41,583 bases of DNA from NCBI GenBank assembly GCA_045603265.1, contig JAZULU010000150.1, forward strand, positions 1-41,583, in the 5' to 3' direction. The translations under genes and the position numbers were made by a program. Below the pieces are notes generated by a model, which worked only from the letters and a program-made list of their open reading frames with translations, was not told the DNA's origin and did no database searches. Positions within the stretch are counted from its first letter, which is position 1, and the number at the start of each line of letters is the position of its first letter. This stretch comes from Clostridia bacterium. GTDB lineage: Bacteria; Bacillota; Clostridia; Christensenellales; QALW01. Below are positions 1 to 41,583 of the stretch, piece by piece.

Positions 1-299
1 CGGTCTTTTAAAGATACCATCTCAACTGTTGCACCTGAAAGGTCGATATTTGACGGAATAATAAAAAGATTTTTAACCTGGGTCTCCATAATTACCGAAG
101 AAATATCTTCACCGTTTATCATAACGTCATAAATTCCCAAATTATCTTTTTCAATGCCAAGACCGCTTGTGGCGTTGCCCTGGGGATCAAGATCTAAAAG
201 CAATACGCGCTTGCCCTTTAATGCAAGCCCTGCCGAAATATTTATGGCGGAGGTGGTTTTTCCTACACCGCCTTTTTGGTTTGATACAGAAAGAATCAT
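1..299 (-). CDS. parA: ParA/Soj-family ATPase, N-terminal part (runs off the left edge)
   Basis: Manual translation from ATG at 299 gives MILSVSNQKGGVGKTTSAINISAGLALKGKRVLLLDLDPQGNATSGLG, with the deviant Walker A and DLDPQGN motifs. Start overlaps the upstream stop (ATGA). Not in the ORF track. Confidence 0.93.
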   Translation of the reverse strand, partial: MILSVSNQKGGVGKTTSAINISAGLALKGKRVLLLDLDPQGNATSGLGIEKDNLGIYDVMINGEDISSVIMETQVKNLFIIPSNIDLSGATVEMVSLKD

Positions 300-1015
300 T
301 CTTCAGAGTTCTCCGTTTTGTTTAAAAGATTATATTGTCTGTCCATACGGGCATTAAGTTGATTGATGCCGGAGCGAACGTTGTTTAAAGTTTCTTCGGA
401 TCTATCCAGTTTGTTCATCATATAACGCGCTTCAAAACTTGCGCCTTTTCCCGGAAGTTTGCGCATTGAAAGCATTTCAAATTCTTCAAGCAATCTTGTT
501 AAACGCTTCTTTTTTGCATCCTCAAGAATAACGTAAAAAATCTCAAGGAAAACTTCAAAGGCGAAAAGTACGAAAAATAAACAGTAAAGATTTTTTGTTT
601 CGGCTTCCAAAAGACCCGGAATCTTAATAATGCCCACAGCGGTTATTGAAAATCCGATAACGGCAACTGCGCGCGAAAGAATTTTAAATATATTTCTGCC
701 CATGAGAAGATCGTTCTTTATAAGATAACTGCTTAATGAAACGGTATCTTCATTGCGATAGGCTATGTAATAGTCGTCCCACATTTTTGCAAAGCGCCTT
801 GAAAGGTGCAGGGATTCGATTTTTTTGATAATATCATCGCCCTCTTCTTTGCGAAGAACTTTATTTATTTTTCTAAGTGAGCCTCCACAGCAAAATGAGA
901 TTATAAGATTAATTATAAATATTAAAATCATTAGTGCGGCAATTATTAAAAAGGCATTGGAACTGTTTGTGTAAACGGAAAGAAAATGTTTTAACTGTTT
1001 TATGGCTTCCAACAA
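296..1015 (-). CDS. Hypothetical membrane protein (about 3 TM segments plus coiled-coil tail)
   Basis: 242-aa ORF in track (296..1024). GGAGG at about 1025-1029 favours a TTG start near 1015. Three hydrophobic stretches. Confidence 0.75.
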   Translation of the reverse strand: MLEAIKQLKHFLSVYTNSSNAFLIIAALMILIFIINLIISFCCGGSLRKINKVLRKEEGDDIIKKIESLHLSRRFAKMWDDYYIAYRNEDTVSLSSYLIKNDLLMGRNIFKILSRAVAVIGFSITAVGIIKIPGLLEAETKNLYCLFFVLFAFEVFLEIFYVILEDAKKKRLTRLLEEFEMLSMRKLPGKGASFEARYMMNKLDRSEETLNNVRSGINQLNARMDRQYNLLNKTENSEE

Positions 1016-1164
1016 AGCACACACCTCCTCTTATTATATATTTTAACAGATAACATACATTTTTGTCAAAACAAACAGTAATAAATTTTTCACATTCTTG
1101 AAGTTGACAGTATGGCATGATTGAGTGTATAATATAAACGTAATACTTTTGTAATGAGGTCCTT

Positions 1165-2226
1165 ATGAAAAAACTGAAATTAATATTTTTTATATTGGTG
1201 TTTGCAATAATATCGATGCTTCCGTTATTAACGGTAAATGCGGCAAGCGTAACAGTACCTATTGGTAAGACTTTTGAAAAAAGTGATTTTTCAGGAACAA
1301 CGCTAAAAGTCGATAAAGAGGTAACTGATTATCTTGACGATCTTTTTGGTGACGGTGAAGGCACACTTAGCTTAGGCAAAGTAAACTATAGCGGTAACGG
1401 TGTTTCAGTAAGCAAAAGTCTTTCAGGCAACAAAGTAACGCTTATCTTTACCATAACTGATGAGGAAGCCTTTACAACGCTTACCGTTTCAGGCTTCGTT
1501 CTTAACGGTACACCTAAAGAAACACCTACACCTACTGAAAATTCAACGCCTACTGCCACCGCGACGGCAACTTCAACTGCAACGGCAACACCTACGGGCT
1601 CACCTGACGGATCACCCAGCGCATCGCCTACTTCTTCCTCTGATGCTTCACCTACGCCTGACGGAAGTCCTTCGGCATCGCCCAGTTCATCACCTGACGG
1701 ATCACCTGATTCAAGTCCCTCAGGATCGCCCACTTCGTCGGCAGGTGTAACGGCCTCGGCAACGACAACTGCTAAGGTAACGGCAAAGCCTACAAAACGT
1801 CCTTCCACATCGGAGCGAACAAATGATCCTTATAACAGAAATTGGGAAACTCAGGCACCGCCTACGCTTCCGCCTGAAGTAACGATGAAGCCCCATGAAA
1901 TAGCAACACCCGTTCCCGAACTTGAAACTGAAGCACCGGCAATCAATTCAGGCGATGAAGGCAAAGTGGAACGTAAAGACCCCTTAAAGGTGCTTACGAT
2001 TTTATTCTTAGTACTTGTTTTATTGCTTGCCATTGATATTTATGCTATCTACTGGCGCAAGAGAATGGGTTATGAAACGATGATAAATAACGGCATCAGC
2101 CGTAGAAAAGTTCAGGATTTCTGCGATTATCCCGAAGATGCCCTTCCCAGCGACCTTGAGCAGGCCATAATGGAAGATGCAAAAACGGAAGAAGAAAAAG
2201 AAGAAACAGAAAAAGAATCTGAATAA
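1165..2226 (+). CDS. Type I membrane/surface protein with Ser/Thr/Pro-rich linker
   Basis: Signal peptide (VNA-A), repeated SPDGSPS/TATAT region, C-terminal TM followed by WRKR and an acidic tail. RBS GAGG upstream. Confidence 0.85.
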   Translation: MKKLKLIFFILVFAIISMLPLLTVNAASVTVPIGKTFEKSDFSGTTLKVDKEVTDYLDDLFGDGEGTLSLGKVNYSGNGVSVSKSLSGNKVTLIFTITDEEAFTTLTVSGFVLNGTPKETPTPTENSTPTATATATSTATATPTGSPDGSPSASPTSSSDASPTPDGSPSASPSSSPDGSPDSSPSGSPTSSAGVTASATTTAKVTAKPTKRPSTSERTNDPYNRNWETQAPPTLPPEVTMKPHEIATPVPELETEAPAINSGDEGKVERKDPLKVLTILFLVLVLLLAIDIYAIYWRKRMGYETMINNGISRRKVQDFCDYPEDALPSDLEQAIMEDAKTEEEKEETEKESE

Positions 2227-2231
2227 TTTAT

Positions 2232-2268
2232 AAAACAACACTGGAAAAAATTTCAGTGTTGTTTTTTT
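2232..2268 (+). terminator. Intrinsic terminator
   Basis: AAAACAACACTG-loop-CAGTGTTGTTTT plus T run. Confidence 0.75.
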
Positions 2269-2315
2269 ATGCACAATATGATAAAATATAACAAAATTCT
2301 ACATAAGAGGTATTT

Positions 2316-3566
2316 ATGAAAATAAAAACTAAAGAACGCTCATTTGATGAAGTAATGGCAATAAAGAAACCAGAACATAAAAATCCGTTGAAACCTAATA
2401 TTTTGTTTTCAACGCTTATAAGGGTGCTTGCCATACCTGATATGATCGCAACAAAATTTTCATATACTTTTAAGGATAGGGATAAACTTGAAGAGGGTCC
2501 GTATCTTATTTTAATGAATCATTCAAGTTTTATTGATCTTAAAATCGCATCGAAGATTTTTTATCCCATGCCATATTCCATTGTGTGCACGTCTGATGGA
2601 TTTGTAGGCAAAAACTGGCTTATGCGCCTTATTGGATGTATCCCTACGCAGAAGTTTGTAACGGATATGACGCTTATTCGCGATATGCGCTATATGCTTA
2701 AAAAGAAAAATACCAGTGTTTTAATGTACCCTGAGGCAAGTTATACCTTTGATGGCACTGAAACACCTTTGCCCGAAAATTTAGGCAAACTTCTAAAACT
2801 TCTTGACGTGCCCGTTTTGACCGTAATTACAAAAGGCGCATTCCACCGCGATCCCTTGTATAACGGACTTCAACTGCGCAAAGTAAAAGTCAGCGCAGAG
2901 GTTAAATGTATCGCAACCCGTGAAGATATTAAAAAACTCTCCGTTGAAGAACTTTCCAAAAAACTTGAAGAAACCTTTACCTTTGATAATTTCAGGTGGC
3001 AGCAGGAAAAAAGTGTTGAGGTTAAAGAAAATTTCCGCGCAGATGGCTTGGAACGTATTTTGTATAAGTGCGCCCATTGCGAAAATGAGGGGCTTATGGA
3101 GGGGAAAGGTACAACTCTTACCTGCCATAATTGCGGTAAAGAATATGAACTTGATATTTACGGTGCGCTTATAGCCAAAAAAGGCGAAACGGAGTTTTTA
3201 CATATTCCTGATTGGTACAAGTGGCAAAGGGAATGTGTTAAAAAAGAACTTATTGATAAAACCTATTGCCTTGATACTCCCGTAAAAATCGGCATAATGG
3301 TTGATTATAAGGCGATTTATATGGTTGGTGAGGGTAGGCTTGTTCACGATAACAACGGCTTCACTTTAACCGGTTGTGACGGTAAACTTAATTATACTCA
3401 GCCGCCCCAGTCTTCTTATGGGCTTTATGCTGACTATTTCTGGTACGAGATAGGCGATGTTATCTGTATCGGCAATAAGGACAGACTTTATTATTGTTTC
3501 CCCGAAAAAGAGGGTGTCGTTGCCAAAACACGAATGGCGGCAGAAGAACTTTATAAAATGTGCTGA
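2316..3566 (+). CDS. Lysophospholipid (PlsC-like) acyltransferase with C-terminal Zn-ribbon-like extension
   Basis: NHSSFID (HX4D) and YPEAS motifs. CxxC...CxxC in the C-terminal half. Confidence 0.85.
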   Translation: MKIKTKERSFDEVMAIKKPEHKNPLKPNILFSTLIRVLAIPDMIATKFSYTFKDRDKLEEGPYLILMNHSSFIDLKIASKIFYPMPYSIVCTSDGFVGKNWLMRLIGCIPTQKFVTDMTLIRDMRYMLKKKNTSVLMYPEASYTFDGTETPLPENLGKLLKLLDVPVLTVITKGAFHRDPLYNGLQLRKVKVSAEVKCIATREDIKKLSVEELSKKLEETFTFDNFRWQQEKSVEVKENFRADGLERILYKCAHCENEGLMEGKGTTLTCHNCGKEYELDIYGALIAKKGETEFLHIPDWYKWQRECVKKELIDKTYCLDTPVKIGIMVDYKAIYMVGEGRLVHDNNGFTLTGCDGKLNYTQPPQSSYGLYADYFWYEIGDVICIGNKDRLYYCFPEKEGVVAKTRMAAEELYKMC

Positions 3567-3590
3567 GAAACACCGCGAAAGCGGTGTCCT

Positions 3591-3783
3591 TCAGAGCACT
3601 GACAAACCCCTGCAAACACAAACCCCTGCAAAATTTTTGCAGGGGTTTGTTTCCGTCGTTGCATCTCACTTGCAAAATGCGGTCATTTACGTCTGTGTAA
3701 ACTCCCTTTTTTGCAAGTTCGGCGCCTTGGCTTGCAAGGGTTTCTCGAACTCTGGCAGTCTGCTGGCTTTGTCAGCAGACTGA
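3591..3783. mobile_element. Putative MITE (193 bp) with imperfect 16-bp terminal inverted repeats, flanked by a 24-bp duplicated terminator
   Basis: Ends TCAGAGCACTGACAAA (3591-3606) and TTTGTCAGCAGACTGA (3768-3783) match 12/16 as inverted repeats. Flanks GAAACACCGCGAAAGCGGTGT(C/T)CT at 3567-3590 and 3784-3807. Internal hairpins, no credible ORF. Confidence 0.75.
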
Positions 3784-3893
3784 GAAACACCGCGAAAGCG
3801 GTGTTCTTTTTTTATAAAAACTTAATTTAGTTGATTTTTACGGCATATTATGATATACTACCAGAACATTATATGCGAAAGTGATGACAAAAA

Positions 3894-4478
3894 ATGGAAT
3901 GGGATTTTATGTTTTTCTTTAACAGTGTTTTGTTGGGCGTAGGATTGGCAATGGATGCTTTTTCAGTATCCTTGGCAAACGGACTTAATGAGCACGATAT
4001 GAAGAAAACAAGAATGTGCGGTATTGCAGGGGTTTTCTCCTTTTTTCAGTTTGCGATGCCTTTAATCGGTTGGATATGCGTTTCCACCGTTGCCAAATAT
4101 TTTGAAGCCTTTGAAAAATGGATTCCCTGGATCGCCTTTGTTCTCCTTGGCTATATTGGCGGACAGATGCTTTATGAGGGCATAAAAAACAAAGATTCCG
4201 ATGGGGAAAAACCGGCAGTAGGCTTTGTTGCTTTGCTTGTTCAAGGCGTTGCAACCTCCATTGATGCGTTATCTGTTGGCTTTACGATTTCCGATCACGA
4301 TTTTATCCACGCACTTGTTGCGTGCATTGTAATTGCAGTAGTAACTTTCTTTATATGTATGGCAGGCTTGTTCTTAGGCAAAAAGTGTGGCACTAAACTT
4401 GCAGGAAAAGCAAGCATCTTAGGCGGCGCAATTCTTTTATTTATCGGGTTGGAAATATTTATTACAAGTTGGCTTTAA
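3894..4478 (+). CDS. mntP: Manganese efflux pump MntP family
   Basis: GLAMDAFSVS and ATSIDALSVG signature motifs, multi-TM. Start may be a few codons downstream. Confidence 0.9.
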   Translation: MEWDFMFFFNSVLLGVGLAMDAFSVSLANGLNEHDMKKTRMCGIAGVFSFFQFAMPLIGWICVSTVAKYFEAFEKWIPWIAFVLLGYIGGQMLYEGIKNKDSDGEKPAVGFVALLVQGVATSIDALSVGFTISDHDFIHALVACIVIAVVTFFICMAGLFLGKKCGTKLAGKASILGGAILLFIGLEIFITSWL

Positions 4479-4482
4479 ACGT

Positions 4483-4509
4483 AAAACACCGCAAGATTGC
4501 GGTGTTTTT
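4483..4509. terminator. Bidirectional terminator (near-identical copy at 5382-5408)
   Basis: AAAACACCGCAAGATTGCGGTGTTTTT between convergent genes. Confidence 0.8.
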
Positions 4510-4927
4510 ATATTATATTTATAACTTGTTTATTTTTCTTTTGCGCAAGTTCTTTGAATTTTGAAGCACCGCCAAAGGGGCGGCTTACACAAGTGATGAC
4601 CGTATCGGCTTTTTCAACAAGCCAGCGATTTCTTCTGTCTATGGCATAGTTTGGCGGAACGCTTTCAAGACCCTCAGGGTAGATAGTTTCAAAACCATCT
4701 AACAGATCATCTTTGGGCATATATGCAAGCACAACGTAAAATCTTATATGGGGAAATTTTTCTTTAAGTTCTTTCAGCGTATTTCTTACAATACTGTCAA
4801 AACGCCCTTGATTACCTACATAAAAAAGATCTGCCTGATGATTTAATATAAGATCGGTTAGAACTTCATACAACTTGGGTTTTACACTATCAGAAGTATT
4901 TTTATGTCCGAAAAATGTGCATATCAT
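4508..4927 (-). CDS. Conserved hypothetical protein, probably SLOG superfamily (YpsA/DUF1273-like)
   Basis: N-terminal CTFFGH, FYVGNQGRFD, AIDRRNRWLVEKAD, GGA motifs and a KQVINI end. Confidence 0.65.
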   Translation of the reverse strand: MICTFFGHKNTSDSVKPKLYEVLTDLILNHQADLFYVGNQGRFDSIVRNTLKELKEKFPHIRFYVVLAYMPKDDLLDGFETIYPEGLESVPPNYAIDRRNRWLVEKADTVITCVSRPFGGASKFKELAQKKNKQVINII

Positions 4928-5066
4928 ATACTCACCATATAATTAAAATAGTTAATAACAATATTCTATCCAAATAGCGTGTATATGTCAATAGATATAA
5001 ACAAATAATTTGTATAAGTGCAGGGGATGTGTATAGTACAATTAGATACGAAGGATGGTGAGTTGT

Positions 5067-5375
5067 ATGGAAAGAAACGATTTCGGTTTACGACTTTCGC
5101 AGTTAAGATTGGCAAAAGGCGTTTCGGCACGAGATATGAGTCTGAGTATCGGTCAAAGCGCAGGATATATAAATAATATTGAAACAGGCTTCAGTTATCC
5201 CTCGATGACAGGTTTCTTTTATATATGTGAGTATCTTGATATAACTCCCGCTGAATTTTTTGATACTGATTCAAAATCACCTACCAAGGAAAAAGAATTG
5301 ATTGAAGCAGTAAAAGGTTTAAAAGCAGAACAGTTAGATAATTTAATTGCTCTTGCAAAAGGTTTGAAAAAATAA
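5067..5375 (+). CDS. XRE-family HTH transcriptional regulator
   Basis: RLSQLRLAKGVSARDMSLSIGQSAGYINNIETG HTH pattern. ATG at 5067 preferred over 5055 on RBS spacing. Confidence 0.88.
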   Translation: MERNDFGLRLSQLRLAKGVSARDMSLSIGQSAGYINNIETGFSYPSMTGFFYICEYLDITPAEFFDTDSKSPTKEKELIEAVKGLKAEQLDNLIALAKGLKK

Positions 5376-5381
5376 AAAGAA

Positions 5382-5408
5382 AAAACACCGCAAATTTGCG
5401 GTGTTTTT
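5382..5408. terminator. Bidirectional terminator
   Basis: AAAACACCGCAAATTTGCGGTGTTTTT between the convergent HTH gene and rpmE. Confidence 0.8.
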
Positions 5409-5419
5409 TGTTGTAACGA

Positions 5420-5617
5420 TTAAAGTCCGTATCTCTTCTTAAACTTGTCAACACGGCCTGCAGAGTCAACGAGCTTCTGCTTACCTGTGTAGAAAGGATG
5501 GCACTTTGAGCAAATTTCTACTGAAAGAGAATCTTTAACTGAGCCTGTTTCGAATGTTTCGCCACAAGCGCACTTTACTGTTACCTTTTTGTAATCCGGA
5601 TGTATACCCTGTTTCAT
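5420..5617 (-). CDS. rpmE: 50S ribosomal protein L31 (Zn-binding type)
   Basis: [29 protein letters not shown]. Confidence 0.98.
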
Positions 5618-5699
5618 TTCAGTATCACCTCATTTTCTTTTCCGAAATATTAAGCATAAGTATTATACATACAAAATAATCTTGTGTCAAATGGTTTTT

Positions 5700-6743
5700 T
5701 TAAATTTCTGTATTTATTGCTTGTCCCTTCTCATCAGAAGCGAAAGCGGCTTCCATTACGCAAAGAACCCTGCGTACTTCGGGAAGTTTAATTAAACTTT
5801 CTTCCTTATTATCAAGAACAGCGCAAACGTTGCGGTAGAAATTATGAACGTCACTTTTAGGAATCTCAATATCATATTCATCAAGAGTAATTTCATCTCT
5901 TGGTGCCATGGTCTTTGTAATACCTGCGGCATTCTGAACAGGTGTAACGTCTTTTTCCTGCCATGCCTTTAATTTTGCAACGTGGCACTTGTGCTGCCAG
6001 TCTTCGATTTTTGCGCTTCCGTTTTCAGCCTGCATGTAGAAACGGGGCATGGGAAGGAAGTTATATGTGCCAACCTCAACTAAAGCAGTTGCACCGTCTT
6101 CAAAAACAAGATTTAACTTAAAGCCGTCATCAACTTCTTTGTTGGTGTAATGTGAGCAAGTGCAGTAAACACGAACGACTTTCTGCTTGAAAAGTTGAAG
6201 CATCTGGTCGATAAGATGCACGCCCCAGTCAAGGATCATGCCGCCGCCGTGCTCTTTTTCACAACGCCAATCGCTGGGGATTCCGCGTGAGCCGTGGATG
6301 CGTGATTCAATACAAAGGGGTTTGCCGATCTCGCCGCTATTAACGATCTGTTTCATCGCTAAAAAGTCAACGTCCCAACGTCTGTTCTGGTGAACGGTAA
6401 AAAATTTATTGTATTTCTTTGAAGCATCGATCATTTCGTCAAGTGCTTCAACGCTCATTTCAACGGGCTTTTCGCAGATAACGTTTTTGCCTGCCTTCAT
6501 TGCTTCAACCACAAGGTTTTTGTGAAGATCATTAGGTGTTGCAACAACAACAACGTCAACCTCAGGATCGGCAAAAATCGCTTCGTTTGATTCATATACT
6601 TTTATGCCGTTATTTTTTGCGGCTTCACGGCGAATTTCACGGATATCGTAAGTACCCGTAAGAGTGCAAACGTCACTTTTAAGAATTTGGGTGCAATGCC
6701 ATGCGCCCTGACCGCCGTAACCTATAACTGCTATTTTTTTCAT
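5700..6743 (-). CDS. Gfo/Idh/MocA-family oxidoreductase
   Basis: GYGGQG Rossmann motif, CEKP, HQNRRWD, GGGMILDWGVHLID. Confidence 0.93.
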   Translation of the reverse strand: MKKIAVIGYGGQGAWHCTQILKSDVCTLTGTYDIREIRREAAKNNGIKVYESNEAIFADPEVDVVVVATPNDLHKNLVVEAMKAGKNVICEKPVEMSVEALDEMIDASKKYNKFFTVHQNRRWDVDFLAMKQIVNSGEIGKPLCIESRIHGSRGIPSDWRCEKEHGGGMILDWGVHLIDQMLQLFKQKVVRVYCTCSHYTNKEVDDGFKLNLVFEDGATALVEVGTYNFLPMPRFYMQAENGSAKIEDWQHKCHVAKLKAWQEKDVTPVQNAAGITKTMAPRDEITLDEYDIEIPKSDVHNFYRNVCAVLDNKEESLIKLPEVRRVLCVMEAAFASDEKGQAINTEI

Positions 6744-6878
6744 AAAGATCCCTCGCTTAATCCTTTTATCGGGAATAGTATAGTACTAAATATTGCCCTT
6801 TTCAAGACAAATTTATATTATTTTAAGACAAAAATTGTTATAATGATAACTGAATGTCGTTTCCACCCTCAACAACCA

Positions 6879-8270
6879 TTATCTTTTTACAAGAGTTGAG
6901 CCTTCGGGAGAATCCTTGATATCGTAGCCTGCGGCATTGATCTCATCGCGGAGTTTATCTGAAAGTGCCCAGTTCTTTTCTTTTCTTGCCTGAGTGCGTT
7001 CTGCTAACTTATCTAAAAGTTCCTGGGGAATATCGTTCTTTTCCTCCATGGGAACGTAACCATTTTCAAGATCAAGACCTAAAACAGCATCCATTTTAAG
7101 GGCAGTTTCGTAAATTTCCTTGCCCTGCTTGCCTGAACGGAGAAGGTTCCACAAAAGACCCAATGCCTTAGGTACGTTAAGATCATCGTTTACGGCTTCG
7201 CAGAAAGCGGCATATGCTTCCTCACAAAGGGGGACAAGAGTTTCATCACTTGCAGCATCCTTATTGGCAGAAACTGCTTCTAAAAGACGGATATATGCTT
7301 TTTGTGATGCTTTGATCGCATCCCAGGTAAAGTTGATCTTGTTTCTGTAATGTGCGTTTAAGCAGAAGTATCTGAAAGTCAAGGGCATGATGCCTCTTTC
7401 CTTAAGATCGGAAACGGTGTAGGTGTTGCCTAAACTTTTGCTCATCTTGCCATTATCAACCATCATGAACTCACCGTGCATCCAATAGTTTACTGCAGGG
7501 TGACCTAAAAGCGCATTGGACTGTGCAATTTCGTTTTCATGGTGAACAGGAATATGATCAACACCGCCGGTGTGAATATCAAAGGTATCGCCCAAATATT
7601 TTCTGCCCATTGCCGAACATTCAATATGCCAGCCGGGATATCCCATACCCCAGGGGCTTTCCCATTGCTGAAGATGCTCTTTAGGTGCTTTCTTCCAAAC
7701 GGCAAAGTCAGCAGGATGCCTTTTCTGATCGTTTACTTCAACGCGTGCGCCTGCCAACTGCTCGTCAAGATCAAGTTTTGAAAGCACACCGTATTTGCCG
7801 TATTTTACAATGTCAAAATAGATGCCGTCATCAGTTTCGTAAGCAAAGCCTTTTTCTTCAAGACCTTTTACGAACTCGATCATTTCCTCAATATGCTCAG
7901 TTGCCTTGGGAACGATTTCGGGTAAAGAGATATTTAACTGCTGTACGTCGTCCTTAAAAACGGAGGTGTAGTATGCGGCAATCTCAAGGGGAGATTTTTT
8001 CTGCTGTTTTGCCGCCTTCTCCATTTTATCTTCGCCTTCATCGGCATCGGAAGTAAGATGGCCAACGTCGGTAATATTCATAACACCAAGGAGTTTGTAG
8101 CCGTTTAATTTTAAGGCTCTTCTTAAAAGATCCATGAACACATAGGTGCGCAAGTTACCGATATGGGCAAAGTTATATACGGTAGGACCGCAAGAGTACA
8201 TTCTTACTTCGCCTTCGTGAATAGTTTTTAATTCTTCTTTTTTGTTTGTAAGTGTGTTGTAAACTAACAT
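6879..8270 (-). CDS. cysS: Cysteine--tRNA ligase
   Basis: CGPTVY, HIGN, PGWHIECSAM, KMSKS. ATG at 8270 follows GGAG. Confidence 0.98.
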   Translation of the reverse strand: MLVYNTLTNKKEELKTIHEGEVRMYSCGPTVYNFAHIGNLRTYVFMDLLRRALKLNGYKLLGVMNITDVGHLTSDADEGEDKMEKAAKQQKKSPLEIAAYYTSVFKDDVQQLNISLPEIVPKATEHIEEMIEFVKGLEEKGFAYETDDGIYFDIVKYGKYGVLSKLDLDEQLAGARVEVNDQKRHPADFAVWKKAPKEHLQQWESPWGMGYPGWHIECSAMGRKYLGDTFDIHTGGVDHIPVHHENEIAQSNALLGHPAVNYWMHGEFMMVDNGKMSKSLGNTYTVSDLKERGIMPLTFRYFCLNAHYRNKINFTWDAIKASQKAYIRLLEAVSANKDAASDETLVPLCEEAYAAFCEAVNDDLNVPKALGLLWNLLRSGKQGKEIYETALKMDAVLGLDLENGYVPMEEKNDIPQELLDKLAERTQARKEKNWALSDKLRDEINAAGYDIKDSPEGSTLVKR

Positions 8271-8299
8271 ATAATACTCCAATTTAATTTAGTTATATT

Positions 8300-8328
8300 A
8301 TTATACAACATTAAATGCGCACGCGCAA
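8300..8328 (-). promoter_or_regulatory. SigA-like promoter of cysS
   Basis: TTGCGC-N17-TATAAT on the minus strand. Confidence 0.55.
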
Positions 8329-8340
8329 CCTTTTTATGCA

Positions 8341-8368
8341 AAAAAAGACTGCATATAGCAGTCTTTTT
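8341..8368 (-). terminator. Terminator after the GH2 gene
   Basis: AAAAAAGACTGC-loop-GCAGTCTTTTTT. Confidence 0.75.
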
Positions 8369-8378
8369 AAAGATTTTT

Positions 8379-10640
8379 TTACTTTTTCTTGGGTTTCTTG
8401 ATCTTGTTAAGTTTTGCGTTAAGATCTAAAAGTTCTTCTTTTGTGAACTTAACGTCCATCATGCCACCCATAAGTGTAAACAGACGAAGTACGGTAAATC
8501 CGCCCATCATGCTCATCATTTCAGGGCCTACTTCAAAGCCTGCAGCCTTGATCTTGCCGTCACCTTTATCGCCTTTACCGCCACCCATAAGTTTGCCTAC
8601 AAGACCCATAAAGATCATTTTGCCCTGGATAGTTCCGATTACGTCACTCATCTTATCGTTTAATGAAAGGTATCCTTCAGGTGCATCAATATCAAACCAG
8701 TTAAGGATTGCGCCCTTTTCTTTAAGACGGTAATCTTCATTGAAAGAATCAACTTTATTGATAAGGCTGTAATCTTTATATTCGCCTGCAACTGCTTCTA
8801 ATTTTGTTACACCTTGGTTGGGAACTTCAAAATAGAAGAAGTGTTCTGCACTTGATTTTTTGCCCAATGATACGCCGTTTGCAAAAAGTTCAACTTCGGG
8901 AAGGTTTGAATATACTGTAACCTTTGTAACGTCCTCAACACGGTCAATGTAGCGTTTTCCGCAGATGTGAACGAAAGGATCATCGGAAAGCCATGCTTTA
9001 TAGGCGTAGAAAGCATCTTTCTTATACTTTCTGTCAATGGTAACAAGACCCTTGTGATTCTGTCCGTTTTCGCCGCCTTCGTTACGAGCATCTGCACCAA
9101 AGTCAAACATATTCCATACATGGGTTGCCCACATATATTTGCGGGTAAAGAACTGTTTGATAAGTTCTTCATGGTAGTATGCCTGATATTCTTCGGTGTA
9201 GTCGCCCTGCAAGGGGGTAGATGTGTGCCAGTTAAGTGCTTCACAACCATATTCGGAACAACCGATAGGAATGTTGGGATGCGTTTTGTGGAATTTATCA
9301 AACCAGGGACCGTTCATATCCGTTTCACCGCCGTACCAACCGAAGTAGTGGTTGTATGATACAACGTCGGGAATCTGAAGATAAGGATCATCCATTTTGC
9401 ACATTGAAACTGCCGCAACGGTGGTAAGACGTGTTTTATCCATTTCGTGGCACATATCGTTCAAAATGCGGTGGTTTTCCAAAAGATCGTCATCACTTCC
9501 GCCGATACCGATCTCGTTTGAAAGACCCCAAACAACGATTGACGGGTGGTTATAGTTCTGGGTAATAAGTTCTTTCATCTGTGAAATGGTGTTTTCGCGA
9601 CCGGTGGGCATATGCTTTGAAATGTAGGGGATCTCTGCCCAGATAACAAGACCGTACTCATCGCAAAGATCATAAAAATACTGATCGTGCTGATAGTGGG
9701 CAAGACGGATGGTCGTTGCACCTACTTCATAGATAAGTTCAATATCTTCCTTGTGATCTTCGGGGGAAAGTGCGTTACCTTTGCCCCAGCGGTCCTGATG
9801 GCGGGATACACCGCGTAAGGGATATTCTTCACCGTTTAAGATAAAGCCGTTTTCAGGATCGATTTTAAAACTACGGCAACCGAAGCGTGATGAAATATTA
9901 TCTAAAACTTCGCCGTTTTCTTTAAGTTCAACCTTTAAGGTGTAAAGGTAAGGATTCTTTCTGCCGTGCCAAAGAATAACGTTGGGGATAGCAATGTTTA
10001 CCTTTGTATCGGAGGTAAGAAGTTCTGATACTACGTTGCCTTCCTTATCTTCGATGACGTAGTTTAACTGCTGACCTTCTTTAAAGTTTGTAACGTAAGT
10101 TTCGATTTCAACGTCAGCGGTTGAACCGTTGATTTGAGGTGTGATCTTTACACCGGGAGTTCCGTAATAGTCAAGATCAAAGTGTGATTCCTTAACGCAG
10201 ATAAGGTTTACGTTACGGTATAAACCGCCGTAGAAAGTAAAGTCTGCCATCTGGGGGTAAACTGTTTCGTTAGGTGAGTTATCAACCTTAATTGCAAGAA
10301 CGTTCATGGCATTTAACTTTTCGGTAAGATCAACGCGCCAGGTAGAATATCCGCCGTCATGGTGGCAAAGATGTTCGCCGTTAAGATAAACATCTGCCGA
10401 TGAGTTTGCACCGCGGATCTCAAGATAATAGCGGTCGCTTTCGGGGAAGTCGGTTTTATTTAATGCTTTTACATAGTAGCAGGCACCGCGATAAAAATCG
10501 TTATCGCCGTCCTGACCGTCAATGGCGTTCCAGGAATGGGGAAGATTTACAAAATCCCATTTGTTTGAAACTTCTGTAGGAACTGTTTCACAAGCCTTTG
10601 AAAAAGCCCATTTTCTGTTTAAACTAATAATTTTTCTCAT
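8379..10640 (-). CDS. Glycoside hydrolase family 2 (beta-galactosidase/glucuronidase-like)
   Basis: YGGLYR, GVSRHQD, IRLAHY, NHPSIVVWGLSNE (acid/base), SEYG (nucleophile), NHKGLVT. Confidence 0.95.
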   Translation of the reverse strand: MRKIISLNRKWAFSKACETVPTEVSNKWDFVNLPHSWNAIDGQDGDNDFYRGACYYVKALNKTDFPESDRYYLEIRGANSSADVYLNGEHLCHHDGGYSTWRVDLTEKLNAMNVLAIKVDNSPNETVYPQMADFTFYGGLYRNVNLICVKESHFDLDYYGTPGVKITPQINGSTADVEIETYVTNFKEGQQLNYVIEDKEGNVVSELLTSDTKVNIAIPNVILWHGRKNPYLYTLKVELKENGEVLDNISSRFGCRSFKIDPENGFILNGEEYPLRGVSRHQDRWGKGNALSPEDHKEDIELIYEVGATTIRLAHYQHDQYFYDLCDEYGLVIWAEIPYISKHMPTGRENTISQMKELITQNYNHPSIVVWGLSNEIGIGGSDDDLLENHRILNDMCHEMDKTRLTTVAAVSMCKMDDPYLQIPDVVSYNHYFGWYGGETDMNGPWFDKFHKTHPNIPIGCSEYGCEALNWHTSTPLQGDYTEEYQAYYHEELIKQFFTRKYMWATHVWNMFDFGADARNEGGENGQNHKGLVTIDRKYKKDAFYAYKAWLSDDPFVHICGKRYIDRVEDVTKVTVYSNLPEVELFANGVSLGKKSSAEHFFYFEVPNQGVTKLEAVAGEYKDYSLINKVDSFNEDYRLKEKGAILNWFDIDAPEGYLSLNDKMSDVIGTIQGKMIFMGLVGKLMGGGKGDKGDGKIKAAGFEVGPEMMSMMGGFTVLRLFTLMGGMMDVKFTKEELLDLNAKLNKIKKPKKK

Positions 10641-10716
10641 TGCGTTTCCTCCTGTCTTTTGAGAATATTATATAACAGTTTTTTTATTTTATATGTTGTT
10701 TTTTTGAAATTTCATT

Positions 10717-10745
10717 AAAAAGTCCGCCGAAAGGACGGACTTTTA
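10717..10745 (-). terminator. Terminator between the symporter and GH2 genes
   Basis: AAAAAGTCCG-loop-CGGACTTTTT. Confidence 0.65.
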
Positions 10746-10749
10746 ATTA

Positions 10750-12201
10750 TTACTCTGCGGTTTCTTCAGCACCTCTGCCTAATTCTTTGTTCATCTGCGC
10801 AAGAGTCTTCTTGTCAAGGTTATAGATAACTGCAAGACCGATAAACTCCAAAATAGCGCTTACAAGGAAAAGAACTGCAACAAGATAACGCATGTTAAGT
10901 GCAACTTCCTGAGTCTGTGCACCGCCGTTTGCACCAACGTAACCTAATGCTACCATGATAACAAGTACAAGTGAGGGACCTGCACCCTGAGCAAGTTTAC
11001 GGAAGAATGAGTGAAGTGAATATACAACGCCTTCTTCACGGTTGCCTGTTTTCCATTCGTTATAGTCAATAGCATCGCCCATAAGAGCCCATGAAACTGT
11101 TGAATAGATACCAAGACCGAGGTTGTAAACAAGTTGGCAAACAATGTAGATTATAAGACCGGTTGCATCGGGAGTAATGGGAAGAACTACAAGACCGATA
11201 CCTGCAACAACGGATAAAAGTGAGCCAACAACGCAAAGTTCTTTTTTGCCGAACTTCTCAACAGCCTTACGGGCAAGGGGAGTAAAGCAAAGAATAGGAA
11301 TCATTGAGAATAACTGAACGATACCTGACATTTCGGGATTTTTGAAATATGTCTGGAAAAGAACTGTAACTGCGGTTGCGGCGCCCTGCATACCGATAAA
11401 CATACCCATAGCGGCAAGTGTTGCGCCAACTGCGGGGCGGTTTTTCATAAAGTTGCCGAAAGCTCTAAATACGTTGAACTTGGGCTGATCTTCGTTGATC
11501 TTAACGCCTGTTGAAACACGGATCTCGGTATTGCGGATCATAATCTGGAATGAGATAAATCCGATAACACCCATTATAAGTGCTGCCCAGAAAACGTTAT
11601 ATCCCTGAAGGTCCTTAATAACTTCGCCTGCTTCATCTAAAACTTCAACGCCGTTTTCGTCAACTCTGTTCTTCCAGATAAGGAAGGGAAGGATAACCAT
11701 GGGAACCATGTTACCAAGCATTGAGCCAACTGAACGCCATGCTGAAAGAGATGCACGGTCCTTAACGTCGTCAGAGATAAGTGAAAGAAGTGAGCCGTAA
11801 GGAACGTTTGCAACGGTGTAGAAAGCATCCCAGATAACGTAGCCTGCAAGGAAGAGGATAACTCTTATTGCGTGAGGTGCGTTAGGTACGGGGATAAAGC
11901 ATAATGCACCTGCAACTAAAAGACCGATCGAACCTGCAAAAATGTAAGCAAGGAATTTGTTGCGCTTATATTTTCTTGTGTCGGCATCGATCAATGAGCC
12001 GATAAGGGGATCGTTGATAGCATCCCAGATCTGAACAAAGATCAATAAAAGTGCATAAAGTGAGTCACCAAGGCCCATGAACTGTGACCAGAAAATGGTC
12101 AGAGTGCCTTTAAGGGCAAAACTCATGTTACATCCGAAATCACCTAATGCATAGGCAATACTGTCCCTTATACCAAAGGGGCGTGGTTTGCGATTTTCCA
12201 T
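10750..12201 (-). CDS. MFS glycoside-pentoside-hexuronide:cation symporter
   Basis: YALGDFGCN, WDAINDPLIG, NVPYGSL, DAIDYNEWKTGNREEG. About 12 TM segments. Confidence 0.93.
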   Translation of the reverse strand: MENRKPRPFGIRDSIAYALGDFGCNMSFALKGTLTIFWSQFMGLGDSLYALLLIFVQIWDAINDPLIGSLIDADTRKYKRNKFLAYIFAGSIGLLVAGALCFIPVPNAPHAIRVILFLAGYVIWDAFYTVANVPYGSLLSLISDDVKDRASLSAWRSVGSMLGNMVPMVILPFLIWKNRVDENGVEVLDEAGEVIKDLQGYNVFWAALIMGVIGFISFQIMIRNTEIRVSTGVKINEDQPKFNVFRAFGNFMKNRPAVGATLAAMGMFIGMQGAATAVTVLFQTYFKNPEMSGIVQLFSMIPILCFTPLARKAVEKFGKKELCVVGSLLSVVAGIGLVVLPITPDATGLIIYIVCQLVYNLGLGIYSTVSWALMGDAIDYNEWKTGNREEGVVYSLHSFFRKLAQGAGPSLVLVIMVALGYVGANGGAQTQEVALNMRYLVAVLFLVSAILEFIGLAVIYNLDKKTLAQMNKELGRGAEETAE

Positions 12202-12406
12202 AAAAAACCCTCATTTCATAATATTTTACCACTGTTATCATTATAAAACATTATATAAACTGACTGTTAGCATGATTTTAATGTTTTGTAGCATTATTTT
12301 TAACTATTTATTAAACAGTATGCTTGAAAAATCACAAAAAATAGGTTATAATATCATAAACTGATGATTATTTTTTTAAAATTATGTAAACGTGGAGATA
12401 ATTTTT

Positions 12407-13603
12407 ATGGTATACCAAAGAGAACTGGATTTTTTAAGAAAAATTCTTGATAAATATCACGTTGAAAACAAGGTGATAGAAACGGGCGAACTTATTTATG
12501 ATAAGATCGGCACGGTATATTCGCAAATAATGGATAAAAAGATAAGGGGCAAAACTTTTAACGATTTCTTTCCTGACGTTAAAAGCAATGTGGTATACCG
12601 TGGCAGAGATGATTTTCAACTTCAGTATATCATCATGAAACTTGAAGAAAACAATGTTTACGTTATCGGACCGTATTTAGATGAAGATATAACCGAACAA
12701 CAAATTATGGAAACGGCTGAAAAAATAGGACTTTCGGCGGAACTTGAAAAAGAATTAGGCTTCTTTTATTCTTCCGTTCCCGTTGTGACAGATGAAAATT
12801 TTCTTCTTGCAGCGGTATATTCTCTTGCGGAACATATTTTTGGAAAGTTTGAGTGCGTTGAACTTAACAGAAACAACTCAACGGCAATGATATCCGATGA
12901 TCTTAAGCCTGAACACAATGATGAAAATATTATAAGTATTATGGAAAAACGTTACAGTTATGAAAATGAACTTATACTGCTTGTCAGTCAGGGGAATTTT
13001 CATAAGGCAAAACTTATGCTTGCAAATTTTTCATCTCCTGCCTTTGAAAAGCGTATTTCCGATCCTTTAAGAAACATGAAAAACTACTGTATCGTTATGA
13101 ACACTCTTTTCAGAAAAGCCGCGGAAAACGGCGGTGTTCATCCTATTTATCTTGACAGTGTTTCCTCTGGGTTTGCCAAGCGTATTGAAAATATACATGC
13201 GCTTAATATGATACCCGAATTTATGCTTGAAATTCTTGAAACTTACTGTAATCTTGTAAAACAACATTCGGTAAAAAACTATTCGCCCATAATTCAAAGA
13301 GCCATAATTAAAATTGAGGCAGACCTTACAAGCGATCTGAGTTTAAAGGAAATGGCAAAACTTGCAAACGTAAGTTCGGGATATTTTTCGGCACTTTTTA
13401 AGAAAGAAACGGGAATGTCTTTAACGCAATTTGTAAATAACCGTCGAATAAAATATGCCCAGAATCTTTTAAGAACTACAAATCTTCAAGTGCAGACGGT
13501 GGCACAACACTGCGGAATCCTTGATTTTCACTATTTCTGCAGAATGTTTAAAACGGTAACGGGCAAAACTCCAACTGAATATAAGGAAACGACCTTGTAC
13601 TAA
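12407..13603 (+). CDS. AraC-family transcriptional regulator
   Basis: C-terminal double HTH (YFSALFKKETG...YFCRMFK...TPTEYK). Divergent from the symporter/GH2 genes. ATG at 12407 follows GGAG. Confidence 0.93.
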   Translation: MVYQRELDFLRKILDKYHVENKVIETGELIYDKIGTVYSQIMDKKIRGKTFNDFFPDVKSNVVYRGRDDFQLQYIIMKLEENNVYVIGPYLDEDITEQQIMETAEKIGLSAELEKELGFFYSSVPVVTDENFLLAAVYSLAEHIFGKFECVELNRNNSTAMISDDLKPEHNDENIISIMEKRYSYENELILLVSQGNFHKAKLMLANFSSPAFEKRISDPLRNMKNYCIVMNTLFRKAAENGGVHPIYLDSVSSGFAKRIENIHALNMIPEFMLEILETYCNLVKQHSVKNYSPIIQRAIIKIEADLTSDLSLKEMAKLANVSSGYFSALFKKETGMSLTQFVNNRRIKYAQNLLRTTNLQVQTVAQHCGILDFHYFCRMFKTVTGKTPTEYKETTLY

Positions 13604-13633
13604 AAAAACTCTCTTTTTCATATTCTTTCTAAG

Positions 13634-14923
13634 GTGATGAATGTGAAAAAGAGATTGTTTTTTAATATGGGCATGCTTTCTTTAAGCAATATTATGGTAC
13701 GCTTTATCGGAATGGTCTATAAAGTGTGGCTGGCAAAGGAAATTTCTCCCGTTGCGTTGGGCATCTATCAACTTGCAATGAGCGTCTATTCTGTTTTTAT
13801 TACGCCAGTTGCATCAGGACTTCCCAACGCAACAAGCCGACTTTCCGCCAAATATCTAAAATCGGGAAAAGAAAAAAACGTACTTGCTTCTGCAATGAAG
13901 ATAGCCTTTTATCCTTTGATAATTTCTGCCCTTTTGCTTTTTGCGGGAAAAGATATTATTGCAGGAATTTTTCTTCACGATAAAAACGCAGGAAACGTTA
14001 TTCTTGCACTTATCCCCGCGGTAACTTTAGGTGCATTGGCAGCACTGCCTTGCGGATTTCTGCACGCCAAAGAAAAATCCTATTTTTCTGCCGTTTTTGA
14101 GATAATAGAACAACTTGGCAAAATAGTTTTTGCGTTTTTCCTTATAAAAATTTTTAAAAACTCAAGTGATCAGATACAGGCTATGCTTCCCGTATTGGCG
14201 GTAAGCTTTGGGGGAGTTTTGTCCTTTGTTATGCACATGCTTGCCGTTAAAGGCGTTGATTTAAAATTAAAAGGTTTTTCAAAAGAGATCCTTGAAAATG
14301 CACTTCCGCCAACCTTTGCAAGGCTCGGAACGTCAATTTTACACTTGGGTACAACAACTATATTGCCTATTGGACTTATGGCATACGGTTTAACTAAAGA
14401 GGCGGCGCTATCTCAATATGGTATATTAACTTCTATGGCATATCCCGTGGTCTTTGCACCAATGACCGTAATAGGTGCTCTGTGCGTTGTAACCTTGCCC
14501 GAAGTTGCCAAAAATCTTGATAATCCCAAAATCATCCGTCGCAAATTTTTGCAGACTTTCGTTATTTCCTTAATCGTTACGGGAACGTTTTCGGTGCTTC
14601 TTTTCTTGTTTGCACCGTGGTTTTCCATAAATTTCTTTAAAAATCCCATGGCAGGCAGATTTATGGTAATGCTCATACCGTCAGTTATATTTTTAGGTCT
14701 TTCTCAGGTTTCAAGAACCATGCTAAACGGACTTGGCAAACAAAAAACGCTTATGGTAACAAGCGTTATTGACGGCTCTTTCGGACTTCTTCTTACATAT
14801 ATTCTCGTGTGGCGCTTCGGCATCTACGGCTTCGTTTTAGGCAACTGCATCCAGGATCTTTTGGCATTTTTAATAAATTTCTCTTTGTGCTTATACTATA
14901 TAAAAAAGTCCGATAGGTTTTGA
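13634..14923 (+). CDS. MOP-family flippase, SpoVB-like
   Basis: RFIGMVYKVWL...LGIYQL...SGLP and many TM helices. Upstream CATATTCT (13619-13626) resembles a SigE -10 box. Confidence 0.8.
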   Translation: MMNVKKRLFFNMGMLSLSNIMVRFIGMVYKVWLAKEISPVALGIYQLAMSVYSVFITPVASGLPNATSRLSAKYLKSGKEKNVLASAMKIAFYPLIISALLLFAGKDIIAGIFLHDKNAGNVILALIPAVTLGALAALPCGFLHAKEKSYFSAVFEIIEQLGKIVFAFFLIKIFKNSSDQIQAMLPVLAVSFGGVLSFVMHMLAVKGVDLKLKGFSKEILENALPPTFARLGTSILHLGTTTILPIGLMAYGLTKEAALSQYGILTSMAYPVVFAPMTVIGALCVVTLPEVAKNLDNPKIIRRKFLQTFVISLIVTGTFSVLLFLFAPWFSINFFKNPMAGRFMVMLIPSVIFLGLSQVSRTMLNGLGKQKTLMVTSVIDGSFGLLLTYILVWRFGIYGFVLGNCIQDLLAFLINFSLCLYYIKKSDRF

Positions 14924-15047
14924 CACTTGCGTATGCAAAAAATCTGTTTTGTTATGGAATAATACCTCTTTTTTTATAAGTGAATATTGCAAAAGTTCCT
15001 TTTTTATGCTATTTTAACACTAATGAAAATTTTTTAGGAGCAGACAA

Positions 15048-17240
15048 ATGACTAAAAATACAAACATAAACTGGATAACAACAATAAACGATAGAAAAGA
15101 TGAATGGATAGAATATTCCAAAAACTTTTTTGTTGAAAAGGACGTTAAAAATGCGGTGATTCGGTTTGAATCAGATTCCGTTTGTGCCGTTTTTATAAAT
15201 GATCAGTTCATAATAAGCTCAACGGGAAGGACTCCTGAAAGAGTTAACTGCCATCAGGTTTATTCATTTATCAAAAAAGGTGAAAACAATATTAAAATTC
15301 TTCTTGGCGGCCATTATTTTCAGGGATTCGGTCTTAACACAAGAAAGATGCGTGGATATTGGATGAATCAGGCAGCGTTGGAATTAGAAGTTTCTTTTTC
15401 CGATGGAACAAATTTAAGAGTTGTTACAGATAAAACCTGGGGCGAATCCGTTTCTGAAACTATGCAGATAACGGAAAAGGAATATAATTTAACGTGGAAA
15501 AATGCGCTTTGCTGGCCTGAAAAAAAGGATGTAAAAATCCCCGATGAAGTATTAAAGGTTGCGGGGAAAGAATATGAAAATTATATACAGAATAAGTGCG
15601 ACGGTCTTATAGATTATGAAAAAATAGTTGAAACGGATATGTCCGTTAGCGGCGAAGTAATTTCTTCAACCGCCAATGAAAATTATATTATCCTTGATTT
15701 TGGAAAAACTGTGGTAGGGTACGTTGAAATTAATTTTAACAGTAGATTAAACGTTGAGGTTGATAGCCTTTTTGATCTTACTGAGCAGTTAACGGATTTT
15801 GATCTTTCGGGCGATTGGGCATATACTGTTGAAAGGCTCAGAACAAAGGATACAGTTTCAGGCGGATTTTATAGAAACTATCGCCGCAGAGCATTCAGAT
15901 ATCTTAAACTCACTTTTAACGGGCAATTAAAAATAAATTCAATAAAAGTTCGGCCTTGTATGTTTCCACAAAATAGAAAAGGTTGGTTTAATTGCTCGGA
16001 TAGCTTGCTTAATCAGATATGGGAAACGGGTAAGTATACTTTCCATCTTATTAAGCAGCAGGAATATGAAAGTTGTCCAAGATGTGAAATGCTTTTCTTT
16101 GCAGGGGATGGTGTAATAGACGCTTCTATTGATAATTACGTTTTCGGAGATTGCAGAATGCTTAACACCTCTTTAAGTTTAAGACACGAAGAAAAAGCAG
16201 CAGGCATTTCAACGGTGGATAGCTTCAATCGCACGGTATGGCAGTGGGATTATCTTGCCTGGCGCATAATTTCAGTTTATGAATATTTTTGTAAATATGG
16301 CGAAAAAAGCTTTCTGGAAGAGCATTATGATGAGATCGTAACCAATATTTTATGGCTTACAGAACGAATGAATAATAATAACTTGTTGTTTCAGACACCT
16401 GCTTTTCATTCAACCTTCAGTTCAACTTTGATTCAGGTTGACTGGGCGTGCTCCATTCATCGATTAGGCGAAAACGTTTTTTTGAACTGTCTTTTATATA
16501 AGAGTTTTCTCTGTATGAGCGAACTTGCAAAAGAAATGAATGATAAGCGCGCAAAAGAATGGGGCGAACTTGCAGAAAAAGTAAAAGATGCAGTGAACAC
16601 ACGACTTTTTAGTGAAGAAAAGGAAGCCTATATTGACGGATTGGATGATGCGGTTTGCCAAGATTCTAACGTTCTGGCTGTACTTTTCGGTGTTGCTGAT
16701 AAAAAAAGAGGCGAGAAAGTTTTAAGAACGTTAAAAGAGAAACTGTGGTCGGAATATGGTTCACAAATGGCGGACAAACTTTTTACAAACGGAACTCTTC
16801 GTGGCGGAAACACCACGATTTCACCAGCAATGTGTGCCTTTGAGGCGGAAGCACGGTTTAAGGCGGAAAAGCCTCTTGAAGGCTTAACTCTTATTCGTAA
16901 CACCTGGGGTGCAATGTTGAAAAAAGGAGCAACCACATTTTGGGAATTTAATTCCAATAATGCTACTGATAAGTGGGAACATTCAGTTTGCCACGGATGG
17001 TCGGCAGGGTGCACATATCTTTTAAGCGCATATATTCTGGGTATCCGTTTTGAAAATGGAAAAATTCTTTTCGCTCCAAGACCTTGTGATTTAGAAGAAG
17101 TGACGGGTGTTGTGCCCACTGATAAAGGCTTTATTGCCGCAAAAATTAAGAATAAGACTTTTTCGTTGGCACTACCTAAAGATTTTAAAGTAGTTTGTGA
17201 TATTCCTGAAAATTATAAAGCGGAGATCATTAAGTATTAA
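15048..17240 (+). CDS. GH78 alpha-L-rhamnosidase-like protein
   Basis: ILDFG, RRRAFRYL, SCPRCE, GATTFWE, SVCHGWS. Confidence 0.88.
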   Translation: MTKNTNINWITTINDRKDEWIEYSKNFFVEKDVKNAVIRFESDSVCAVFINDQFIISSTGRTPERVNCHQVYSFIKKGENNIKILLGGHYFQGFGLNTRKMRGYWMNQAALELEVSFSDGTNLRVVTDKTWGESVSETMQITEKEYNLTWKNALCWPEKKDVKIPDEVLKVAGKEYENYIQNKCDGLIDYEKIVETDMSVSGEVISSTANENYIILDFGKTVVGYVEINFNSRLNVEVDSLFDLTEQLTDFDLSGDWAYTVERLRTKDTVSGGFYRNYRRRAFRYLKLTFNGQLKINSIKVRPCMFPQNRKGWFNCSDSLLNQIWETGKYTFHLIKQQEYESCPRCEMLFFAGDGVIDASIDNYVFGDCRMLNTSLSLRHEEKAAGISTVDSFNRTVWQWDYLAWRIISVYEYFCKYGEKSFLEEHYDEIVTNILWLTERMNNNNLLFQTPAFHSTFSSTLIQVDWACSIHRLGENVFLNCLLYKSFLCMSELAKEMNDKRAKEWGELAEKVKDAVNTRLFSEEKEAYIDGLDDAVCQDSNVLAVLFGVADKKRGEKVLRTLKEKLWSEYGSQMADKLFTNGTLRGGNTTISPAMCAFEAEARFKAEKPLEGLTLIRNTWGAMLKKGATTFWEFNSNNATDKWEHSVCHGWSAGCTYLLSAYILGIRFENGKILFAPRPCDLEEVTGVVPTDKGFIAAKIKNKTFSLALPKDFKVVCDIPENYKAEIIKY

Positions 17241-17332
17241 GAGGGTTATATACATTAATAAAATTAAAAAAACCGTTAAATCATTCTTAAAAACAGCAGA
17301 TTGATTTAACGGTTTTTATATCGGTATTTATA

Positions 17333-17497
17333 TTAGTTTCTTTTTGCTTTTAGGTACATGCTATCCTTTTCAGTATTATCAACGCCTAACTTATTATATT
17401 GCTCACAAAGACGGTGACTATCTTTTTGTATCGTGCCTAATTCTTCGGTAAGGCAATCATAAATCATACCGTTGTGCATTTTTTCGTACTCGGTCAT
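17333..17497 (-). pseudogene. Truncated sugar O-acetyltransferase (Maa/LacA-like N-terminus only, 54 aa)
   Basis: Manual translation MTEYEKMHNGMIYDCLTEELGTIQKDSHRLCEQYN resembles the N-terminal domain of maltose/galactoside acetyltransferases. No hexapeptide-repeat domain follows. Confidence 0.7.
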
Positions 17498-17610
17498 ATT
17501 AAACTCTCTTTCTAAAGTTAAAAACTTTTTTATGTTGTAAAAACTACTGTTTTATGCTAAAATAAAAAAAGAGAGAAGTAACTTCTCTCCGCGCATTTAA
17601 GCTATGCTAA

Positions 17611-17781
17611 TTATTCCTGCTCAGGTGCAGAAACGGGGCATGCATCAGCACAAGCACCACATTCGATGCAAGTATCAGCATCGATAACGTACTTACCGTC
17701 ACCTTCAGCAATAGCGTTTACGGGGCAAGCACCTGCGCAAGCACCGCATGAAATGCAATCATCATTAATCTTATAGGCCAT
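17611..17781 (-). CDS. fdx: Clostridial-type 2[4Fe-4S] ferredoxin (56 aa)
   Basis: Manual translation MAYKINDDCISCGACAGACPVNAIAEGDGKYVIDADTCIECGACADACPVSAPEQE has two CxxCxxCxxxCP motifs. RBS GGAGGTG. Below the ORF-track length cutoff. Confidence 0.97.
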   Translation of the reverse strand: MAYKINDDCISCGACAGACPVNAIAEGDGKYVIDADTCIECGACADACPVSAPEQE

Positions 17782-17883
17782 TATTTTCACCTCCGCCCTA
17801 TATTCATCGATAATATTATAACATCATTTTTCTATTTTGCAAGTAATTTTGACAAAATAAATAACATAAACAGAGGAAATTTT

Positions 17884-18342
17884 ATGAAAAAACAGATAAA
17901 AAGTTTTCAAGTCGACCATGATTTTATAATTCCGGGTATGTATGTATCCCGTATTGACGGTGACGTTATCACCTACGATCTAAGAACGCGCAAGCCAAAC
18001 TGCGGTGATTATATGGATAGTGTTACCATGCACACCTTGGAGCATATGTTTGCAACTTACGTCCGTTTTTCAAATAAAGGCGAAAATATAATCTATTTCG
18101 GGCCTATGGGTTGCAGAACGGGATTTTATCTTTTGGTAAGAAATATGACCAATGAAGAAGTTTTGGAGCTTACCAGGGAAACGTTAAAACAGATTATTGA
18201 CCATCAGGGCGAAGTTTTCGGCGCATCAAGAAAAGAGTGCGGAAATTATAGGGAACTTGATCTTGAAAGCGCAAAAAAAGAGTGCAGAGCATATCTTAAA
18301 AATTTAGAAAATTGGAATGATTTTAACTACAAAGGAGAATAA
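17884..18342 (+). CDS. luxS: S-ribosylhomocysteine lyase
   Basis: SFQVDH, HTLEH, GPMGCRTGFY, CGNY. Confidence 0.96.
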   Translation: MKKQIKSFQVDHDFIIPGMYVSRIDGDVITYDLRTRKPNCGDYMDSVTMHTLEHMFATYVRFSNKGENIIYFGPMGCRTGFYLLVRNMTNEEVLELTRETLKQIIDHQGEVFGASRKECGNYRELDLESAKKECRAYLKNLENWNDFNYKGE

Positions 18343-18344
18343 AA

Positions 18345-19031
18345 ATGATCGGCATAATCGGCGCAATGGACGTTGAGGTTGAAAATCTCAAAGCCAAGAT
18401 AGAAAACAAGAAAACCGAAGTTTTCAGCGGAATAGAATTTGTTTCGGGCAAAATATTTGATAAGGATGTTGTTGTTGCAAAGTGCGGTATCGGCAAGGTT
18501 TTTGCATCTATCTGCGCAGAAGCGATGATTTTAAAATATAACCCTGAATTTATTATAAATACGGGTGTTGCAGGCACACTTACCGCAGAACTTTCAATAG
18601 GTGACGTTGCTATTTCTGAGAGTGTTTGCCAACATGATATGGATACTTCGCCCATCGGTGATCCTAAGGGACTTTTGTCGGGAATAAATATAATAAATAT
18701 TCCTGCCGATGAATATTTATCAGATCTTGCGGAAAAAGTTATTAAAGAACAGAATATTAACTGTAAAAAAGGCGTTATTGCGTCCGGCGATCAGTTTATT
18801 GCAAATAAATCTCAAAAAGATTTTATAGTTTCTGAATTTTCTGCCATCGCCTGCGAAATGGAGGGTGCATCTATCGGTCACGTTTCTTATGTAAATAACG
18901 TAAAATTCCTTGTGTTAAGGGCGATTTCCGACAGTGCCGATAATTCATCACATATGGATTATCCTACGTTTTTAAAAATGGCATCTGAAAATTCAACAAA
19001 GGTTACTTTGGGATTGATTGAGAGAATATAA
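18345..19031 (+). CDS. mtnN: 5'-methylthioadenosine/S-adenosylhomocysteine nucleosidase
   Basis: IGIIGAM, CGIGKV, NTGVAG, SGDQF, EMEGA, RAISD. Follows luxS by 2 nt. Confidence 0.96.
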   Translation: MIGIIGAMDVEVENLKAKIENKKTEVFSGIEFVSGKIFDKDVVVAKCGIGKVFASICAEAMILKYNPEFIINTGVAGTLTAELSIGDVAISESVCQHDMDTSPIGDPKGLLSGINIINIPADEYLSDLAEKVIKEQNINCKKGVIASGDQFIANKSQKDFIVSEFSAIACEMEGASIGHVSYVNNVKFLVLRAISDSADNSSHMDYPTFLKMASENSTKVTLGLIERI

Positions 19032-19069
19032 TTTCTTTTTCTGCACAAACTGTTCTTGAGGTGATTTTT

Positions 19070-19258
19070 TTGAAAAAGAACAGATTGGGCGAAAAGTTTG
19101 ATAAAAGTAACGTTTGCGATCAGCCAATGGACTGTGCTGAAATGGTGAACAAGTACGGCACCTATAACATTCAGCCTACCTGCGATACGGAAAATTCTTT
19201 TCCCACCATTGCACAGGGGTATAGCAAAAAAGGAAAAAAGAGTATAAAAATAAACTGA
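19070..19258 (+). CDS. Small hypothetical protein
   Basis: ORF with RBS GAGGTG (19058-19063) before TTG at 19070. Core EMVNKYGTYNIQPTCDTENSFPTIAQG, followed by a hairpin. Confidence 0.7.
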   Translation: MKKNRLGEKFDKSNVCDQPMDCAEMVNKYGTYNIQPTCDTENSFPTIAQGYSKKGKKSIKIN

Positions 19259-19274
19259 GGCAGGATTTTTCCTG

Positions 19275-19292
19275 CCTTCAGAGCACTGACAA
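19275..19292 (+). repeat. Solo copy of the MITE left end
   Basis: CCTTCAGAGCACTGACAA is identical to 3588-3605 and again directly follows a hairpin. Confidence 0.75.
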
Positions 19293-19342
19293 CTTATAAT
19301 CTGCATAAAAAATATATAAGGGCGAACTATTTGGTTCGCCCG

Positions 19343-19846
19343 TTATGTTTTTTGAAGGGAGAAGGCGAAGTCTTCGACCTTCTCATATGCGATACGGGGA
19401 TCGCCGTTTTCAAGATAGATGATTCCGCATTTTTTGAAGCCGTTTTTATCTAAAACGTGTTGCATAACGGAATTATCTTCATGTGTGTCAATACGAAGAT
19501 GGGATGTATAGGGGGAAGCAAACTCTATCATTTTCGCAACCATGCCCTTTAATTTTCCACCGTTAGCAACGCGGTGAAAAACACCGTAAGGCTCGGAAGA
19601 AAGCCAACTTCCTTCAATATAAGAGTATGTTGGATCATCGCCTAAAAAGAAAACAAATACGCCCTCAATGCCGTTTTCGTCAAAAACGTAAAGACGGTCT
19701 TTTTTTATATCATCAATTAAAACTTCTCTTTGGGGATAGCCACCGTCCCATTGGTGCATATTGCCCGTCTTGCGCATAAAACTGCGGGCAAAATTAAAAA
19801 CTTCTTCTATTTTATCTAAATCATTATAAGTTGCTTTGCGTATCAT
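19343..19846 (-). CDS. GNAT-family N-acetyltransferase
   Basis: MIRKAT, QWDGGYP, VFHRVA, LRIDTHEDNSVMQ, GFKKCG. ATG at 19846 follows GAGGTG. Confidence 0.9.
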   Translation of the reverse strand: MIRKATYNDLDKIEEVFNFARSFMRKTGNMHQWDGGYPQREVLIDDIKKDRLYVFDENGIEGVFVFFLGDDPTYSYIEGSWLSSEPYGVFHRVANGGKLKGMVAKMIEFASPYTSHLRIDTHEDNSVMQHVLDKNGFKKCGIIYLENGDPRIAYEKVEDFAFSLQKT

Positions 19847-19908
19847 AAACTCACCTCTTTTTTGATAATACCATAAAGTGGAGTTTGTTGCAACAAAAAA
19901 AGGCTTTT

Positions 19909-21546
19909 TCAAGCCTTTTTAACAATTATAACCCAATCTTCTTTTGTAGGACGTTTAGGAAGTGTAAATGAGCCGTTCACTACTGTTGCAGGCATTTCTT
20001 CAAGATAGATATTTTTTCTCGGATCGTACCACTGATAAGTATAGGAAGCGTTTTTATCCATATTTTTAACTGTTCCCGTTATATCGGTTGTTACGTCGTC
20101 GATCTTATCATAAAAATATGCGATGTACAGTTCATCACCAATGTGCGCGCAGGAATAATAACCGTGATCTGCTTTAAAATGTTCATTTAGATCAAAACAA
20201 GGCTCTAAACGCCACCACTCAAATGTTTCAAAGAACTGTTTAAGATAACCCATTTCAATTCCGCCGGGAAGATCAATGGTTTTGCCCCAGGGAAGAAGTT
20301 TCTCTTCAACCGTCATTGTAAGACCGTCGCGGACTGTTGGATTTTTTATATCGTAAGAACTCTTATAAAGCCAAATATCAACTGCGCCGTAGCCGTGACC
20401 GTACATTCCGTTTAAAAAAGCAAGCCAGCCTTGGATTCTTGCACCAACTGAATTGGTCCATAAAAGTTCGTAACGTGCTTCATATACGATGGAGGGTTTG
20501 TTTTGACCGTTGAACCAATAGTCCATAGCACCTGTAAAATCAAGAGGGGCATTTAAAACGGGTTTCCATTGATTTGCCCACCAGGTGTGACCTTCAACAT
20601 CACGAAATGCGGAGTTTACTGCAGTAGTAAATTTGCCGATAAAGTAAGAGCCTTCCTGATGCCCCGAAATAGGCTGCTTTAATGGATCGTATTTATACAT
20701 CCATTTGCAAACGTCTTTATAGGGGTTGTTTTCTGCCGTCATGGTCTGATTGGTTTTTAAACATTCAAAATAGTAAAAATCATTATCGATTTCCTGACCT
20801 AACGTCCAGAGGCAGGGAAATGCTGAAAAACGTGCAACCCAATAACGGGAAAGATCATGAAGCAACGTTTTGTAATCGGGGTTAGTGTTCATAAGCGTTA
20901 TCATTTCTCGCGGAAAGAAAAACTGTGCGTTGGCGTGAACTAAACCTTGATCTGCAATATATTCATAATATTGATCGGCACGTTTTAAAGCGATAATGTC
21001 TTTTTCGTCAATGCCGTCCATCATGTTATAGCCCGTTTCGTTGGGCTCGGTCTGATAGACCGTATATCCTTGCTCAACACGCTTATCAACTATGTATTTA
21101 AAGTGGGAGTCACATTCTATATCGCAGGCGTGATCACCGGGGGAATCAAATTCTTCTGCCATAAAATTCCAATGGGTGTCGCCTAAATAGAAGAATGGAG
21201 TACCGTCAGCATAAACAAAATACTGTTTGTCGGGATGCGTTGTTACAAATCCGTGCTTAAATATTTCAAGATCGCCTGAATATTTTTTACACTCAACAGT
21301 TCCCGTAACGTTATCTAAAAAACTATCTTCTTTGCAAAGAGTTTTATATTCCCATGTGCCTGCTTGGGGAAGAGCAAAGCGCAAAACCCATTCTTTTTTT
21401 CCGTTCCAAAATCCGGGAACTAAAAGAGTTTTGTTGCCGTTGGTTATCTCCATATCAAGAATAACGTCATGAATGGGATTTTCATATTCTTTTGATGCAG
21501 AAAGAACTATTTGACATTTGCGCCACGTTTCAGCAAATAATTTCAT
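19909..21546 (-). CDS. DUF5060/DUF4038 (apiosidase-like, GH140-related) protein, no signal peptide
   Basis: VPGFWNG, RFALP..GTW, YADGTPFFYLGDTHW, YWVARFSA, YEARYE, GHGYG, WYDPR...EDWV C-terminal module. Confidence 0.8.
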   Translation of the reverse strand: MKLFAETWRKCQIVLSASKEYENPIHDVILDMEITNGNKTLLVPGFWNGKKEWVLRFALPQAGTWEYKTLCKEDSFLDNVTGTVECKKYSGDLEIFKHGFVTTHPDKQYFVYADGTPFFYLGDTHWNFMAEEFDSPGDHACDIECDSHFKYIVDKRVEQGYTVYQTEPNETGYNMMDGIDEKDIIALKRADQYYEYIADQGLVHANAQFFFPREMITLMNTNPDYKTLLHDLSRYWVARFSAFPCLWTLGQEIDNDFYYFECLKTNQTMTAENNPYKDVCKWMYKYDPLKQPISGHQEGSYFIGKFTTAVNSAFRDVEGHTWWANQWKPVLNAPLDFTGAMDYWFNGQNKPSIVYEARYELLWTNSVGARIQGWLAFLNGMYGHGYGAVDIWLYKSSYDIKNPTVRDGLTMTVEEKLLPWGKTIDLPGGIEMGYLKQFFETFEWWRLEPCFDLNEHFKADHGYYSCAHIGDELYIAYFYDKIDDVTTDITGTVKNMDKNASYTYQWYDPRKNIYLEEMPATVVNGSFTLPKRPTKEDWVIIVKKA

Positions 21547-21547
21547 G

Positions 21548-23944
21548 TTATTTCACCTTTTCAACCACTATTACCCAATCTTCGGCTGATGGTTTTTCAC
21601 CGATCACAAACTGACTGCCTTTTTCAATTTTTGTTTTTGAGCCTGAAACGTTTGTTCTGGGATTGTACCAATAATAGGTGTAGTCGGCATTTTCATCAAG
21701 ACCTTTTAAGGTGCCCGTCAGAACGGTGCCTTCTTTAGAAATGTCGTCATAAAGATATCCGATATAAAGATCGTTTTCGACCTTTGCAAAGGAATAGGTG
21801 CCTGTTTCACTTTCAAAAACGTTTTTATCATCAAATACGGGAATGAGATTCCACCACTCAAACTGTTCAAGGAATTCTTTCATATATCCCATTTGATAGC
21901 CGGACGGAAGTTCAATGGATTCACTCCAAGGCATTGCTTTTTCTTCTGTAGTTATTGTGATGCCGTCGCGGACAGTATCATTTTCGATATCGTAAGAACT
22001 CTTGTAAAGCCAAATGTCAACTGCACCGTAGCCGTGACCGTACATGCCGTTTAAGAAAGCAAGCCAGCCTTGAGCGCGGGCACCGTACTCTTTAGTCCAA
22101 AGGTTATCATATCTGCCTTCATAAACAACGGCAGGTTTACCTTGTCCGCTTGCCCAGTAATCTCTTGCACCTGAAAAATCAAGAGGCTGATTAAGCTTTG
22201 GCTTCCACTGGTTTGCCCACCATGAATGACCTGTAACGTTACGGAAAGCGGAGTTTGAAGGCGTAGTGTAATTAATTACTGTACTTGCACCTTCCTGGTG
22301 TGCGGAAATGGGACTTTTGTGTGGATCGTATTTATAAATACACTCACAAACGTGCTTCCATGGATTGACTTGGCTGTTCATGGTAGTGTTTGCTTTTGTG
22401 TTTTCGTTGTAATAATAGTCGTTATCAACTTCCTGAGCCAAAGTCCACATTACGGGATAGGCTGAGAAACGAGCAACCCAATAGCGTGAAAGTATATCAA
22501 GATAATCATTGTAGTTTTCCATTTGCATAATGGTTTCGTTCATGGTTGAAGCAAAGAAGAACTGTGCATTTGCGTGAACTAAGCCCATATCGGCAATATA
22601 TTTAAAGTATTTATCGGCATTTCTGAAACCGCTGATATCTGCTTGTGTTATACCGTTGGTAAGATCGAAGCCTGCACCGATAGGCTCACTCTGATAAACG
22701 GTGTATCCCTGGGAAACACGCTTGTTCACAATATATTTAAAGTGAGAAGTTGTGTCTATATCGCCTGCGTTACTGCCTGCTTTATCATATTCTTCCGTCA
22801 AAAAATTCCAATGTGTATCGCCTAAGTAGAAGAAGGGTGTGCCGTCATTATAAACAAAATATTTTTTGTTGGGATCAACTTTTATAAAACCGTGTTTGTA
22901 AATTGCAAGATCACCTGAATATTTTGTAACGTTGATAGTGCCGGAAATATTATGAAGTCCTGAATCGGCAGTATCTGAAAATACTGTTGTGAAAGACCAA
23001 GTACCTTCTGCGGGAAGTGCAAAACGAACATGCCAGATATTTTCACCGTCCCAGAAGCCGGGGACGATCATTTCGCTTTTGTCTTTTTTAAATATAACGT
23101 CAAATTTCGCGCTTGCAACGGGATCTTTAATATCTGTCTGTGCAATAAAAGTCATTTCGTTGGCGATCCACGTTTCGGTTTCGGTAATAAGTTTCTGTGT
23201 TTCGGGGGCAGATTCTCTTATTACTTTGCCGATAACAACGTTATCAATATAAATTTCTGTAACTGCTTCGTTTATCATGTGCATACACAAATGCCAACCG
23301 TGAGATTCGCCGTCAATATCCTCAGGTTGTACTTCAAGGGAAAATTCGACGGTCATCCAATCTTCAATATCTCCGTCAATGGTGGCAGAAACGGGGTAGC
23401 GGTAGTTATCATTGCTGGGACTTTTTACAATAAAGGAGTTTGCGTCCTCCGAGCCATTACCACGAATAATCATTTCAAATGGGGCGCCTGAAATGGTGTC
23501 AATATCTTCGCCACCCAATTTAATGCTGAAAGATATGTTGTATCTGCCTGCCTCTTTAATAACGGAAGCAAGATTTATTGCAGGCGATGACCATGCATTT
23601 TTACCTTCTGAATATTTTATACATTGCGTTCCGTCGGCAGAGAAAAGTTCAATTTTTCCGCTTGCGTAGCCAAACCAACCTGAATCTTTTACGTTGGTAA
23701 TGCCGTCAAAAGTTGCCTTCTCCTCAGGAAGTATATTTACAACGCGTTCAACAACGTCATTGTCGATAGCGTCGTTGGTTACGGGTTGTATTTTGTTGGG
23801 GACGGGCGTTGTTGTAGCCAAAACATCAACAGTAGGCTGTGCTTCTGCCGATGGATCAGGCGAAGTTTGAGTATTGTTGTTACAAGCAACTGCTATAAGA
23901 AAAATCACAAAAACAAGTAAAAGTGAAACAAAACGCTTGTTCAT
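21548..23944 (-). CDS. Lipoprotein with CBM-like domain and DUF5060/DUF4038 apiosidase-like module
   Basis: Lipobox-like IAVAC, P/T linker, beta-sandwich-like segment ending IYIDNV, then the same motifs as the downstream paralog. Confidence 0.8.
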   Translation of the reverse strand: MNKRFVSLLLVFVIFLIAVACNNNTQTSPDPSAEAQPTVDVLATTTPVPNKIQPVTNDAIDNDVVERVVNILPEEKATFDGITNVKDSGWFGYASGKIELFSADGTQCIKYSEGKNAWSSPAINLASVIKEAGRYNISFSIKLGGEDIDTISGAPFEMIIRGNGSEDANSFIVKSPSNDNYRYPVSATIDGDIEDWMTVEFSLEVQPEDIDGESHGWHLCMHMINEAVTEIYIDNVVIGKVIRESAPETQKLITETETWIANEMTFIAQTDIKDPVASAKFDVIFKKDKSEMIVPGFWDGENIWHVRFALPAEGTWSFTTVFSDTADSGLHNISGTINVTKYSGDLAIYKHGFIKVDPNKKYFVYNDGTPFFYLGDTHWNFLTEEYDKAGSNAGDIDTTSHFKYIVNKRVSQGYTVYQSEPIGAGFDLTNGITQADISGFRNADKYFKYIADMGLVHANAQFFFASTMNETIMQMENYNDYLDILSRYWVARFSAYPVMWTLAQEVDNDYYYNENTKANTTMNSQVNPWKHVCECIYKYDPHKSPISAHQEGASTVINYTTPSNSAFRNVTGHSWWANQWKPKLNQPLDFSGARDYWASGQGKPAVVYEGRYDNLWTKEYGARAQGWLAFLNGMYGHGYGAVDIWLYKSSYDIENDTVRDGITITTEEKAMPWSESIELPSGYQMGYMKEFLEQFEWWNLIPVFDDKNVFESETGTYSFAKVENDLYIGYLYDDISKEGTVLTGTLKGLDENADYTYYWYNPRTNVSGSKTKIEKGSQFVIGEKPSAEDWVIVVEKVK

Positions 23945-24073
23945 AAAATTCCTCCAAAAAACTTAATGTGGTATTAAGATAAGTTTAGCATATAAAAACA
24001 AGCATTTCAAGAACGAATTTCAAACATAAATATATCAAAACAAACATTTTACAAATTCCGATCTTTAAAATGC

Positions 24074-24102
24074 TTGTAAAAAAAAGAATTTTGTGTCATA
24101 AT
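24074..24102 (+). promoter_or_regulatory. SigA-like promoter of the 6S RNA
   Basis: TTGTAA-N17-CATAAT, 7 nt before the RNA closing stem. Confidence 0.6.
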
Positions 24103-24109
24103 ATATTTC

Positions 24110-24321
24110 GTCTGGAGCGTGCGTTACTTATCATTGTATAATACCCACATTATGCAAAAAGGGAGTGCCTGACTTAAGTGTCATGAGAAGCACTGCGGCA
24201 ATGCCAAGCCTCCATAATTCCTTCGCCGGAATTATGCTTTTGTGGAAGGCAGAAGCGTGCAGGCGGCACACCCACCTGTCGAGAGACGGGTGTTAGATGT
24301 GATAGGGACGGCGTTCTGGAC
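24110..24321 (+). ncRNA. ssrS: 6S RNA
   Basis: The 5' end GTCTGGAGCGT pairs with the 3' end GCGTTCTGGAC. Contains GGGAG and the CCCACCTG...CGGGT hairpin typical of Firmicute 6S RNA. Has its own promoter and a downstream terminator. Confidence 0.8.
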
Positions 24322-24334
24322 TTTTATAAAAAGC

Positions 24335-24376
24335 AAACCCCAAAGGATCCTAAAAATCCTCTTGGGGTGTTTTTTA
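24335..24376 (+). terminator. Terminator after the 6S RNA
   Basis: ACCCCAA..GGAT-loop-ATCC..TTGGGGT plus T run. Confidence 0.65.
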
Positions 24377-24446
24377 TATAAATTTTTAAATACACAAGTA
24401 TTTTTGGATAAAAAAATACTGCACCGTTTCGTGCAGTCTTTCTTCG

Positions 24447-24522
24447 TGGCACCCCCAAGGGGATTCGAACCCCTGTTGCTGCCGTGAGAGGGCAGTGTCC
24501 TAGGCCACTAGACCATGGAGGC
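24447..24522 (-). tRNA. tRNA-Glu (CTC)
   Basis: Cloverleaf with anticodon arm CTGCC-CTCTCAC-GGCAG, GTTCGAATC T-loop, encoded CCA and a G1:U72 wobble. Confidence 0.96.
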
Positions 24523-24525
24523 ATT

Positions 24526-24599
24526 TGGCTGCGGAACAAGGATTCGAACCTTGACAATACGAGTCAGAGTCGTAGGTGCTGCCGTTACACAATTCCGCA
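24526..24599 (-). tRNA. tRNA-Gln (CTG)
   Basis: Acceptor stem TGCGGAA/TTCCGCA, anticodon arm TACGA-CTCTGAC-TCGTA, GTTCGAATC, encoded CCA. Confidence 0.96.
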
Positions 24600-24620
24600 A
24601 TGTTTTTATTTAACGGTGCT

Positions 24621-24649
24621 ATTATATTTTAAATAAAAGGTTTTGTCAA
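24621..24649 (-). promoter_or_regulatory. Consensus SigA promoter of the tRNA pair
   Basis: TTGACA-N17-TATAAT on the minus strand. Confidence 0.8.
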
Positions 24650-24742
24650 GCATTTTTTTTGAAAAATAATCAAGAAATTTACATCGATAATGTTATATGT
24701 TCCAAAAATAAATAACGGAGCAATTTCTGCTCCGTTAACATT

Positions 24743-26608
24743 TTACTCTTCAACAAGAAATGCCACATAACTAAAAGCACTTATTGGTGCTGATAATGTT
24801 ATAACGTCATTCTCGAGTTTGCCAAAACAGTTTACAAACTCAATTTTAGAATATTTTTTATCAAGAGTAATAATCGGTTTTAAGATACTGTCAGCATGGC
24901 AGTTAAAAAGTGCTGCCGCCATTTTTTTGCCGTCTTTTGATTTTTTGGCTATAACGTAGAGATCGGGACTATTTTTTATTGTAACGGGAAGTTTTTTATG
25001 GGAGATCCATTCTATTGAATCCATAAAAAACTTCTGCATGAAATATCCTTGGAAAAATGCGGAATTATTGGATAAATACGTTGTATCCAAAAGCGTTACT
25101 GCAAATTTTTGACCTGATTGATTTTCATAAGTATAAGCCAAAGGAACATTATCGTCCGTTGAAAGTTTTACCGAAACGTTTTTGTTAAGTTTTGCAGTTA
25201 AAAAACGTGCATGTTGTCTGTTTAAGCAAGTAAGATGTTTGTCTTTTTCGGAATTTATTATAGAGATATCTTTTTCTGTAAAATCAATTATAGAATCAAT
25301 GCCCACGTCAATACCGCGCTTTGAAAGAATATAGGCGGAAATGCCGTCAAGCAACAGATTACCCGAAAAGTTAAAATCTTGCGCTTCCTGACCGAAAAGT
25401 GCAGTTACAATACCGTTATCTTCAAAAGAAGTTGGGATGGAAAGCATTGATAAAAATCTTGAAGCAAAGGGCAGGGGATAGTTGTTTTTATAAGCGCTTG
25501 CAAAGGAGAAATCGGCTTTTTCAAAAACTTTTTTATCGACGGGAGTATATACGCCTGCGGAAATTTTGTCTTCAAAAATTTCGCTTATTTTCTCAAGGGA
25601 GGGTAAATTGTATATATGATGCTCAAAATATCCCGATTCATAATCAACGGAAGAAAAATAATCGGACATATATTTTAAAATGCCGTTATAGTTGCCGTCA
25701 GCACGTATTGCACCATCGAAAATTTCAACAAAAGATGCAGGAGTTGAATATCTGGGACGGGGCCATGAATCGCCTTCTGCAAGAATTTCAACGTTATCGT
25801 CTTTTGCAAAATGGGCGAACATCCTTGAGATTTCGCAAACTATCGGCAAGGGCATTGAGCAATGCGCTGCCCAATATGGCGCAGGGTGAAGCCTTGCCAC
25901 AGCCTTATTTTTACCTGCAAGAATTTTTGCGATTTCCGTTGCGGAAGAACCGTCAACACCCCAAATACTGTGGGCGGCACAAAGGGCAACGGTAACGTTT
26001 TCATCAACTTTATCAACTTCGGCGCGAATGGTGTGAGCAAGTTTTTCAAGAGATTCTTTTTGCACAGAAAGCCACGCGTGCCTATATTTGTTGGGGCTAT
26101 CTTCAAAAGCCAGTTTTTTCAGTTGCTCTCTTGAAATATTTTTACCTAAAATTTCCGAGATTCTTTTCATGTGAAGGGGACAAGCACAACAGAATTCTTC
26201 ACCGTGCTGGGAAAGACGGTAATCGTCATCAAGGAAAATAAGTTTTATTCCGCTGTGTTTTGCGACTTCTCCAATATATTTTCCCGTTTTTATAGAAAAA
26301 TCTTCATCAAAAGGACAATGGGTGTCAAAAATAGCGTTGCCGTTAAGATCAATTAACGTTTGTCCCGTTTCACCGTCGCCCTCAAGACCGGGAAATGCCG
26401 ATCCGTGACCAATGGTTGAGCCTATCCATGCGGCAACTTCAATATGATTTTCTTCAAAAAATATGCGGTTTTTTCTTAAAAGTTCAAGATCGTTGTCAAC
26501 TATAAGAAAAACTCTTTGAACTTTAGACTCTTTTAACAGAGCAAGATATTTGTTTTTTGTTTTTTCCGTAACAAGATGATTCATTAAAGGAACGGATGTT
26601 TTATACAT
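24743..26608 (-). CDS. Hypothetical 621-aa protein, possibly glycoside-hydrolase-like
   Basis: Long ORF with RBS GGAGG and downstream hairpin (24713-24737). FLDDDYRL and CCACPLH motifs. No signal peptide. Confidence 0.7.
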   Translation of the reverse strand: MYKTSVPLMNHLVTEKTKNKYLALLKESKVQRVFLIVDNDLELLRKNRIFFEENHIEVAAWIGSTIGHGSAFPGLEGDGETGQTLIDLNGNAIFDTHCPFDEDFSIKTGKYIGEVAKHSGIKLIFLDDDYRLSQHGEEFCCACPLHMKRISEILGKNISREQLKKLAFEDSPNKYRHAWLSVQKESLEKLAHTIRAEVDKVDENVTVALCAAHSIWGVDGSSATEIAKILAGKNKAVARLHPAPYWAAHCSMPLPIVCEISRMFAHFAKDDNVEILAEGDSWPRPRYSTPASFVEIFDGAIRADGNYNGILKYMSDYFSSVDYESGYFEHHIYNLPSLEKISEIFEDKISAGVYTPVDKKVFEKADFSFASAYKNNYPLPFASRFLSMLSIPTSFEDNGIVTALFGQEAQDFNFSGNLLLDGISAYILSKRGIDVGIDSIIDFTEKDISIINSEKDKHLTCLNRQHARFLTAKLNKNVSVKLSTDDNVPLAYTYENQSGQKFAVTLLDTTYLSNNSAFFQGYFMQKFFMDSIEWISHKKLPVTIKNSPDLYVIAKKSKDGKKMAAALFNCHADSILKPIITLDKKYSKIEFVNCFGKLENDVITLSAPISAFSYVAFLVEE

Positions 26609-26775
26609 AAATGTTCGCCTCCGATACTTTAATGATACTATAACAAAGTTAAAAATGCAATGAATATATTTAAAAATGCAATTTTATTAAAAAACACAAT
26701 GTGATATATTGTAAAACGATGTTGTCAATTTTTAAAAATATAGTATAATAATTGTATATTTTGTGAGGTAATATT

Positions 26776-27648
26776 ATGTTTGATTATATTGCATTGTTTG
26801 CTTCTGCATTTACGATTATGATTCAGCACGTTTTCAGGCAGAAATTCAATGAAAAAGGCGCGAAAAACACCCTTTTATTTTCTGCTATAACTGCTTTTAC
26901 GGCGATGTTTGTTTTTGCCGTAACCAATACTGATTGGACTTATGATATAAAATATCTTATCTTCTCGTCGATTTTTGCGTTATCTTACGGTACAGCGGTG
27001 GTTACGTCCTTATTGGCACTTCTGTACGGCCCGGTTGCAAAAACATCTTTGGTTTCTGCATGTTCATTGATAATCCCCAGCCTTTACGGCGTTATAAAGC
27101 AGGGCGTCATTGATGGGGATAAAGATGCTTTTTCCCTGACACTTATTATCGGTCTTATTCTTGTAACGGTATCATTATTTCTTGTAAATAACGAAAAAGA
27201 TGATAAAAAACCTACTTTAAAATGGGTGATATGTGTAGCGTTGTGCTTTTTAAGTAACGGCGTAAGTTCGGTAGTTCAAGTTGTAAAACAGGAAATGTAC
27301 GGCCCAGAATGTAATAACGTTTTTATGATAGTTGCTTTTTTGATGGTAAGCGTTGTACTGTTTATAGCAAGTTTATCCAAAAAAGAAATGCGACTTGAAG
27401 CGGGGGATACTCTTAAAAAAGGCTGGTTACTTGCTATTCTTTGCGGTGCCGCCAACGGAATTACAAACTTCTTCTCCCTTGTTTTAAGCGGAAAACTTCC
27501 TGCATCCATAGTCTTCCCCGTAATGTCAGGCGGAAGTATGTTTCTTGTGTTTATTTGGTCGTTCTTTATTAAAAAGGAAAGATATACACCTATTCAGTAC
27601 GTTGGCTACGGTTTAGGTCTTATCTCAATCGTTCTTTTAAATCTTTAG
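26776..27648 (+). CDS. EamA/DMT-superfamily transporter
   Basis: About 10 TM segments in two repeats. ALLYGP and LPASIVFP...KKER motifs. Confidence 0.85.
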   Translation: MFDYIALFASAFTIMIQHVFRQKFNEKGAKNTLLFSAITAFTAMFVFAVTNTDWTYDIKYLIFSSIFALSYGTAVVTSLLALLYGPVAKTSLVSACSLIIPSLYGVIKQGVIDGDKDAFSLTLIIGLILVTVSLFLVNNEKDDKKPTLKWVICVALCFLSNGVSSVVQVVKQEMYGPECNNVFMIVAFLMVSVVLFIASLSKKEMRLEAGDTLKKGWLLAILCGAANGITNFFSLVLSGKLPASIVFPVMSGGSMFLVFIWSFFIKKERYTPIQYVGYGLGLISIVLLNL

Positions 27649-27659
27649 GAGTAAAAAAC

Positions 27660-28385
27660 ATGTTTTCAGCATTAACGGGCGTTTTTATAAACGTAGGTGC
27701 CATAATTGCAGGAAGTCTTTTGGGACTTGTGTTTAAAAAAGGAATTCCCGAAAAATACGCAAAGGCAATAACTACTGCAATCGGTTTGTGCGTTGTGTTT
27801 ATCGGAATTTCGGGGGCATTGCGCACCGAAGAAATAAATGGCCAAACGGAAAGTGCAAACCCTTTAATATTAATTATTGCAATGATCTTCGGTATTGTTG
27901 TTGGCGAACTTTTAAAAATTGATGACCGTCTTAACTCTTTAGGTGAAAAACTTGAAAAAAAGTTTTCAAGCGGTCAGGGCGATTTTGCCAAAGGATTTGT
28001 TAATTCCACACTTTTATTCTGTGTTGGCGCAATGGCAATAACCGGTTCAATGGAATCGGCACTTGAAAATAATCACAGCACCTTAATTGCAAAATCTGTG
28101 CTTGACGGTATAAACTCAATCGTGTTTGCCGCAAATATGGGCATCGGTGTTATTTTCTCGGCAGTAGCGGTACTTATCTATCAGGGCGGAATTGCCCTTG
28201 CTACATACTTTGTAGGGGCGGAGTTCTTAACGCCAATTATGAATCTTCACTTGATCGCAACGGGGTCGCTTATTATTATGGCACTTGGCCTTAATATGCT
28301 TGGTGTAACAAAAATCAAAGTTGCAAACTTCCTTCCTGCCATATTTGTTGCGCCCTTGATAACATTTATATTATCATTGTTTTAG
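27660..28385 (+). CDS. DUF554-family membrane protein
   Basis: GVFINVGAIIAGSLLG, LFCVGAMAITGS, KSVLDG, KIKVANFLPA. Confidence 0.92.
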   Translation: MFSALTGVFINVGAIIAGSLLGLVFKKGIPEKYAKAITTAIGLCVVFIGISGALRTEEINGQTESANPLILIIAMIFGIVVGELLKIDDRLNSLGEKLEKKFSSGQGDFAKGFVNSTLLFCVGAMAITGSMESALENNHSTLIAKSVLDGINSIVFAANMGIGVIFSAVAVLIYQGGIALATYFVGAEFLTPIMNLHLIATGSLIIMALGLNMLGVTKIKVANFLPAIFVAPLITFILSLF

Positions 28386-28506
28386 TTTAAATGCGTTTGT
28401 TTTAACGAAAGCGGAAATGATCCACCCTATCAGGGGTTCCTTTTTGCATATTGAATTGCGTGATTCATCAGGTAATAAGGCATATACGAATCCTATATAT
28501 CTGTAA
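28386..28506 (+). pseudogene. C-terminal remnant of a probable PHP/CehA-McbA-like metallohydrolase
   Basis: The frame reads ...FLHIELRDSSGNKAYTNPIYL* with stop at 28504-28506. No RBS-supported start and no room for the rest of the gene. Confidence 0.5.
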
Positions 28507-28520
28507 AACGCTTTTTTGAT

Positions 28521-28549
28521 TTGACGGCTTCAACTTTAAATAGTATAAT
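28521..28549 (+). promoter_or_regulatory. SigA promoter of argS
   Basis: TTGACG-N17-TATAAT. Confidence 0.75.
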
Positions 28550-28578
28550 ATACAGACAAAACATTTGGAGAGATTTTT

Positions 28579-30267
28579 ATGGATTTTAAATTTGAAATTG
28601 CATCGCTTATTGCTGAAAAGGCAGGCATTTCCAAAGAGGAATGTATAACCTATATCGAAATTCCCCCTAAAAAGGAAATGGGCGATTTTGCATTTCCTTG
28701 CTTTAAACTTGCCCGTGTTATGCGCAAGGCTCCGCCAATGATAGCAAATGAATTAAAGGATACTTTGGTTTTGCCTGAATTTATTAAAGAGGCTCGCGTT
28801 GAAGGCGGATATCTTAATTTCTTTATTGATACCGAAAAACGTGCAGAATCCGTTCTTAAAAGTGCTTATACACAAGGCGAAAATTACGGCGCATCCCAAA
28901 TGGGTAAGGGCAAGACCGTTTGTATCGACTATTCATCAATAAACATTGCAAAGCGTTGCCATATCGGTCATCTTACTACCACCGTTTTAGGTAATTCTTT
29001 AGCCAAGATCCACAGATTTTTAGGTTATGAAGTTGTTTCAATCAACCACCTTGGCGACTGGGGAACACAGTTTGGTAAAATGCTCTGTGCTTTTAAGCAT
29101 TGGGGAAACCGTGCTGACGTTGAAGAAAAGGGCGTTAATGCTTTAATTGAACTTTACGTGCGCTTCGATAAAGAGGCTGACGACGATATGCAGGAAGAAG
29201 CACGCGCATGGTTTAAGAAAATTGAGGATGATGATCCTGAAGCAATGGAACTTTTTACATGGTTCAAGGATATCACATTAAAAGACGTTGCCGAAATTTA
29301 CGATTTGTTGGGCATTAAGTTTGATTCCTATGCAGGCGAAAGTTTTTATAAAGACAAGTGCGGTGCAGTTGTTCAGGAATTAAAAGACAAGAATATGCTT
29401 GAACTTTCCGAGGGCGCATACGTTGTTAAACTTGATGAGTACGATATGCCTCCTTGCATTCTTCTTAAATCTGACGGCGCAACAATTTACGCAACACGCG
29501 ATCTTGCGGCAATCTTCTATCGTAAGAAAACTTACGATTTTGATAAATGTCTTTACGTTGTTGCATATCAGCAGAATCTTCATTTCCAGCAGGTATTTAA
29601 AGTTGTTGAAATGATGGGTTACGATTGGGCGGACAGACTTGTTCACGTTCCTTTCGGTATGGTTAGTTATGAGGGGCAGACTCTTTCCACAAGAAAAGGT
29701 CACGTTGTTTATCTTGATGAAGTTCTTCACCGCGCCATTGACAAGGCTTACGAAATCGTAAACGAAAAGAATCCCGACCTTGAAAACAAGGAAGAAGTTG
29801 CAAAGCAGGTTGGTATCGGTGCAGTTGTGTTCTATGATCTTTTCTCCAATAAGATCAAGGACGTTGATTTCTGGTGGGATCGCGCCCTTAACTTTGAGGG
29901 GGAAACAGGCCCTTATGTACAGTATGCACATACGCGTTGCTGTTCAGTTATCAAGAAAGCACCTGAGATAGATATTGAAAAGGCTGAATTCAAATGCCTT
30001 AATGATGAGGCTTCTTTAGATCTTATTCAGAAACTTGAAACATTCCCCCAGGTAATCCTTGATGCCGCTGAAAAGTACGAGCCCTCAATTATTACTCGCT
30101 TTGCCGCAAACCTTGCACAAAGTTATAACCGTTTCTATTTTGAAAACAGAATCTTAGGCGAAGAAGAAGGCGTTATGCAGGCACGTCTTGTGGTTACTAA
30201 ATGCACTCGCGACTGCTTAAAAACTGCATTGGCACTTCTTGGAATTGAAGCACCTGAAAAGATGTAA
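28579..30267 (+). CDS. argS: Arginine--tRNA ligase
   Basis: DYSSINIAK..HIGH, NHLGDWGTQFG, GETGPYVQY, C-terminal APEKM. Confidence 0.98.
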   Translation: MDFKFEIASLIAEKAGISKEECITYIEIPPKKEMGDFAFPCFKLARVMRKAPPMIANELKDTLVLPEFIKEARVEGGYLNFFIDTEKRAESVLKSAYTQGENYGASQMGKGKTVCIDYSSINIAKRCHIGHLTTTVLGNSLAKIHRFLGYEVVSINHLGDWGTQFGKMLCAFKHWGNRADVEEKGVNALIELYVRFDKEADDDMQEEARAWFKKIEDDDPEAMELFTWFKDITLKDVAEIYDLLGIKFDSYAGESFYKDKCGAVVQELKDKNMLELSEGAYVVKLDEYDMPPCILLKSDGATIYATRDLAAIFYRKKTYDFDKCLYVVAYQQNLHFQQVFKVVEMMGYDWADRLVHVPFGMVSYEGQTLSTRKGHVVYLDEVLHRAIDKAYEIVNEKNPDLENKEEVAKQVGIGAVVFYDLFSNKIKDVDFWWDRALNFEGETGPYVQYAHTRCCSVIKKAPEIDIEKAEFKCLNDEASLDLIQKLETFPQVILDAAEKYEPSIITRFAANLAQSYNRFYFENRILGEEEGVMQARLVVTKCTRDCLKTALALLGIEAPEKM

Positions 30268-30318
30268 TAATATAAACCTCTGTAGAAAAAAACAGAGGTT
30301 TTGTTTTAAGAGGTTAAA

Positions 30319-31176
30319 ATGAAAACTCTTTTATATCAGTTACCTGAATCGGTAAAATTTATGATGAGTTACGTTATTGTAACAAGCGAAAATAACGTTA
30401 TTGTTATTGATGGCGGCCGTCCTGAAGATATGCCTTTGTTAAAGGAAGTTATCAAAAAGCGAAAAATTAAAATGTGGATACTTACTCATCCTCATAATGA
30501 CCATATAAACGGCTTTGTGAAAGAAGCGGAAGAAAACGGATTAAGCGATTTTGATATCGAAAAAATCGTTTATAATTTTCCTTCTTATGAAATTATAAAT
30601 AACAAAAACGTTAAAGATTACGAATATTATCAAAAGGAATTAAATGAGATTCTGCCCAGATTTAATAAAATAGAACCTTTAATCAAGGACAAGGCGCTGA
30701 AGGTTAAAAAAGGTGATACTGTTCAGATAGATGAAGTTAAAATTGATTTTATTTATTCCTATCACAAGGAGCTTACAGACAATCTTATGAATGATGCTTC
30801 CCTTGTTTTTAAAGTTACAACACCTGAAAAAACGGTACTTTTTTTAGGCGATTTGGGACCTCAGGGCGGCGACGTTTTAATGGCGGAATCGAAGGATTTG
30901 CTGAAAGCCGATATCGTGCAGATGGCACATCACGGGCATATGAACGTTTCGATGGAAGTTTATGCCGAAATTCAGCCTGAAGCCTGCTTGTGGTGCTGTA
31001 ATGAGGCGCTTTACAACGAGGAAGCCATTCCCTTTTATTTAAGAGATACTGAAAAACTCTTAAAGCAGGGCAGATGCGGTATGTACGGAACTCTTGTTAC
31101 AAGAAAGTGGATGGATATTTTAGGCGTAAAAACCCACTACGTTGCAAAAGATGGCTTGATAGAAATTGAGATATAA
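30319..31176 (+). CDS. MBL-fold metallohydrolase (ComEC/Rec2-like catalytic domain)
   Basis: VIDGG, THPHNDH, NDASLV, FLGD, AHHG. Confidence 0.88.
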   Translation: MKTLLYQLPESVKFMMSYVIVTSENNVIVIDGGRPEDMPLLKEVIKKRKIKMWILTHPHNDHINGFVKEAEENGLSDFDIEKIVYNFPSYEIINNKNVKDYEYYQKELNEILPRFNKIEPLIKDKALKVKKGDTVQIDEVKIDFIYSYHKELTDNLMNDASLVFKVTTPEKTVLFLGDLGPQGGDVLMAESKDLLKADIVQMAHHGHMNVSMEVYAEIQPEACLWCCNEALYNEEAIPFYLRDTEKLLKQGRCGMYGTLVTRKWMDILGVKTHYVAKDGLIEIEI

Positions 31177-31220
31177 GAAAACGGCTAATTTTCAGCCGTT
31201 TTTTTAGTTTAATCGTTTTT

Positions 31221-31391
31221 TTAGTTTAATTCAATTTTGCCGTTTTTCTCTTCATACTGGGCAACGTGTTTTTTTATAAATTGCTCTATTTCTTTGTTGG
31301 CAGATCTGCCGTTTGCTTCGGCAATATATTTGAATTTCTCAAATAAATTTCTATCAACTCTCAACGTATATCTTAAAAGTTTATCGTCCAT
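31221..31391 (-). CDS. Arc/TraY-like ribbon-helix-helix DNA-binding protein (56 aa)
   Basis: Manual translation MDDKLLRYTLRVDRNLFEKFKYIAEANGRSANKEIEQFIKKHVAQYEEKNGKIELN. RBS GAGGTG. Not in the ORF track. Confidence 0.85.
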   Translation of the reverse strand: MDDKLLRYTLRVDRNLFEKFKYIAEANGRSANKEIEQFIKKHVAQYEEKNGKIELN

Positions 31392-31435
31392 AAAAAGCAC
31401 CTCTTGTGATGTTATTATGACATAATTATAGCATT

Positions 31436-31469
31436 ATTATTGCGTCAAAAATAATAATGACGCAATAAT
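31436..31469. promoter_or_regulatory. Perfect 12-bp inverted repeat, candidate operator
   Basis: ATTATTGCGTCA-N10-TGACGCAATAAT between divergent genes. Confidence 0.6.
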
Positions 31470-31588
31470 GACGACATATTTTTAGAAAACAATATAATAA
31501 AGATTATAATGATAAGGGAAGCCTATCGTTGACTAAACAATCTTTAGGTGATACAATAGTATAAAATTATTTCTAAAGGTAAAAAACT

Positions 31589-32683
31589 ATGAAGAACATT
31601 ATTCCCCAATACAATGCACCTGATTTTAATGAAGAAAAATTTAAAAATGCTCCTGACGTAAAATTTCAGGAGGTTGAAATTGACGGCGTTGCACCTGATA
31701 ATTATCACAGCACGTCAATGTTCCCCGAATATTTTAAGATTTCGGGGCAATGGGTTTTAGCCAAAAAGAGCCGTATGGATTCTTCGGTTGTCATTGGCGA
31801 TGAATTAAAAGTTGTAGAAAACAGAAATCTTAAAAAAGGCGATAAAGTTGTTTTGGGAAGAACTGAAAACTGCGAAGACGGCATTTACGTTCACTCAAAA
31901 GGCTTTGAAGAAAAGATCGATGAAGAACAGGAAAACTTTGTGTTCAGGCAGGGAAGAAGCAGGGAAACCGCTTTTGCAAAGGATTACGATAAACTCATGG
32001 AGTTGCTTAAATACGAAAAAGAGCACGGCAATATTTTATGGGTAATGGGTCCTGCGTTTTCCTTTGATTACGATGCAAGAAACGCTATGGCTTCACTTAT
32101 TGATAACGGCTATGCTCACGGACTTATGGCAGGTAACGCCCTTGCAACCCACGATCTTGAGGGCGCTCTTTTAAATACTGCATTAGGTCAGGATATCTAT
32201 ACACAAAGACCTCATAAAAACGGTCACTATAATCATCTTGACGTTATAAATAAGGTTAGAAAAAGCGGATCTATTCCGCAGTTTATAAAGGATCATAACA
32301 TTGATAACGGCATTATGCACAGCCTTGTTAAAAATAACGTGCCTTTCGTTTTAACCGGCTCTATCCGCGATGACGGTCCTTTGCCCGAAGTAATAGGTGA
32401 TGCTTATGAGGGACAGAAAAAGATGCGCTCATTTACCGAGAAAGCAACAACGGTAATTTGCCTTGCAACAATGCTTCACACCATTGCAACGGGCAACATG
32501 ACTCCCTCTTTTACCGTAAATGAAGATGATACCGTGCGCCCCGTGTTTTTATATTGCGTAGATGCCGATGAGTTTATGGTAAATAAATTATCCGATCGCG
32601 GAAGTTTAAGTGCTGTAGGCATCGTTACAAACGTGCAGGATTTTATAACGATCATTGCCAAAGGACTTGGGGTAATGAAATAA
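31589..32683 (+). CDS. LOR/SDH-domain (TIGR00300/ArgZ C-terminal-like) protein, putative ornithine cyclodeaminase
   Basis: GVAPDNYHST, RMD, GNALATHDLE, GSIRDDGPLP, LHTIATGN, KLSDRGS. Confidence 0.8.
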   Translation: MKNIIPQYNAPDFNEEKFKNAPDVKFQEVEIDGVAPDNYHSTSMFPEYFKISGQWVLAKKSRMDSSVVIGDELKVVENRNLKKGDKVVLGRTENCEDGIYVHSKGFEEKIDEEQENFVFRQGRSRETAFAKDYDKLMELLKYEKEHGNILWVMGPAFSFDYDARNAMASLIDNGYAHGLMAGNALATHDLEGALLNTALGQDIYTQRPHKNGHYNHLDVINKVRKSGSIPQFIKDHNIDNGIMHSLVKNNVPFVLTGSIRDDGPLPEVIGDAYEGQKKMRSFTEKATTVICLATMLHTIATGNMTPSFTVNEDDTVRPVFLYCVDADEFMVNKLSDRGSLSAVGIVTNVQDFITIIAKGLGVMK

Positions 32684-32783
32684 TCAAACGGCATTTACTG
32701 CCGTTTTTTTATTTTGTGATTGTAAAAAATTGTGAAATGATATATAATAAATATATATGTAAATTTTTTTAGGAGTTTTTTAT

Positions 32784-34967
32784 ATGCTTAAAAGATATTT
32801 GCCTACCATAATTACTGCAGTAGTGCTTATTTTGGTGGTGTTAGTTACCGCAATACTGGTTCCTCACGATAGATTTAAGGAACCTGCATCACCTATTGTT
32901 GATGACGAAAAGGCAGTTTACGATATTCAGTATAATTCGGGAATGTTGCTTTGCGGCGGAAGCAAGGCACCCTATAATCAGGGAGATCTTAAATTTTTCA
33001 GCCAAACAAAGGGCATTTATCGTTATAAAGACTATGCAAACGACGTTGAGCCTGAAAAACTTGAAGACGGTTTTGATGCATCTGAGTGGCCCGTTATCGG
33101 CAATGACGGTATCATCTCAGGTACGGATTGCAGAAATATTACCGTTGTTTCAACCGATACAGACGGTATCGTTAAGGAATATGCCAATTTTGATTATATT
33201 CCGGGCGTTATTTACGGGCACAGTAATCCCGGTCAGTATGATGACTTAAATCTCTACAACAAGGAAAATCCTGCTTTAGAAGATGAACGGGCAATAAAAC
33301 TTGCCTCTAACTTATTTAAAAGCAGTAAAACTTCTTATTATAACAGCGAATTCGGCTGTATTATTCAAGGCTTTTTATCAAAATACTCCATTACCGGCGG
33401 TATGCTTGAAGATTATTATCATACCGGTACTGATTTTGCCATTATGGACGGACAATCCTTCTATTCGCCCGTAAACGGAAGAATAACCTATGCAACCCAG
33501 GAAGATGATTATAACATGATAATCATCTATAATGAAGAATTTGATATTTCAGTAATAATTCTTCACGGCAACGATATTTCCCCTGCAACTGAGATTTTTA
33601 TGGGATCGGGGGAAGTGAAAGTCGGCGATAAACTGGGCGTTGGCGGAGGCAAAGGAAATCCGGTAGGCGCAAAGCACATCCATATTGAAGTGCGCATGGG
33701 CGAAGCGGAAAGATATAAAAGTTTTTCAAAAGATATAATATATACAAGAATGACTAACTATGATCCTCTTTTGTTAAGTGATATGTTTGGTCTTCAAGTT
33801 CTTGAAACTGACGGTTATGAGCCTTTCAGCAAAGTCTATACAAGCAGTTTCGATTCGCAGAACAATGCTTCGGTAGTGCTTGTGGGCAACTGGCTTTACT
33901 ATATTGATAAAGTAAACGGAAGTGCGTTATATAAAGCACGTCCTGACGGAAGCGAAGTTACAAAACTTGTTTCAAGCGTATGCGCAAACCTTAACTACTA
34001 TGACGGCTGGCTTTATTACAGCGATCTTCTTAATGGCGGAAATCTTATGAAAACGTCAGTTGACGGTGCGCAGACAGTGCCCGTTGCGGCGGCAAACTCG
34101 GCAGCCTTTGTACACGTTCTTGACGATTGGATATATTTTGCCAACGCTACCAACAAAAATGCAATTTACAGGATCCGTCATGATGGCACCGGCGCACAAG
34201 TTATCCTTTCAAGAAATATTACCAACATTTTCTATCATAGCGGAAGTATTTACTATACTCAGGATGCAAGCACAAAACGCGACCGTATATATAGGCTTGA
34301 TCTTACAACATTAAAAACTCAAGTTCTTTTCCCCAATGCAAGACTTGACAGACCTTTTATATATAACGGTCAACTTTGTTACAGAAGATATTACAGCGAT
34401 AAAAATTGCCTGACAGTACCTATTAATGTGTACGATGAAAGCAAGGCAACGGTGGTTATTCCGACTGCATATAATCAGGTATGCCCGGGATACAAATCTT
34501 TTGTGTTCACCAATGAAAATGATGCAAGCAGTCTTTACATCAAGTTTGAAGGTAAGGAAGAACTTGTTAAACTTTCCAATGATATTATGTGTTCTGAACT
34601 TACGTTCCAGGGCGGTTGGTTGTATTATTACGGTCCTGCGGCAGGCGGATACCGTCTTACAAGAATAAATATTTACGGTATGAAAAAGCAAAGGCTTTCA
34701 AATACCGGCGCATGGGTAAATGATACTTTTGATGCAGAGCCCGGCTTTTACGAAATAGTTCAGGCAAGCAGAACAGATACGGATTTCCCGTCACCGTTAC
34801 CGGATCTTACACCTATGCCAAGTGAGACTCCTGCAGGTGCAACACCTTATCCCACACCTACGCCTTATAATCCGGGAACACCAAATCCCGATGAACCTAT
34901 ACTTGATAATGCTGAAGGTGGAATCATAACGGCTTCACCTAAACCGCGAACTACACCTCAAACTTAA
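32784..34967 (+). CDS. Membrane-anchored M23 peptidase plus DUF5050 beta-propeller protein
   Basis: N-terminal TM. HTGTD and HIHIE M23 motifs. Repeated WLYY/LYK..DG blades. P/T-rich tail. Confidence 0.78.
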   Translation: MLKRYLPTIITAVVLILVVLVTAILVPHDRFKEPASPIVDDEKAVYDIQYNSGMLLCGGSKAPYNQGDLKFFSQTKGIYRYKDYANDVEPEKLEDGFDASEWPVIGNDGIISGTDCRNITVVSTDTDGIVKEYANFDYIPGVIYGHSNPGQYDDLNLYNKENPALEDERAIKLASNLFKSSKTSYYNSEFGCIIQGFLSKYSITGGMLEDYYHTGTDFAIMDGQSFYSPVNGRITYATQEDDYNMIIIYNEEFDISVIILHGNDISPATEIFMGSGEVKVGDKLGVGGGKGNPVGAKHIHIEVRMGEAERYKSFSKDIIYTRMTNYDPLLLSDMFGLQVLETDGYEPFSKVYTSSFDSQNNASVVLVGNWLYYIDKVNGSALYKARPDGSEVTKLVSSVCANLNYYDGWLYYSDLLNGGNLMKTSVDGAQTVPVAAANSAAFVHVLDDWIYFANATNKNAIYRIRHDGTGAQVILSRNITNIFYHSGSIYYTQDASTKRDRIYRLDLTTLKTQVLFPNARLDRPFIYNGQLCYRRYYSDKNCLTVPINVYDESKATVVIPTAYNQVCPGYKSFVFTNENDASSLYIKFEGKEELVKLSNDIMCSELTFQGGWLYYYGPAAGGYRLTRINIYGMKKQRLSNTGAWVNDTFDAEPGFYEIVQASRTDTDFPSPLPDLTPMPSETPAGATPYPTPTPYNPGTPNPDEPILDNAEGGIITASPKPRTTPQT

Positions 34968-35025
34968 TATTTAAGCACCTGCTTTTAAAGTAGGTGCTTT
35001 TTATATAAAGTTCAGTATATTTCTG

Positions 35026-35074
35026 TTGACGGGAAATGTGAAAAATAATATAATAGTTAACGTGTTAATTATTA
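35026..35074 (+). promoter_or_regulatory. SigA promoter with overlapping palindromic operator (likely MarR site)
   Basis: TTGACG-N17-TATAAT (35026-35054). TAATAGTTAAC-GT-GTTAATTATTA (35051-35074) is a palindrome with 1 mismatch. Confidence 0.7.
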
Positions 35075-35086
35075 AGGAGTGATGAT

Positions 35087-35554
35087 GTGGATAAACTTGA
35101 TCTTAATACTGTATTACATAAATTTATAAGTACGGACAGACAGCACCATACCCTTTTGGAAAATCAGGTATCAAAGGGAACGCTTCATAGAAGTCAACAC
35201 AGAATGCTTTTATACATTTATAAGTGTAAAGAAGCACCAACTCAAAAACAGATTGCCGAATTTTTTGAAATAAGTTCGGCAGCGGTGGCTGTAATGTTGA
35301 AAAAACTTGAGGCATCAGGATATATCGGGCGCGTTGCTGAAAAAAACGATATGCGTTATAACCGCGTAACCGTAACGGAAAAAGGTGAAAAAACACTTCT
35401 TGATACAAAAGCACTTGTTGATGAAGTGGATTCATATATGTTTAAAAATTTCTCGGATAATGAACTTGAGATTTTCTATAACTGTCTTGAAAAAATACAG
35501 AACAATTTAAGCGAATTTGAAAGAAAGGAAAAAGAAGATGAAGCGATGGTTTAA
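35087..35554 (+). CDS. MarR-family regulator
   Basis: TQKQIAE...LKKLEASGYI.R...DMR...VTEKG winged-helix pattern. Confidence 0.92.
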   Translation: MDKLDLNTVLHKFISTDRQHHTLLENQVSKGTLHRSQHRMLLYIYKCKEAPTQKQIAEFFEISSAAVAVMLKKLEASGYIGRVAEKNDMRYNRVTVTEKGEKTLLDTKALVDEVDSYMFKNFSDNELEIFYNCLEKIQNNLSEFERKEKEDEAMV

Positions 35555-37307
35555 ATATATAAAGCCATATTTGCCTGCCTTTATACTGGGTCCTTTGTGT
35601 ATGATGGTGGAAGTTGTGGGCGAGGCCATTATGCCCAAACTTATGGGAAGTATCGTTGACTGCGTAAAGGGTGAGGAAGTTTCACCTTTTGTTTCCTGGC
35701 TTTATACTGTTTTCGGTACGGATAACGGATTTGTTGTTGCCGCCATGACGGGTATGATCTTTGCGGCGATACTTATGATGATAGGCGGTGTAGGCGGTGC
35801 ATATTTCGGTGCAAAAGCGTCGGTATATTTTGCCTCCGACCTTCGTGCTGACGTATATAAAAAGGTACAGAAATTTTCTTTTGCCAATATTGATAAGTTT
35901 CAGACCGGCTCATTGGTAACAAGACTTACCAATGATATTACCCAAATACAGAACTTTGTAAACATGCTTTTAAGAATGGCACTTCGCTCACCGGGTATGC
36001 TTATTGGCGCACTTATAATGGCCATTATTCTTAATCCTAAACTTACACTTGTTTTGGCAGTAGTTATGCCGCTTATGCTTACGGGAATTTTCTTTATTAT
36101 AAGAAAAAGTTACCCGAAATTTTCAGGCATGCAAACAAAGATCGATGCTTTGAACTCAACCGTTCAGGAGAATATTACCAACGTTCGCGTAGTAAAAAGT
36201 TTTGTTCGCCAGGATCATGAAGAGGAAAAATTTGCTTTAGCCAACGGCAACCTTAAAAAAGCAGGCTATGAGGCAATGAATATAATGATATTGCTTTCGC
36301 CTTTAATGAGTTTCTTTATGAATATCACAACCATTGCCGTTTATTGGTTTGGCGGAAATATGGTTATTGACGGAAATATGAGCATCGGCGACCTTTCGGC
36401 ATTTATAACTTATATAACGCAGATACTTTCTTCTTTAATGATGGTTACGATGATGTTTATGAATATGTCCCGTGCACTGGCATCAGGCAAGCGTATTGCG
36501 GAAGTTCTTGATGAAAAAATCGATATTTCCGATGAAAGTGCTGATGAAACTCTTACTGTAACAGACGGAAGCGTTGAGTTTAAGAACGTATCTTTCCGTT
36601 ATTATAAAAACAGCGAAGGTAAAGTTCTTGATAATATAAACATTTATATTCCTGCAAAGTCAACGGTAGGAATTATCGGCTCAACAGGTTGCGGAAAAAC
36701 AACCCTTGTTTCAATGATTCCCCGTCTTTACGATGTTGACGAGGGCGACGTACTTGTTGATGGCAGAAGTGTTAAGGACTACACCCTTTATAATCTTCGC
36801 GATGCGGTTTCTATGGTATTGCAGAAAAACGTTCTTTTTTCGGGAAGCATTGAAGATAACCTCCGCTGGGGCAATGAGGATGCTTCCATGGATGACATAA
36901 TCAAGGCTTCGGAAAATGCCCAGGCGGATAAGTTTATAAAAACTTTTAAAGACGGATATCAGACCGACCTTGATCAAGGCGGAACAAACGTTTCAGGCGG
37001 TCAGAAGCAAAGACTTTGTATTGCCCGTGCGCTTCTTAAAAATCCCAAGATCATTATTCTTGATGACTCAACAAGCGCTGTAGATACTGCAACAGAAGCG
37101 CAGATAAGAAAAACCTTTAATAATGAACTTAAAGATTCAACTAAGATCATTATTGCCCAAAGAATCACCTCCGTTATGGACGCAGATATGATAATCGTTA
37201 TGGACGAAGGCAAAATTACGGGCTTTGGCACTCACGAAGAATTACTTAAAAATAATACCGAATATCAGGAAATTTATTATTCCCAGATGGATAAGGAGGC
37301 AAAATGA
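35538..37307 (+). CDS. ABC exporter, fused permease/ATPase (degenerate-site subunit)
   Basis: GSTGCGKT, VSGGQKQR, ILDDSTSAVD, IAQR. ATG at 35538 preferred. Confidence 0.95.
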   Translation: MKRWFKYIKPYLPAFILGPLCMMVEVVGEAIMPKLMGSIVDCVKGEEVSPFVSWLYTVFGTDNGFVVAAMTGMIFAAILMMIGGVGGAYFGAKASVYFASDLRADVYKKVQKFSFANIDKFQTGSLVTRLTNDITQIQNFVNMLLRMALRSPGMLIGALIMAIILNPKLTLVLAVVMPLMLTGIFFIIRKSYPKFSGMQTKIDALNSTVQENITNVRVVKSFVRQDHEEEKFALANGNLKKAGYEAMNIMILLSPLMSFFMNITTIAVYWFGGNMVIDGNMSIGDLSAFITYITQILSSLMMVTMMFMNMSRALASGKRIAEVLDEKIDISDESADETLTVTDGSVEFKNVSFRYYKNSEGKVLDNINIYIPAKSTVGIIGSTGCGKTTLVSMIPRLYDVDEGDVLVDGRSVKDYTLYNLRDAVSMVLQKNVLFSGSIEDNLRWGNEDASMDDIIKASENAQADKFIKTFKDGYQTDLDQGGTNVSGGQKQRLCIARALLKNPKIIILDDSTSAVDTATEAQIRKTFNNELKDSTKIIIAQRITSVMDADMIIVMDEGKITGFGTHEELLKNNTEYQEIYYSQMDKEAK

Positions 37308-39169
37308 AAAGAACGTTAGAAGACCTCCAAAAACAATATAATAAAGGCGGAAGTAAATCGGTAAATCTTCGTCAAATGGGCGGCCCGGGCAGGCGTGGCG
37401 GTCCAAGGGCAACGGGTAAACCCAAAAAAATGGGTGCAACAATAAAAAGACTGCTTTCCTACGTTGCAAAATATAAAGTTCAACTTATTGGTGTGTTTTT
37501 ATTAATACTGGTTACAAGCATTACCGGTGTTATTGCTACCGGGCTTATGCGTCCCATTATCAATGAACTTGTTGCAGAAGGCAAAACTGCGTTAGAGCGC
37601 ATAGCATATCTTACGCAAACGCTTGTTCTTCTTGGCGGAATTTATCTTATAAGCATTGGTTCAACGTATCTTCAGTCAAAAATGATGCTGAAAATTTCCC
37701 AAAATTCCATTGAAAGATTAAGAAAAGATCTTTTCCAAAAGTTGCAGACGTTGCCTACAAGATATTTTGACCAAAATCCTACAGGCGAAGTAATGAGCCG
37801 ATTCACCAACGATGTTGACAACGTTGATATGATGATAAACCAGACTTTAACAAGTACTTTTTCGGGCATCGTTCAACTTATTGCAACTTTCGTTTTAATG
37901 CTTACTACCAATATCTGGCTTACACTTATAACACTTTTATTTGTTCCCATATTCACCTTTGGCGGCGGACTTATTGCAAAACATTCAAGTAAATACTATT
38001 CCGCACAGCAGGCGGCGTTGGGCGCAATGAACGGTTATATTGAGGAAACGGTAAACGGATCAAAGGTAGTTAAGGTGTTTAACCATGAAGAAGTATGTAA
38101 CGAAGAATTCGACCTTTTAAACGGCGATATGCGCGAAAAACTTTTTAAAGCGCAGTTCTTCGGCGGTATTATGGGCCCCATTATGCACAACTTCAGTATG
38201 ATATGCTACGGTCTTACCGCAGGTGTAGGCGGACTTTTATGCCTTGCAGGCTTTGCCGATATAGGCGGTGTTACGGTTTTTTGCGGTCTTTCAAGAAACT
38301 TCTCAATGCCTATCAACCAGATATCAATGCAAATGAGCACAATTTTTTCGGCTCTTGCAGGTGCAGAACGTGTTTTTGCCGTTATGGATACCGATCCTGA
38401 GGCAGAAGATAAAGAAGATGCACTTACACCTGAAATTGAGGGGCACGTTATTCTTGAAAATGTTACTTTCGGTTATGTACCCGATAAGACCATTCTTAAA
38501 AACATTTCGCTTTATGCAAAGCCCGGACAGAAAATTGCCTTTGTTGGCTCAACCGGTGCAGGAAAAACAACAGTTACAAATCTTCTCAATCGCTTCTATG
38601 ATATTGAAGAAGGCAAGATAACTATTGACGGCATCGATATTATGGATATAAAGCGCGACGTTTTGCGCCAAAATATTGCAATGGTTTTGCAGGATACTCA
38701 CCTTTTTACGGGAACGGTTATGGAAAATATCCGCTACGGCAGACTTGATGCAACAGATGAAGAGGTAATCGCCGCCGCAAAAACGGCTTCGGCACATTCC
38801 TTTATTATGCGCCTTTCCGATGGTTATAACACCATGCTTACCGGTGATGGTGCAAACCTTTCACAAGGTCAGCGCCAGCTTCTTAACATTGCCCGCGCGG
38901 CTCTTTCAAAAGCACCTATACTTGTTCTTGATGAGGCAACAAGTTCTGTTGATACGCGAACTGAACGTCACATCGAACACGGCATGGAACGTTTGATGAA
39001 AAACCGCACCACTTTTGTTATTGCACACCGTCTTTCAACGGTGCGTAACGCAAATGCAATTATGGTGCTTGAACAAGGTCAGATCATTGAACGCGGAACT
39101 CACGAAGAACTTTTAAGTATGAAAGGAAGATACTATGAACTTTACACAGGCATTAAGGAACTTGACTAA
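37304..39169 (+). CDS. ABC exporter, fused permease/ATPase (partner subunit)
   Basis: GSTGAGKT, LSQGQRQ, LDEATSSVD, IAHRLST. Confidence 0.95.
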   Translation: MKRTLEDLQKQYNKGGSKSVNLRQMGGPGRRGGPRATGKPKKMGATIKRLLSYVAKYKVQLIGVFLLILVTSITGVIATGLMRPIINELVAEGKTALERIAYLTQTLVLLGGIYLISIGSTYLQSKMMLKISQNSIERLRKDLFQKLQTLPTRYFDQNPTGEVMSRFTNDVDNVDMMINQTLTSTFSGIVQLIATFVLMLTTNIWLTLITLLFVPIFTFGGGLIAKHSSKYYSAQQAALGAMNGYIEETVNGSKVVKVFNHEEVCNEEFDLLNGDMREKLFKAQFFGGIMGPIMHNFSMICYGLTAGVGGLLCLAGFADIGGVTVFCGLSRNFSMPINQISMQMSTIFSALAGAERVFAVMDTDPEAEDKEDALTPEIEGHVILENVTFGYVPDKTILKNISLYAKPGQKIAFVGSTGAGKTTVTNLLNRFYDIEEGKITIDGIDIMDIKRDVLRQNIAMVLQDTHLFTGTVMENIRYGRLDATDEEVIAAAKTASAHSFIMRLSDGYNTMLTGDGANLSQGQRQLLNIARAALSKAPILVLDEATSSVDTRTERHIEHGMERLMKNRTTFVIAHRLSTVRNANAIMVLEQGQIIERGTHEELLSMKGRYYELYTGIKELD

Positions 39170-39788
39170 GATATGCTCACTTGTGCTTATGTGCATATTT
39201 ATTTTTGCAGGCTGTCAGGAAAAAACTCTTGATACCCACGAAGATACAAGTGCAGGCGATTTAGAAAACGTTCAATTTGAAGAAACTGAAAATCCCACCA
39301 ACTTTGTAAAGATCGAAATGATGGATGGCGGAATAATTTTAATCGAACTCTATCCTGACGTTGCCCCCATTACCGTTGAAAACTTTAAAAAACTTGTTTC
39401 TAAAAACTTTTACGATGGACTTATTTTCCACAGAGTTATTAAAGATTTTGTTATTCAAGCAGGTGATCCTACCGGAACGGGATATCACGGAAGCGATGAA
39501 AAAATTAAGGGCGAGTTTGGTATCAACGGATTTTCCAACAATTTAAGCCACACTCCCGGTGTTATTTCCATGGCGCGCGGTGAAGCTTATGATTCGGCAT
39601 CAAGCCAGTTTTTTATCTGCCATGGCGATTGCAGTGAATCCCTTGACGGAAGGTATGCAGGATTTGGAAAAGTTATCGCAGGTATGGATACGGTTGATAA
39701 AATTGCAAAAACTTCAACAAGCGCAGGCGATAGACCTATAAAAGATCAACAGATCTCATCAATCAAATTTGTAAATATTACTAAATAA
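39135..39788 (+). CDS. Cyclophilin-type peptidyl-prolyl isomerase, lipoprotein
   Basis: Lipobox FAGC. APITVENF, FHRVIKDFVIQAGD, SMAR, SQFFI. Start uncertain. Confidence 0.92.
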   Translation: MNFTQALRNLTKICSLVLMCIFIFAGCQEKTLDTHEDTSAGDLENVQFEETENPTNFVKIEMMDGGIILIELYPDVAPITVENFKKLVSKNFYDGLIFHRVIKDFVIQAGDPTGTGYHGSDEKIKGEFGINGFSNNLSHTPGVISMARGEAYDSASSQFFICHGDCSESLDGRYAGFGKVIAGMDTVDKIAKTSTSAGDRPIKDQQISSIKFVNITK

Positions 39789-39852
39789 CGTTTGCAAAAA
39801 AATGGTATATGTTGTAGAATATAATCAACAACTTGAAAGGAAGTATTTTAAA

Positions 39853-40419
39853 ATGGATAAGTTTATTATTGAAACAAGCGCACGCCATGTGCATGTATCT
39901 CAGGAAGCTCTTGAAACTCTTTTCGGTGCAGGCTATACTCTTACACCTAAAAAGGATCTTTCACAGCCCGGTCAGTTCGCTTGCGAAGAACGCGTTACCG
40001 TTGTTGGCACAAAGAAAGAACTTGCAGGCGTAAGCATCTTAGGTCCCGTTCGTCCTGCAACTCAGGTTGAACTTTCCGCAACCGATGCACGTTCTATCGG
40101 TGTTGGCATCGCTATTAAGGAATCAGGTGACGTTGCCGGTACACCCGGTTGCAAACTTGTTGGCCCTTGCGGTGAAGTTGAGATTTCTGAAGGCGTTATC
40201 GTTGCAAAGCGTCATATACATATGACTCCTGCCGATGCTGAAAAACTTGGCGTTAAGGATAAAGAAATTGTTGCTGTTAAGGCTGAATCAGCAGAACGTT
40301 CCTGCATTTTTGAGGACGTTGTTGTTCGCGTTAGCGAGAAATTTGCTTTAGCAATGCATATTGATACTGATGAGTCTAATGCGGCTTATGGTGTAAAGGA
40401 AGGCTATATCGTAAAGTAA
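39853..40419 (+). CDS. pduL: Phosphate propanoyltransferase / PduL-type phosphotransacylase
   Basis: SARHVH, LSQPGQF, LGPVR, AKRHIHM, MHIDTDE. ATG at 39853 preferred. Confidence 0.93.
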   Translation: MDKFIIETSARHVHVSQEALETLFGAGYTLTPKKDLSQPGQFACEERVTVVGTKKELAGVSILGPVRPATQVELSATDARSIGVGIAIKESGDVAGTPGCKLVGPCGEVEISEGVIVAKRHIHMTPADAEKLGVKDKEIVAVKAESAERSCIFEDVVVRVSEKFALAMHIDTDESNAAYGVKEGYIVK

Positions 40420-40444
40420 CAGAGCACGACAATTCTTCGAAACC

Positions 40445-40475
40445 ATCCCCCTTATTTGTAAGGGGGATTTTCTTT
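40445..40475 (+). terminator. Terminator after pduL
   Basis: ATCCCCCTTA-loop-TAAGGGGGAT plus T run. Confidence 0.75.
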
Positions 40476-40900
40476 GTTGTGCGGAGGATAAAAGCTCAAT
40501 TACTTACGCTTATGTAAGCGCATTCGCTTTTACCTCCCCACGCCTTGAATTTCGAATTTTGTCGCACTCTGTTTGTGCGCGGTGAATTGTCGGCTTTAAT
40601 CACTTGTTCACCTGATTTTCAAGTTTTTTTGCACTGCTCTGATATCTATTTAATATTAAATAAGCCACCGAAAATCGGTGGCTGCTTCTTTGTTGCGCGG
40701 AGGATAAAAATTCAATTACTTACGCTTATGTAAGCGCATTCGCTTTTACCTCCTCACGTCTTGAATTTCGAATTTTGTCGCACTCTGTTTGTGCGCGGTG
40801 AATTGTCGGCTTTAATCGCTTGTTCACCTGATTTTCAAGTTTTTTTGCACTGCTCTGATCTGTTTAATATTAAACAAGCCACCGATCTCGGTGGCTTCTT
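40471..40900. repeat. Two tandem copies of a 216-bp structured repeat
   Basis: Copy starts at 40471 and 40687 (TCTTTGTTG..CGGAGGATAAAA). Near-identical throughout. Each copy ends in an AGCCACCG-loop-CGGTGGCT hairpin. Confidence 0.92.
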
Positions 40901-40915
40901 CTTGATATAAAGAAA

Positions 40916-41583
40916 AACCACGCGATAGTCGCGTGGTTCAGTAAAGGTTTACCGGTGAGGATTGAAAAGAAACTCCGATTGTGTATAATGAAAGTATGAC
41001 CTGCCAGTCAGAAATCAAAAACACAATCGGAGGATATTAAAATGAAAGAATCATCTAATACCACAAATAGTTTAGCACACACAAAATGGAATTGCAAGTA
41101 TCATATTGTATTTGCACCAAAATATCGCAGAAAAGTTTTCTATGATGAACATAGGATGGAAGTGCGAGGAATATTAAGACAATTATGTGAGTGGAAAGGC
41201 GTAGAAATAATAGAAGGTGAAGTATGCCAAGATCACGTACATATGTTAGTAAGCATCCCGCCCAAAATGAGCATTTCGGTGTTTATGGGATATTTGAAAG
41301 GGAAAAGTGCAACAATAATATTACAAAGGTTTGGAAATATGAAATTTGCATTCCGAAATCGCGAATTTTGGTGCAAGGGATATTATGTAGATACAGTAGG
41401 AAAAAATACAAAAGCAATACAAGAATATGTTGCAAACCAGTTAAAAGCGGATAGAGAGGCAGATCAGTTGAGTTTGTTCGATCCACGCGACCCGTTAACG
41501 GGTAGCAAGTAACCAATGCATGACTGGCAGGTCAACAAAAGAGCACATTTGTGCTAAGCCAGTGAATAAGGGCTATGCCCGAA
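40916..41583 (+). mobile_element. IS200/IS605-family element, truncated by the window edge
   Basis: Subterminal hairpin AACCACGCGA-TAG-TCGCGTGGTT (40916-40938) followed by tnpA. Exact left cut site not determinable and right end not reached. Confidence 0.85.
41042..41512 (+). CDS. tnpA: IS200-type Y1 HUH transposase
   Basis: SLAHTKWNCKYHIVFAPKYRRK, DHVH (HUH), LKGKS, FWCKGYYVDTVG, EYVANQ. Confidence 0.97.
   Translation: MKESSNTTNSLAHTKWNCKYHIVFAPKYRRKVFYDEHRMEVRGILRQLCEWKGVEIIEGEVCQDHVHMLVSIPPKMSISVFMGYLKGKSATIILQRFGNMKFAFRNREFWCKGYYVDTVGKNTKAIQEYVANQLKADREADQLSLFDPRDPLTGSK

Follow-up and report, generated by a model that had tools for sequence, protein, structure and literature searches.

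An ERIC-like hairpin in a Clostridia genome as the probable central module of a MITE-like repeat with relatives in several phyla

Can a hairpin in a Clostridia genome share the structured center of ERIC, a repeat that the accessible parts of two papers place only in Enterobacteriaceae and Vibrionaceae (PMC10969869; PMC3184786)? The question is raised by positions 3653-3729 of contig JAZULU010000150.1, of which the whole 41,583-nt stretch was analyzed (hereafter the window). A sequence-only reading of the window recognized the core of ERIC in this hairpin and related it to two further repeats, and it inferred a cross-phylum structured module carried by otherwise different MITEs. To our knowledge, neither the enzyme that mobilizes ERIC nor a reason for the conservation of its center has been identified.

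Direct inspection of the sequence bears out the arrangement of motifs that had been described. Positions 3729 to 3653 read, on the minus strand, CCAAGGCGCC-GAACTTGCAAAAAAG-GGAG-TTTAC-ACAGAC-GTAAA-TGAC-CGCATTTTGCAAGTGAGATG-CAACGACGG, and the minus strands of 40471-40555 and 40687-40771 read CAAG(G/A)CG..GCG-CTTAC-ATAAGC-GTAAG-TAA..CAACAAAG. The extent first given to the unit (3653-3729) is too small, as the module reaches 3737 and the entire element covers approximately 3592-3779 (table 1). The core of the flagged copy forms a 5-bp apical stem atop a GA/GA internal loop that is closed by a G.T pair. Boundaries of the element, a member of subfamily A, are identical in at least 10 copies of the source MAG (G000; blastn and genome searches) and recur in sister-species copies of up to 98% identity. 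Metagenome contigs stack up on 3591-3783 only, and reads indicate that the element is multicopy in gut metagenomes (at most 0.13 of sampled words in every run). The left copy of the terminator hairpin that flanks it is cut off from its own T-tract and was not called in the terminator scan; the small internal GC hairpin was likewise not called in the scan of 3500-3900. At the other end of the window, the type 2 element begins 1 nt past the stop codon of the ORF at 39802-40419, and the third copy of the module belongs to a tandem repeat of 40470-40643 with a 216-nt unit (97% identity over 174 nt at a spacing of 216). The internal hairpin of the type 2 element was considered as a captured target-site terminator, and this was rejected because relatives without the element have a different terminator at the site.

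Table 1. Positions and strands of repeat elements, modules, and hairpins in the window
Feature	Position	Strand	Basis or remark
Complete A-subfamily element, ~188-194 nt	3592..3779	-	+ strand: CAGAGCACTGAC...GTCAGCAGA
ERIC-like hairpin module, 85 nt	3653..3737	-	nhmmer match, profile positions 1-83 of 85; fold; member of alignment A1
Conserved core GGAG-TTTAC-ACAGAC-GTAAA-TGAC	3682..3705	-	Invariant or near-invariant alignment columns; common to E. coli ERIC
Left copy of duplicated host terminator hairpin (CTGAGAAACACCGCGAAAGCGGTGTCCTT)	3563..3591	+	29 nt, 97% identity with 3780-3808
Right copy of duplicated terminator hairpin, T-tract still 3'	3780..3808	+	Terminator-like call at 3786-3805
Small internal GC hairpin (CCCCTGCAAAAATTTTGCAGGGG)	3623..3645	-	U-rich sequence past the hairpin on either strand
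Extra terminal hairpin of the A subfamily (GTCTGCTGAC-AAAGC-CAGCAGAC)	3758..3780	-	Kept in other A copies
Type 2 element, 150 nt	40421..40570	-	5' TIR, module, CAACAAAG, built-in small hairpin, 3' TIR; length bounded by TIRs
Element-borne terminator-like hairpin serving the upstream + strand gene	40445..40468	+	Terminator scan
Module, window copy 2, 85 nt	40471..40555	-	Core 40500-40521; R3 29.1 bits, E 0.002; R2 60.2 bits
Bidirectional terminator-like hairpin between tandem units	40663..40683	Both	Terminator scan; second copy at 40876-40897
Module, window copy 3, 85 nt	40687..40771	-	Core 40716-40737; R3 20.8 bits, E 0.26

The three modules belong to a large family in their own genome. Iterative nhmmer searches of the 2.36 Mb Bacillota MAG yielded 94 matches to the 85-nt module, all three window copies included; 89 are intergenic, and gene contexts are convergent for 29 versus divergent for 2. 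The module is a long irregular hairpin with GA-rich internal loops (GGAG/TGAC) and the flanks AAGGCG and CAACRCAG. Its 5-bp apical stem, YTTAC/GTAAR, is invariant and bears a free loop of 4-7 nt, and a conserved G.T pair closes the GGAG/TGAC loop. Whole elements are imperfect palindromes of 120-195 nt with variable TIRs and with stems that vary and covary. In 27 copies, the TIRs AGAGTGCGAGAAAA / ATTTCTCGTGCTCT delimit units of 122-125 or 150-155 nt. The core pattern GGMGYTTACN{4,7}GTAARTRAC has 55 matches in the MAG versus none for the reversed control. A loose TIR pattern (up to 3 mismatches) was uninformative, with 319 matches versus 317 in the control. Other short repeats were found inserted into elements of the family, and such insertions have been reported for ERIC as well.

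Folding energies and patterns of substitution support the structure. Window copies fold into long hairpins with MFEs of -27.6 and -29.7 kcal/mol (z = -3.2 and -3.5 relative to dinucleotide shuffles). Covariation of the stem, which the sequence-only reading had seen in the window copies, is confirmed across 43 copies of the family (alignment A1), where 15 of 22 RNAalifold pairs have compensatory double changes. In a second alignment of 55 copies from other lineages (A2), 89.3% of cells pair, compared to 61.3% after shuffling and 35-39% when partners are slid, and double changes occur in 18 of 22 pairs; A2 was fitted to the model, which favors the structure. Pairs of G.T far exceed those of A.C in A1 (94 vs. 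6; 54 vs. 6 without the conserved G.T pair), indicating that one of the strands is the folding strand. Searches of Rfam at gathering score returned only two tRNAs for the whole window and only a tmRNA for ten loci from other phyla, and nothing near threshold was found for 3540-3830.

The relation to ERIC was examined with covariance models in both directions. The ERIC core as given in the sequence-only reading, GGAG-CTTAC-ATAA-GTAAG-TGAC, is present in copies fetched from E. coli K-12, as are the flanks, (C)AAGGCG upstream and CCAACGCAG / GACGCAG downstream. Model R1 was trained on G000 only, R2 on 55 members that are neither enterobacterial nor from G000, and R3 on 14 E. coli K-12 ERIC copies only; E-values of all covariance models come from a shortened calibration. 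Failure of an ERIC-trained model would have refuted the proposed kinship, but R3 run on the whole MAG and counted at E ≤ 1 gave 44 matches, every one of them full length and a copy of the nhmmer family (best 47 bits, E = 5e-8). The flagged copy at 3653-3737 is not listed by R3 at this threshold; three of its subfamily siblings are (E of 1e-4 to 0.03). In the reverse direction, R2 had 14 matches on the whole E. coli K-12 chromosome, and each of them is an ERIC (best 43.9 bits, E = 9e-6). Because the loci behind R2 were preselected by an exact core match, the contribution of the core to its scores is partly circular. R1 reached an E of only ~0.9 on E. coli, with an alignment mostly confined to the 26-nt core. 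A sequence-only nhmmer profile of 11 near-identical E. coli copies found nothing significant in the MAG; its best match was a site outside the family (E = 0.22), and matches to the family had E of 0.71 and 9.2. The failure of the sequence-only profile and success of covariance models imply that the shared signal is structure plus core rather than the primary sequence of the stems. A structured module shared with ERIC across phyla is thus supported by covariance models in both directions and the absence of an Rfam match. The accessible parts of the MITE literature confine ERIC to Enterobacteriaceae and Vibrionaceae (PMC10969869; PMC3184786).

Members of the family are present in other phyla. 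R1 finds full-length members in Bacteroidota, Gammaproteobacteria, Campylobacterota, Deferribacterota, Patescibacteria, and Staphylococcus, with 73 matches at E < 0.01 in 75 loci that were fetched via the core pattern. Full-length scores of 58.5 bits in Mucispirillum, 43.6 in Patescibacteria, 41.9 in Bacteroidales, 40.9 in Pseudohongiella, and 35.2 in Helicobacter are well above the 16.6 bits that R1 assigns to the commonest E. coli ERIC core alone. With up to 150 candidates scored in each genome, R2 counts at E ≤ 0.01 are at least 26 copies in Marinilabilia rubra, 20 in a Pseudohongiella MAG, 14 in a Mucispirillum MAG, 11 in Staphylococcus petrasii, and 1 in Neomelitea salexigens. In ERIC and all the other lineages, AAGGCG and CAACRCAG lie at matching distances from the core. 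There are also intermediates between the family and ERIC; examples are copies in nonenteric Gammaproteobacteria and an ERIC of Serratia whose loop has 7 nt. The view of the carriers as otherwise different MITEs is probably wrong. Judged from their sequences, they probably form one superfamily with a whole architecture in common (TIR, AAGGCG, stem, core, stem, CAACRCAG, TIR). We consider it highly probable that a MITE-like repeat of the ERIC superfamily has this hairpin as its central module.

Features that define ERIC are shared only in part. Like ERIC (also IRU), the family consists of intergenic, multicopy, imperfect palindromes of ~125 nt with TIRs, has the core GGAG-YTTAC-loop-GTAAR-TGAC, and has AAGGCG and (C/G)AACGCAG at equal spacing; its TIR-bounded units of 122-125 nt and predominantly intergenic location satisfy the definition of ERIC as an intergenic palindrome of ~127 bp with TIRs. 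In contrast to ERIC, the family has an apical loop of 6-7 nt instead of 4 nt and unrelated sequences in stems and TIRs; a terminator hairpin is carried by some of its subtypes, and insertion of the A subtype duplicates a terminator hairpin in full. ERIC has a TA dinucleotide at both termini, according to the accessible part of one source (PMC3184786), whereas the 27 TIR-bounded copies have no consistent TA or other short duplication. The host range also differs, as the family resides in Bacillota (Clostridia), to which the nearest clusters of a neighboring protein belong, and has relatives in five or more further phyla or classes. With a host outside Enterobacteriaceae and Vibrionaceae, we file the family as a variant or superfamily and not as ERIC proper. 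In the portions of the literature that were available, no ERIC relatives outside Gammaproteobacteria were found, but the supplementary MITE clusters of one study could hold members (PMC11602168).

Elements of the family behave as MITEs. They are small, noncoding, multicopy, and bounded by TIRs, and A copies additionally have target-site duplications and a polymorphism of filled and empty sites. The A element is up to 98% identical across sister species, yet a search of 20 further species of the genus recovered it in only 10 (E ≤ 0.001). At the site that follows the ORF at 2316-3566, two relatives (G006 and G011) have a plain single terminator and no element, and the full A element is also absent from the other relatives with a match. 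Intrinsic terminators are the insertion sites of the 194-nt subfamily, whose orientation is fixed and whose insertion duplicates the entire terminator hairpin. This duplication is present around 14 of 19 A copies (9 of 12 in G000 and 5 of 7 in sister genomes), with a host hairpin of 15-28 nt that differs at every locus. The T-tract is on one constant side in all A copies where this could be judged, and one element of a different Clostridiales lineage is associated with a 25-nt duplication. Clear target duplications are absent from the 122-125-nt and 150-155-nt subtypes and from the elements examined in other phyla, so hairpin-sized duplication may be special to A-like architecture. Class C group II introns insert directly 3' of the stem-loop of intrinsic terminators in a fixed orientation. 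The A element also goes in after a terminator stem-loop in one orientation, but it has no intron RNA and no reverse transcriptase, is shorter than 200 nt, and duplicates the whole hairpin. No description of hairpin-long duplications at terminators was found in the parts of the literature that could be consulted.

The factor that mobilizes these elements is purely inferred because no gene recurs beside them. A recurring transposase or nuclease neighbor, which the sequence-only reading had suggested looking for, did not materialize in 80 loci of ~8 kb each from many taxa. All-against-all comparison of ORFs in these loci recovered housekeeping families only and no transposase, and a cognate autonomous element with the same ends, expected of a MITE, was not found in them. 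A long variant was considered as the autonomous element and rejected, as it has no ORF and proved to be an A element into which a second MITE of ~330 nt is nested, not an IS. Readings as attC, retron, omega-RNA, or bridge-RNA were dropped on copy number and motifs, as judged by eye.

Combining what is observed with what is inferred, we favor, with a probability of roughly 0.6, a non-autonomous MITE-like repeat that belongs to a cross-phylum superfamily including ERIC (IRU). The conserved core would serve in cis as the recognition site of a trans-acting factor as yet unidentified, which could be a host protein or a transposase, and would be read on one folded strand as a hairpin or cruciform. 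Such a site would account for conservation of the palindrome at its tip, but not at its ends, across phyla. We put forward a role of the core in transposition only tentatively, at somewhat below even odds, and whether the core acts as DNA or RNA is unresolved. The choice of target would be structure specific, with cleavage at both feet of a terminator hairpin, which would leave a duplication equal to the hairpin in length. After insertion, elements may serve neighboring genes as terminators or 3'-end modules. The fixed polarity relative to the terminator is not predicted by symmetric attack on a cruciform and counts against this explanation. We regard as speculative, and on balance doubtful, the larger proposal of a mobilization system that spans phyla, reads folded ssDNA or a cruciform, and integrates at terminator hairpins via structure-specific cleavage at their two feet. 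Correia/NEMIS, RUP, BOX, and SPRITE, a terminator-like repeat of S. pneumoniae, are likewise small, noncoding repeats with TIRs or hairpins at the ends of genes, but each is confined to one genus or family and has its ends as the defining feature, whereas here the tip of the hairpin is conserved, and across phyla. Some such MITEs supply terminators or RNase sites, according to the accessible part of one source (PMC10969869).

Selection on the core could instead operate on RNA. Once transcribed, the hairpin, with its GA/GA loops and G.U pairs, could be bound or cleaved by an RNase or RNA-binding protein of wide conservation, and the core would then be kept constant across phyla by selection for mRNA 3'-end stability or termination and not for transposition, a possibility that we rate as unlikely but do not set aside. 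The excess of G.U over A.C pairs indicates selection of structure on one strand, elements are downstream of genes in contexts that are far more often convergent than divergent, and terminator-like hairpins occur in some subtypes. Tandem G.A motifs are typical of RNA, but tandem G.A and G.T pairs are stable in DNA too. A 185-nt contig from a metatranscriptome library covers 3650-3785; it shows neither strand nor level of expression and, because DNA can be present in libraries of this type, is weak support. According to the available portions of two papers, ERIC is reported to change the decay of mRNA in Yersinia via RNase E (PMC10969869; PMC3184786). Against a role in RNA, the folding strand in G000 is antisense to local genes in 12 of 15 tandem-gene loci and opposite most of the coding sequence in 49 of 63 copies, so most read-through mRNAs would contain the strand with the weaker fold. 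Upstream of the elements, no conserved promoter was found. TIRs, hairpin duplications, and patchy presence within the genus are also left unexplained by a role in RNA.

In view of the gene neighboring the tandem copies, an alternative is that a Y1 (HUH) single-strand transposase (IS200/IS605 or RAYT type) reads the folded strand at the replication fork and that the repeats, like REPs, are its substrate. An intact IS200-type tnpA (41042-41512; Y1_Tnp, 137.8 bits) is ~270 nt from these copies. The family resembles REP/BIME and their RAYTs in having structured, strand-specific intergenic hairpins 3' of genes, an orientation bias that suggests a single-strand phase, and, in the window, an adjoining Y1 transposase gene. 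Strand-specific structure fits a Y1 substrate, as does the lack of target duplication in the 122-125-nt subtype, and orientation tracks GC skew in 40 of 44 loci of G000 and 9 of 9 in Pseudohongiella. Orientation is unbiased relative to skew in Marinilabilia (4 of 11) and in E. coli K-12 (8 of 14, with oriC and terminus at the positions that we assume for them), a difference between lineages that counts against the favored explanation. Against a Y1 substrate, the folding strand is on the negative-skew strand, the leading-strand template, which is opposite to the placement reported for IS200/IS605. Of 5 other carrier genomes tested, 4 have Y1_Tnp, but so do 6 of 14 control genomes, which makes its presence in carriers uninformative. 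Only one of nine Y1 loci, that of the window, has a module within ~1.5 kb; those in G015 and G004 and six in four other carriers do not, so repeats do not flank the Y1 genes of carriers as they do in REP and RAYT systems. One genome with 38 matches to the A-element query (G012) has no Y1 match, nor does S. petrasii with its 11 or more copies. Y1 transposition leaves no duplication, and A copies have hairpin-long ones. The module is 85 nt in length compared to 20-40 nt for REPs, and the GTAG-type motif that REPs carry at the 5' foot was not noticed in the family, although no explicit search was made. A Y1/IS200 mobilizer is not supported, and we regard it as improbable.

Last, convergence or chance among unrelated palindromic repeats with a similar short hairpin tip is very hard to credit as the source of the resemblance to ERIC: the failure of the sequence-only profile, the weak and mostly core-limited match of R1 in E. 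coli, the lack of common sequence in stems and TIRs, and the near absence of the core pattern elsewhere in the phylum of the MAG (a single match in 400 other genomes) would be in keeping with it, but covariance matches are specific and full length both ways, the two flanks are spaced alike in ERIC and other lineages, and members from intermediate lineages bridge the gap, such that pure chance is largely refuted and even convergence would, in such detail, indicate a common functional constraint.

Sequences of ERIC have been in use for decades in ERIC-PCR typing. Placement in a superfamily of MITE-like repeats, the reading that we favor, turns ERIC from an enterobacterial curiosity into a widespread family with members in Clostridia, Bacteroidota, nonenteric Gammaproteobacteria, Campylobacterota, Deferribacterota, Patescibacteria, and Staphylococcus. 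A family of this breadth makes comparative genomics possible, with profiling of co-occurring proteins, and several carriers are cultured and usable in experiments. Many copies are at the ends of contigs, indicating that the elements break MAG assemblies, and elements supply or displace transcription terminators, which is relevant to annotating the genomes of gut Clostridia. Hairpin-sized duplication at terminators is a concrete and testable clue to mechanism. If the proposed mobilization system exists, the size of a DNA structure (15-28 bp here), instead of a constant stagger, would determine how long the target duplication is. Transposition would then proceed in a way not described before, and ERIC would have a mechanism.

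The module at 3653-3737 reads, on the minus strand from 3737 to 3653, TTGCAAGCCAAGGCGCC-GAACTTGCAAAAAAG-GGAG-TTTAC-ACAGAC-GTAAA-TGAC-CGCATTTTGCAAGTGAGATG-CAACGACGG, and folds into a long hairpin (-27.6 kcal/mol; z = -3.2 relative to shuffles). The other two modules (40471-40555 and 40687-40771) share this layout; their tip reads GCG-CTTAC-ATAAGC-GTAAG-TAA. The sequence-only reading of these hairpins was accurate. Iterative nhmmer searches seeded with one copy converged on 94 matches to the 85-nt module in the source assembly (G000; 2.36 Mb, 275 contigs, 38% GC), of which the window is contig C150. The family consensus core, GGGAG-TTTAC-ATAAAC-GTAAG-TGAC flanked by CAAGGCG and GCAACACAG, is more like ERIC than is any single copy. 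In two alignments, one of 68 full-length copies plus flanking sequence and a cleaner one of 43 modules, the apical TTAC and GTAA are invariant and the GA-rich loops near-invariant, and the stems differ wholly from copy to copy with pairing nevertheless kept. For the 43 modules, RNAalifold predicted 22 pairs, 15 of which show compensatory double changes. G.T pairs exceed A.C pairs (94 vs. 6; 54 vs. 6 without a single conserved G.T pair), implying that structure is selected on one strand, named S, which is the minus strand of the window in all three window copies. Pairing of GCGAAGGAG with TGACTGAGC and GCGAGGGAG with TGACCGAGC, done by eye only, suggests a continuous irregular helix containing two tandem G.A/A.G motifs with two Watson-Crick pairs between them.

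A sequence-only profile of 11 Escherichia coli K-12 ERICs, retrieved by the primer-derived core, fails to find the MAG family. A covariance model of the 43 modules (R1) yielded eight matches in the whole K-12 chromosome at E ≤ 10, all of them ERICs; the best E was only ∼0.9 and most alignments covered the core alone (16.6 bits). A second model (R2), built from 55 members of other lineages, gave 14 full-length matches in K-12 (best 43.9 bits, E 9e-6), corresponding to the 11 known copies and three diverged ERICs; in two of these three the apical stem covaries (CGTAC/GTACG and CATAG/CTATG). A third (R3), trained on 14 E. coli copies only, recovered 44 matches in G000 (best 47 bits, E 5e-8). All 44 are family members, so the ERIC-trained model recognizes this family and nothing else in the genome. 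These two-way matches uphold the earlier inference of a structured module common to ERIC and present across phyla.

A scan of one genome per species with the core pattern GGAGYTTACN{5,7}GTAARTGAC matched at least 118 stretches; we estimate that chance would give roughly 200 matches in the whole collection. Among the matches listed, nearly every one has the full architecture, and R1 applied to 75 of these core loci produced 73 matches at E < 0.01, almost all full length. Those listed include isolates (Marinilabilia rubra, Geofilum, Neomelitea salexigens, Staphylococcus petrasii, and S. pettenkoferi) and MAGs of Bacteroidales, Alistipes, Pseudohongiella, Sulfurovum, Sulfurimonas, Arcobacteraceae, Helicobacter, Mucispirillum, and Patescibacteria. 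Numerous MAGs of gut Clostridia or Christensenellales-like bacteria are also among them, as is a Serratia ERIC whose loop has 7 nt. When 55 of them, excluding G000 and enterobacteria, were fitted to the model, paired cells amounted to 89.3% (61.3% in shuffles; 35–39% with slid partners) and double changes occurred in 18 of 22 pairs of this model-fitted alignment. The module is multicopy in four genomes of other phyla (26, 20, 14, and 11 copies by R2). Distribution is very patchy; elsewhere in the phylum to which the MAG belongs, 400 genomes (278 genera) yielded one single match to the core pattern. A very short (387-nt) contig of S. pettenkoferi has two core-bearing copies 210 nt apart, suggesting that the family fragments staphylococcal assemblies too.

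Searches with the window, the element, and loci from other phyla found no Rfam family matching the hairpin. In the portions available, reviews from 2024 and 2011 give the ERIC host range as Enterobacteriaceae and Vibrionaceae (PMC10969869, PMC3184786), and a 2024 MITE census based on 95% identity clusters has no bacterial cluster across phyla (PMC11602168; supplements not covered). As far as the searched literature was accessible, it describes neither ERIC relatives in other phyla nor hairpin-long duplications at terminators.

Carriers of the module fall into subtypes, and other repeats lie within them (table). Bounds of types 1 and 2 derive from 27 copies with both TIRs. The small type 2 hairpin varies in sequence among copies, and such hairpins were scored as terminator-like, once on both strands. 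The element at 40421-40570 starts one base past the stop codon of ORF 39802-40419, and relatives without it have a different, plain terminator at the site, indicating that its hairpin is element-borne rather than captured from the target. Family copies are nested and arrayed, some repeating in tandem every 142 or 216 nt. Two have a second repeat at the hairpin tip. A second MITE, with TIRs of about 24–27 nt (ATACTATAGCGCACGCAAAGGAGT...), sits within the 3' arm of an A element; this composite is amplified in sister species G012 and G007 (16–17 matches) and breaks several G000 contigs.

Module carriers and other features (G000, source MAG; G012, sister genome; G444, Pseudohongiella MAG; unprefixed coordinates are of the window)
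Feature	Location	Length	Description
A subfamily	3592-3779	194 nt	Holds the 3653-3737 module; extra terminal hairpin and internal hairpin
Type 1		122-125 nt	Palindrome with TIRs AGAGTGCGAGAAAA and ATTTCTCGTGCTCT at ends
Type 2		150-155 nt	Extra small GC-rich hairpin between CAACAAAG and 3' TIR
Second repeat (GGGGTCCCCGAAAAGC...GCTTGTGCTGAC)	G000 C160:5316-5425; C259 about 31600-31727	~110 nt	Exactly at apical loop
Nested MITE	G012:C33 (locus L207) about 3790-4010; G000 contig ends C105, C258, C23, C152, C151	~330 nt	
Tandem array	G000 C149:37-345		Contig start; ~40-nt period, 6-7 units, each with TIR motif AGAGTGCGAGAAAA
Module cluster	G444:C1:3849824-3850419		Five modules in tandem, 128-nt period
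Second module cluster	G444 3677908-3678514		Five modules
Terminator-like hairpins (AAAACACCGCAAGATTGCGGTGTTTTT)	4478-4520; 5370-5412		Near-identical, inverted, bracketing ORF 4508-4927; ACACCGC stem type, as in the two terminator copies at 3563 and 3780
IS200-type insertion sequence	40918-41583		Reaches window end; tnpA ORF 41042-41512
Two adjacent tRNA genes	24450-24599 (-)		Rfam RF00005, 59.4 and 55.5 bits
Direct repeats	20212-21314; 21851-22953		Spacing 1639 nt, 70-79% identity (families D1, D2, D4); probably a tandem paralogous gene pair

Sister species carry the A element at up to 98% identity, yet among the 20 other species of the genus searched it was found in only 10 (E ≤ 0.001). The window copy follows ORF 2316-3566, which encodes a lysophospholipid acyltransferase (nearest clusters in Bacillota). 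At the orthologous position, G006 and G011 lack the element and show one lone terminator, ACACCGCG...GCGGTGT followed by Ts; the full A element is also absent there in the remaining matching relatives. In the window, this terminator hairpin occurs once on each side of the element (3563-3591 and 3780-3808; 29 nt, 97% identity), and only the right copy retains the T-tract and is scored as a terminator. Local hairpins, 15–28 nt long and different at each locus, are duplicated around nine of the 12 A copies in G000 (of the other three, two have hairpins that differ between the sides and the third is nested) and around five of seven in sister genomes. A GC-rich MAG of a different Clostridiales lineage has an A-like element between 25-nt duplicated hairpins. 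Hairpin duplication is a general rule for the A subfamily; it was not found for the 27 TIR-bounded copies of types 1 and 2 or for simple elements of other phyla. The left junction always lies 0–4 nt inside the T-tract, and the T-tract never changes side relative to the element. Together, these data imply that A insertion is polar and targeted to intrinsic terminators, and that the length of the stretch duplicated follows hairpin size.

According to crude ORF calls, 89 of the 94 G000 matches are intergenic, and convergent gene pairs surround 29 vs. two in divergent pairs. Copies were grouped into 66 loci, 44 of which had a single orientation and 8 kb or more of context. In 40 of the 44, S is the negative-GC-skew strand, as it is in 14 of 17 when only convergent contexts are considered. 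The same bias is present in a complete Pseudohongiella chromosome (9/9 loci) and absent in M. rubra (4/11); in K-12 the orientation holds for 8 of 14, judged relative to oriC and the terminus. Polar insertion at terminators of replication-co-oriented genes may account for the bias in G000, but the two explanations are not separable.

We favor a reading, inferred rather than demonstrated, in which the core would be a cis-site read on the folded strand by an unknown mobilization factor. Action of the core at the RNA level instead is a serious rival. Under the preferred cis-site reading, elements of the A-like architecture would insert at terminators in a structure-specific way, again by inference.

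Comparison of the neighborhoods of 80 loci revealed no recurring transposase near the elements. The window has an intact tnpA (156 aa; Y1_Tnp, 137.8 bits) ∼270 nt from the tandem modules. The IS200-type element to which it belongs has a terminator-like hairpin (40915-40939), and another stem (CTCCGATTGTGT...ACACAATCGGAG) could occlude the ribosome-binding site. Y1 genes in G015, G004, and four other carriers have a module nearby at 0 of 8 loci, and some copy-rich carriers have no Y1 match at all. The proximity of the window's Y1 gene to the tandem modules is probably incidental.

The finding is real, and this Clostridia MAG carries a palindromic MITE family of ERIC type. ERIC itself is a single branch of a superfamily that spans phyla and is defined by its structured hairpin core.
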